Of a stretch of DNA of 64,000 nt, positions 1-64,000 are shown in pieces; the first letter of the stretch is position 1, and every line of letters begins with the position of its first letter. This DNA comes from Heteronotia binoei. Taxonomy: Eukaryota. A model generated the notes under the pieces. The model was not told the DNA's origin, searched no databases, and saw only the letters and a program-made list of their open reading frames with translations. The stretch lies in the NCBI RefSeq assembly GCF_032191835.1, contig NC_083237.1:22816001-22880000 (forward strand), written 5' to 3'. The position numbers were made by a program, and so were the translations under genes.

Positions 1-125
1 CTCTCAGCCCCACCCACCTCACAGGGTGTCTGTTGTGGGGGTAGGGGGGAGAAGGTAAAGGAGATTGTGACCACTCTGAGATTCAGAGTATAGGGCAGGG
101 TATAAATCCAATATCATAATCAGAT
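1..125 (+). mobile_element. Squam3-like tRNA-derived SINE, 3' half
   Basis: ctctcagccccacccacctcacagggtgtctgttgtgggg...gggtataaatcc, shared with about 10 copies in the window. Confidence 0.75.
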
Positions 126-208
126 TCTTCTTGGCCGGCCTAAGCAGGATTTTTGCTTGGGAGAAGATGGTTATGCTCCTCTTCTCTGCTGTCTCTCCCC
201 TTCCCCAG

Positions 209-337
209 ATGTTCAATGCCATCACAGCCATGGTGCTTCGGACCAAACGGGAAAACCTGGCACGACTCCAACAGCAAAACGAGGTTGTCAAAATCAACAA
301 GCCCAAGAAGAAACCGTCTGTCAAGAAATGCTGCTGA
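209..337 (+). CDS. Terminal coding exon of a RAB35-like small GTPase (upstream exons lie outside the window)
   Basis: Acceptor ccccag at 203-208, then MFNAITAMVLRTKRENLARLQQQNEVVKINKPKKKPSVKKCC*. This resembles the RAB35 C-terminus (MFNCITELVLRAKKDNLAKQQQQQQNDVVKL...KRKKRCC), with a polybasic tract and CC prenylation motif. AATAAA at 1423-1428. Confidence 0.85.
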   Translation: MFNAITAMVLRTKRENLARLQQQNEVVKINKPKKKPSVKKCC

Positions 338-1729
338 AATTGGGTGGGGACTTCTGTCTTCTAACCCCCCACTCCAAATTCCAAAAAAGGACTGGGCACT
401 GTGCGTAGGGGATGGGGGCAGTAAAAATGTTCATGTGGGGAGGCAGTGGGTTTTGGATGGGAGGGATATGGAAGAGAATCACAGCCCCCTCTCCGCGGTT
501 ACTGGGATGGAAGAGTCACATAATACTGAAATTCTTCCTCGCTGCTGGAAGATGTCTTAAAAGAAACAGGGCAGTGGCAGATTGAGAAATATGAAAAGAT
601 TCTGCTGAAACAAACAGGACACTTTGCTACAAGGTGTAATGAAGAGAACAGGCTTTTCTAAACCTCTGTGGTGTTGCCCTTAAACTCTCCCCCCTTTATT
701 TTACACCCCCCACCCTGCCCCCTCGTTCAATCACTAAGAATAAAACAAGGTGGACCTTAGAGAACTGTTCTCTGCTTTATAGGCTCACGTGTGGTTAATG
801 AGGCATAAAAGTAAAGAAAATCTATGGAAGGAGTCGGAACATTTCACACAGCAATTGTGGGCATTTCTCCCCTTTGGTTGCTCAGTTGATATATGGGATG
901 GGATGTGTGTCAGAAGCTTCCCCTCCTCTTGGTTCGTGAGACAGAATCGTTCATCTCTTCCTCAGTCCCCCACAATACCCCTGGACATTTAGGAGAAAAG
1001 CGATGACTGTTAATGACCAAGTAAGATTTGGGCTGAACAAGCATTTTCTTTGCCAGCCTTTCTGCTTACAGGCTTCACCTGTGGGTGCCAAGTGGTCACG
1101 TTGGCTTTTTCCTCCCCCACCCCAAATTTAACAGTGCATGGGGCTCATCTCAGCTGGAAGGAGCGGATGGCTGGGTGCTGCAGTTTTCCACCTCGCAGCC
1201 ACCAAGCTGCATGGGCGTGATGGAGTTTCAGCCTCGTGTCTCCCCCCTTCCCAAGCCCCAGTCATTCATTTTTTTTTTGAGGGGGGGAGGGCTCCTCTGT
1301 GCAATACGTTTTGCTTCTTGAATTATTTTATATACACATAAATGAATATGTATAGAATTAAAACTTTTTTGTTTTAACCCACTGCTAACGGCATTAAACT
1401 TGGTAAGGAGACACCACTATTCAATAAAGGAACATTTAGATATGAAACAGACTCAGATTGTTTTATTTCCCTGAAGACAGGTTATCCCTCTTGAGGTGTG
1501 CTGCCAGTGAGGAGATTCGCTCTGGGAATGGGGTTAAAAGGCTGTTTTTATTGTTTGTCTAGTTGCTGGATCTCAGCCTAACCAAGGTGGGTAAGGAAAA
1601 GGATAAAAGATGAAAGATGACCCACCTTGAGCTCCCTAGAGGAAGGGCAGTGTAACAAATGGGGTGTGGGGGTTGCACAGTCAGTTCCAAGCACCTTTGG
1701 GCACCCGCTTGTCAATGACCGGCCCTAGT

Positions 1730-1880
1730 AGCTGAACCTCATCAGAGCTTGGTACTTGGGACAGGAGGCTGCCAAGGAAGACAATGGGAAAGCACCACCT
1801 CCGAGCTCTTGCCTTGAAAACCCCCATGAGGAGGGATTTCATAGGGTCGCCAATGGCAACTCAGTGGCACACCTTAGATT
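1730..1880 (+). mobile_element. Degenerate 5S-Sauria-like SINE
   Basis: ggtacttggga...ccaaggaagac...accacctc...gccttgaaaacccc, matches other copies. Confidence 0.5.
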
Positions 1881-2123
1881 CCTATCGGGAAAAACAACAA
1901 TTTGTACAGTTGTCCACAACTGACATCTGGAAGAGGATCCAACTATTGCAGTTTACGTTTTTTTTTCCTATTGCAGTCTACTTGAAAACATTCAGTATTG
2001 CTAAATTGGAATAAAATGTTTGTGGCAAAACATATAAGGCTAGATAAATAGTGGCATTTGCTGAACATCTTGAGGGGCCAGCCAGTAAGAAATCAGTGTG
2101 CTGCTACAAAGAGGGAAGGAAGC

Positions 2124-5100
2124 TCATATTTCCATTTCTTCTTGTATCACCCCTACTTCCTGCTGAAGTTGTACAGAAGCGCCCAAAGAAGATGGGGTAG
2201 CCATCAGTGTCCGGATGGTGGGTAGCACGGAGTTTCCAGGAGGACTCCATAAGACAACTTCTGTGCAAGGGTTCCTTTGAGAAGGAGGGAAGGCAGTGGT
2301 TATTGATAAACAATTATTCTAGATCAGGGGTCCCCAACCCCCAGGCTCCAGACCAGTACCGGTTTGTGGCCTGTTTCTAAGTGGGCCATGCAGCCGCCCG
2401 CTTCCCCCCCCCCCCAACGTGCAGCCTCGTCCCCCGTTTATACCACTTTAAAGCTGGGGAGGGTGCCATGAAGCGCTTTCTAGGCTGGCCTCCCCCACCC
2501 CCTGCTGATCAGCTGATCCAATCAGCGGGGGGGGGGGGGACCACAGCAGGGGTGTGAGCAACTGCTGAAACAGCCATGCTGCAGTAGTTTTCCCAGCCTA
2601 TTAGATCAGCTGATTGGCAGCAGGGGTCAGTTGGTCTGGAAGGCGCTTCACCTTAAAGTGGTAAAGTGGCCTTAAAGTGGTAAAAACAGGAGGCGTTGAG
2701 GCTGCGCAGGGGCAGCGGCAGAGGAGGGAGGAGGCGCTGATCCCTGGGATAAAAAAGGTTGGGGGCCTCTTCTAGATGGTCTTCCTTTCCCATATCCAAT
2801 GTTGTACTTACAGAGAGAGCAATACCTCTCCAGGTATAAGGCTGACCCCTCCAAGTGACCCTTGGAAAACGGAAGGAAGCGTTAATAGGGGGCAGTCTGG
2901 CATAATGAATTCCCCATCCACAACGACGTCACCCCATTGGTTTTCCTCTTCCGTTGAACCGGCTTCTCCATTTACACTATCGGAGGACAGCCTGGAAGAC
3001 AGCAAGGCCACAAACTCAAGCATTGTTATTCACATCCCCTGATTATGTCCTAAAGTACGAAGCTGCAGTAATCTCTTCTACCTGCGCTGCAGTTCTTTCA
3101 GTCGTGCATAGGCCTGCTGCCACTTGGGGTTGTCCTCTTGGACTGGGAAGCCATTGGAACTGTACATGTGATCATTGTCCAGGCTGAGGGAGTTAAAGCG
3201 GGCAGCCATCTTGTCCTCTGAGAGGAATTGCTTAGAACTGGGCTCCCTGTTGAGGCAGGAAGAGAGAGAGGGCAACTGACAAAAAATATGGTAAATTTAT
3301 TACTCAGCACTACAGACAGCCCATCACATTTCAACACGTTACCACAAAATGAAGGATTCCACAGTACTGTATGGCAGATTATACTACGGGTGCTGAATTG
3401 TGCCATATTAAGCTGGGCAGAGAGATTTCAATATACTCAGCAGTATCTGAGAAAAGATACATGCCCTCCATTCCCATGAAGTAGAGTTCACAGCAACCCA
3501 GTGAATATGAGAGAATATGATGACACTGGATTTATACCCTGCCCTTCACTCTGAATCTCAGAAGGGCTTACAATCTCGTTTACCTTCCACCCCCACAACA
3601 GACACCCTGTGAGGTAGGTGAGGCTGAGAGAGCCTTCTGAGTTAAATACACATGTAAAGATGTCTTTAGAGAATGGCATTTTGTTCTCAGTGCACTAACT
3701 TTTACAGAATTGTCAAGACTGAGCACATATTAGGAAAACAGTAACATCTAATTCCAGAGGAAGTCACATTATACTTTGCCATCAAAAGCGCCACTGGAAA
3801 GTAAGATACAAATCATGCAGTTCCAACTTGGGTACACAATGAAATAAAATTATGAAGGCCCAGGAGGCCCATTCCTTTTATGAAGCTCCCATCATGCACT
3901 GCACTGACTCACATATTTGTCCTTCAATTTCCCTGACACTTACTGGTCTCTGTTCTCCAGGTGCCGTTTGAAAGCAAGGGATGCAGGCCGGCAGCTAAAA
4001 CAAGAGGTTCAGAGTTATATTTGAGGGCCAAAAATGCCACATCCTTGTTACTTTGGTCCACCAGTGTAAGTTTCAGTCAGAACTGTCAGGTTCCCCAAGC
4101 AATAGCAGCCATTCTAGGCCTTTTCAGCAGGTTACCACAATTCCCCCCCCCCCTTTCCCACAGCACGTTTTTATTACACTTCACAATTTATCAGAAGATG
4201 TTCAGTTGTGTCTCCTTTAACTTCAATCTCTTGTTTTCAGGGCTATTCAGCCAGCTAAGTGTGAAATGCCAAGGGCTGCAGGTTTTTTCCTTCAGGGTCA
4301 TTTTGGAAGCACAAAAGATGATCTGTGAATAATGGCACCCCCACTCTCTCCCTCCCCCCTCCCTCATTCCCTTCCAACTTTTCCCAACAAAAATCATACC
4401 CAAGTGAAAAGCTTTTCTCACCGGGACCGCTGTATACCAATGGCATTCATCAGCACTTGATTTTGCCGCATCCGTGGCATTCTGCGTGGCACTTCCTGTT
4501 GCCACTCAAGGGCTCTGCTCTGGCTCCAGCTCGCAGTTTGACTTAGAAGGGAGCAGGGCAAGGGCTGGCTGGAAGGAAGCACCACGGGTGGCTGCTGGCA
4601 GGCTGTGGGATCCATCTATAGGGGGAAATACAAAAGAGTGTTAAGCTGATGCTCCTCTCCAACACAAGGCCCAACTGTGATTCACTTGGCTATGCTGAGC
4701 ATGAAGATAGCTTTGCTGGGTGAAGGTTTACTAATCACAGTATGTTTGAAGGTTACCTTAAAGATGGCTCAGGGAGTCTCAGCCAGTGTTATAAGCCAAT
4801 GGAGATGACTTCAGTTATCGTTTTCCAGTGCCAGGGAGTCCTTTCTACATTGACCGATCTGCAGAGGAGCCCCTAACACATTTGCCATAGAACCCCTGTG
4901 TGCCTGAGAGGATTCAGGGAAGGGAACCCACCTGGTATCCAGCTGCTTCCTGTGAACTATGAGGACAACTTATTCTACAGCTGCACACTTTTCGGAGGGA
5001 GGGGAGTTGCCTTTTAATGAACATATTGTCGTTACATATCTTTTTATTAAGTCATTTCACACAACTTTTGCCCAAAAACCACTGCATTGGAGCACTGGCT

Positions 5101-5650
5101 TCTTGTTTTTGGCACAATCTCAGGGGCTGCCTGAGCTGGGTTATTTGAGAGAAGGTCTCGTCTCCTATGATGATCTCTACCCATCAACTGAGAAAAGCTA
5201 TGGGGTTGCCAAGTCTGAACAGAGAGCACAAACTGTTCCTCCTTTCCCAACAAACACCCCAGAAAATGTTTATTTAAAATATCAAGTCCCTGCTCTTGCT
5301 ACTGTCCAAAGCAACTTATTATCATAGGGAGGCCCCACTGTATGTAACTAGGGTAGTCATGCTATGAGGCAAGGTTAAACCACTGCTTTTTGTCCCTCAC
5401 AATGTAATAAGAGCCAAGATAACTCCCATGATCCTTAGCACCTGCCAAGTCAATTCAGGCTAAAACAATCTGCCTTGACCTGAATTCCACCTTGCCTAAG
5501 CCAGGACACCTCCCCATATAATGCCAAGGATAGAAGAGGGACCCCAGCAAGCTCTGCGCCTGCGGGTGGCTACTTAAGGCCTCTCCCATGATGCCTTGCA
5601 GCACTCACGCCCAAGCCAACAGGCTCCCGACACGCTTTGCGTCCAGCCAT
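2124..5650 (-). CDS. HCFC1R1: HCFC1R1 / HPIP (host cell factor C1 regulator 1), long form
   Basis: Exons (minus): 5650-5609 (probable; MAGRKACREPVGLG, good Kozak, gtgagt donor), 4615-4422, 3994-3944, 3246-3082, 2991-2812, 2274-2124. All are GT-AG and in phase. Contains KRHLENRDQEPSSKQFLSEDKMAARFNSLSLDNDHMY (human KRRLEEEQEPLRKQFLSEENMATHFSQLSLHNDHPY) with the HCF-binding motif DHxY, and NPCTEVVLWSPPG (human SPCSELLLWRYPG). Ends EEMEI*. Head-to-head with THOC6 as in human. 246 aa from 4615, 260 aa from 5650. Confidence 0.9.
2325..2769. mobile_element. hAT (Charlie-like) non-autonomous element in the last intron of HCFC1R1
   Basis: Ends caggggtccccaacc / ggttgggggcctc; perfect 8-bp TSD ttctagat at 2317-2324 and 2770-2777. 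Confidence 0.8.
3520..3635 (-). mobile_element. Squam3-like SINE fragment
   Basis: Reverse complement of the SINE 3' part. Confidence 0.7.
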
Positions 5651-6135
5651 TGCCCTAAGGGCGGGTCTCCCGTACAGGAAAGGGCGGGGACATCCTTGAA
5701 GGGGGCTGGGCTCCCCACTAAACCTTTCCACGTGCGCGCGGTTGCGTAGGGAACGCGACGCCAGTTACGGTCAGTGAAAAACGTCCGCGGACGGGCTTTA
5801 GAACGAGGGGATCGAAGTACAATCTGAGCATGCGCACAAAGAATGGGAGGGGGATTTCCTCCTCCATTACCGTCGAGAGATAATTTCTTACGCCTCTTGC
5901 CTATCGTGTTAGCTCTTAGATTCTTTCTTCTACCGAAGGCGAAGAAACCCCGGATTGTGAATGCAACGGTCCCTTGTCACGTGACGCTGGGCGGCACAAG
6001 GTGTGCCGGGAAATGTTGTCCCCTTTCCTTTTGGGAACGTTGCTATGCCGGTGCTGCTAATCCCGTCATGCCGTGCGCTACCCAGTAGTCCTCATGACCG
6101 GAAGCCCCTGAGGCTCTTGGGTGTTGTAGTCATTT
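5560..6135. promoter_or_regulatory. CpG-rich bidirectional promoter HCFC1R1/THOC6
   Basis: High CpG density between divergent genes. GC boxes near 5659 and 5682, E-box CACGTG 5729-5734, NRF1-like GCATGCGCA near 5828-5836, palindrome GTCACGTGAC 5976-5985, ETS CCGGAAG near 6098-6104, ZNF143/THAP11-like motifs (minus) near 6002-6022 and 6113-6131. Confidence 0.8.
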
Positions 6136-7151
6136 AAGGCACTGGATTTGGGACCATGATAAGGATAGTCCTCGATGAGAAAACTAGGACTTGGTTTGGA
6201 ATATGATAGAAATGGATACTCCAGCAATATAGTGCAGCCAGCCAAAGAATTCTAGGCAGCTAGTTGCATTTATTTCTAATGGGGTTGCTGGTGCTGGAAA
6301 TGTCCCGCTTCCTCTTTTTAGCAAAACGCTGGCTCTACTTTAAAGATACCTCGAGTCTCTAAAAATTCAATCTCTGAGAGATTCAGGGTTCTAGTACACT
6401 TGGCATATAAATACGGGCACAGCTTTTATCTTCTCCTATTAACTGCTTATCTATTTATTAATGGTGAGTGCTAAGAGCTGTGGTTACGGATTTATTGTTG
6501 TAAGATTAAAATTCTGTTATGCATTCTGAAAGCAATCTGATATGGTAAGATTAACGTAAAGCAGGCAGAAAGGAACCTTTAGAAATGCCTAAGTGGAACA
6601 GTTCAGGCAGCAATAGTTCGTAAATGCAGGAAATTATGTGGCTACCATCTCTTCCCTCCTCTCCTGAGCCTTTGACATCAGAACGAGAGGCAGAAATGCA
6701 GCTAGCACTGCCATCCCCTTTTGCATCAGGGGAGCCACCAAGCTGAATTGTGACCAGTGATACAGAGCAGAGGAAAATTCCAGGATGTGCTTTATACCTT
6801 CAAGTCAAATTCATCCTGCAATGTGTTTCTTCTTTCTATAGCCTGCAATTGTTGTATATACAGCATAGTCTGCAGATTGGTGGTTATTCATATAGCTCTT
6901 TAAAAGAATAGATGCCCTTGCCAAGGAACCAGAGGGGACAACTCTGTCTTTTCTGTGCCTGCTGGATGTTACCCAACATGCAGTGTAGTTAGCAGTGCCA
7001 ATCTGGAGGAAATCCAAATTCATCCCCTGATTAATCGCAACATATATTTTGCTTGTGCCAAGTTGAAAATTCCCCCTTGAGACTAAAAAACCTGGCCTAA
7101 TTCAGCAAGGCTAATCTTGGCATCACTCCCTCTCTTTGCTCCTCTCACCAG

Positions 7152-10100
7152 ATGGATATTCAGCGGTCCCTCGAGCTCCTGCATATGACTGTCTATTCTC
7201 AGAGCATCTCTCCTTGTGGCAAATATTTAGCAGCTGGAAACAACTTTGGGGAGATAGGCATATTCAGGTAATCCACAGGCCTCTGTTAAGATGGTCACGT
7301 GATGGTATTGCTTTGCTCTGCTCTGCTAAGTCCTCACCTGGAGTATTGTGTTTTTTTGGGCACCACATTTTAAGAAGGATATAGACAAGCTGGAATGGGT
7401 CCAAAGGGGGGCAACAAAGATAGTGAGGGGTCTGGAGACTAAGTCCTATGAAGAAAGGTTGAAGGAGCTGGACATGTTTAGCCTGGAGAGGTAGCAGCTG
7501 AGAGGTGATATGATTACCATTTCCAAATAAGAGGGGCTGTCATATAGAGGATGGTGAGGAATTGTTTTCTGTCACTGTAGAAAGTAGGACCAGAACCAAC
7601 AGGTTGAAATTAAATCAGAAGAGCTTCTGGCTCGACATTAGGAGGAACGTCTTGACAGAGCATTTCCTCAGTGGAACAGGCTTCCTCAGGAGGTAATGCT
7701 TTTCCTTCCTTGGAGGTTTTTAAACAGGGTAGATGGCCATCTGACTGCAATTCTGATCCTGTGGATTTAGGGTGAGGTATTTGCAGATTTCCTGCATTGT
7801 GCAGGGGGTTGGACTAGATGACCCTGGAAGTCCCTTCCAACTCTTAGGACTCTATGAAGACTCAACCTCTTCTGTTTCTACAGCACCCCTTTCCTGGTTT
7901 TCTTACATCTCACCTTTCTTCCCATTCAGCCTCTCATCAGCACTGAGTTCAGAGGCCAAGGAAGAGAGCAAGAAGCCAGTGGTATGCTTTACGGGTAGGT
8001 CACTCATCAGGTGACATGCAGAGAGCTCCCAGGATACATAGCATTTGCCCATCCCAACCTGTCTACTTGCTTGACTGCCCCTGGGAACTCCACTAAAGCT
8101 TTCTAGCTTGAGTAACCCTAACTAGCTGAATCTCGTCAAAGTTTGGATGCTAAGCAGAGCTGGCCATGATTAGTACTTGGATGAGCCACCAAGGAAGACC
8201 GTGGTTGCTGTGCAGAGGAAGGCAATAGCAAACCACCTCTGTTCATCTCTTGCCTTGAAAACCCCATGACCCTGGGGACACAATGAGTTGGTTGCAACTT
8301 ACAGTCCCAAAGTCAATTAGGAGAGATGAAAAAAATATGTCAAAACAGATGTTCCTAAACTGAACTGTGCTCAGTGATGTTAAACTGTGGATCTCCCGGA
8401 TGCACTTCACCTCCCATGCTAAATCTGACCTTGAAACATAGATGCTTCTTCCCACAGCCCATGATGGTCCCATCTATGCCATGGTCTCCACAGACCGGCA
8501 GCTGTTGAGCGCTGGTAATGGTGAAGTCAAGGCCTGGAACTGGAGTGAGATTGTGAAGAAGGTAAGAAGAGGAAGAGATTGGGTTTATATCCCACCCTTC
8601 ACTGCCCGAAGGAGTCTCAGATCGGCCTACAATCTCCTTCCCCTCCCCACAACAGACACCCTGTGAGCTCTGACAGAAACTGCTCTTGAGAGGAACAGCT
8701 CTGTGAGAACTCAAGGTCACATCAGCAGGTTCATGTGGAGGAGGGGGGAATCAAGAGTCTGTTCACTTAACCATGACACCAAACTGGCTTAAGTGTTTCT
8801 TAACCCTGCTGCCCCTTTCGCTGCCTGCCTCTTTTCTTCTGTGGTGTTAATTCCTGTTTGTCTTGTCCTCTAGGGCTGCAAGGAAGCCTGGAGCAGGAGG
8901 CCACCTTACGGGTAGAGCTCCGTCTTCTTTCATTTGCATCCCGACTCTCTTTCTCGCACACATAGATACAGATGCAAAGTTCTGTTTTCTGCTTTTCTCC
9001 CCAGGAACAGCCTGGAGGTGCCAGAAATCAACAGCCTTCAGCTTAACCTCAAGGTATGCTCACAGCGCAGTATGGAGGGACAGCTTGGTCACTGCTCAGT
9101 TGTTTGGTGCTGACAATCACTGTTTCCCCCCTTCCTCCAGGATAATAGTCTTCTAATGGCTGGGGGAGACTGTGCTATCCACATGATGGATTTGGAGTCC
9201 GGAGCCTTTACTGTGAGTCCTTGGCAGGAGTGGGGTGGGATCAGGGTTTGTGTATCCTGTACTGAATGCTGTCCCTGCAGTCGTTCTGAGCTCAAGGGGC
9301 TCGTGCTCACCACTTTCTACTTGAATTAATCCGAAATGGAATAAATGCCTCTAACCCCAAGACTGTCTCCTCCCCCTGGATTTTTTTGCCAGTTGGTTTC
9401 TGAGGTTTTAGTGCACATGCAGAATGGAGGGATTTCTGTAGGCAGTTTCTTAGAGGGATTAATAATCTCCACAAAGCTGATCTTCCTATGCATCAGTGTT
9501 GAGAAAGCTCTGTTCTAATAGAATGATTCCGGCATACGTTATTTCCATGTGCAGAGATGTTATCTCTGGCCACTGGATGCTAGGAACTAAGAATATTGAA
9601 GGAGTGGATCCTCTTCTTCTGTATGTGACCCCTTCTCCCATCCGTGGCAGATGTCTCTTCGCTTGGTTTGCTGTTCTGGGTGCTGATGCCAGAACGCTGA
9701 CCTGGCTAGGCTGGTTTCCTGATTCTGCTTGGTGAGTTTGGCATCATCTCCGCTTTCGTCTTGTCTCACAGTGTGAGTATCGGGGCCACACCGATTACAT
9801 CCACTGCTTGGCACTTCGGGATCAGCTTCGAGAGTGCCTGTCAGGGAGCGAGGATGGCACTGTGCGCCTTTGGGGTGAGGATCTGTGGCCTCCACGTTCT
9901 CTCATTTTTTCCCTCTTGCTCCTCCCTTTACATCTTTACATCTGTTTTTGTCGGTGGTGTGACTTAGTAACCACTTTGGGAGACCCTGTTCCATGTCCTG
10001 CCACTGAAGTAAGTTCAATCTGTGGTTGGTTGAGGCAGGGCCTTTTAAACAGTGGCCCCCTGCTTGGTCACGCCCGCCAGTATTTGACTTTGCAGGAGTT

Positions 10101-13100
10101 CAGGAAGATACGCTAGGCCTGCTGAGATTTGTCTGAACTTAGCCTGCTGGTCTGTTATCTGGCTAATTAGCACTGGTAACATTAGGACTCCATAAACTTT
10201 GTGTTTTTAGATTTTGTGGATAGTCCAAATGCACTCTGTGGTTATATTGCAAGCTGCGTTGTGTTCTTTCCAACTGGTTGCTTTGAGTTTTGCAGGGAGA
10301 AAAGTAGAATATAAACAGGGCTTTTTTTTGCAGCAGGAACTCCTTTGCATATTAGGCCATACACCCCTGATGTAGCCAAGAGCTTACAGGTCTCTTAGTA
10401 CAGGGTCTGCTGTAAGCTCCAGGGGAATTGGCTACATCATGGGGTGTGTGACCTAATATGCAAAGGAGTTCCTGCTGCCAAAAAAAAAAAAAAAGCCCTG
10501 GATATAAATACATAAATGCAAAATCTGGATAATTATCCCAGAATGCTCTGGGACCAACAGCCAATATCCTGCGTCTCCTACCCTGTCCATCTTTGAGGAT
10601 GAAGTTGGAAGGGAGATCCCACATGCCTTTGGCCTCTAGGGTGGGTTGTGGATGATGGGGGTGGTTGCCTGGGTATGAGCATCACCTCTGGATTTCTGTT
10701 TTGTTTGCAGATTTGCGGGCTGGAGGTCAAGTGCAGTGCATTGAAGTGCATAAATATGAGGTATTGGAGGGCTCTGGTTTCTTTTCTCAGTCCTTGTCTT
10801 GAGTTCTCTTTCTCCTCTCCAAAGAACACAAAAGGCTGCCATCCTAAGAACGCTTTCCTGGGAGTAAGGGCCATAACATGAGGCTTATTTCTGAGATGAC
10901 CTCCTATGAGTTGCTCCCCAAGTTGTCTTTTTGTCCCTTCTTGCTCACTTGTCTGCTTTTGTCTGTCTGACTACAGGAATTTCTGTTTGTATTTACAATT
11001 TTAACAAACTTCACACACTGCAAACTCAAGCTTAAAAGGCTCCCGAGGCAGCCTCCAACCAGAAATTAAAAGCAATCCAAGTAATAATACAACACTGCCC
11101 ATGAGGCAGTCTGGAGAAAGCAAGACTGTATGAACTAAAAACATTCTGAAAATAATTAAGAAACATTAGAAGAGTAAAAACCAGCCATGAAGTCTTTTTG
11201 TTCTCCCTGGCTTTTGTTTTTTGATCAACTGGCTGGGAGAAAAATGACGTTTTTACTTGGTACTTAAAACGAAAAACAGGCCAGATGAAGAGTGGTCCTT
11301 AGGATGAGATGGAGTTCCAAACGGGGGAGGTCCCACTATTGAAAAGTCCCTCTAGCCACCCAGCTCAGTTCTGTCAGCAGGAGGCATAGAGATAGAGCAG
11401 GGGTGGCCAGACTTGCTTAATGTAAGAGCCACATCAAAATAAACATCAGATGTTGGAGAGCAGCAAGACATGAACATCAGATGTTTGAGAGCCACCAGGC
11501 AGAGGGAGGGAGGGAAGAAAGCAAATAGATTGGGGGAGGGAGAAGTGGAAAGGAAACAACTTTAACTTTAAATGCGTTTTCCAAGCTGCCAGCTGGCTTG
11601 GCTTGGAGAAGCGATTTAAAGAGAGAAATGCCTTCTCCAAGCTGGCTGGCGGGGCGGTGGGGGCTTCGAGAGCTGCACAATATGCTTGAAAGAGCCACAT
11701 GTGGCTCCCCAGCCACAGGTTGGCCACCCCTGAGATCAAGCCTGACCAGTTAAGAGGTCCTCTTTGTTGGGAGCAGGTAATCCTTCAAATGAGAGTAACA
11801 ACTCTAAAATTAATCTTTCCCCCAAAGAAGCATTTTCAGCATGCAACTTTAAATTGGTATTTCAAAATGTGTGGGAATGTTAAACTCCTACACAATTACA
11901 GTCGCATCTAACCGAAGCAAGATAAGCTTTTGGGCAACCTAAGCATTCTGCATTTCCAGTAAGGCTCTTTAGATTTCTGCTTACCAGATCAATCAGCAGC
12001 ATTCCCGCCGCCTTCTGCTTGTAATGCTCACCTCCACTCCCCTAGGAATGCAGCCGGCCACAGAATGGGAAGTGGATCCGTTGCCTGGTAACAGACTCCG
12101 ACTGGATGGTGAGCGTCTCTGTTTCTGCTGCTGAATGAAAATTGTGAGATTTTTCCGAAGTGTACCCTAGGCTGAGATGTACTAAATTTGGGGTTACCAG
12201 CCTTCAGTGGGCTTAAGCTGTGCTCGGTCGTCTCAGGGGGGCCCAGCATCGCCGACATCGGCTTTTCCTTCTTTGGAGCACCTTCTCTCCCCTCCCACCC
12301 CATCACTTTTGAAACTGAAGTCAGGTAGGAAGCTTGAGTGAGAAGCTGTGGATGAGGCTTCCTGCATTGAGGCACAACAGGGCTGGCGGGAGCTCTTCGG
12401 TGGTGGGAACCCTCCAGGGTATCTGATCCCGTCACTTTTCCTCCTTCCCCAGGTGTGTGGTGGGGGCCCGGCACTCACTCTGTGGCACCTTCGGTCAGTC
12501 ACACCCACCACAGTCTTCCCCTTGCCTCAGTGCCAGCAGCAGGTCATGTTCTACCAGGATCTGGTGAGTTGTCTGCCTTTGGGAATTGCCCTTCCCCTCC
12601 TTTCCTCTTGCATCCGCTTTCTTCTTCTTCTTCCTCTTCTTCTTCTCAATCTCTACGTGGAATGAATCAAAAAGCAGTGGTCGGTTGGTTTCCTTTGTTC
12701 CTTGTTTCCGCGCCGGGGGCTGTTTGGTTCTTCTCTTGAACTAAGACTCCTTTCCCCATCCAAAAACGTCTTCTACAGATCCTCTCCGCTGGCCACAACC
12801 CAGCCATCAACCATTTACAGATCAGCGGGGAAGTGAAGGCACAAATCCCCTGCATCCCCCGTTGCATCCACTCTCTTTCCATCAATGAACATTCGCCAGA
12901 GCACAAGGTACCTGCTAAGGAGGGGAAATGGGGAGGCCTCTAAGGCAGGGGTGTCGAACTCATTTGTTATGAGGGCTGGATCTGACATAAATGAGACCTT
13001 GTCGGGCCGGGCCATCTGTGTACTTTTTTAAGATTATGTAGCAGAGATATAAACTTTTTAAAGTCACAAACACAACTAAAGATTTTTTTAAAAAAACTAA

Positions 13101-14609
13101 CCTTAAAACATGCTTAAAACGTTAACATGTTGGTCTGAAAGGAGCTTTCTTTGTATTTCCCCATGGGATCCAGGGAACTGGGCAAAGGAAGCTCTGGCTC
13201 TTTCCCTCCCTCCCCAGGGGATCAGGAGGGAGAGGAACCTCAACCAATGGAGAATATTGAGGTTTTGCTCTGTAGCTTCTGTGTGATTGAGCAAGCCTTG
13301 TAAAGCAAACTGAGATGCAGAAGGAAGCCAGAGAGAGGGAGAAGGAAGCAGACAAGAGCCAGTTGCTCGGGGGCCTGATTTGGCCCCCAGGCCACATGTT
13401 TGACACCTGCTCTAAGGCTTGGAGACTGGGTTTCTCACAAGGAAGGGAGCTCTGAATGGGTTGGGGGCCTAGATTTGGCAGAATCAGAATGCAAGTGGTG
13501 CTTCCAAGGATAAGAACCAAGAGTGTCTGGAAAATGGATGGCAAGTTTTCACTCTCAGTGGTGCATGAGCTTGCATGCAGAGAGTGTAAAGCAGAGGACC
13601 ACATCCTTGGTGCCTGGTAGCGCTTTTCCTGGCACCCACCAAGCATTTTAGAAAGTAGGTGGGGCTTTTGCCCAGCTAGTCTTCTGATTGGCTGGGCATA
13701 GGACTTTTTTTGTAGCAGGCTCCTGGAGCTTACAGTAGGCTCTGCACTAAGAGCTCTGTAAGCTTTTGAAGGATTGGCTGCATCAGGGGTGTGTGGCCTA
13801 ATATGCAAAGGAGTTCCTGCTGCAAAAAAAAGCCCTGGCTGGGCAGATTCTTTAAAATTGTTGCTTTGGCAGCATTTGCTACCCTGGCCCAGAGATCTTC
13901 ACCATGTGAGGGGAAGATGAGCGGCAGCAGCCATTGTACGGCTGGCTCCGCCTTCTGCAGCAGCCGTTTTAGCAGCTGAGCCTGTTACACATTGTCAACC
14001 TTTCAAAGGTGTCCCACAGGGTGAAAAAGGTTGAGAATCCCTGGTGTAAAGACATTGAGAGACACTGCGGTGAGTAGAATTCTGGGAATGGAGCATTTTT
14101 TCTTCAGTAGGCAGGACCCAGGATTCTGATAATAAGAAACCTTCACAAGCCAAAGGGTGCTCATCTCTGCTTTTCCACAGGGGACACCTTCACACGTTTG
14201 GGAATGCTAGTCAGGTCTGGCCCTGTCACTAGGCAAACTAGGTGATTGCCTAGGGTGCCAGTCTTCTAGGGGCACTGAATTGGGCGCACCCTTGTGACTC
14301 GGTGATGTTATCAATGCAGGGTGGGTGGGCGTGTGCCAGAAGTTAGCCTTGCCTAGGGTGCCAGATAGTCTAGGGCTGGCCCTGATGCTAGTTCTGTCCG
14401 ATGAGAACTGGAGGCTGAACAGGCATGATAAAACAAGAGAGTTGCAGGAAACAAGGCTGGAAGCTGTGTGGAGGTGGGATCCTGCACACCCTTAGCTCAC
14501 CCCATCCCCTGCTCTCTCCCGTCAGGTGCTGACTGCGGCTGGAAGCAGCCACCGGATCGATGTCTTCACCAACTTCAGTTACCGGGCCTTTTCCCTCGCC
14601 TTCGCCTAG
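7152..14609 (+). CDS. THOC6: THO complex subunit 6 (WD40 repeat), 327 aa
   Basis: Exons 7152-7267, 7930-7994, 8458-8561, 8874-8911, 9005-9053, 9141-9212, 9772-9874, 10711-10760, 12046-12108, 12453-12563, 12779-12907, 14526-14609. All are GT-AG and in phase. Peptides [70 protein letters not shown] and [16 protein letters not shown] match THOC6. AATAAA near 14816. Start at 7152 is assumed; an upstream exon is not resolved. Confidence 0.96.
7275..7860 (+). mobile_element. CR1 LINE 3' end fragment
   Basis: gtcctcacctggagtattgtgt...gggcaccacattttaagaaggatatagacaagctgg...ggtcccttccaactct...ctatga, a typical CR1 RT C-terminus and 3'UTR. Confidence 0.85.
8125..8310 (+). mobile_element. 5S-Sauria-like SINE
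   Basis: 5S rRNA-like head (atctcgtc...gctaagcag...ttagtacttggatg) plus ggcaatagcaaaccacctctg body. Confidence 0.7.
8575..8790 (-). mobile_element. Squam3-like SINE
   Basis: Reverse complement of the SINE consensus. Confidence 0.7.
10316..10500. mobile_element. Palindromic MITE (CAGGGCTTTTTT termini)
   Basis: Near-perfect inverted repeat along its length; 8-bp TSD aatataaa/gatataaa. Other copies at about 13700-13835, 24626-24803, 27541-27710, 30420-30572, 46976-47160 and 52524-52627. Confidence 0.8.
11398..11732. mobile_element. hAT MITE family A (CAGGGGTGGCCA TIR)
   Basis: TIRs caggggtggcca / tggccacccctg; body shared with copies at 17719, 28498, 51169, 53797 and 55959. Confidence 0.8.
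12946..13409. mobile_element. hAT MITE family B (CAGGGGTGTC TIR)
   Basis: Perfect 8-bp TSD ctctaagg (12938-12945, 13410-13417); related copies at about 23817-24620 and 26110-26652. Confidence 0.8.
13700..13835. mobile_element. Palindromic MITE, partial copy
   Basis: Same family as 10316-10500. Confidence 0.7.
14213..14384. mobile_element. GC-rich MITE (CAGGGCYGGCCC termini, Tip100-like)
   Basis: caggtctggccctg ... agggctggccctg; related to 37632-37770 and 28481-30050. Confidence 0.6.
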
Positions 14610-15738
14610 CGCTCCCTCCTGTTCCTTCTCTGTGTCTTTTTCCTTAGTTAAATCTCTTTTCTGCTCTCATATGAGAACAGGGATTACCTAGGTAAATCCA
14701 TCTCCTTGGGATTAGCTGCTTTTGGCGAGCATCCCCTATCTGTGCTGCCCCATTAGGAGGAACTCTCGTTCTCATCATGCGTCCCGGGGTGCAAATTTCA
14801 TGAAATTTGGATGCCAATAAAATTCAGCCAGTATATGTCACACCCAGGATTGCCTCCCCTTCTGCAATCAACAGTGCAAAGCTTTTTTGCTCACCCAAAC
14901 TGCAAATTTGGCAATCTTGCATTTAATCCCCTTGCCTTCTGGTGCTGATTGGTGAGGGGTGGGGTCTAGGTGCCCAGGTGCACACGTAGACCTATATCTG
15001 AATAGTACAGCGGGAGGGATATTTACCTTGCCCTTCAGTGCTGGCTGGAAGAATATGTGGCTTTCAACATGAGTTTCCCAACCCTGTTTTCATTACCTAT
15101 TCCGAGACTTTTATAAACTACGGAACAGCCTTTTGCAGATCAAAGAGACCCGAAGGTATGCAGTTAATCAGGATTAGAGCGAGTGTTTTTCTTCCAATTC
15201 TCAGTAACACCCCCTTTCCCAGGACTCTTATCATTTCAAAAGAACCAGAGCTCTTAAAAATTTATGGCATCTTGAATTCTAAAAGGGGAATAAATTGCAA
15301 GACTCTCCTCCCACTATGGTTAGTTTAGATGGTCTGAATAAGGTCCTTTCCCTTCTCCATTTTCTTTCTTTCCTTTTTTTTTTAAACTTTCCAACTTGTG
15401 CTCAGTGAGCATACTCACTTATCACTATGTACCATAGAAAGGAATGCATTAAACCTATCTCAACTGAAATGTGATTACAAGCAACTTTTATTGTGTAATT
15501 GATGCGTTTTCAATGCACCTAGAGGCAGTGGCAAGAGTGCTGGAAGCCACTTTGTTTCTGTTTCTGTGTTTACTTGCACGGGTTCAGGTTTTTTCCTTCT
15601 GTAACCATGAGGGCCGGAAACCTCTCAAAGAAAACAGCGTGGTCCTCAAAACCTTGGAAAAGTTAATGACAGAATGGCCAGTTCTGAACTTCAGCACGGT
15701 TGCTCGGACTTCTAAGCTTTTGCTTGGGGCTACAGCCC

Positions 15739-18700
15739 TCATCCCTCACCCACTTCCACCTCCTCGTACATGTGTTCCTCCTCCATCTTCTTAAGCTTCT
15801 TCAGATCTTCCCGATGCTTATCTTTAAACTCCTGGAGAGCTGCCATCTTCTCAGCATCTTCACTGACACCGCGGACCCCTGGCTGGCCGTCCAGAAGTAG
15901 GTATCCCACAGCGTCGGCCAACATTGCTTCAGCTTCGTAACGTAGGGCCTGCAAAGCTAAGGGCCCATAGACGGCAGGGTTGGAATTGTAGCGCTTGCCA
16001 AAGAGGTTGACGGGCCGCAGGAAGTAGTGAGGCAGGTTGCTTTTGGCAAGGGTGTGAATGAGGACCTTCAAGAGATTCTGCACTGAGGACAGCAGCGTCT
16101 CCCAGTGTGCCTTCTGGTAGTAGATTTCACAGCACCACAGCAGGAGAGTCTGCAAAAAAATGGAGAGGAGGGGAGATGTTAGCAGGATCCCACAGTCACC
16201 ACTGGCAGGGGAGGCCCCACCAGTTCCAAATGTCTGAGTGAAGCTTAGGGGGCTTGGTGGGTGTGCATCTATGCCAGTGACTGTGGGGAGGGAACTGGAG
16301 TGGCTGTGGACAACAGGCTCCTAGTTGGGGAGACTGAGAGGAAGGCGATCATATGGTCAGCGATCAAATGGTCAGCTGCTAGCATTAGGATCATAGAGTG
16401 GGAAGGGACCTCCAGGGTCTTATCTGGGAGAACCGGGTTTGATTCCCCACTCCTCCACTTGCACCTGCTGGAATGGCCTTGGGTCAGCCATAGCTCTGGC
16501 AGAGGTTGTCCTTGAAAGGGCAGCTGCTGTGAGAGTCCTCTCCAGCCCCACCCACCTCACAGGGTGTCTGTTGTGGGGGAGGAAGGTAAAGGAGATTGTG
16601 AGCCGCTCTGAGAAGGGTGGGATATAAATCTGCAGTCTTCTTCTTCATCTAGTCCAACCCCCTGCACAATGCAGGGAATTCAGATACCTCCCCCCCCAAC
16701 ACTCCCAGTAACCACAGAAGGTGGCAAAAAAACAAGCAACACCCCCCTCCCAGGATCCCTGGCCAAACTGGCCTGGAGACAGATTGCTGCTGGACCCCAA
16801 AGTGCTGATCGGCATTTCCCTGAGCGTGTAAAGAAAGGGCCATGAGAACTGAGCACCGATGCAACCCTTCCCGCGATCCCTCTCATGATCTGCCTATGTT
16901 CACGGAATCAGCGTTGATGTCAGGTGGTCATCACGCCTCTCTTTAAAAACTTCCAAGGAAAGAGAACCCACCACCTCCTGAGGAAGAGCTGTTCTCCAAG
17001 AGCTGTTTCTCGGACAGCAATGGAGGGGAGGGTGAGAGAAAAAGAGTATGGAATGAATGGGTGGGAGCTGGTGGGGGATACTGCTGGTTGGTCATTTTGA
17101 AAAGTATCGATGGGGGGAGCTGCCTTCTCACATCTGTCAGCAAGCACTGCACTTGCATCAGTCATTTGTCCAACCCCCCCCCCCCCCGCATTTCCATGCT
17201 TTCTTGAGGGCTAGAAACCTGCTTTTGTTTTAGCTGAAAGAGATTACCAGGTTGCCCAGCACGAGAGGTCAAATAAAGGATTGTTTGAACTACCCCCAGC
17301 CCCTGCATGGTAGGCCTGCTCTGCAGATTCACCTTGAGGTGGTAGGAAGACAAGAGTTTGCCGTATTCTGGCTTCCATCTTGTATTGTTGACAAGCTTCA
17401 GAAGCCTCAGAGCTGCCCGTCTCTGTCCCCCGTCAGCATCCACATCCTTTAGAAGTTCAGTCTCAGGGTGGCTGAAGGAGAGCCTAGGCACAGAGTGAAG
17501 AGACGAGTCAGGGAACCTTCTGCATTCTTCCTGGCAGCGCTTCGCTGTTTTGTGTCACTTTAGTTTAATGAGATCTTGATGTTCAGAAGGTAGGCAAGAA
17601 CCCAGTCCCCCTCTTAAGTGAAGGTGGTCCTCCTATGCCTTGAACAGCTTGTCTGCGTGGCATCTCTAAACCAGAGAATAATAGATGCCTGTATAGAAAA
17701 AGACCAGTAGAAAACTGGCAGGGATGGCCAAACTGTGGCTCATATTGTGTGGCTCTCAAAGCCCCCACTACCCCACCGGCTGGCTTGGAGAAGGCTTTTG
17801 TCTCTTCACATCACTTCTCCAAGCCAGCAGCTTGGATAATGCATTTAAAGTGAAAGTTGCTTTCTTTCTCCTCCCCCCTCCTATTTCCTTCCTTCCTTCC
17901 CTCAAACATTTGACATTTATTCTATGTGGCTCTTACGTTAAGCAAGTTTGGCCACCCCTGCTCTATGGTATGCATCTATGATTTCATTGCCTGGGTTAGT
18001 GGCAATATTTTCCTGTCTGTGAAGAGGGTGTGAATTGTGAATGAGGGCTCTTTCCCCTTAGGCATAACCTTTGCATAAGTACCCAGCAGTGTTCATATGA
18101 ATGCTGGGACCGTGGGGGTTATCCCTGCATCAGACAGCCCCCACTCGACTCTGGCAGAATTAAGGGAAAAGGTACCATCACCTTTTAAGTAGATGCACTG
18201 ATGCTGTGCTTGCAATTTAATGTGGAGAGGAGTTAGTTCCTCCAACCCTTGCATTCAGCTTGCAATCAGAATTTAACCTCAGGCACAGATGTTATTGCTC
18301 TTCAGGTCCAAACCATTTGTAATCCAGGCACTCAGCTGCAGCACCTGTCTGTTATCCAGCAAGCTAGGATCCATTCCCCCTGCCCTGCTTTTCTTGTGGC
18401 AAACAGGGTGTCTCAGCTGCTCAGCATCAGAGGGGGTAGCTCAGTCTGCCCCCTGCCCAATGAGTGGCTCCAGACAGGGAGGAAAGGCTGCAGGATTTCT
18501 CATCCAACTAGGAATGGGTGTACCAGGCAGCATTCGGATGAGGGAATTTTACAACAAGCAGGGTTTCAGGTACCAAAATTTGGAAGATAATATAAAATTG
18601 CTTGACTTGTATCTGAATGAAACTTTTATCAAAAGAATCCTTTTAAGTCAGATTTCAAAAGCAAAACATGAAGAACAAAAAAGTCATATTCAAATTCTGT

Positions 18701-21700
18701 AATCATACAAGGCTCTGCTTTCCCTGCCAGATTTTCTTTAGCACCAGCCCCTCATCATCATCATCACCCCCTTCCCAATCCATCTTCCTAAATCAATTAG
18801 TTTGTCATTACCTCCAAAATCCCCCCTTGGCTACCAACTCCGGCCCAACTTCCTGCAGGACAGCCACTTTCCGGAGGAAGCTTCTCTTCTCATTGGTCAG
18901 GTCCCCACCCCACCAATCAGAGAGGTGGGTCAGGTCTTCCCTCAGCCACTGGTTGGAGAGCTTGATGGCCCCCTGGATGGCAGGCACCAGCTTCACGGAC
19001 ACTGCCTCAAGCCCTGCGAGGAGGTACAGCTGGATGGCTGGACTGGCTGGATTCAGGACCTCTAGCTGGGCATTCTCTTTAGGAAATCAGACAAAACATC
19101 ACACCAGTAAGGAGTGGCAAAAGATCCTTAGCTACTGATGGCATTTCTAAGCATTCTTAAGAATACAAGAGAAGCCATGTTGGATCAAGCCAGTGGCCCA
19201 TTCAGTCCAAAACTGTCACACAGTGGCCAAAAAACCCAGGTGCCAACAGGAGGTCCACTTGTGGAGCCAGGACGCTAGAAGCCCTCTCACTGTCTCTCCC
19301 CGCCCCCCAGCTTTTATTTCCTGCTTTTTTGTGGGGGTGGCGACGACCCTGGCAGCACAGTCAAAAGCAGTAAGGGAGGGCCAATGGCTCAAGAGGCAGA
19401 GCATCTGCTTGGGATGCAGAAGGTCCCTGGTTCAATCCCTGCCATCTCCAATTAAGGATTAGTTTGTAGGTGATGGGAAAGGCCTCAGCCTGAGAGCCTG
19501 GAGGGCTGCTGCCAGTCTAAGTAGACAATACTGACCTTGACGGACTAAGCGTGTCATTCCGTATAAGGCAGCTGCATGTATAGTGGCCACATATCAGGCC
19601 CAGCACAAGTGTCAGAGAAAACATCTGCCAGGGTCTAAAAACTAGGCTGAACAGCACCGCCTTACTACTACCTAATGTTGCATCAGGGGACCCGTTTAGG
19701 CAATCTTTTGTGGGGGCTGCCCTCAGCAGTGTGGCACCCCTGTGGTGAGCTTTTTGTTACCTACCTGGGCAACCCTCAGTAGACCCCATCCTCTCTTTCT
19801 GCTTCCACAGCTAATGTGATTGAAAATACCTTTTTAAAACTGGCCACTTCATTATGAGATGATTCTCAACTGCTGGGGGGGGGCGTAAAACTCACGTCTC
19901 ATCCAGGGGACGATGGTGGGCACTTTGGGGGGACGGAGCCTTTGTTGGAAAACTGGATCTAACGAATGACAGAAAACCAGCATCATGTTAGAACTCAAAC
20001 TAATTTGATGTTTAGTGTTGACTGTATAACCCACCTCCCCAGATGAGGAACAGGCATCTGGAGACCTCCTCCAGCCTAAAGGGCTCCCTTTCTGCCCTTC
20101 CCCCAACATAGTTTATTATCCCAGTGTGTGTGTGTGGGAGTGGGGGGGAGATGGAATCTCTTAAAAATTGTTTTACACTTACCATTTTGCAGAGGGTGTG
20201 AGTACGCTGGGAGAGGGTGAAAGAGAGAAACATGAGAAAATGGTTTAAATAATTGGCAGCTGGTGAATTTATCCCCAATCTATTTCCCCCCCCTTGTGCC
20301 TTTAGACCATTATGCATTGGACAGAAATTCAATAGGTGCAGTTTTTCTATGTAGAATAGTAGAAGGCTACTGGATTTTTTTTGACTGCAGTTCAATGGTT
20401 ATAAGCCTGGGAACCCCATTCAAACAAAGGCTGTGATTTGAATATCTCTTGGTGGGAAGTGGGGTCTACCTGGAGCAAAAATATCCCTAAGCATGGGCTT
20501 TCCCTGGAATTGTGCCACAGGGAGAGAGCAGTAACAGGAATTGCAGAGTTTACCCTTCGAGTATTCATTTTAGAAGGATACGCTGCAGTAAGTGCCAAGG
20601 GATTTCTCCGTGGAGGAATGTACCTGGATCCAAAGCAATTTCAACGTAGCGGTGGAAGTTTGTCAGGGTTTGGACGGGGTCTAGGTTGTGGTGTTTGAGG
20701 CTCTCCTGGTAAAGAGAAGGGTGGGGAGTTAGAAAGAGTTCCAAAAGCGAAGGGGGGTGCAGCATACAGACCGGGGAGGGGAGGGCAATGTCTGCGGTGA
20801 CTGCAGTGTCCTGGCCAGGAAAGAGTCTCTCCCAGGCGGGTCACAGGAACTCTGCAGCCTCCCAGCCAGCTATAGGAGGAAGGTTAGATGTCTTGCAGCA
20901 CATCTGCATGGGGTGAGGCCTGGTGCAGCCCACTTAGGCTCAAGCAGGGGTTGCTCCAGCATATTTATTTATGTTATTGACAGTCTTCCCCCCCCCCCCC
21001 CCGCAAAAAAAAGAAATTACGAAATAAAACTCATTCCAGTTGATAGGATAAGGAGACATCTAAAAAATGATTGAATAGAACTAGGATTGTAGAAATCTGA
21101 AAAAAGGTTTCAATGTTAAACAGTGCAAGACTGGCACGACAGAAGCAGAAATTATAATACAATGAGAGCAAGATAAAAACATACAGCAACAGATAATACA
21201 AGGCACGAGTATTGTCCACACAGTCTCATTTTCTCTCCGCTGAAACATCTTCCTGAATCGTTCTGTTATAAGAACAAAGCCAGACTCCAGTGGTACCTTT
21301 AAGACCAAAGGTATAAGCTTCCATGTGCAAGCACACTTCCTCATGCACCTGCACATGAAAGCTTACACCTTGAATAAAACTTCTGTTGGTTTGGTGTAGT
21401 GGTTAAGTGTGCAGACTCTTATCTGGGAGAACCGGGTTAGATTCCCCACACCTCCACTTACAGCTGCTGAAATGGCCTTGGGTCAGCCATAGCTCTGGCA
21501 GAGGTTGTCCTTGAAAGGGCAGCTGCTGTTAGAGCCCTCTCAGCCCCACCCACCTCACAGGGTGCCTGTTGTGGGGGGAGAAGATAAAGGAGATTGTAAG
21601 CCGCTCTGAGTCTCTGATTCAGAGAAAAGGGCGGGGTATAAATCTGCAGTCTTCTTCAAGGTGCCACTGGACTCAAAACTTTGTTCTGCTGCTTCAGACC

Positions 21701-23033
21701 AACACGGCTGCCCACCTGGGTCATTCTGTTACAATGCATCCCTGTTCCTTCATTTAAAAAATGTCCTCCCAAACAGTTATCATTTGCCAAAAGTGGGGGA
21801 GCCTTCCTGGCCGCTTTAGGCAGGCTATTCCAGAGGAGGGGGCACGACAGAGAATGAGCATGTATGGGCACTTGTTGATCTTGCCTGCTGGCAGGGTGGC
21901 ACCTGCAGAAGACCCTGCTCAGGTGAGTGCATTTGTTGTGGTGGGGATAGGAGGATAGGTAGTATGCATCTGTTGTAGTCATACACCGCTGGCTGAGAAA
22001 GGGAAGGGTGTCTCACTTATGTCAAGAGTGACCTGGAATTTGCACCTGGGTCTTTTAAGGGCCTTTTCACACATTGCATAGTGACCCCCCCCCACCCCCA
22101 GCCAGAGTTGCAGTCCCGGCTCCTCACCAAGGGTGCATTTGCAAATGTTTAGTTCTCATACTGTTTATCCTCACTTGTTTGCTCTTTTATATTTTCAATT
22201 TGCACTTAAACTAAACTACATTAGGCATATATGTGTAAAAAAATCGCATCAGCTGCAGGCAGAATGGAAGCAGCTGGTGCATGAAGGAGAAGTGATTCAT
22301 TCCTGAGGGCCTTCTCCAGAGCAATCTCTTGAACAAAACAAAACAGACTTGCAGTAGGTCTCATTCAGTGTGACAAATGCATGCTTATCTCACTGCACCT
22401 ATCATTGATGGGCATCTGCCACTCATTTTCATGTACCAAGATGGACACCATCTGTCCCAGTGTGCACATTTCCCTGTAGCAGTCACCTGGGAAGCCTCTA
22501 ACATACAGGCAAAAGTTCTCAATAGCATTTGGGAAACCCACCTGGTACTCGTCCAGTTCGTCCAAGTCGATGTTGTCATCCTCCAGCCACGCTTTTTGGT
22601 TATGACAGTAGACTTTCACGTGCGCCTCTTCCACAGCCTCCAGATCCACGAGTATTTTGGTGCCCCAGCGGTGTAGGGGCACCCCCTCGTCATGGAACAT
22701 GTAGGTCGGAAGCCTCTGTTCCAGGTGGCTTGGCTGTTTGGCGAGCTCCCCACTTACAAGGGCCAGCTTCGGGTTAAATCTTACTGGGATGAGGAAGTCA
22801 AAATTGGTGGACCCGTCTTCTGGCTGGAGATGAAGTCCTTCCCTGTAGCTGCCCACCGAGATGGGGCTTTGGGGGTACAACCCGGTACTGGACTGGTAAG
22901 CCCATTTCACTATCGAGTCCACCAAGGTCTCCACTGTGGAGAAAGCCTCTTGCACTGTCTGGTCCTTGTCCCCAGAAAGGAAGACGTGGCTGGCATAGAA
23001 CTGCTGCAGACGTCTCTCTGACTCCCCGCTCAT
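15739..23033 (-). CDS. Uncharacterised Mab-21 / cGAS-like (cGLR-fold) nucleotidyltransferase-family protein, 466 aa
   Basis: Exons (minus) 23033-22542, 20705-20624, 19076-18812, 17483-17333, 16149-15739. All are GT-AG, phases 0/1/2/0, 1401 nt open. Mab-21 motifs: VGSYREGL...NFDFLIPV, LDPVQTLTNF, SVKLVPAI, ELVAK...FWRLSFSHPE..LL, DADGGQRRAALRLLK, SSYHLKTLLLWCCE, LPHYFLRPVNLF. In-frame stop upstream of the ATG. PolyA signal (minus) 15487-15492. Confidence 0.88.
16385..16710. mobile_element. CR1 3'-end fragment (minus) interrupted by a 5'-truncated Squam3-like SINE (16416-16645, plus)
   Basis: catagagtgggaagggacctccagggtc | SINE | atctagtccaaccccctgcacaatgcagg rejoins to a contiguous CR1 tail. 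Confidence 0.75.
17719..17960. mobile_element. hAT MITE family A
   Basis: cagggatggccaaactgtggctc ... aagtttggccacccctg. Confidence 0.75.
19372..19580 (+). mobile_element. tRNA(Ala)-derived short SINE
   Basis: tggctcaagaggcagagcatctgcttgggatgcagaaggtccctggttcaatccctgccatctcca head plus a body shared with copies at about 31955, 52015, 55050 and 61850. Confidence 0.75.
21260..21720. mobile_element. Penelope-like element terminus (inverted arrangement) with a nested full-length Squam3-like SINE at 21385-21657
   Basis: gactccagtggtacctttaagacc...aagctt.. / ..gaaagcttacaccttgaataaaacttctgttggt [SINE] aaggtgccactggactc. Family assignment is from recalled reptile PLE ends. Confidence 0.6.
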
Positions 23034-23399
23034 GTTAGTGGTCCCCTGAAAAGCCTTCTTGTTCGGCTTTGTTTTTCTCTGGCTCTGCTTCCTCTCCACT
23101 TTCGCTTTCCCTCTCGGTCAACCCCTCCTCCCCAGGCCGTTTAGTCACTGAGTCTTTCAGCTTTGCCAGCTGCTTGGAAAAACCCCAGCAGGGAAGTTTT
23201 TGCAAAGTGCTCAGCTGGTGACAGGCAAAGGAAAGGCGCGGATTCCAGAAGATCTTCCCTGCTGCTCCTCTGATAAATACCAGGAAGTTAAAAAGGAGAA
23301 TCCAAACAACCCTTCTGGCAGCAATGGGAGCTGTTCCTGGATTTCCTCAGGATCTTTTATGGAAAGGGAAAGCAGTTTAGCCTTCCCTGCCTTTGAGGT

Positions 23400-23401
<2 letters not shown>

Positions 23402-23431
<30 letters not shown>

Positions 23432-23432
23432 G
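23402..23432. repeat. (GT)n microsatellite
   Basis: Run of gt dinucleotides. Confidence 0.9.
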
Positions 23433-23439
23433 TGGAGAG

Positions 23440-23637
23440 CAGGTTGCCAACCTCCAGGTGGGGCCCGGAGATCTCCTGGAATTACAGAGATTTGTCCCCT
23501 TCGAGGTAATGGCTGCTTTGGAGGGTGGACTCCCTGGCGTTATACCCTGCTGACTTCCCTCTCCCCCTCCCAACCTGCCCTCTACAGGCTTCACCCCTAA
23601 ATCCTCAGGACTTTCCCAGTTCAGAGTTGGCAACGCT
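23440..23637. mobile_element. hAT/Tip100-like MITE (AGGTTGCCA termini)
   Basis: aggttgccaacctccaggtggggcc...gagttggcaac; family recurs at about 27010, 37880, 63290 and 63644. Confidence 0.7.
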
Positions 23638-23816
23638 AATTAAAGCAGCCGGAGCCGGCTATTTCCCATGTGAGCAGCTGAAACTTGGCTCTGATCCCCG
23701 TGTGGCACAGAAAGAGGTCACAGAATGGACTGCACTATTTTGTTGTCTGTGGATTAATCACCTTTTTGAAATTTATCATTTAAAATGTTAATTGCATCAA
23801 GAATCACCTTTTAACA

Positions 23817-24620
23817 CAGGGGTGTCAAGCAATGTTTCCTCTAAGCTGCAGTCTTGTGAGCAGAAATTTTACTTTGTGAGCTACTGGCATTAAAGTTCTG
23901 GAGCTGCTGCATAAATCAGTGTGCTCTGGGGTCATCCTTCCTGAGCTAAGACAAAAATGTGTGAGCTGGAGGCTAAAAATCTGTGAGCTAGCTCACTCTA
24001 ACTCAGCTTAGTGGGAACACTGGTGTCACACATGCGGCCCGGGGGCTGAATCAGGCCCCCAGAGGGCTCCTATCAGGCCCACGAGCACTGGCTGCTATCT
24101 GCTTCCTTCTCTCTCTCTCTTGCCTTCTTCTGCATAACAGCTTGCTTTGCAAGGCTTGATCAATCGCACAGGAGCTACAGAGCAAAACCTCTGTTTTCTC
24201 CATTGGCTGAGGCTCCTCCCTTGGGGAGGAAGGGGGGAGGCAGAGTTTGCTTTGCCAGGCTCTCTCAATCGCACAGTGGAGTTATTGAGCCAAGCCTCTT
24301 TTCCTTCTGTTGATTGAATCTCCCCCTCCTGGTCCCCTGGAAAAGGAAGGAAAGAACCAGAGCTTCCTTTGCCCAGTTCCCTGAATCCCATGGGAGAAAT
24401 ACAGAGAAAGCACCTTTAAGAGCGAGTGCTGTTTCAAGCATGTTTTAAGTTTTTTTTCTTAAAAATCTAATTGTGTTTGTCTGTGTCCTTTATGAAGTTT
24501 ATGCCTCTGCTACCTGATCTTAAATAGGTACGCACATGGCCCGGGCAGACATGGCCCGGCTCAACAAGCTCTCATTTATGTCAGAACTGGCCCTCATAAC
24601 AAATGAGTTCGACACCCCTG
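23817..24620. mobile_element. hAT MITE family B with a second MITE nested at about 23833-24022
   Basis: caggggtgtca ... gttcgacacccctg; internal tgtttcctctaagctg...cagcttagtgggaacactg inverted termini. Confidence 0.65.
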
Positions 24621-24625
24621 TTTTA

Positions 24626-24803
24626 CAGGGCTTTTTTTGCAGCAGGAACTCTTTGCATATTGGGCCACACACCCCTGATGTAGCCTATCCTCCAAGAGCT
24701 TAGAGGGCTCTTAATACAGGGCTTACTGTAAGCTCCAGGAGGATTGGCTACATCAGGGGTGTGTGGCCTAATATGCAAAGGAGTTCCTGCTACAAAAAAG
24801 CCA
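24626..24803. mobile_element. Palindromic MITE
   Basis: Same family as 10316-10500. Confidence 0.75.
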
Positions 24804-25347
24804 TGCCTTTTAAAAATGCGTTATTTGTATCAAGAATTGTATTGATTCTTACTCAAAGCAAAATCCTGGCTTTCTTCCCCCTCCTTAGAGCAGGAGGTGA
24901 TTTACAAAACCCACAATGAAATGACAGCCTCCACCCTAGACTGATGCTTGGCTTGGAACCTTGAAATGTTTTGTGGAACCTCCTTGCTGTTTGTCATTGG
25001 CTGAAGCGTGCAGGGCAGCCATTTTACGATTCGTCCCGCTCCACGTGGCAGCCGTTATGTTGTGATGCCCACTGCCTTTTCTCAATGTTCCAAAAATGCT
25101 GTCAGGATCAATACTGAGCTAGATGAATTGACGGCTGTATTATAAGGGCACCAGTTCCTATTCTCTATACTACTAGATTCGTCTTCTTTCCTATATCCCT
25201 ACAATGAAGACAGGAAGGGCCATCCCTTGTTTAATTTGGGTTATTTTATTGACTCATTATTTTTATTTGATTGAAGGGACAATGATAATAGGATTTTGGT
25301 GACTACTAGGAGTGGGGCACGGAGAAGGAAGATGATGTCCTTGCAAT

Positions 25348-28300
25348 TTATGGTTCCATGTCCCAGTGGAACCCGATGGCATCGACTGAAGACCCTGAAC
25401 GGCCGCTGACAGAACGCAAAACCATGTTTGGGAATGAAGGCTCTGCAGTAAAGAAGGTCCCTGGGCCGAAGCTGGGTCCAAAGGCAAAGATGCGGCCTTG
25501 GTTGGTGCGGAGGGCGAGATATTCCACGTGGCTTCCAAAACGGCCCAAGACCTGGATGATCCCCTCTCCGAGGAAGAGCCGGACGTTGGCTGGGCTGCCC
25601 ACCAGGCCTCCTTCAGTGTTGGACCAGGAGTCTCCATAGCGAACCTGGATGCTAAGTGAGTAAAGGAAAAGATGATGTGATTTCGGGCAGCTTTCTTTTG
25701 GTTCTAGTATCACAATGGAGAGGGATAGGGACAAAACCAGAATTGGTGGGCTTTACTTATCATTGGCTCTGGCTCTTTCTACCGTTGACTAACCCTCTGT
25801 CTGCCCCATCAGTCCTCCTGGGTACCAGTGACCATAACTCCCAACCACCCCTCTTCTGGAGGGTCCTGACATATGCGCCCTCCAAGGTCTTACCTTACAA
25901 TATATCTGTCATTAGATCTTATCCTCAAGCCTGTAATGGGACCCTCCGGCTCATGATCCGATTGGTCAAAATGGCTCCCGGCGTCACTTCCAAATTCTCC
26001 AGAGTAAGAGGCAGAGGTCCTTGCCTGGGCTGGATTCATAGAGGGAAGACTGCCGGTTATTCAGTCATCTGCAGCTCTCTCTCTCTCTCCTGAGTAGACT
26101 CTAACTTAACAGGAGTGTCAAACTAGTTTGTTGTGAGGACCGGATCTGACATAAATGAGACCTTGTTAGGCTGGGCCATGTGTGTACCTGTTTAAGATTA
26201 GGTTGCAGAGATATAAACTTTATAAAGGACACAAACACAATTAAAGGGTTTTTTTTTTAAAAAAAACTTAAAACATGATTAAAACATTAGCACTCATTGG
26301 TCTTAAAGATGCTTTCTTTGTATTTTTCCCATGGGATCCAGGGAACTGGGCAGAGGAAGCTCTGGCTCTTTCCTTCCTTCCCCAGGCGGGGGAGGCGCCT
26401 CAGCCAATAGAAGGAAGAGAAGCTTTGCTCAGTAGGTCTGCTGTGTGATGGAGAGACCCTGGCAAAGCAAACTCTGCCTTACCCCCCCCCCCATCTTCCT
26501 CTGTAGCTCCTGTGCAAGCCTGACAAAGGAAGCTGTGATGGAGAAGGAAGCAAGAGAGAGGGAGAAGGAAGCAGATGACAGCCAGTTGCTCAGGGGCCTG
26601 ATAGGAGCCCTCTGGAGGCCTGATTCGGCCCCTGGGCCAAATGTTTGACACCCCTTCTCTAACACATCCTTTTTCGCCTGCTTTTGCTGCCTGTGACTGG
26701 CCGTATATATATTAATCTTTAAAAGTTGTTGCACAATGACAGAATTGGATCTGTGGCTTCTCTGTAAAGCTGCCTTCCGGAAGTTTCTTTCTCTTGGGCC
26801 CATGTCCAGAGATGTTGTGGGGCACTGCCTAAGGGTACTTGGAGGGCAGGGGGGGATACTTCCTACCGACGTCAATGCTAAACTATGAAAAGTACTTTAA
26901 TAAGCGGTAATTACTTAATCCGGTGCCTGGGAGTGACTGCTGGCATGAACCAGGCCTGCCTGCCAGCCACTTTTTTAATGTCTTGCCATCAGAGGAGCCC
27001 TCCTCCCATAGGGTTGTCAACTCCAGTTTGGGAAATTCCTGGAGATTTGGGGGAGTGAAGCCCACGGAGAGCAGGGTTTGCGGGAAGACCTTAGCAATAT
27101 AAGATAGCATGCAGTCCCCCCTGCAAAGCAGCCATTTTCTCCAGGTGAGCTGACCTCTGATGTCTGCAGATGAATTTAAATTCTAGGAGGAGGAGGAGAG
27201 TTCGATTGATACCCTGCTCTTCACTGGGAGTCTCAGAGCAGCTTACAATCTCCTTCCCTTCCTCTCCCCACAACAGACACCTTTGTGAGGTAGGTGGGGC
27301 TGAGAGAGCTCTGAGAGGACTGTGACTGACTCAAATTCACCCAGCTGACTGCATGTGGAGGAGGAGGGGGGAATCAAACCCGGTTCTCTCAGATTAGAGT
27401 CCACTGCTCTTAACCAAACTGGCTGTAGTTCCACTGGAAGCTGTTGGCAATCATATGAAAGCTGTGCTGTTCACAGTGGCTTCATGTGGATATGCCAGAA
27501 AGGGGCGATATGTATCATAAGATAGAAACCTCTCCTGCTACCAGGGCTTTTTTTGAGCAGGAACACAGTTCTGGCCGGCTTGGTGTCAGGGGGTGTGGCC
27601 TAGTAGTATGCAACTGAGTTCCTGCTGGGCTTTTTCTACAAAAAAGCCCTGTGTGAAACAATGGTAATGTCAGGGGTGTGGCTGAATATGCAAATGAGTT
27701 CCTGCTGGGCTACTTTCTGTAGATCTGAGTTGCTGCAAAAGTCAGTGTGTGTGTGAGGGACAGCAGTATGAATAGGCTGCTGTGGGAGCCAACACACTCC
27801 CAGGGGAAATCTAATGCAGGTGAGGAGTAATTTTAAAAATGCACTGGAAGAAAGGAATGGGAGACAGAACAGAATGTGGTGGTGGCAGCTGCTGCCAAGT
27901 CAATGTCATTTTAATCTGCACATCCAGTCCAATCTCCACTGACCAATCAGAAGTTGCACCAGGCAAAAGCCACCTCTGTCCCCACCCCCTTTCCACTTGG
28001 CAAGAGCCAATAAGGTGTTGGTGAGTGTCATGGCACCCACGGGCACCAAACGGAGGACTAGTGGTATACGACATCCGTCTAGGCTCGAGCCCAGAGCTGC
28101 TGGTGCCCCATTCTTCAACTAGGCCTATTGAATATTTGTATGTTGGCCTCTGGGTATTCCTTACTGGTCTTAGGGGGCCTGAAAGATGTTGCACACTCAT
28201 GCAATCCTTGCTTCGGATGCACACTCCAGTGCTCCAGGTTGCAAACGGTCATGACCTTGCTAGGAGGGTTCTTGTTCCCTTGATGCACATTGCACTTTAT

Positions 28301-30124
28301 GGAGGGGCCAGAGCCCAGAGGGGAGAGCACATACAGTTTAAAAGATTTGGGGTTGCTGGTGATGGGAAAGCCCTGCCCGAGACTTTGGAAGGGCGCTGCC
28401 GGTTGACTGCACTGGGCTACATAGACCAATTGTCTGACTCAATAAAGGGAGCTTCACCGGTTTGCATGTTTTGTGGCAGTCAAGGCTGGCCCTAGAGCAG
28501 GAGTGGCCAAACTCCAGCTTGGGAGCCACATGTCACTCTTTCGCACATATTGTTTGCCTCTCAAAGCCCCCACTGCCTTGTTGGCCAGCTCCGAGAAGGC
28601 ATTTCTCTCTTTAAATCACTTATCCAAGCCAAGACAACTGGCGGCTGGTTGCTTTCTTTTCACCTCTCCTGCCTGACTGCCTGCCTGCCTTCCTTCCTTC
28701 CAGTTTGGTGTAGTGGTTAAGTGTGCGGACTCTTATCTGGGAGAACCGGGTTTGTTTCCCCACTCCTCCACTTGCACTTGCTGGAATGGCCTTTGGTCAG
28801 CCATAACTCTGGCAGAGGTTGTCCTTGAAAGGGCAGCTGCTGTGAGAGCCCTCTCAGCCCCACCCACCTCACAGGGTGTCTGTTGTGGGGGGAGAAGATA
28901 TAGGAGATTGTAAGCCACTCTGAGTCTCTGATTCAGAGAGAAGGGCGGGGTATAAATCTGCAATTCTTCTTCCTTCCTCTCTAAAACACCTGACATTCTT
29001 CTTTTGCAGCTCTCAAACACAGGACATTCATTTCACATGGCTCTTACATTAAGCAAGTTTGGCCGCCCCTGCCCTAGAATGTCTGGCACCCTAGGTAAGG
29101 CTAATTTTTGGTGCCCCCCCCCCACTGATAAAGTCACCAAGGCACATCGGGGCACCCAATCTGGTGCTCCCAGAAAGCCGGTGATCATCTAGTTTGCCTA
29201 GTGGCAGTAGGCTTTCCAACCCCCCCGCCCTGCTGGGGGACCCCTGAATTAGCAGCCTAATCCCCCGTTCTCTAAAAATCTGATAGTGGGGGTGGTGGAA
29301 CGGCGCAGTGTCTCTTTCCCTGCCTGGCTTCAGGCTTCTCCCTTCCTCCGAGTCACAAAGACCCGCCCACCGCCGGACTGCTATTCGCTCCAGTCCGGCC
29401 TCCCTTCACGAGGTGCATGCTGGGACTTGTAGTCCTTGCATCCACTCTGGCTGCTGGGTGGCATCTCCTCGGGGAGTCTGGACCATGTGCGTTTCTACCT
29501 CCGGAGGCTTCAGTCGCTGATTGAAAGGCTTCCTCTTGGGATGGTGTGTCTGTGTTACTTTGAAGAAGTTGGCAGCATCCCCGTCAGAGTCGTCAGAAAT
29601 GGGGGGTGGGGGGACACGTCTGCTGAGCATTATTCTCTATGTGGAGATTGATTCTCATAGGGTATAATGGGGAATTGATCTGGAGGTTTCGGGGGTTCTG
29701 GGGGAGCTGTTTTTTGAGGTAGAGGCACCAAATTTTCAGTATAGTATCTAGTGACTGTCCCCAAGGTATCTCCCAAGTTTCAAAACGATTGGACCAGGGG
29801 TCCCATTCTATGAGCCCCAAAAGAAGGTGCCCCTATCCTTCATTATTTCCTATGGAAGGAAGACATTTAAAAAGGTGTGTGGTTCCTTTAAATGTGATGG
29901 CCAGAACTCCCTTGGAGTTCAATTATGCTCGTCACACCCTTATTCCTGGCTCCACCCCAATGTCTCCTGGCTCCACCCCCAAAGTCCCCAGATATTTCTT
30001 GAATTGGAATTGGCAACCCTAAGTGGCAGGGCCGGCCCTGGTGGCAGATGCCCCTTCTGTGCTCCTTACCTGAAACATCAGATGCTCCTGCACAGAGGAA
30101 TGACAGGAGAAGCAGTGTCAGCAT
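25348..30124 (-). CDS. ZG16-like secreted jacalin-type lectin, 164 aa
   Basis: Exons (minus) 30124-30070 (signal peptide MLTLLLLSFLCAGASDVS), 26029-25894 (QARTSASYSGEFG...GPITGLRIR), 25651-25348 (IQVRYG...VLRSVSGRSGSSVDAIGFHWD). Same three-coding-exon layout as ZG16. ZG16 versus ZG16B orthology cannot be decided from sequence alone. Confidence 0.9.
26110..26652. mobile_element. hAT MITE family B
   Basis: caggagtgtcaaac ... tttgacaccc; colinear with 12946-13409. Confidence 0.75.
27190..27425 (-). mobile_element. Squam3-like SINE
   Basis: Reverse complement of the consensus. Confidence 0.7.
28481..30050. mobile_element. Nested transposon cluster in ZG16-like intron 1
   Basis: A GC-rich MITE hosts family-A MITE 28498-29071 (TSD ccctagag/ccctagaa), which hosts Squam3 SINE 28703-28975. 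It also hosts a Tip100-like element 29208-30021 (perfect TSD agtggcag). Confidence 0.8.
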
Positions 30125-31799
30125 CTTGGAGGGTGACGTACGGTGGCTCTGAAGGTGACAAAACAGTTAAGAGGGGCCTTCCCCATTATTCAGAAAACAA
30201 AGCAACTGAAATATCCTGTCTTCCCTTGACTCCGTAATGGCAGCCAGTTGCTAAACCAGAAGTACTTCAGGATAAGGAAAGAGGAATGTCTGTTTTGCTA
30301 TAATGAAAGGTACAACACTCATCCAAGGTCTTACCAAATCCAGATTGGGGAGCAGCAATGGGACAATTTCCCTTCTCATAAATGATGCTTAAATATAATT
30401 CTTAGTTATTGGGGGTAACACAGGGCTTTCTTTGTTGCAGGAACTCCTTTGCATATTAGGCCACACACCCCAATGTAGCCAATCCTCCAAGAGCTTACAG
30501 GACTCTTAGCACAGGGCCTACTGTAAGCTCCAGGAGGATTGACTACATCGGGTGCGACAAAAAAACCCCTGGGGGCAGGTAATACTTGGGATTGTAAATG
30601 TTTGAATTTTGGCTATGTCATTTGGCTTTAAGGTGCCGGCATAAAAGCTACAGGCATAAGAGTTCTAAAAACAAAGCTAAAGAATCACAAAAAAAGCCCC
30701 ATAAACGCTTTCAGCCGCTTATCAATAACGCAGCGTTTGAAAGCGAAAACTAGATTCCTTTCAGAACAGTCTTGATTCCCTCTCCCCTCATAGTCAGGAA
30801 AGTATTTACTTAAATGTAAGACTAAGTCCCTCCCCCCAGGTATGCCACAGAAAGGCAGTTGTCTTAAATCTGCATGCAAGTTACAGTTATGTCCAATACT
30901 AAAACATGTTTTGGGTATATCCTTTTTTGGAAGAGGATCACCTTACATTCAGGATTGTTTTCCTTGGAAGCAATAAGTGTCTTCTGCTTCTCAAGATTTG
31001 GGAATCAGTGAGCTTCTAAGGGTACGAAAGGGAAAGGCTGTCTTCCTTTTGAGTACCCTGTTTCTGCAGCACCACAATCTTACTTACCTTCCTGAGGGAA
31101 TGCATCTGGCAATCAAAGCACAAATCAGAGAGGTCTTTCCCTGGGGCGCCTGTTGTTTCGGGAGGTACAGGAAAGTGTTTCAGCTAATCAAAAGGGCTGC
31201 TTTCAGTACTGATAGCTCCCAAAGGAAACACGGCCCTTGTCTTTGAGAAAGTGGCTCCGATTGGTCGGGCAGCAGACTCGGTAACTTTTGGGGGAAGGGT
31301 TATCATCTTACCTGTCATTGGCAAGGGGCAAACTAACAGTCCTTCTATTGTGGTCTAATATTTCATACTCCTGGGCAACGTTCAAAGAGGAGCATTCGGA
31401 TCCAGAAGTCATAACCAACTGGGCAAAAGATCCCACTGTTATGTTTTCGACCTGTGGGGAGGGGGTGAAAATGTGGGTAACTCCTGCAAGTCCTTGCAAG
31501 TCAAAAAGAGAACTATTCAGGTAGAACATCAGTCTGAGATCACAGCCCCAAGTTTTTCGAGGGCGTTTTGTTGGCTGCATTTCTTTATGTCAGTCAGCTG
31601 CTAAAAGGTGCAGGAATGAGACTGGGGGAAAGACAGCCCTCTACAAGGGGCCAGCTATAGTAACCCACCAGTTGTTCTTCCACTGGCCTTTCTTCTGTGC
31701 CTTTAACTGAAACTGGCATCCTGAAACAGCAGGGATTCCTTCCCACCCCCTCCCACTGCACCAAGGTAAAATGATGGGGAAAAGTGTAATTTTTGCTAA

Positions 31800-31945
31800 A
31801 GGTACACATACCCGGCTTGCTGGGGGTAAAATGTAGATGACTGGGGAAGGCAATGGCAAACCACCCTGTAAAAAGTCTGCCAAGAAAACATTGAGATGGG
31901 ACGTCACCTCATGGGTCGGTAACAACTCAGTGCTTGCACCTTTTT
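31800..31945 (+). mobile_element. Sauria SINE 3' part
   Basis: gcttgctgggggtaaaatgtagatgactggggaaggcaatggcaaaccacc. Confidence 0.7.
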
Positions 31946-32129
31946 ACACATAGACACACAGTTGCCTTATACTAAATCAGATCACTGGTCCATCAAAGTC
32001 AGTATTCAGATCACACACACACACATCTTCCACATCACTTGCTACCTGATCCTTTCAGCTAGAGATTTTGGGGATTGAACCTGGGACCTTCTGCCTGCCA
32101 AGCAAATATTTTACCACTCCGAGCTATGC

Positions 32130-32520
32130 CCTCTCCCCCAAGAGGAGCAATGGACAATGAAGAAAACTGACAAAACAGAATCGATTCCTTTGAAATGCAG
32201 CGTTGAAGGAGAGCTTTAGGAGTACTGTGGACTGTCAAAATGACAAATCAGTGGTTCTAGACCAAATCAAACCTCAACTCTCCTTAGAAGTTAACTTTAC
32301 TAAACTGAGGCGTTCAGCCTTGGTTCACATAATGAGAAGACAAGAGTCACTGGAAAAGATAATAGTGGTAGGAGAAATTGAAGGCAGTAGGAAAACAGGA
32401 AGGGCCAATGTGAGACGGATGGACTCTGTAAAGGAAGCCACCGTTTGCAAGACCTTAGCAAGGCTCTCAAGGACTGGACATTTTGAAGGTCATTAAATTC
32501 ATCGGGTCGTAGTCGCTTGG
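32130..32520 (+). mobile_element. RTE/BovB-like LINE 3' fragment
   Basis: aatcgattcctttgaaatg...gtactgtggactg...ctagaccaaatcaaacct...gagtcactggaaaagataatagtggtagg. Confidence 0.7.
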
Positions 32521-33240
32521 AAGCTGCTTGAAAGAAGTTCACACACACATGGGAGCAACAGAAGGCTGGAAACTGTGACACATCCCCCTCCACAAGTGGG
32601 TGGAGTTTACGGCCCAATAACTGCCTTCACCAGAAGGATTATTAAAGGCCAATTATCACATGCAACCCTCCGCGACAAAAATACCCCTGTTGAAATTTTG
32701 CAGAGGAGCAGAAATGCCACAGGGTGGCAGCAAACACCATAAAATTGGGCTGTCGCTGCTGCTGAACCTGCCCTTTTCTCTGTTTGTATTTACTATTTAC
32801 AGTTAGCCTAAAGTAGGCTTAATCTGGCAATGGCAAATCTGTGCCATCTTTTACAATCGCTCCTGTGGATTCCTGCAGCCATTTTCTTCCAGCTGCCTGT
32901 AATAACAAGCTGAATTTCAACAGGCAAAACTTCATCATGCAATATCTATATGTTAGGCTCGTGAACTTCCAGGTACGGGCTGGAGATCTCCCGGGATTTC
33001 AACTGATCTCCAGATGACAGAGATCAGTTCCCCTGGGGGGAAAATGCCGTGACTCTTTTAATCTGCTAAAAAACATTTCCATGACTACATACTAACTCAC
33101 TGCCCACTTTCTCTATATTTAGGATTGCTTGCCATTCCATCCTATTGTCTGATGAAGTCTGCTTCTTCTAGCACACAAAAGCTTACATTCTGAATAAAAC
33201 GTTGTTCTTAAAGGTGAACTTGACTCTTGCTTTGTTGTAC

Positions 33241-35040
33241 TCCTTCGGCCCACTCAGTCTGGAGGAAGTCGACAGGATCCTTGCAGCTGTGCACCCTACG
33301 ACCTGTAGGTTAGATCCGTGCCCGTCTTGGCTTATAAAGGCTAGCCAAACGTGGCTGCGTGAACCACTACAGGACATTATCAACAGGTCCCTGATTGAAG
33401 GGATCTTTCCCACACCTCTTAAAGAGGCAGTGGTCTGTCCCCTCTTTAAAAAACCATCAGCAGACCCGGCCATATTGGCGAACTATCGACCGGTGTCAAA
33501 CCTTCCCTTTCTGGGCAAGGTCATAGAGCGGGCGGTAGCGATTCAGCTGCAAGGATTCCTGGAGGACACTTCCGCACTGGATCCATTCCAGTCCGGCTTC
33601 CGGCCAGGTCACGGGACGGAGACAGTTCTGGTCGCCCTCATAGATGACCTTATGCGACATCTGGACCATGGCGGTTCCGCAGTGCTGTTGTTATTAGATC
33701 TGTCAGCCGCTTTTGACACGGTTGACCATCAGCTACTGACTAGCCGCCTTGCCGATGTGGGGATTCAGGGACTGGCCTTACAGTGGCTGACCTCCTTTCT
33801 CCAAGATCGGGGACAAAGGGTGGTGATAGGGGAGGAAGCATCCCAGAGGCACTCTCTTAGCTGTGGGGTGCCGCAGGGAGCGGTCCTATCCCCGATGCTA
33901 TTTAATATCTATATGCGCCCCCTTGCCCAGATTGTCAGGAGGTACGGACTGGGTTGCCATCAATATGCGGATGACACCCAGCTCTATCTATTGATGGGTA
34001 GCCAGTCTGACTGTACCCTGGAAAATCTAGACCTGGCGTTACAAGCCGTGGCCTTTTGGCTCAGACTGAATCGGCTGAAATTGAATCCGACGAAGACGGA
34101 GATTCTCTACCTGGGTCGGGGCGGTCCGGGGAGAGAGATCCAGCTGCCGGCCCTTGACGGGGTACCATTGATACCGGTCCCTAAGGTCAAGAGCTTAGGC
34201 GTGCTCCTTGAGTCCTCCCTTACAATGGAGGCTCAGGTGGCAGCCACTGTTAGATCTGCCTTCTTTCATCTTCGGCAAGCGCGGCAGCTGGCCCCTTACC
34301 TGGAGCGCAACGACTTAGCGAGGGTAATCCATGCTACGGTCACCTCAAGAATAGATCACTGTAATGCTCTCTACATGGGGCTACCCTTGACGCTAACCCG
34401 GAGACTACAGCTAGTGCAGAACGCTGCGGCACGGCTGCTAATGGGGCTGCCACGACGGGAGCACATTCAGCCAATGCTGAGAGAGCTGCACTGGTTGCCT
34501 GTTGTATTCCGAGTTCGCTTCAAGGTGTTGGTATTAACCTTTAAAGCCCTCTATGGTCAGGAACCTGCCTATCTATGGGACCGCCTTTCCCCATATATCC
34601 CCCAGAGAGCACTGCGATCAGGGACAAAAAATCTGTTGTCTGCCCCTGGCCCAAAAGAAGCCAGGCTATGTGTAACGAGATCCAGGGCTTTTTCGGTGGC
34701 AGCGCCAGAACTTTGGAACACCCTCCCAGAAGCTATAAGGGCCCTGCGGGATTTGTCTGCGTTCCGCAGGGCCTGTAAGACCGAACTGTTTAAACAGGCT
34801 TTTGTGGTCTAATTGAAAAAGGGCTGCCACCGGACACCGGTGGGTCTGATCATAGTTAAGAAGTCAATACCGCCTATACTGGATTGAAATAGCGCTATAG
34901 AATGGTTTTAAAGTTGATATGTAAATTATGGTTTTATATGTTTTATTGGATTGATTGTTTTGTGGTGGTGTGGGCCGCCCTGAGTCCGCTTGCGGAGAGG
35001 GCGGGATATAAATGAAAAGTAATAAATAAAAAATAAATAA
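33241..35040 (+). mobile_element. L2-clade LINE, 5'-truncated, uninterrupted RT ORF (33202-34812)
   Basis: RT motifs NYRPVSNLPFLGK, QSGFRPGHGTET, LDLSAAFDTVDH, GVPQGAVLSP, YADD. No stops or frameshifts over about 1.6 kb; 3'UTR and (TAAA)n tail. Confidence 0.92.
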
Positions 35041-35129
35041 ACTCTGTGTTGTTCATCTGTTAGAGTCAAGAGGAGCCCTGCTGGGGGAAAAGTGACATCC
35101 ATGTTTTCCCCTCTTTAGCCACGAGGAGG

Positions 35130-35345
35130 CGCATGTGCTGCATCATGAAGACGACCAGGTTGCAAGGGACTCATAGAGACTTGTTGGTCGGCGTGTTCCA
35201 GGTAAGAGACTGTCAAAGGTGATTTGCCATTGCCTGCCTCTGCATAGCAACTCCAGGCTTCCTTGGTGGTCTCCCATCCAAGTACCAACCGGAAATGGCT
35301 CTGCTTAGCTTTCGAGCTCTGATAAACTCTGGCTAAGCTGGGCAA
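35130..35345 (-). mobile_element. 5S-Sauria-like SINE
   Basis: ggtggtctcccatccaagtacc...gctctgcttagctttcgag is the reverse complement of the 5S head. Further copies at about 35790-35995, 36350-36520, 37030-37190, 45740-45905(+), 47885-48055(+) and 53460-53640. Confidence 0.75.
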
Positions 35346-35989
35346 CACAGATTGCTTCTGTATTGTGAGGAGGTGCCAAGGATGCTTTTACAAAGAGAAT
35401 TTCCCAGGGAGGACGGAAAGAAGCCAAATTCTTTGCAATGGCCAGAGGCCCCCTGGGAACACAGAGAGGGGGCACAGTAAGTAGGCTTACCAGCTGATTT
35501 GCTTTAGCAGTACACTGGCACACATGGACACATGGAATTTTACAGAGCATGATGGTTTGTACAGTACACTATTAGATTGGCTGGCAAAACACACCCGGGG
35601 CATGTTCCTGTGCCTTCATTGAGGACTGGGCTTGCGAAAACATCACTCCATGATGCTTGTGGGCCCACACAAGACTTCACAGCATTGTAAATGCCAAACA
35701 AAACAGCGTTACAAGATTTAAGAAGTACATGCATAAAATGAAGTTTAAAATGTTCCATCTGTTTGCAAGACCTGGGCAAACCTGTCAATGATAGAACATT
35801 TTGGGGGTCATGGATTTATGGTGGTGGAGGAATGTTCCATTGAGTCACAGCTGATTTATGGCGACCCTTGGTGGGTTTTCAAGGCAAGGGACAGTCAGAG
35901 GCGGTTGGCCTGTATCTCTGTATCGCACGCCTGGTATTATGTGGAGGTCTCCCATCCAAATACTAGCCAGAGCCAACTCTGCTTAGCCA

Positions 35990-36260
35990 GTTTGGTGTAG
36001 TGGTTAAGAATACAGATTCTAATATGGGAGAACCAGGTTTGATTCCCCTCTCCTTCACATGCACCTGCTGGTGGGGCCTTGGATCAGTCATGAGTTCTCT
36101 CAGAGCTGTTCTCTCAAGAGCAGCTGTCTTGGAGCTCTCTCAACTCCACCCACTTCACAGGGTGCCTCTTGTAGGAAGGGGAAGGGAAAGGAGATTGGAA
36201 GCTGCTCTGAGACTCCAAGTGAAGGTCGGGATACAAATCCAATCTCCTTTTCTTCCTTTT
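35990..36260 (+). mobile_element. Squam3-like SINE (diverged)
   Basis: gtttggtgtagtggttaag head through ...gggatacaaatcc tail. Confidence 0.7.
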
Positions 36261-38819
36261 CTTTCTGACAAGATCAGGCTAGCCTGGCTACCCAGTTCAG
36301 GGCTGAATTAGAATAATGTCCCAAACAGTATGGTGCTGGGAGGTGTCCTTAAATCACCACTGACTTCTGGTGACCCCTAGTGGGGGTTTTCAAGGCTAGT
36401 GAGAGGCATTGCCTTCCTCTGTGTAGCAACCCTGGACATCCTTGGTGGTCTCCCATCCAAATACTGCTCAGTTTCTGAGATCTGATGAGAGTGGGCTGTC
36501 CTGGGCTATCCAGGGTTGCCATTAATTCATAGGATCATCATAAGTCAGCAGTGACTTGAGGGCACGTAACACCCACACAGCGGATGTCAACATACGTCGA
36601 GGAGTTCATTGATGCAGTCAATTGTTGCTAATTACCGTGAAAGGTCAGGATGTTCTTTCTCATTATGTTTAAAGTGAGCATGTTTAGACATTGTTTCTGA
36701 GACATCTTTATCAAAATTGCAGAGAGTTAGCCGTGTTAGAATGTGGTAGCAAAAAAAGCCCAGGATGACATCTTAAAGATTAAAGACGTTTTATTTTGGC
36801 ATGAGCTTTTGCGAGTTAGAGTTCTCTTCCTCAGATGCTGTGAAGAGGAAATCGAAGCCTTTGAAGAAGGAAGATCTGCCTCAGGAAAACTCAGGATGAA
36901 ACAACTGTGGTTAGTCTTTAAGGTGCACCTGGACATCTTCACCTGCCATTCCTAAGCTATTCACTTGGCGCCAGGATCTGACAACCCAAATTCCAGCAAC
37001 AGTTAAAAATGCTTATATGTCTGTGTGGACTGTCAAGTTGCAACGGACTCCTGGTGGGCCCAGCAAAAGGCTTTCAAAGCAGATGAGAAGCAGAAAGGGT
37101 TAACCGTTGCCTTCTTCTGTAGAGTCTTCCTTGGAAGTCTCCCATCCAAGCTTCTGAGTTCTGACAGGAATGAGCTATACTGTCTTCCTCCTGAAAGATC
37201 TCATATGAATTCATATTTGTTTGGCACCATTCCTTCCAATACTTCATCTTCAAAACCATTCTCCTGAAAACAGCCCACTGAAGTGGGAGGATACAAACCA
37301 GGCTGGGAGCTGCTTTCCCTGAGGCATGGATGGAGCAAAACCTAACAATGCACATCTCCTAATTCACTGTTAATATTTACCTCAAAATAAATGGTTCCTT
37401 TAGTTTTAAACAGAAACAATCTTATATCTGTTTTACCTCAGTGATTGATTCAAGATTGGGTGGGTTATATTCAGGCCCAGCTATATTCAGGCCCCTTGAG
37501 CCCAGTTTTAGTTGTGAGTGTGTGAATTTCCCACTGGGAACAATGGGGTAGGCGGGAAATTGTATTGTGGCAGGTGGATGGAAATTTCTGTGGGTCTCTA
37601 GCGGGGGCCCTCAACATAGCACCCGCCAAACCAGGGCTGGCCCTAAACTGTCTGCCACCCTAGTCAAAGCTAACTTCTGGTGGCCCTCCCCCCTGCACTA
37701 ATAAACTCACCAAGTCACATGGGGGCGCGCCGAATTCGGTGCCCCCATATGGCTAGCGCCCTAGGGCTGGTACTGGGTACAGTGTCACAGAGTCCACTGT
37801 CCAAAGCACCCATTTTTTCCTGGGGAAGCTGATCTCTGCAGTCTAGAGATGAGCTGCAATTCTGGGTGATCCCCAGATGCCACCTTTAGGGATGCCAGCC
37901 TCCAGGTGGGACCTGGAGATCCCCCAGAATTACAGTTTATTTCCAGACTACAGAGACCCTGGGGAAAATGGCTGCTTTGGAGGGTAGATTCTGTGACACT
38001 GTGACCCCACTGAGGCCCCTATCCTCCTGAGTCTCCATCCCATTATCTCCAGGAGTTTCCCAACCTGAATTTGACAACTCTGCCTCTCCATCCCTTGCCC
38101 ATAGCCAGCGTTCTCCCACCTGGAGGCTGGCATCCCCTTTCCTACCCACCATGCTGTCTCAGAATCTCAAAGATGCCTGCAGGCTCAAAAAGTTTGGAGA
38201 CCCCTGGCTTATATGGTGGTGGCTATCCCCTCCACCCCTGAGAAGTTCATCACAATTTGATGGCAGCGAGGATGGGGTAGGAAGAAATCCTGTCTTTCGA
38301 AGCTGGCAGCACCCACAGAGACCGTGAGTTCCATAGGGAGAGCCAGGTTGGTTTGCTGTCATGGAAATAAACCAGAGTCTCAGGAATTTATTCCAGCAAA
38401 AGTTCTTGTGGACTAGATCCCTCTTCATCTGGTGCATGTAGCGATCATCACATCACCCTTACTGGTTGGCAACATTTATGGAACTAAACGCTACAAAACA
38501 GAACCCTCGATCGAAGCTTTCTGTGAGAATAGTACATGGCAAAGATACTGGGATCTTTGGTAATGCTTGCATCCCACTAAGGAGCTGAAGCGTCTCCTCC
38601 CACATGAGATCTGCCAGGAAAAAATCAGTAGCATCCCCAGTGGCTTTTGGAGCTGCCAAAAAGAAAAAAGAAAATCATAATGAAATAAAATTTGACAAAG
38701 CGCTTTCCCCTAAAGGCGCACAGGGCTTCATGGACATTGCAGGGCTACGACATTCCATCAGGTGGGCCACGCCAGGGCTGGGGAAAGGCTTGGAGCAGCT
38801 TGCCAGAGCTGATAACCGT

Positions 38820-39115
38820 GAAGGAAAGGAAAGGTCCCCTGTGCAAGCACCAGTCGTCTCTGACTCTGGGGTGATGTTGCTTTCACAACGTTTTCACGGC
38901 AGGCTTTTTATGGGGTGGTTTGCCATTGCCTTCCCAGTCATCTACACTTTCCCCCCAGCAAGCTGGGTACTCATTTAACTGACCTCGGAAGGATGGAAGG
39001 CTGAGTCAACCTCGAGCCGGCTATCTGAAAACCCAGCTTCCGCTGGGGATCCAGCTCAGGTAGTGACTTAGGACTGCAGTACTGCAGCTTTAACACTTTG
39101 CACCACGAGGCTCTT
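38820..39115 (-). mobile_element. Sauria SINE, near full length
   Basis: tRNA-like head (ctgcagtactgcag), conserved body and purine-rich tail on the plus strand. Confidence 0.85.
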
Positions 39116-41289
39116 TTGATAATCGTGAACTCATGACAAAAAAGGATATTCCCTGCCTCCCCTTGTGCAGTGTGTGTGTGTGTGTGGGGGGGAACTTCAC
39201 TGGTTGAATTCCTGTCTGCCTGCCATGCGAAAGCGGTAAGGGCACAAGAGAAAACTTGGCTGCCTCCCCCCACCTTCCACTCCAGAACTGGTTTGTCTTC
39301 CACCCCCTTTGCTTCCTGTCTGACTCACACGCCGTTCAAACAATCCTCGGTTCCTTTTAGATTTTTTTTCCCTTTTGGCTCCAAGCCCTTGGAATGTCTG
39401 AAATTAATTCTTTTGACTAGCAAGTGGCACGGGGGAGGGAGGCCAGAAATTGACAGGTCAGGACTTCCAAACTCTCCCCCCTGAAGAAGGGGGGGGGGGG
39501 TTTCTTGGCAGTTCAAATTATGGGGTGTCACAGCCTTGAGAAATGGGCAGGTGGGCTCCAGAAGGGCAGGCAGGGTCCGAGCCGGGGTTCCCTCTCCGCC
39601 TCTGATTCTTTCTCGGACTCTCCTCTTCCTCAACCTGTGATTCATTCTCTGGTTCCGGCTGGGTTGCTTCCACCGTCCATTGCTCGGCCCCACACATTCC
39701 TTCCCCATGAGCTGATCCGTCTGGGCTTTCTCATCTTCTGGTTTCCGTCTCTTTAATCTTCTCTTTCTCCTTTGCAGGCTCCCTCACCCGTTCCCCCCCC
39801 TCCTTTTCCAAAATTGGATTTTAAAGATTTCCACATTTATTCCTTCTGCAGCCAAATTCGCTCTGTCTGTGTGGCCTCACCGTGTGAGAACAGGAAACAT
39901 TTACTGATTGTTGTTGTCTCTGTACAAAGGCTTGAAAGCAACCTGCTCGCCTGTAGTGAGCCAAAATTGTTTCCAGGTAACCAGACGGAAATGTTTTTGC
40001 AAACAAAAAGATTAGCCCCCCCCCCATCATCTTCAAGCCTTTCTATGTGTAGGTCTGCTAGTAATTTTAGAAAGGCTGCCAGTGGCTTTTAAGAAACTTG
40101 CTCTCTGTGTCAATGTGGTTTAACTGTTGGGAAAAGTCAGATTCTTCTAAATAATGTACTTTCAATCCACTTTCAGTGCACTCTGCAACTGGGTTTTACT
40201 GTGTGAAATGGCAAGGTCCACTTGCAAACAGTGGCTGAAGTGGCTGGAAACTGGACTATTTAGCATGTGTGAAAGTGCCCTCATGAAGAAAAAAGGGACT
40301 GTAAAGAGAAGCACCCCTCTCTTTACAATTGTCTCAGGGTGTATTTTTGTGGCAGTGTGGGGGAGAGGAAAATTGTGAGGAGGGAGGAGAAGAACATTGG
40401 AGAAATCTATCCCTACTTCCACCCCATTGCCTTGAGCCACAGAAGGAATTTACCCAAGACATTTCCAGGCCACGGGTGATGGAACTATGCTTCTGGGTCA
40501 TGCCTGCAAACTTCATTTTCCAAGTCTGTCACCGCTTTGGCCAAAAATCTCAGAGGAAGCAGAGTATTCTTTCATATGCAACAGAACTACAGTTCCCAGA
40601 ATACCTTGAGGAAAACTCCAGTAATTCAGCTGGTTGGGTTGTACAGTCTAAACTCTGTGGCTGATTTCACAACTGTGTCACATTTTGTGCGGATGTTTGT
40701 GTTATCATTAGCAGTGAGAAAGAGGAGGTAATCTTGTGCCAGCCACATGGCTAGATAGAGTGGAGAACTTGGCTATACTTTTCACCCTGCCTGATGAAAG
40801 AGCTCTGTGTGTAACCCAGAAGTTGGCACACAACCAGTTCTCTCAGCTAAGAAGTGCTGGGGTTCAGGGTGGCCTTAGGATTGCCCCATTTTTCTATGGG
40901 GCCCTGCTTTTGGGGCAGGTCTCTCACACACAAACTGCATTGGATTGAAGTTTTCCTGTCATTTTGGCAGAAGAGCTGAAGCTAAGGTTTTGAGAGCCGT
41001 TGAGGAGGAAAATGCTGTGTCCCCCCTCCCCAAACTTCAAATCTCAGATTTGCCAGCATCAGTGTACATCATAATGACTTTTTAAGATGCCTTTTTGCAC
41101 ATGCTCTATGGGACTTTTTATTGCTATTTCAAATGTTACAGTGCTGTGCATAAAAGAGGCATATTAAGCCCTCTGGTGATTTTTTTTTAAATCACCTCAC
41201 CTATGTGGGGTATGTTAAGCATTGTCAAGTCATTTCCCACTTCTGGTGGCCCTATAAATTAATGAACTCCAAAATGTCCTCTTATTAAC

Positions 41290-41710
41290 AGCCTTGCTCA
41301 GGTCTTGCAAACTGAAGGCTTCCTTGAGTCACTGGGTCTTATGTCAGGTCTTCCTCTTCTCTTGCTGCCTTCAACTTTTCTTAGCATTATTGTCTTTTCC
41401 AATGGATCTTGTCTTCTCATAATGTGGCCAAAGTACAATAGCCTCAGTGTAGTCATTTTAGTGTTCAGACTTGATTTGGTCTAGAACCCACATCTTTATC
41501 TTTTTGGCAGTCCACAGTGTCCATAAAACTCTCCTCCAACACATTTCAAAGGAATCAACTTTTTTCCTGTCAGCTTTCATCACTGTCTGACTTTCATACC
41601 CTTGCATAGTAATGTGGAATTCTATGGTATGAAGGATCTTGATCACCTGTTGTGACACATCTTTACTCTTAAGGATCCTTTCTAGTTCCTTCATGGCTGC
41701 CTTTCCCACC
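41290..41710 (-). mobile_element. RTE/BovB-like LINE 3' fragment
   Basis: Minus ORF ...KADRKKVDSFEMCWRRVLWTLWTAKK..WVLDQIK is an RTE ORF C-terminus. Confidence 0.75.
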
Positions 41711-44700
41711 CTCAGTCTCTCCTTCTGATTTCTTGGTTGCAGTCTCCCTTTGGGTTGAGGATGGAGCCAAGGAATACAAAATACAATTCCATTTTCTTCA
41801 TCATAAGCTTTAAAGCTGTGCAGTTCCCTAACTTATACATGCTTTTTGAAAAAATCCCAGATTTTTATTTGCCTGCTCTCCCCCACAAGCTCTTGAAATA
41901 AGGTGGGGACAACCCCCCCCTTTCTTCAGCAGTTTCTTCAGCTGAAGAAAATTGGGGACATACAAACACCATGTAGGCAGATCTCTGGAACCAGTGGTGG
42001 CTTCAAGGGTCACCCGTGTCCAAAAGATACCTCTGATTTTGCTCTCCTCCTGCTGCTGCTGCTGCCACCTTTGGATGACTCACAGGGGTGGTGTCAGACA
42101 CAGGCTGGTATGAACTAAGGGGACAGGAATGTGCAGCCAGCAGAGGCCAGAAGGGCAGACGCAAGAAAGGGAGAGTGAGTCACAGAGTGAGGGAGAAGGA
42201 AACTGTGGGGGAGGGAGAGATCCCAACAAAGGAGCAGAAGGCCTCAGGAAGGGGAGAGGGGGGGGGCTTTAAAATTTTAAAAAACCCACAGGGAAGGGGT
42301 GTCACAGAGACAGAAGTGAACAGAAGGCAGGCTTGGGGAGGAGGGGAGAGTATGTGGATCATTTTCACCCTCCCAATAAGGCTTCATTTCTAAGACCTTT
42401 CCCCTCACTCCTTGACTACAGGTTCTGTAGTACGGAATCAGGAAGAACAACTGAAAGGAGGAAAGAAAGCAGGGTAAAAATATAAACAGAGGGCAATTTG
42501 TTTTAAGGAACTAAAAGATGTTGTGATTTCCCTTCAGTCTAAATGCAAATGACACAAAATATAGGTTTCACATGTTACTCCAAGTCTCCTTGAAGGAAAG
42601 GAGAAACACACTGTCATCTGTAAACCTAATGAAACAGATGCCCACCCTACCATCCACTTCCCACATGGGCACTTAGCACCAGTGTCATAGAGATGTCATA
42701 AGGAGAATAGCCACCCGACATGAAAACATACTGTGGGTCACGATCAAATTATTTTGTTACTGATTAACAGTACAGCCCTAAACAGAGGGACACCCTTCTA
42801 AATGCACTGAAGTCAATGGGCTTAGAACAATGCAACTTTGCTTAGGATTGTGACTCCAACTCTGGAGTGGGGGGAAAAGCAGTCTTCTGGTTTGGGGTGA
42901 GAGAGATACATCCCTACAAGGCATCCTTCTTGGGCAGTTCCTCTCTGGTGAGCAAGAGGAGGAAGAATGCTCCCCTTAAAATGGCACATTTTAAAAGTTT
43001 ATAGGGTTGCGCATTTCATACATGGAATTTCCCCCTCCTCCTCTTGAAGTCTTTGCGGGCTTTTTATGTGCAAGCCTCTTTTGTGGGCTGCTGGTTTTAA
43101 TCTGTAGATTGTGTTACTGCCTGGGAGTTCAGTTCTGACGAATTATTTCACTGACCCATGGTTTTAAATTGGTATCATTTCTTTTTTGTTCTTGCTGCCT
43201 CCTGGGGATGCTTGGAGAAGCAAGGAGACCAAGGCGTTAAATGCTTTCAAAAGTTCTGTTTCCACTGATCAGACACGAGAGGTTTTTAATCTTTTCAGCC
43301 CACTAAACCCTGGCTTATGATCCTTTACATCCCTGGCAGGGTTTACATCCTTTTCTCTGCTAGTACCAAGGGGCAGCCATGTTATTTGGTTTTAGCAAAA
43401 TTGAACAGGAGCCCAGTAGCACCTTAAAAAGGTAAACCAAATTTATTTCATGAGCTGCTGAGGGAGAGTTGAACAGGAAACCAGTGGTGTGATCATCCTT
43501 TGTCAAAGCACCCTGTCATTCCTTCAGGGAACCTGGTGTAGGGTTTCCAGGTTGTCTCTTTCTCTGAAGTTCTGGACAGGTTCAAACCTGCTTTGCTTCA
43601 GAGATGAAAGTACATCAAGGTACATTCAGCTATCCTCTGGGCATGAAGAAAAAAAGGAAACCGCACATACAGCTGCGCTCTCAAGTTTTGGGAAGTCCCT
43701 TCACACCTCAGTCTGCGGCCTTACATGGCAGGAAAGCCATGCCGATTTCCACTTGGTGAAAGTTTTCTTTTCACATTTTCAGGGCCTGGTAGGGCATGTC
43801 TTGAATGCCAAGGCTCAGCCATGAAACAATTGAGGAATTTCTGAGCATGGGCAGAGAGCATTTGCCTTCCATCTGTATAAAAATGGCTAGAACCAGGCTG
43901 GCATGTCCAGAGCTGAAGGAAATAGCTTTCAGCAGGCTGAGATCTTGCCACCTTTTGAGGTAGGGTTTGAACGCTGGGGAAATGCTTTTTTTTGTCTTTT
44001 TAAGCAAAAAAGAGGCAAACCAAAGAACAGCTGAAGCACAGGATGCCATCTTTTTGTTGAAACAAAAGAAGGCTTGGCACAATTTAGATAGGGATATTTC
44101 TTGGGCCACTGTTTAGAAAAAGTATACATTAGTTAAAGCAAAAAAAAAAGGAAGGACGTAGAAGAAAAAAGATTCTTACAGAGAAGGTATCTTACCCTTA
44201 CTCTTATGAGGCCTTGCTAGATGACTGTGGGCAAGCCATTCCTCCTGGCCCATATTTTGCAATAGATAACAATCGCTGTAATCCGTATAATCGCTACTGT
44301 GCCATAGGCGACAGTTGTATGGATTAGTGACAATATACACAATGTGCGCTAATCACTACTTCTATTTCTATCCGGATTGATGAATGGGTCTCAGAACTTG
44401 TCTCAGCAGCCACCACTCTTTTCGTTCCAAAACACGGCACCTTTTGTTTTCTTAAGCGTTTTATTTTTTTTTGTTTTGTTTAAATCCACAAACTTTGCTT
44501 CAGGAAGTGACATGCAAGGATAATTTTTTTTTGTCTGCTAGCTTGCTTCAATTCACAACCATAAAATTAAATTTCTCTTAGAGCAGACGACATAAATAGT
44601 AATCTCTCTGTGGGAGCACCAAAGGTTTGTGGGGGAGGGGAGCGCGAGAGGAAAGAAGAACCGACATTAGTGTTGGCTTAAGCACCGGCTACTTGGCCGA

Positions 44701-45942
44701 TTTCACATACAGTGGCCCAGCCACAGACAGAGAAGAGCCTGAGGGAAGACTTGGGAGAAGCATATAGACTGTGTGCTCCTCTTCCAGAGAGACTCAGCAC
44801 CCAATATATACTCTCTATATACAGAAAAAAAATCTACCAGTCACATTCATGATAAACCTCAGTGGCTTCGCAGAGGGAAGCAAACAGTAGATACTGTGAG
44901 GCTCTTTGTGAAAGGGCTCCCAAGATGGGAAGGATTTGGAAACGGCAAAGTTCCTCACAGCTGTGCCCAGTTCGAAAATGTCACCCCAATGTGGGGCATT
45001 AGATCGGGGGGGGGGGGGTGTTAGAAAAAGACCCTTTCACTGCTCCCCCTAACACTGGAAAAAATTTAACGGGGAAGCTGATGTACCTTTACAAAAGGGA
45101 TTACTCCCTGCTTCTCCCTGAAATGTGCATCAGAAAAGAGGACTGCAGACCCTGCCCCCCCCCGAAAAAAATTGTGTGCAAAAGTGAAATGCCCCAGAAT
45201 CTCAGGGCATAGGAAGAAACATCCTTCAGGTGTCATTAGGAAAAGTCAGAGGTAATCCAAGGTTGAAGTTGTCCTTTTTTCTTAATTGCTGACCAAAAGA
45301 TCTGTAGGGGGGAAGGAAAGAGTTTGTCAGTGGAAAGTGTATCAGTTATGGGCAGAGGCTAAGAAGCTGCAGCTAAGGTTGGCACAAAAGTCAAAGCCAA
45401 GAGGCCCTGGCAACGAGAATCTGTCTTTACCCACAAAGTGGCTGGCAAGAAAAACCCACACATTTCCTATAACCAGTGAGTAAAGAAACAGCATATATGT
45501 TTATTGGGCTTCTTCCTATATGATAAAACATAAGAAGGGCCCTGCTGGATCAGACCAGTGGTTCATCTAGTCCAGCATCTTGTCTCACGCACTGGCCAAT
45601 CAAGTCTTCTGGAGGTCCAACAACAGAGGCTGACTGCCTCTGAATATGGAGTTTCCTTTTAGTCACCATGGCTGGAGGCCGTTGATAGACCTGCCTTCCT
45701 GAATCAGTCTTAATTCCCTTTTAAAGCCATCTATGTCTGTGGCAACCTGGCCTCTTCAGAAGTCAGGACTAGCCATGGTTAATACTAGGATGGGAGACCA
45801 CCAAAGGTTGCTATGCAGAGGCAGGCAATGGCAAACCACCTCTGTTTGTCTCTGGCCTTGAAAATCCTATGGGATCGTGATAAACCAGCCACGACATGAC
45901 AGTGCTTTCCACCTTCATGCCTGTGGCTATCACTACATGAAA

Positions 45943-46245
45943 AGGTCAAGGTAGTCCCCTGTGCAAGCACCAGTCGTTTTCGACTCTGGGGTGACATTGC
46001 TTTCACAATGTTTTCACCACAGACTTTTTATGGGGTGGTTTGCCATTGCCTTCCCCAGTCATCTACACTTCCCCCCCCCCCCCAGCAAGCTGGGTACTCA
46101 TTTTACTGCTCTCGGAAGAATGGAAGGCTGAGTCAACCTCAAGCCAGCTACCTGAATCCAGCTTCCGCTGGGATTGAACTCAGGTCGTGAGCAGAGGGCT
46201 CCGACTGCAGTACTGCAGCTTTATCACTCTGCGCCACGGGGCAGA
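45943..46245 (-). mobile_element. Sauria SINE, near full length
   Basis: Colinear with 38820-39115; lies just downstream of the TNFRSF12A stop. Confidence 0.85.
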
Positions 46246-46448
46246 GTGCACGTCACTGCATACTCTGGCAGAAAATTCTGCATTTTAATGTGATGTGTGC
46301 GTGCTGGAATGGAGGGAGCACACAGAGAGGTTACAAGGCTTTTCCTTGCCAGTCTTGAGAGTTAGAAACAGCGTCTTGTTCTGCAATGTGAAAGAAGCCA
46401 ACTCCTGACAGATGGGAAAGGGAAGGAGTAAAGTGCTTGTTCTCACTT

Positions 46449-49400
46449 TCAATCGATCAGCGATTCTTGAGCCGAATGGCCTCCAGTCTCTTCAATGGGA
46501 GCTGAAAAGGGAAAAAAAAAGGAATAGTTTAAAATAAGCGGGAGCAAAAGGATAAAGTGCGTGAAGAGGATCAGAGCTCTGTTACTGTGATGCTCACAGT
46601 GAACAGCTTGGCTGGGATTGATTAACAACAACAACAACTTACTTGTAAATTTTTCTCGCCGCCGGCAGCGAGCATAGTATATTATTCCACCGATGATGAT
46701 AAACAGAACGAAGGCCCCCATTGATGCTCCCAGAATCCACCAGTTGAGTGTGTCGGGGGTCTGGGTATCTCCACCTGCAAAAGAGGGGAAAGAAACACAT
46801 GAAAATCAGCCTGGAGAACTGATCTGTTTCTGATCCAATCTCCACCCATTTTCAGCTGTGTGGGAATAACTCACAACTGCAGCTTAGAAAATTGTTGAAG
46901 ACGGTTAATATAAAGAGATGTGTGTGCAAGTATACCTCTTTATAACAGTCTTCAACAATTTAATATGTTTATATGCTTTTGTAGAAAAAGCCCAGCAGGA
47001 ACTCATTTGCATATTAGGCCACTCCCCCTGACATCACAATGGTTTCACATAGGGCTTTTTAAAAGGTCCATCAAGAAGTCATTTGCATATTTGGCCACAC
47101 CCCCGACACCAAACCAACAGGAACTGTATTCCTGTGCATTCTTGCTAAAAAAAATGCCCTGTGTGTATGTATGTACACATATATATTTGGGGGTGCTGCA
47201 CCCCAAAAGACCATCAGCCTCCCTGTGAGCTGATTTTTTGGCCAGAATGCCCCCCTCCCCTTTGGAAGCTGAAAAGCTGCATCAACCCTGCAGCTTCCTG
47301 CATCCTCTATGATTTTCTGGTTCCCCCTAACCAAAAGGTTGCTGTTCTTTCCCCTACCTCAGACACAGTTACCAACTTAGATATAGATTAGTGTTCAGTA
47401 GAACCTTAGAAAACAACAAGACTTTTTTTTGTGGGGCGGGGGGGAATCAGCTTTCAAGAGTCAAAGCGCCCTTTGTCAGATACACAACAAAGGTCACCGT
47501 TCCTATTCGCATCTGATGAAGTGAGGCCTGGCTCTCAAAAGTAGATCCCTTGACCCTCTGGTTGGTCTGTAAAATGCTCCTCCTGGATGACTCATGTCTA
47601 GCTCTTCTACAGCAGACTAACACAGCTATCCTCTGAAACTGTCCCTCTAACAGAAGTTCAATGGGTGGAGCTGGGCAGGTGATGCTTTCCTTGGCAGGGA
47701 AGTACCCAACATTCCCATCAGGCCTGTGTTTAAGAGGTAGGCAATTTTTCAAGAGGCCAACCCCAGATTGCCCTGTTCAGAGGCCATGGCAGCGTGCCGT
47801 GTGTGACACAGGTGCCAGTCCCAGCATGCGGCGGGTATGCTTTGAGGCACACAGAGTCACACATGGGCCTGGCCGCTCCAGGCCAGCCTAACCTTGGAAG
47901 CTAAGCAGGGTCTGTGCTGGTGAGTACTTGGGCGGGAGTCCAGGGTTGCTGTGCAGAGATGGCAGGCAATGGCAAGCCACCTCTGTTAGCCTCTGCTCTT
48001 GAAAACCCTCCGGGGTTGGCATAAGTTGGCTTGTTCTTTGACAGCTCTTCGTGCCCACGCATACTCACATGTGGAGCAGAAGTCATTCTTGTTCTGTGTT
48101 TGGCACACTGCGCAATCCATACACTTCTCCAGGTCTGGACTCCAGGAAAGGCCGCTGGGACACATGGTAGCTGGTGGGGCCAGGGGAGAAAGGAGAGATG
48201 GGGAAACAAAAAAAGACGGCATTCACACACGGTGCTTGGCATGCCAGTCCCAGCAGCTGATAAGCCAACAGCACGATAAAGACGTTAGAAAAATGGGTAT
48301 TTCATCATGGGGGCCAATGCGGCATGTGTGACCCCATAAGCACATTTAATTGAAAGCCAAACCCATCGTGATCTCGCCCAGGCTTTGATTTCCGAGCAGT
48401 CATGGCTGGCGGGATGTGGTCGTAAAACTATAGTTGGGCGTAGAAGAAAGGGGCAGAAGCGATCAAAGGGAAGGAGCGCCTGAATCAGGAGCCAGGAGCA
48501 AGCCGGAACACGAAGCGAATTAACAGCTGAATGCAAAGGAGAGAGAAAGAGAAAGCCTCCGCCACAAGCCCCCCCCCCCCCATGACACACAGGGCTATTT
48601 TCGGAGGGGTAACGTCAGTGGGGAAGGGGGGGGGGTGTTGTGTTTCACCCCGAAACACGAGCCGGCCCGAGCAGGAGGGCTGCGGGTCAAGCTGGGGGAG
48701 GGAGGGCCGGGGGCCTCGTCACATGGGCAATGGGGGGGGGGATTGAGGGACCCAAATCTCTCCTCCCCCCTTCTCAGGTCTCTCGCGCTCCCGGTGACTT
48801 CATGGCCTAAATATGCCCCGGGCAGCAAGCAAACAGGGCCAAGGGAAGGCGGCGGGCGCCAGGCCCAGAAATCGGAGCGGAGAAGGTGGGGCAGCGGGAG
48901 GGGGGGGGGGATGACTCATGCGGTGGGTCGCAAGATGCGCCCGTCAAGATCCTCCCCCCGCCCCCCCTCGGAGGTCTCCTGATGCTCCGCGGTCCGGCCC
49001 CATTGCCCTCATTTATAGGAAAAGGGGAGGAAAGGAAAGTGCCCCTCCCCGAGACAGCCGCTGGAGGGCGGGGCTCTCCCATTCATAAAAAAATGCCCCT
49101 TTCTTTGGCGGGGCAGGCTGAATTCAAGCCCCAGCTGTGCTCTGGCACGTGTAAATGAAAGCGGTCCTCTGGGCATGGGCAGACTGCCTTTGTTTCCTGG
49201 CGGGCTCGAGTCCCGCCCCCTCCTTTAGTGTTTGGGGGAGTAAACTAATCAGAGAGAGAGAGGCGCCCCCGTTTTCTAATCCGCAGGGCCGGGGGGGGCT
49301 TTACCGCCCCCTCCACAGATGCCCCGCGGGCAAAAATTCAGCCCGTTCACAGCCCGCCTCCCAGCAGTGAGGAACGCGGCTACCCCCGTTGCCCTTCTGT

Positions 49401-50276
49401 CCGAGGAACCCCGGGGCGACATGCCACAGTCCCGCTTGGAAACACGCGGATCGCCCCAAGCCCCGACCTTTACTCTCAGCAGGACACACGCAACACCCCC
49501 CCCCCCCCGGCATTGCAGACCCGCCAGCGCCGCCTTGTTTTCTGCTTGACACGAAAGCCGGCGGCACACTGGCCCCGTTAAAAGTCAATTGGGCCCCTTG
49601 GGGCACATGATCTCTTCGACAGTTCTGTTGCTAGTTCTCCGCGTCCCTCTAAGGCGCTTTCACGCGTGCTGAATGAGGCGCTTCCAAGCGCACTTAAGTT
49701 TGCAACTGGATTGTGCGGTTTCCCGCAGGAAGCCCCGGACTCCAAAACCCATCCAACACCGCCCCACCCCCCAGCCGCAAAACTTTGCAATTACTCCCCC
49801 CCCCCCCCCCCAAGCAGACGAAGCGAGAAGAGTAGACGGAGGGCGAACCCATCCATGGTAACTTGTGCAGACACACCCGGGAGCTTATGCCCAGAATGAA
49901 ACTTCGTTCGTCTTAAAGATCTCGCCCTGGGCACAACCTTCCTTTCATTCATTCCCAGACACCTCTGCTCTAACTCATCCTCCCTTCTGGACTCCTCTCC
50001 GCACCTTTCGCTGCCCCACCTTGGATCAATCAACAGTTACAGGCAGAAATTCAGCCGGTGCAGCCCCCACCCCCGGGGGGTGCCAGGCAGAAAGGGCTCC
50101 ACCTGGCCCTAAAGCCACAGAGGGCGCGGGGCTCCTGCCATCCCTCCAGAGGGGCTCCCCGACTCCCGCTTCTTCCCGGCGTCCTCCTTACCCGCCGGCA
50201 GCGGCTCTCCCCAGGCGGCTTCGAGCAGCAGGGCCCACAGCCCCAGCAGCAGAGGTCCTCCTCCGCACCCCAGCAT
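46449..50276 (-). CDS. TNFRSF12A: TWEAK receptor Fn14, 123 aa
   Basis: Exons (minus) 50276-50192 (signal peptide), 48170-48069 (single cysteine-rich domain CPSGLSWSPDLEKCMDCAVC...DFCSTC), 46774-46643 (TM helix + RCRRREKFT), 46501-46449 (TRAF-binding TPIEETGG). All are GT-AG and in phase. Confidence 0.95.
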
Positions 50277-50950
50277 CTCGCCTCGCCCGGCTGCAGCAGC
50301 AGTGCACCGATGCCTTCAGGGAACAGAAGCCGGAGCAGCGCCTTCGCCTCTCGCCGGCCTCCCAGTGATTCAGCGCCAAAGACTTTCCCCGGCTGCCTCG
50401 CGACGAGAGACGCCCCCGCGGATCCGGGAGGCCCCGATTGGCGGGCAGGGCGCCACCACGCCGGGCAGGCCTTCGATCCGGGCGGGGGAGGAGGAGGAGG
50501 GGGGGCGCTCCGGCAAGTTAAAGCGGGAAGAGGGAAGGGCGGGGTCCCGCGGGGCCTGGGCGCAAGGCAGCCGAGGGGGGCGAGGACTCCCGCTGGGCCC
50601 CTGGAACTTTTTGCAGGGAGTGGGAGCCACAGGCCTGGGCGGAAGAGCGCTGGGCGGTGGCGCCGGGGCTGCCCTAAGTGGTTGGGCGACATGGGATTGT
50701 GTTAAAGCCGAGCAAGAGGCCTGCCGTCATAGGAGGGAGGAATGAATGAATGAATGAATGAAGGCCGGTGGGGAGCTGGAGGCCGCCAGACAACAAGTCG
50801 ACGGTGATCCCAGCGTCTGGGTCTTGAGAGCGGGGGCCTGGCGAAGCAGGAGACGGGCGGGGTGGTGCTGGGTTGGCCGGGCTGAAAGGGAGGCATTGAG
50901 GCGACTTCTGAGCGAATGGAATCTTAAAGCACAGAAGACTTTTCCTCCCC
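48450..50950. promoter_or_regulatory. CpG island covering the TNFRSF12A promoter, exon 1 and intron 1
   Basis: Very high GC and CpG content, GC boxes, G/C homopolymer runs, AP-1 TGACTCA at 48912-48918. Confidence 0.8.
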
Positions 50951-51168
50951 CCTTAAAAAAATAACCCAAGTAGCCTAGGAAATGGAAAAACAAATGAAGA
51001 GAGGCTGGGCTGGCAACCAGGACTCTGGGGTGATTTGGAAGAGACTGGCTCTTCTGTGTCCAGGGCTCAGTTTCTAAAATAATATGCACCGGGGCTCAAT
51101 CCTGTCTGGAAACTGTCTTGTGCTGCTCTGGAAGTCCTTAGCCCTCCACCGTGACTGAAGGCCCTAGA

Positions 51169-51440
51169 GCAGAGGTGACCAAACTGTGGCTCGGGAACCA
51201 CATGTGGCTCTTTCACACATATTGTGTGTCTCTTAAAGCCCCCACCACTCTGTTGGCTGGCACGGAGAAGGCATTTCTCTCTTTAAAACACTTCTCCAAG
51301 CCAGCTGGTGGCTTGAAGAATGCATTTAAAGTTGCTTCCCCCCCTCCCTCAAACATCTGATGTTCACGTCTTGTGGCTCTCAAACATCTGATGTTTATTC
51401 TATGTGGCTCTAATGTTAAGCAAATTTGGCTACCCCTGCC
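51169..51440. mobile_element. hAT MITE family A
   Basis: Perfect TSD ccctagag on both sides. Confidence 0.8.
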
Positions 51441-51714
51441 CTAGAGGCTAGGTGTAGTTGCTCAGTAGGGCTGGAAATGCATTCTGTACATGCTTAGAGG
51501 CGCCGCCCTCTTCGATGCCATCATGCTTTCTGCAGCTGATATCCTGACACTGAAAACAGTCTGAGACACTGGACAGGATCCAGAAAGTAGAATGATAAAT
51601 GTACATGCATATTTTGAGTCCAGCAGGCCAACAAAGTTTTATTCTGGGAATAAGTTTTCATTTGCATTGGAAGAGATCTGGAGAAGTGTGCATGCATACA
51701 ATCACTTATAGAGC

Positions 51715-51990
51715 CGGTTTGGTGTAGTGGTTAAGTGTGCGGACTCTTATCTGGGAGAACCGGGTTTGATTCCCCACTCCTCCACTTGCACCTGCTGGAA
51801 TGGCCTTGGGTCAGCCATTGCTCTGGCAGAGATTGTCCTTGAAAGGGCAACTGCTGTGAGAGCCCTCTCCAGCCCCACCCACCTCACAGGGTGACTGTTG
51901 TGGGGGAGGAAGGTAAAGGAGATTGTGAGCCGCTCTGAGACTCTTCGGAGTGGAGGGCGGGATATAAATCCAATATCTTCTTCAATATCT
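51715..51990 (+). mobile_element. Squam3-like SINE, full length
   Basis: tRNA-like head gtttggtgtagtggttaagtgtgcggactc...gggtttgattcccc; tail ggagggcgggatataaatccaatatcttcttc. Confidence 0.85.
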
Positions 51991-53796
51991 TCTTATATGT
52001 GCTACACAGATATGTCCATATGAGGCTGCCTTTTACTGAGTCAGACCATGAAGGTCAGAATTGTCCACTTGGACAGGTAGCCGCTCTCCAGAGTCTCAGG
52101 TAGAAAGGCCGTTTCTTAAAAGGGAGGTATCGGGGATTGAACCTGGGACCTTCAGCATGCCAAGCAGGTGCTCTGACACTGAGCCACAGACCCTCTGTGA
52201 AAGAATGGAGGATTTTGGAAAGATCTCCTTGGCTGGAATATTCAACTGTGAATCACCCGGTCTGTTTTTTCTTGATAAGGTTTTTGTATCAATGTTTGCC
52301 CCAGATAAAGCTACTTTCGAGTGCTATTAGACCATGCAGCCCAGTCCGGCGTGTGGTTGGCACCAGCTCGCCAGGGTCTTAAGAAGGCCTCCTTCCCAGC
52401 CATTCTCCATTCCATTTTGACGGGTGAAGACTGAATGCTGGGGGAAACCTGCATGCAAAGTGAATGTTATTCCACCGCTGCGCTATGGCCACCTTCTGTC
52501 TTCTCCCCAGAGCGGGCTAGTCCCCAGGGCTTTTTCTGTAGCATATTTGGCCTCATTTGCATATTAGGTCACACCTCCTGGTGCCAAGCCAGCCAGAACT
52601 CTGCATTCTTGCTCAAAAAGTGCCCTGGTGGTCCCTTCCTACTGTGCTGAAAGTTCAGAGCTGCCTTTTGGATTAAGGTTGTTCTTACTTCTAAGCATCG
52701 GACATGGAAGGATTCATGTATATTGTACATTATAAATGAACAAGCCCAAAGTGCAAATCCCTTCCCTGGCCACTAGTGGCAAACGTGCAGTTCAACTGAA
52801 TGATCTCTTGAAATCAGCAAAACTTTACAATGAGCCTTTTTTTCTGACACCCACCCAGAAGGGCTCATTCATACTTTGAGGGGTCTTAAATGTGTAGGTG
52901 TTCCTTGTTGTGCAGCACCCAGAGTTTCTCAAAAGCTGAAATTTCCAGGGTTTCGGTACAAGGCCCATGCGAGAGGGCTTGAGCAATCTAGGAATTTCCC
53001 CGTGAAGCAGACGAGGGTGCCTGCCAAAAGGCAATAGCAGTCCGGCAAGCCGCAGTAGTGCTGAGTGTACATTTGCCACCTGTGAGCTGCCCTCGCAGGA
53101 CTGGAGTCAAGTTTTGTCACAGAGTCCAAAGAGCAGATTTTGAAAGCTGGAAGAGAACAAGAGTGCTCATTTCAGAAAGTCTCTGACCATGTGCAGACCA
53201 ACTTTCCATCAGAGTGTCCATCTGCTGACCATGAACCGAGCCTCCTAGTCAGTGTTTGTCAGCCTTCTTCACAGAGATCCTGTGCTTTAACAGCAACGGA
53301 ACAAAATGTAGCAAATGAAGCATTTCCTGGCCCAGAAGTGAAGTGGTGGGAAGAGCTTCACCTGCTGAACTCTTAAGAGGTGAAGTATTGGGGAAAGCTT
53401 TGCCTGCTCATTTTTTTTTGTATTTTGTGTGTGTGTGGTGTGTCTGTGCACACCTGGAAATCATGGTGACTTCTGGTGACTGACTCCTACTGGGGGCCTG
53501 GAGGATATTCTTGGAGGGGGCTGAAAAGAGACTGCCCCTGTCTCCAGCTTTGTTATTCCTTGGAGGTCTCCCAAGCCAGAGTCAACCTGCTTAGTTTCCG
53601 TGATCTGACGAGATCAGGCTTGCCTGGGCTATTCAGGTTAGGGCTACCTGCTCAATTCTTCAAGAGATATATATCAGCCCTCTACATGTAATGTATCTGT
53701 GTACGTGGCCAATATGCACACCAGGAAAGCAAGAGTGCCCTCCCATCTACACATGTTCACTGTGCAGGGACATCTGTATGCTTTCAGGCTATACAT

Positions 53797-54113
53797 CAGG
53801 GGTGGCCAAACTGCAGCTCAGGAGCCACATATGGCTCTTTTGCACATATTGTGTGGCTCTCGAAGCCCCCACTGCCCCATTGGCCAGCTTGGAGAGGGCA
53901 TTTCTCTCGTTAAACCACTTCAACAAGCCAGCCGGTGGCTTGGAAAATGCATTTACTGTTAAAAGTTGCTTTCTTTCCACCTCTCCCTCCCCCATCTAAT
54001 TTCCTCCCTCCCTTCCTGCAGCTCTCAAGCATCTGAATTTCATGTCTTGTGGCTCTCAAACATCTGACGTTTATTCTATGTGGCTCTTATGTTAAGCAAG
54101 TTTGGCCACCCCT
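53797..54113. mobile_element. hAT MITE family A
   Basis: TIRs intact; TSD ctatacat/ctttacat. Confidence 0.8.
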
Positions 54114-54499
54114 GCTTTACATACATTGCTTCTGTCCCCATGATTAAAAAATGCTGTTTTAAAATGTTCCTGACTGCTGGGGCAAAGCCATTGAGGACAT
54201 ATCTTGAACCTATGTATTTGCTGCCCCCCAGGTGGGAAACAAGCACAGGAAGGTGCAGGGCTGGTTCATGAGTTCACATCTCTTTAGGGGCCTTGACCCC
54301 GTGCCCACAGACATTGTTTGCCCTGAGCAAGTGAGTCTGTAAGTTAGAAACGTCTGCTTGGAACCCTTTTTCTCATGCACCAATTTTCTCCATCTAACAT
54401 CCTCTCCCCACTATCTGTATGTTTCTCCCCATGAGGCAAATAGCAGCTTGGGATGTGCATGTGTGATTTATAATGAGAAAACACCCAAGGGGAAAGGAT

Positions 54500-54760
54500 T
54501 AAGACTGCAGATTTGTACCCTGGCCTCTCTGAATCAGAGTCTCGGAGCAGTTTACGATCTCTTATCTTCTTCCCCCACTACAGACACCCTGTGAGGTGGG
54601 TGGTGCTGAGAGCTCTCCCAGAAGCTGTCCTTTCAACGGCAACTCCTACGAGAGCTATGGTTAACCCAAGGCCATTCCAGCAGCTGCAAGTGGGGGAGTG
54701 GGGAATCAAACCCGGTTCTCCCAGATAAGAGTCCGCACACTTAACCACCACACCAAACTG
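54500..54760 (-). mobile_element. Squam3-like SINE
   Basis: Reverse complement of the consensus. Confidence 0.75.
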
Positions 54761-55958
54761 GTGCCCACAGTGCCACTTCCACAGTCCTCTCCCCCTCTCT
54801 GCTTTAAGCTTTTAAAAAATTATCACAGGATGTCTCAAAACTTCTGCCAGGAAGATTTAGTGATATCACTTCTCTCCCCAGGCCTCTGGTTTCTATAGCT
54901 GAAAGACTGGCATCAATTCCAGAGGTGCAGTTTACCTTTCACCTCCCCCTGCCAAATTTAAACATGGAGCCAGTGAGTCTGCTTGAGGATATGGTGTGAG
55001 GTCATGCCAATTTATCCTGGGCCAGATCCTGGAAAGAAAGGCTTCTTCAAAGTCACATGAAGCTTGCCTTAAGCTGGAGCAGACCGCTGGTCTATCAAGG
55101 TCAATGCTGTCTATTCACACTGGCAGTGGCTCTCCAGGGTCTCAGGCTGACTGCCTGGTCCTCTTAACTGGAGAGGCTGGGGATCGAATCTGGGGCCTTC
55201 TGCATGCCAAGCAGACGCTTTAGCAGTGAGTCACATTCCCTCTTTTGAGCAATTGTGACTTGAGCTGTATTGCTTTCATCCCAATGAAACAGCAACTGGT
55301 CCAAAAGCCAGGTCCAAAGCTCCTCTTGCGAGGCCAGGAGTCCCATTCACGTGGAGGATACAGCATTTGGCCGTCAGCCTTTCCTGGATGCTTTAGCCTA
55401 GTTCTCTTTGAGCAGAGATGAATTGAACATTCACATCATGCCCCTGACAAGTCCTTTCTTGGAGATCTCAGGCCCAAAATGCAGCCTCCTGGAAACGGCA
55501 TCCATACCATACTGGGCAAAGGAGACGGCGGGTGGGAGGGGCAGACTGGCAGCCTCTCCTGTTCCCTCCTCCCGCCTGTCAGTCATTCTCACCTCCAAGG
55601 CCTCTCCAGCCTGAAATTAATTCTGTATGTGTGGTCCTTTAGCACCCCCTGCTGTCTTTCCCTTTTTTTGCTAGTTCATTGCTTCCAGATGTCCATCATG
55701 AGCAGAGCATGTGGGCTGAAGGCACATGGATGAATAGCAGATGCCTTGCTTTGTTGAAGCCCAGTAGAACTTTGTCTGACCAGGAGATAAATATTAGAGA
55801 GCAAGAGAGAGTGCCTGCGTTTGCACGTTCTATGAAATGTAGCAGGGACAGAAATAAAATAAACCTGAATAATTTCCATTGTTGCACCATTGTAATGGTG
55901 CAGGCATTTTTACAGTAAAAAAAAAATAAATCAGTGGGAGATCTGTCAATGCCATAGT

Positions 55959-56284
55959 CCAGGGGTGGCCAAACTGTGTCTTGGGAGCCACATGTGTGGT
56001 TCTTTCACACATATTGTGCGGCTCTCAAAGCCCCCACTGCCCTGTTGGCTGGTGGCTTGAAGAATACAATTAAAGTTAAAGTTGCATTCTTNNNNNNNNN
56101 NNNNNNNNNNNNNNNNNNNNNNNNNNNNNNNNNNNNNNNNNNNNNNNNNNNNNNNNNNNNNNNNNNNNNNNNNNNNNNNNNNNNNNNNNNNNNNNNNNNN
56201 NNNNNNNNNNNNNNNNNNNNNNNNNNNNNNNNNNNNNNNNNNCGTCTATGTGGCTCTTACATTAAGCAGGTTTGGCCACCCCTG
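55959..56284. mobile_element. hAT MITE family A spanning an assembly gap
   Basis: Perfect TSD ccatagtc; Ns at 56092-56242. Confidence 0.75.
56092..56242. other. Assembly gap (N run)
   Basis: Run of n characters. Confidence 0.99.
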
Positions 56285-57534
56285 CCATAGTCACCTTGGG
56301 CTTCTGCGTAACAGAGGCTTTTCCAGGTAAAACTTTCCAAGACATCCTAGGTGACTTTCCCCCTCCCATGCCCCTCCCATGCCTCTTGTTCAGGAAAATG
56401 TTCAGGGCCAGCAGTGTTGTTGCAAGCAGTGGAGGGGACACAGGATCCTATCAAATGCCTTGTCAGCATCTCTGGACAGAAGAGGGGGTTTATTTTGCCT
56501 TAGAGATTGTACTGCAAGTCTGTCCGTTCATTATTTGAAAGGAGGAAATTCACCAGGACAGCCAGTGGTTATAGACTCAGATCAGAGAGTTCCAGGTTCA
56601 AATCCCCCACTCTGTCAGAGAAGCTTGCTTGAGTAACCTTGGGCCAGTCATCACTCCATCGGCTAGTTGTGAGGAAAAAGTGGAGGACAGGAGAATGGCA
56701 GCCATTTTAGATCCCCACTGTGTGCGTGTTTTTTTTTGGGGGGGGGGAGCAGGATATAAACCAAATACATCATGGCCTTTCTATTGCTTTATCAGGGCAA
56801 TAGGTCTAATGATGGAATGTCCCAGTGATCCTTCCATGCTTCGCAACAAATGCCATTTTGACAAAGACCAAGATGGCAGCAGTATCCGTTATTAAAGAGT
56901 TTATGGAGTTATTTCTCTAAGGAATCAGTTTAGAAGCGGTTGGCCAGGTTATTCTTGCTAATCTGCTGAACTCAATTGTGAGATTGGTATTTGTCTGTGG
57001 GCTACCCATTGCTCTGGTCCTTAATTAGCTTTTAATGGCTTCTCTTCGATGTGCCCAGAGCATTATATGGTATACCCTGCAGATGTATGGTTAGCCTCAG
57101 CAGTCTGGCTGGGAAACTGTCCATTGTCTGGCTATGAAAGGAGATTCGCTTTGCTGATGCTTAAGCTGTTGTGATTGGTCTCAGGCCTACAAATAAGGTT
57201 TCTTTAAAGAACAGAAGGATTTTTGTGCTTTAGCAAAGATCTAACTGTTTCCTAAGGATAACTGTGCACCTATTTCTCCTGCTCTTGATTGACCGTGTTT
57301 TAAGTCAGAAAATAGTTGAGCTGTGCTTGAAGCTTTTACGGGGAGTAATCTTGTTTATCCTCTGATCTCTTTCTATTGCACAAGGGAAGTAGCTGGGCTG
57401 GTTGTTCTCCTGAAAACATTTATTTAAATTTGTGTGAAGTTTTGGCTGCAGAAGATTTATTATGCTGGTGCAATGGATTTAGTGTCCAGGAAAAAGGGGT
57501 GACAAGTTCTCAAACTGATCCTTAAATTGCCCTC

Positions 57535-59423
57535 TGATGGCTGTCTGATGAGGCTTTACAAATAGCTGAGGAAAGAAGGAAAGTGAAAGGCAAAGGTGAA
57601 AAGGAAAAATTCAAACAACTGAATGCAGATTTTCCAGAGAACAGCAAGGAGAGATGAGGCCTTCCTGAAGGAACAATGCAAAGCAATAGAGGAAAATAAT
57701 AGAATGGGAAGGACAAGAGATCACTTCAAGAAAACTGGAGAAATCAAGGGAACGTTTCGTGCAAAGATGGCCATGATAAAGGACAAAAACAGTAGGGACC
57801 TAACAGAAGCAGAAGAGATCAGGAAGAGGTGGCAAGAATACACAGAAGAATTATACAAGAAGAATCTCAGTGTCCTGGAAACCATGACAGCGAAATCGAT
57901 GACCTTGAGCCAGCATCCTGGAGTGTGAAGTCAAATGGTCCTTAGAAAGCATTACTAACAACAAAGTCAGCAGAGATGACAGTATCCCAGTTGAGCTATT
58001 CAAAGTCCTAAAAGATGATGCTGTTAAAGTGATGCACACATTATGTCAACAAATTTGGAAAACGCAACAGTGGCCAAAGGATTGGAAAAGATCAGTTTAT
58101 ATTCCAATCCCAAAGAAGGGTAATGCCAAGGTATGTTCAAACTATCGCACCACTGCACTCATTTCACATGCCAGCAAAATCATGTTAAAGATCCTACAAG
58201 CTAGGCTTCAGCAGTATGTAGATCGGGAACTACCAGAAGTTGAAGCTGGGTTTCGGAGAGGTAGAGGAACAAGAGATCAAACTGGCAACATTCGCTGGAT
58301 TATGGAGAAAGCACGGGAGTATCAGAAAAATGTCTGTTTCTGTTTCATTGACTATGCTAAAGCCATTGATTGTGTGGATCACAATAAACTGTGGCAAGTC
58401 CTTAAAGAAATGGGAGTACCAGACCACCTCACATGTCTCCTGAAAAACCTGTATAAGAAGCAACTGTCAGAACAGCATATGGAACAACTGATTGGTTTAG
58501 AATAGGAAAAGAAGTTCGACGAGGATGTATATTGTCACCCTGCGTATTTAATTTATATGCAGAGTATATCATGTGGAATGCTGGCCTGGATGAAGCAGAA
58601 GCCGGAATTAAGATTGCTGGGAAAAATATCAACAACCTCAGATATGCAGATGATACCACTCTAATGGCAGGAAGTGAGGAGGACCTAAAGAACCTCTTGT
58701 TGAGGGTGAAAGAGGAGAGCGCAAGAGTAGGCTTGAAACTCAACATCAAAAAACTAAGATAATAGCATCTGGCTCCATCACACCTTGGCAAATAGAAGGG
58801 GAAGACATGGAAGCAGTGACAGACTTCACTTTTCTGGGATCCAAGATCACTGCAGATGGTGTCTGTAGCCATGAAATAGAAAATACATTTGTTCCTTGGG
58901 AGGACAGCTATGGCGAACCTGAGCAGTATAATAAAAAGTAGAGACCTCACGCTGCCAAAAAAAGTCCGTATAGTCAAAGCGATGGTATTTCCAGTAGTAA
59001 TGTATGGCTGTGAGAGCTGGACCATAAACAAGGCTGAGCTCAGAAGAATAGATGCTTTTGAGCTGCGGTGCTGGAGAAGAATCTTGAGAGTCCCTTGGAC
59101 TGCAAGAAGGTCAAATCAATCACTCCTAAGGGAAATCAACCCAGACTGTTCCCTGGAAAATCAGATGCTGAAGCTGAAGCTCAAATACTTTGGTCACCAA
59201 ATGAGAAGGGAGAACTCCCTGGAGAAGATCCTGATGCTAGGAAAGACAGAAGGCAAAAGAAGAAGGGGACAGCAAAAGATGAGATGGCTGGACAGCGTTA
59301 CTGATGTAACAAACACGAATTTGAGCAGACTTTGGAGGATGGTGGAAGACAGGAGGGCCTGGCGTGACTTTGTCCATGTGGTAGCAAAGAATTGGACTCG
59401 ACTGTGTGACTGAACAACAACAA
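57535..59423 (+). mobile_element. BovB (RTE) LINE, 5'-truncated, frameshifted
   Basis: ORF pieces 57623-57928, 58029-58505, 58532-58762 and 58889-59413: CQQIWKTQQWPKDWKRSVYIPIPKKGNAK, IDYAKAIDCVDHNKLW, LRYADDTTLMA; tail ctgaacaacaac. Confidence 0.93.
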
Positions 59424-60082
59424 GCTTCTTGGGCAAGCCTCTGACACCAAGCTATGGCTGGCTTGTTAGAAAGTGGTATTAATGAAGATGAACGGAATTT
59501 TAATTGAATTTGCATTGCATTTAACAGATTTTATTGTACTTTAACAGAATTTTCCAATTGTATTTCCTTGAAAATTGTCTCAGGGACTTTTGTAGCTGAA
59601 AGGCAGTCTGTTACTCAACATCCATCCTGAAGGAGGTAAAATGAGCCTTCGTACTAAGAAAATGGGGCAGTGACACCTTGTGGACTTCTTTGAGGACAGC
59701 TCCTGGATTAGAGAGTTCAACCTAACCTTGATCTAGTACACAGATCCCAGTTTGGTGCCAGAGGGTGCCATGGTGCCTGCCGACACCTTTCTGGTACCAG
59801 CCAAGTGTTTTTAGGAAGTGGGTGGAGCTCAATAGGACTTTTGCCCAGCAAACTTTCTGATTGGCTATTGGAGATTTGATTGGCTGTGCAGATTTTTAAA
59901 AACATTGCTTTGGCAGCTGTCACCACAACACCAGGACCCACACTGTGCTACTGAAGCTGTTATCATTTTGTGGATGGCTCTGCCTCCTGTGGCAGCCATT
60001 TTGTTGCTGTGCCCATCATGCCACGTCAGAATTCCAGATGTTCCCCCAGGATCAAAAGGGTTGGAGACCCTTGGTCTAGTTA

Positions 60083-60370
60083 AAAGGTAAAGGTAGTCCC
60101 CTGTGTAAACCTCAAGTCATCGGGGTGATGTCACATCATGACGTTTTCATGGCAGACTTTTTACGGGGTGGTTTGCCATTGCCTTCCCCAGTCATCTACA
60201 TGTTACCCCCAGCAAACTGGGTACTCATTTTACCGACCTTGGAAAGATGGAAGGCTGAGTCAACCTTAAACCGGTTACCTGAACCCAGCTTCCACCAGGA
60301 TTGAACTCAGGTCGTAAGCAGAGCTTGGACTGCAGTACTGCAGTGTACCACTCTGCACTACTGGGCTCAG
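60083..60370 (-). mobile_element. Sauria SINE
   Basis: aaaggtaaaggtagtcccctgtg tail through ctgcagtactgcag head. Confidence 0.8.
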
Positions 60371-60475
60371 TACTTGTTTTAAAAACTGTTGCTTATTCTC
60401 TCCTTTGGCAGTTCCTGGAACCCCTTTAATTTCAAATAACTCTTCCTCATACAATTGTCTTGTCAACATTATCCA

Positions 60476-60609
60476 NNNNNNNNNNNNNNNNNNNNNNNNN
60501 NNNNNNNNNNNNNNNNNNNNNNNNNNNNNNNNNNNNNNNNNNNNNNNNNNNNNNNNNNNNNNNNNNNNNNNNNNNNNNNNNNNNNNNNNNNNNNNNNNNN
60601 NNNNNNNNN
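60476..60609. other. Assembly gap (N run)
   Basis: Run of n characters. Confidence 0.99.
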
Positions 60610-60997
60610 TCCTGTGTTTCTCTTCTTTATATATTGATTCTCAGTTTGCCTCCCCAGGTCTACTTTTGTTTTTCAAAGAGTTTACCACAGTGCCTGGCTC
60701 CTGTTTCGGCCCACCTGGCAGCTGGCAGTCTGCTGGCAGCTCAGAGAGATGGCTCGGTGTTCCTATGCTATGCTGAAGGCCGAGGAATCTAGTTGCACCC
60801 AAGCTGAAGTTAATTGGGAGTGAGGACACAGAGCCAAATTGGATTGCAAGGTGAGATGTTGCCAACGAGTTCCTTGAATGTTTGTTTCCCAAATAACACA
60901 CATCTTGCTTTGAAAGTGGAGCATTTGCAAGGAGGGTGTGTGCTATTTCGGCCCAGTCAAAACGTGGAGCTTCAGCCTCAGCCTGCTGTCCAGGCAG

Positions 60998-62765
60998 TAG
61001 GGTTGCCAAGTCCAATTCAAGAAATATCTGGGGACTTTGGGGGTGGAGCCAGGAGCAACGGTGTGACAAGCATAATTGTCCTCCAAAAGGAGTTCTGGCC
61101 ATCATCTTTAAAGAGACTGCACACTTTTTAAGTGCCTTCCTTCCATAGAAAATAATGAAAGATAGGGGCATCTTCTTTTGGGGCTCATAGAATTGGACCC
61201 TCTGGTCCAATCTTGGGGGGTATTTTGGGAAGATGCACTGGATGCTATACAGAAAATTTGGTGCATCTACCTCAAAAAACCGCACCCCCCCCCAGAGCCC
61301 CAGATACCCGCAGATCAATTCTCCATTATTTTCTATGGGAATAAGTCTCCACAGGGAATAATGGAGTTCCCAGCAGACATTTCCCTCCCCTCCCCCACTT
61401 TCTGATGACCCTGAAGCGGGGAGAGGGCCTCCAAACCGGGGATCTCCTGCCCCCACCTGGGGATTAAGCAAATACAAAAAGTCACACAGAAAGGAAGAAT
61501 GAAGAGAATGCCACCAGGCTCCGTGTAAAATCAGCTTTTCAATGCAGCTATCCGAACACTTGTATTAATATCTTGCAAAAAGGTCTAATCAGCACTTTCA
61601 TCATGTAAGTCCAGTTTATTTTACCAGAAAGTAATCAGCCTTGGAAAAGTGTGGATTGGTCCAAATTCATATGCCATACATCCACTTCATCTGTTTATTT
61701 TCTTTGGCTGCATATATATATTCTATTGACAGCAGATTAATCAATAATGTGACAGGTTCAATCGATTTTACTTTTCCTGTTTCGCCTCCAAACTTTATCT
61801 CAGCCCAAAGCTTATCACTCAACAAAACACAGCTCCTTCCTTTGAACATATGAACATCTGAAGCTGCCTTATACTGAATCAGACCCTTGGTCCATCAAAG
61901 TCAGTATTGTCTTCTCAGACTGGCAGCGGCTCTCCAGGGTCTCAGGCTGAGGTTTTTCACACCTATTTGCCTGGACCCTTTTTAGGAGATGCCAGGGATT
62001 GAACCTGGGACCTTCTGCTTCCCAAGCAGATGCTCTACCACTGAGCCACCGTCCCTCCACCGTCCCTTTTACTATCGCTTCACTCTCATCTTCAGTAGAA
62101 TCAACATGTTGCCAAGTCCAGTTCAAGAAATATCTGGGGATGTTGGGGGTGGAGCAAGGAGACATTGGGAATGGAGCCAGCAGACATTGGGGGTGGAGCC
62201 AGGAGACATTGGGGATGGAGCCAGGAGACATTGGGGGTGGAGCCAGGAACAAGGGTGTGACAAGCATAATTGAACTCCAAAGGGAGTTCTGGCCATCATC
62301 TTTAAAGAGACTGCACACTTTTAAAGCGCCTTCCTGTTGATTCTACAGAATGTTCCATGTGTCGATTCTACTGAAAATGAGAGTGAAGCAATAGTAAAAG
62401 GAAGGAACTGTGTTTTGTTGAGTGATAAGTTTTGGGCTGAGATAAAGCGTGGAAGCGAAACAGGAAAAGTAAAATCGATTGAACCTGTTGCATTATTGAT
62501 TAATCTGCTGTCAATAGAATATATATATGCAGCCAAAGGAAATAAACGGATGTAGTGGATGTATGGCATATGAATTTGGACCAATCCACACTTTTTCAAG
62601 GCTGATTGCTTTGTGGTAAAATAAACTGGATTTACGCGATGAAAGTGTTGATTAGACCTTTTTGCAAGATATCAATACAAGTGTTTGGATAGTTGCATTG
62701 AAAAGCTGACTTTACACGGAGCCTGGTGGCATTCTCTTCATCCCACCTGGGGGCTGGCAACCCTA
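60998..62765. mobile_element. Composite hAT/Tip100-like element containing a long inverted duplication
   Basis: Termini tagggttgcca / tggcaacccta; TSD ccaggcag/ccaggcat. Internal arms about 61500-62105 (interrupted by a tRNA SINE) and 62345-62740 are reverse complements. Confidence 0.7.
62125..62245 (+). repeat. Short tandem array of an approximately 23-nt unit (ggagacattgggggtggagcca) inside a MITE fragment
   Basis: About five imperfect copies visible. Confidence 0.75.
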
Positions 62766-63643
62766 CCAGGCATGCTGTGGCGTATCTACTGAAGTTTGTG
62801 GTTTTGTGCAAAACACGCCTCTTTTTTCCTATTTAGTCCAACAGTATTTCCCATAACAGGCTGCCAAATGCCCCTGGAATACTTAGGAGCAGGGCACAAA
62901 GGCAATAGCAGTCTGCTGCTTCTTGTCTCCTCTGCCTGGTACTCAGAGGTATATTGCCCCTGAACATGGAGGTTTCATTATTCACTATCACCCCCCCTTC
63001 CCTCAGGATGCCACTTGCATTCTGCATCTTCTCCTTCCTCGCTGTTGGTGTCCCTTGAAGGCTGCACACCTTCCTGGCCCACTCCCTTGGGAAAGCCAGT
63101 CCTGTAGAATATAGTGGGGCTTGCTTCCAGTTCATAGAACTTCATGACACAGGTCCTAGCCAGTCCATGGCTGAGCCCCCTGCCACCGTCAAGAGAGGGG
63201 CCTGGGCATTTGGGACCCAGGGCAGTAGGACTTGCAAAAGACACCGCCCAGCCAACCCCGTATGGGACTAACAGCAAGGATTGTGCATAGGTTTTCCAGC
63301 CTACAGGTGGGGTCTGGAGATGTACCAGAATTACAACTGATCTCTAGAGACCAGAAAATGGTGGCTTTGGAGGGTGGGCTGTATGGCATACCATGCTAAG
63401 GTTCCTCTCTCCTCCAGCCCCTGCCCTCCCTGCCAAATCTCCAGGAATTTCTCAACCCAGACTAGCAAACCTAGACTTGTACTTTCCTTCTAGGAGGAGT
63501 TGGAGCCCTGGTAGAGTGAGGGAACTTGCACACCCAAAACGCCACAGGCAGACTGGTAAATGCTTCTCTCTTGGCCTCGCCAAGACCTGTGACTGGCCAC
63601 TCTAACCCCAGTAGGCCTCACCCCATGCCTGGAGAAGCTCCGC

Positions 63644-63862
63644 TAGGGTTGCCAGATCTGTGTTGGAAAATACCTGGAGACTTTGGGGGTGGATATGGGA
63701 GAGGGCGGGGCTTAGGGAGGGGAGGGGCCTCAGCAGGGTACAGTGCCATAGAGTCCACCCTTCAAAGTGGCCATTTTCTTCAGGGGAGCTGATCTCTGTC
63801 AGCTGGAGATCAGTTGTCAAAGTGGGAGATTTCCAGGCCCCACCTGGAGGCTGGCAACCTTA
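63644..63862. mobile_element. hAT/Tip100-like MITE
   Basis: tagggttgccag ... ctggcaacctta; a second copy at about 63290-63470. Confidence 0.75.
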
Positions 63863-64000
63863 ACTCCTCTTAGCGATAACAGCCGCTGTAAAGAGACAAA
63901 TACAGGCCACTTATGAGAAAACAGAGGAAGTAAAACCTTGTGGGAGGGAAGTGAGAATTTGGTGGGACTCCTGGGAGAATTATTTGTGGAAGTGTGGGCC

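Follow-up and report, generated by a model that had tools for sequence, protein, structure and literature searches.

A Mab-21/cGAS-fold gene of squamates and turtles beside THOC6 in the gecko Heteronotia binoei: gene model, degenerate catalytic triad, and a candidate interferon-responsive element

The locus, the gene model, and the fold

The stretch of Heteronotia binoei DNA analyzed here (contig NC_083237.1, 64,000 nucleotides, referred to as the window) contains a minus-strand gene with its ATG at 23033 and its stop codon at 15739-15741, flanked on one side by a jacalin-lectin (ZG16-like) gene and on the other by THOC6, with which it is arranged tail-to-tail and whose identity was confirmed against PDB 7apk. 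The first-pass annotation had given the span as 15739-23033, which proved exact at both ends, and had described an open reading frame of 5 exons, 1401 nt, and 466 aa, which did not hold: homology to orthologues from Lacerta and Paroedura, together with an RNA contig, gives a full coding model of 7 exons, 1488 nt, and 495 aa, with all splice junctions of the GT-AG type. Leaving the 24-nt and 63-nt exons out of the 1488-nt model, a loss of 87 nt that keeps the frame, gives the 1401-nt model. Two small exons, one of just 24 nt, are easy to overlook in annotation.

Coding exon 1: 22542..23033, minus strand, 492 nt, ATG at 23033, donor CAG/GTGGGT
Coding exon 2: 20624..20705, minus strand, 82 nt, RNA contig covers 20624-20711, tblastn 2e-7
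Coding exon 3: 20183..20206, minus strand, 24-nt micro-exon encoding AYSHPLQN
Coding exon 4: 19896..19958, minus strand, 63 nt, RNA contig covers 19896-19958, found also by tblastn
Coding exon 5: 18812..19076, minus strand, 265 nt, RNA contig covers 18811-19076, tblastn 3e-39
Coding exon 6: 17333..17483, minus strand, 151 nt, RNA contig covers 17333-17482, tblastn 3e-21
Coding exon 7: 15739..16149, minus strand, 411 nt including the stop codon, RNA contig covers 15552-16149
3' UTR: 15487..15738, minus strand, AATAAA at 15487-15492

A single 1686-nt RNA contig (run X1) agrees with all exon borders of the 7-exon model and shows that the gene is intact, spliced, and expressed, with low exon coverage in the raw-read runs X5 and X6. 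Exon 1 was placed by tblastn with the Lacerta orthologue and by alignment to the Paroedura protein P0031, and its last letters, TACCAG, directly precede exon 2 in the RNA contig. A longer exon 1 using the donor TTG/GTACAT at 22437 (522-530 aa) was rejected because both the orthologues and the RNA contig end this exon at 22542. The micro-exon accounts for exactly 24 letters left unplaced between exons 2 and 4 in the contig; it is flanked by an acceptor CCCAG/ and a donor /GTAAGT, and its counterpart in orthologues reads EYTHPRQN. At the 3' end the polyadenylation signal noted in the first-pass annotation was found, as an AATAAA 247 nt beyond the stop codon. The RNA contig reaches 15552, and raw-read depth, present over 15500-15699 and nearly absent over 15300-15499, fades below ~15500.

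Exon 1 encodes an N-terminal helix and the first strands of the nucleotidyltransferase (NTase) core, including G61-S62, N77, and D79, and exon 5 contributes the strand with K249 at the third-acid position and an invariant LSDWW motif. The motifs WRLSFS and DVDADGGQRR lie in exon 6, and exon 7 encodes the Mab-21_C domain followed by a conserved charged helical tail. Exon 7 matches PF20266 (Mab-21_C, HhH/H2TH-like) with a score of 39.3 bits (cut-off 24.1; E 7.7e-10), and the Lacerta orthologue matches the same family at 64.4 bits. The window exons scanned singly gave no above-threshold match to PF03281, Pfam finding the family in the last exon only; full-length orthologues match PF03281 at 27.7 bits (P0003) and 40.1 bits (P0012), again with a cut-off of 24.1. 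A profile search of PDB sequences returned cGAS-like receptor 1 (8gjy, 4e-17), cGAS (~1e-13), and MAB21L1 (4e-12). For the orthologue from Paroedura, which is 82% identical to the gecko protein, AlphaFold gives a model with a pLDDT of 76.9 and a pTM of 0.78, and in Foldseek this model matches cGAS structures with E ~1e-13 and TM scores of 0.70-0.74 by target, with further full-length matches to cGLR1, MAB21L3, and MAB21L4. By this model of its orthologue, the gecko protein adopts the bilobal Mab-21/cGAS fold, in agreement with the family assignment made at first pass. The 495-residue protein has no transmembrane segment, no signal peptide, and no zinc-thumb pattern H(X5)CC(X6)C, as had been proposed in setting it apart from cGAS and from the signal- or membrane-bearing relatives. 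It is predicted to be acidic (pI 5.8), which argues against cGAS-like nucleic acid binding.

The catalytic center and the promoter element

The first-pass annotation had credited the gene with the full ordered set of family motifs. The G-S motif and the second acid are indeed there, but N77 and K249 take the places of the first and third, so that the gecko sequence N77-F-D79 does not contain the metal-binding pair [DE]h[DE]h. With the active site mapped by sequence-profile alignment, N77/D79 fall on the E-x-D of cGAS, and the K249 column falls on the Asp in the mouse cGAS segment ISVDIILA, the third acid being D319 in human cGAS; in an invertebrate cGLR-like protein these triad columns hold E-V-D plus D. 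The third acid is absent in 21 of 21 squamates (the gecko and 20 other lizards and snakes), where it is replaced by K, N, or R, and the first-acid position is D, G, or N. Cryptodire turtles retain a D-D-D triad: most turtle copies, including all cryptodire copies, read D-[FY]-D at the first two positions, and Pelusios reads T-[FY]-D. Nucleotidyltransferases of the pol-beta type need all three acids, and both cGAS, where the third acid is D319, and OAS1 lose their activity when this residue is mutated. We infer from these sequences that the squamate protein has lost the ability to synthesize a nucleotide product. Of the suggestion that the gene encodes a cytosolic sensor or a scaffold, the first part is unlikely for a cGAS-type enzymatic sensor, because the triad is degenerate in the gecko and in every squamate examined; a scaffold is still plausible.

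The upstream region carries one further feature.

ISRE/IRF-E-like element GGGAAAGCGAAAGTG: 23097..23111, minus strand, core GAAANNGAAA starting 76 nt upstream of the ATG

This element was called from its match to the consensus and from its conservation across species. Paroedura carries this core, identically oriented, at -76, Lacerta at -72, and the turtle Natator at -88, and a variant with one mismatch lies at -75 in Crotalus; the records for Dermochelys and Pelodiscus lack the core at the corresponding place. It occurs only 12 times in the window, counting both strands. The element suggests interferon- or IRF-regulated expression, which in turn would suggest a role in innate immunity.

An ISRE-like promoter element would also suit an immune sensor, and the closest folds to the protein are cGAS and cGLR structures. 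With a G-S loop and a D79 that are invariant across all family members and could support unusual chemistry, it might be argued that the gecko protein is a still-active cGAS-like receptor with a non-canonical site, for example one in which K249 replaces one metal ion. We regard this as improbable given the uniform loss of the third acid in squamates and the general requirement for all three acids. The drift of the first acid among D, G, and N is the pattern of an abandoned metal site, and neither the acidic pI nor the missing zinc thumb fits DNA binding of the cGAS type.

Relation to known paralogues, distribution, and selection

The gecko gene is single copy in its own genome, where cGAS, MAB21L1, MAB21L2, MAB21L3, MIEF1, MIEF2, ITPRIP-like genes, and TMEM102, which also belongs among the vertebrate Mab-21/cGAS relatives, have loci of their own. 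The first-pass view that the gene is neither cGAS nor MAB21L1/MAB21L2 was borne out: cGAS lies on contig C1, and MAB21L1 and MAB21L2 lie on C9 and C3. These last two are the best paralogue matches of the family profile in the gecko genome (6e-12 and 3e-10). ESM Atlas searches with paralogue exons from contigs C4 and C17 returned superfamily-level names only.

The reptile protein resembles cGAS and the cGLRs in having the bilobal Mab-21/NTase fold throughout its length, and it shares with them the G-S loop, the middle Asp of the triad, and the motifs WRLSFS, SYHxKT, and LxHYF; Stylophora cGLR1 is its best Swiss-Prot structural match. cGAS is interferon-inducible, and both genes have a promoter-proximal ISRE-like element. 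In contrast to cGAS, to which it is ~17% identical, the reptile protein is acidic instead of basic, lacks the zinc thumb, has N and K (gecko) as its first and third catalytic acids, and carries the extra conserved charged helical tail at its C terminus.

NCBI and UniProt pipelines name some family members "protein mab-21-like 3" or "C2orf54-like," the top structural matches in Swiss-Prot include MAB21L3 and MAB21L4, and Pfam scans of this genome gave no separate MAB21L4 locus, all of which would fit a diverged or relocated reptile orthologue of MAB21L3 or MAB21L4 (C2orf54). We consider such an orthologue very improbable. A true MAB21L3, 81% identical to that of Paroedura, is present on contig C4, and at least six reptile species, among them Lacerta, Gekko, Candoia, Pelodiscus, and Mauremys, have both MAB21L3 and a member of the reptile family. 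In a phylogenetic tree covering the family and tetrapod MAB21L3, the reptile family forms a clade (100/99) outside a MAB21L3 clade (100/100) that spans frogs, mammals, birds, turtles, and squamates. For MAB21L3, the proposed orthology is refuted. The two share the D-x-DGG-x-RR motif after WRLSF, but their identity in a structural alignment is 16-18%, and the gecko MAB21L3 exon reads QFLVTV at the catalytic E-x-D, with no acidic residues. MAB21L4 resembles the reptile protein in being multi-exon, soluble, poorly characterized, and of similar length (structural match 4e-11), yet structural alignment to the human and mouse proteins gives 16-17% identity, no higher than to cGAS or MB21D2. Human MAB21L4 is at 2q37.3, away from THOC6. 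The family is distinct from cGAS, MAB21L1/MAB21L2, and MAB21L3 and, to judge from an identity of 16-17% to each, probably also from MAB21L4 and MB21D2. The labels "mab-21-like 3" and "C2orf54-like" on genes of this family are wrong or unsupported.

Members were found in squamates and turtles only, in searches of annotated or predicted proteins. Exhaustive HMMER, word-based, and AlphaFold DB searches revealed no member in birds, crocodilians, mammals, amphibians, or fish; for these groups and for tuatara, absence refers to annotated or predicted proteins and not to genomes. Neither the Lacerta protein nor the family profile, used as queries in word-based searches, led to another vertebrate subfamily, and two distant matches, P0044 and P0049, resemble invertebrate Mab-21 proteins by sequence. 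The first-pass statement that the human locus has no counterpart agrees with the lack of mammalian members in this search space, but the first-pass proposal of a vertebrate subfamily lost in mammals is not upheld, as the family appears traceable no further back than the last shared ancestor of squamates and turtles. Paroedura, Lacerta, and Crotalus share the order jacalin gene, Mab-21 gene, and convergently oriented WD40/THOC6 gene, and Pelodiscus has two tandem copies followed by a WD40/THOC6-like gene; the Natator and Dermochelys records contain no neighboring gene within 10 kb.

Within squamates the gene tree largely recovers the expected species clades. The dN/dS ratio against Paroedura is 0.20 (bootstrap 0.14-0.27), and other pairs give 0.14-0.27; by this measure the gene is under purifying selection, as had been surmised from its intact frame. 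That it is a decaying, functionless relic of a dead enzyme, still transcribed on its way to becoming a pseudogene, as the lost catalytic residues, the low read depth in two RNA runs, and the lack of members found in archosaurs or mammals might suggest, is extremely improbable against these ratios, a reading frame and exon structure kept in ~20 squamate species from geckos to snakes, an mRNA correctly spliced down to its 24-nt micro-exon, and high conservation of non-catalytic parts (mean column conservation 0.80-0.82 in the C-lobe among squamates).

A probable pseudoenzyme from an enzyme-like ancestor

The reading we favor, and think probably correct, is that the gecko gene is the local orthologue of a family found here only in squamates and turtles and encodes a Mab-21 pseudoenzyme that has no catalytic activity, may be regulated by interferon, and descends from an enzyme-like ancestor. 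The ancestor, and perhaps the living turtle copies too, would have been active cGAS-like enzymes. In the squamate lineage the first and third metal-binding acids would then have been replaced and nucleotide synthesis lost, and the squamate protein would most likely act through binding, whether to a nucleotide, to some other ligand, or to a partner protein, possibly under interferon or IRF control and with a possible role in innate immunity.

The proposed mode of action has precedents in MAB21L1 and MiD49/MiD51. MiD51 (MIEF1) binds ADP without catalysis and MiD49 (MIEF2) binds no nucleotide, the Mab-21 fold serving as an adaptor. Both are membrane-anchored mitochondrial proteins, unlike the reptile protein with its lack of a transmembrane segment, and they are distant from it (PDB profile E 7e-6, C-terminal domain only). 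MAB21L1 and MAB21L2 function with an incomplete catalytic site, and no NTase activity is known for them (PMC4897736). They differ from the reptile gene in being single-exon, nearly invariant developmental genes, and their 31-34% identity to its product is confined to the C-terminal domain.

The published vertebrate relatives in the Mab-21/cGAS group are cGAS, MB21D2, MAB21L1-4, MiD49/51, and the ITPRIP group (PMC10327000). Literature searches returned no description of a reptile Mab-21 or cGLR paralogue, and in databases the family appears as "uncharacterized LOC" or under borrowed names, one snake orthologue being called "C2orf54-like." The family offers a natural contrast at one orthologous locus, with a complete triad in turtles and, in squamates, a triad long lost from copies that are conserved and expressed. 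It makes testable whether vertebrates have enzymatic cGLRs besides cGAS and what role the Mab-21 fold plays after the loss of catalysis.

A more far-reaching version of the pseudoenzyme reading, which we put forward as rather unlikely in its entirety, is that the family is an unrecognised vertebrate cGLR lineage predating the squamate-turtle split. The tandem D-D-D copies of cryptodires would be interferon-inducible sensors making a second messenger, and the squamate copy would have been a pseudoenzyme for >200 million years, regulating innate immune signaling, for instance by serving as decoy or adaptor in a pathway of the cGAS/STING type. One of the two tandem cryptodire copies is basic, with a pI of about 9.

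Gene structure, transcription and selection

The gecko gene, which adjoins THOC6, is genuine, is expressed and is under selection; it belongs to an uncharacterized Mab-21/cGAS-fold family, referred to here as the reptile family (its orthologues in squamates and turtles). Its coding sequence, on the minus strand, runs from the ATG at 23033 to a stop codon at 15739-15741. Seven coding exons were set by comparison with two orthologues, that of Lacerta agilis by tblastn and that of Paroedura picta by alignment.

Coding exons of the gecko gene (all minus strand)
22542-23033, exon 1, 492 nt
20624-20705, exon 2, 82 nt
20183-20206, exon 3 (micro-exon), 24 nt
19896-19958, exon 4, 63 nt
18812-19076, exon 5, 265 nt
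17333-17483, exon 6, 151 nt
15739-16149, exon 7, 411 nt

Every splice junction is GT-AG, and together the exons give a 1488-nt coding sequence for a protein of 495 aa. The end points of the first-pass annotation (15739-23033) were exact, matching the ATG and stop codon; its five exons and 1401 nt lacked the 24- and 63-nt exons, which jointly add 87 nt and keep the frame. An AATAAA is present on the 3' side at 15487-15492, and RNA read depth fades nearby.

Spliced RNA follows these borders. One 1686-nt contig (depth 14.7) from RNA run X1 aligns in order to 15552-16149, 17333-17482, 18811-19076, 19896-19958, a gap of 24 unplaced letters (the length of the micro-exon) and 20624-20711. The final six letters of the last piece, TACCAG, are the end of exon 1, which settles the exon-1 donor at 22542. 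When words from the 7.4-kb span were sampled, fractions of 0.20, 0.19, 0.17 and 0.06 were present in four RNA runs, that is, at most about one-fifth, and exons also make up about one-fifth of the span. In two raw-read runs with the same species label, exon depth was ~1–3 with 6% of each run read, so expression in both is low. Intronic SINE-like repeats at 16300-16700, 17700-18100, 19100-19700 and 21390-21650 reach a summed RNA contig depth of up to ~400,000; because genomic copies elsewhere are transcribed, they yield many spurious splice joints, which swamp the joint table of the gene.

That the gene is under selection, as had been proposed from its intact frame, is borne out by a dN/dS of 0.20 against Paroedura (Nei-Gojobori; bootstrap 0.14–0.27; dS 0.53) and of 0.14–0.27 for other pairs by the same method, where dS is partly saturated. 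Conservation among squamates peaks in the C-lobe and around residue Lys-249 (K249). A decaying relic is the less likely account of the gene.

Upstream of the gene, on its own strand, 23097-23111 reads GGGAAAGCGAAAGTG, whose core is 76 nt upstream of the ATG. The GAAANNGAAA core recurs in the same orientation in Paroedura (-76), Lacerta (-72) and the turtle Natator (-88), and Crotalus has it with one mismatch (-75); counting both strands, the core occurs 12 times in the whole window. The core agrees with the ISRE/IRF-E consensus carried by interferon-stimulated genes, and this ISRE-like element suggests that the gecko gene is possibly under interferon/IRF control.

Fold and place among Mab-21 proteins

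Exon 7 alone matches Pfam Mab-21_C (7.7e-10), and full-length orthologues score above the cut-off for both Mab-21_C and the Mab-21 NTase domain, confirming the Mab-21 membership first read from the sequence. A profile built on 21 reptile family members, searched against solved proteins, matched cGAS-like receptor 1 (8gjy; 4e-17), cGAS (about 1e-13), MAB21L1 (4e-12), MB21D2 (1e-7) and MiD51 (7e-6). The Paroedura protein shares 82% identity with the gecko protein, and its AlphaFold model (pLDDT 76.9, pTM 0.78) matches cGAS structures over the whole length (E about 1e-13; TM 0.70–0.74 by target); among Swiss-Prot models, that model matches cGLRs, cGAS, MAB21L3, MAB21L4, MB21D2 and MAB21L2, each at 15–20% identity. 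The gecko protein has a pI of 5.8, and neither a zinc-thumb pattern nor a membrane-spanning hydrophobic segment was found in it, as the initial reading had it.

Public annotation names reptile family genes "uncharacterized LOC," "mab-21-like 3" or "C2orf54-like," and the gecko gene could be a misnamed orthologue of MAB21L3 or MAB21L4. We consider this less likely. In a maximum-likelihood tree built without MAB21L4, MB21D2 and full-length cGAS, the reptile family is one clade (100/99) and is excluded from the MAB21L3 clade of frogs, mammals, birds, turtles and squamates (100/100). The same genome has its own MAB21L3 locus on another contig (C4), a label tested by its 81% identity to Paroedura "protein mab-21-like 3," and Lacerta, Gekko, Candoia, Pelodiscus and Mauremys each have both MAB21L3 and a reptile family member. 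The branching order of the family relative to MAB21L1/2, MIEF and MAB21L3 is not settled by this tree.

The Heteronotia binoei genome contains at least 13 Mab-21 loci; most of the labels MAB21L1, MAB21L2, MIEF1, MIEF2, TMEM102, ITPRIP-like and cGAS were assigned by reading open frames. By the family profile, the gene is single-copy in this genome; next in rank come MAB21L2 (6e-12), MAB21L1 (3e-10) and one MAB21L3 exon (7e-6).

Three other loci in the genome are recorded here. A second cGAS-like gene on contig C17 (G000:C17:12731846-12736764; loci L035:1444-1854 and L005:1477-1953) clusters with the genome's cGAS (99/98) and has a Pfam Mab-21 match of 2e-6; one exon retains the third catalytic Asp (ISIDLIPAL), and the terminal hydrophobic stretch of its last exon resembles a transmembrane segment. 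Two further Mab-21 loci lie on C20 (G000:C20:34764569-34764829, L008; G000:C20:19401086-19401490, L034), one a putative TMEM102-like paralogue, sister (100/100) of true TMEM102 on C8, and the other an open frame of 473 aa that matches Mab-21 weakly and begins with a hydrophobic segment near its N-terminus.

Catalytic residues and mode of action

Profile alignment to mouse cGAS places the family's G-S on the cGAS G-S, its x-F-D on E-F-D and the V-S-V-K-L-V-P residue (K249 in gecko) on the Asp of I-S-V-D-I-I-L. The E-V-D and D of an invertebrate cGLR-like protein occupy the same columns as the triad.

Triad residues (first; second; third)
Gecko: N77; D79; K249
All 21 squamates: D, G or N; D; K, N or R
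Cryptodire turtles (Natator, Dermochelys, Gopherus, Mauremys-like sequence, Chrysemys): D; D; D
Pelusios, copy A / copy B: T / T; D / D; Q / N

The G-S is invariant across all members compared. The "full ordered set" of motifs initially claimed breaks down in gecko at the first and third acids, which are N77 and K249. Enzymes of the pol-beta NTase type are known to lose catalysis when the third acid is missing. Judged from these residues, squamates have lost the metal site but keep D79, the G-S loop, the overall fold and a conserved charged helix at the C-terminus.

Most likely, the squamate protein would bind a nucleotide, another ligand or a partner without catalysis, a mode that resembles the non-catalytic binding by which MAB21L1 and MiD49/51 act. 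Residual non-canonical catalysis by the squamate protein is less probable than such binding. The turtle copies with full triads, one of which has a basic pI, may be active enzymes. Two Pelusios database entries (P0005 and P0018; 1038 and 1177 aa) look as though a single gene model had joined two adjacent genes, and catalytic acids have been lost from both halves.

Distribution and history of the locus

An exhaustive HMMER search with exon 1 over 1.84 billion representatives gave 14 matches, and every match with a named source was from a squamate or turtle. Word-based protein searches, started from a full-length member or from the family profile, added many more squamates and turtles and found no other vertebrates; a search of AlphaFold DB clusters returned one match at 33% identity (organism not shown) and the rest at ≤23%. 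By these protein databases, the family was found only in squamates and turtles. A literature search for the reptile family genes found no paper. The family is a lineage-restricted addition to a known superfamily and no novel type of system.

The window and the Paroedura locus align collinearly (69–88% nucleotide identity); in Paroedura the gene order is a jacalin-lectin gene, the gecko-gene orthologue, THOC6 (convergent) and HCFC1R1 (HPIP). Jacalin and THOC6 exons were confirmed within the window, and the jacalin–Mab-21–WD40 order is also found in Lacerta and Crotalus. Pelodiscus has two tandem family copies followed by a WD40/THOC6-like gene (L026:418-18039). In the maximum-likelihood tree, turtle copy B branches as the sister of a group made up of turtle copy A and the squamates (98/95); with a root outside the reptile family, the duplication would predate the divergence of squamates and turtles, and only the A-type gene would have survived in squamates. 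The squamate gene tree largely recovers the expected species clades, with the gecko gene among geckos.

The jacalin-like lectin gene (ZG16-like) upstream of the gecko gene lies at 25351-25734 (-), reaching ~30200, with a Pfam Jacalin match of 2.9e-7. LINE fragments occur at 33202-34812 (+) and 58029-59413 (+): one carries a reverse-transcriptase domain (RVT_1, 1.8e-36) in an open frame of 536 aa, and the other comprises several LINE-like open frames, one of which was scanned against Pfam with no match. A run of N at ~60470-60680 (285 in the window) marks an assembly gap or masked sequence.
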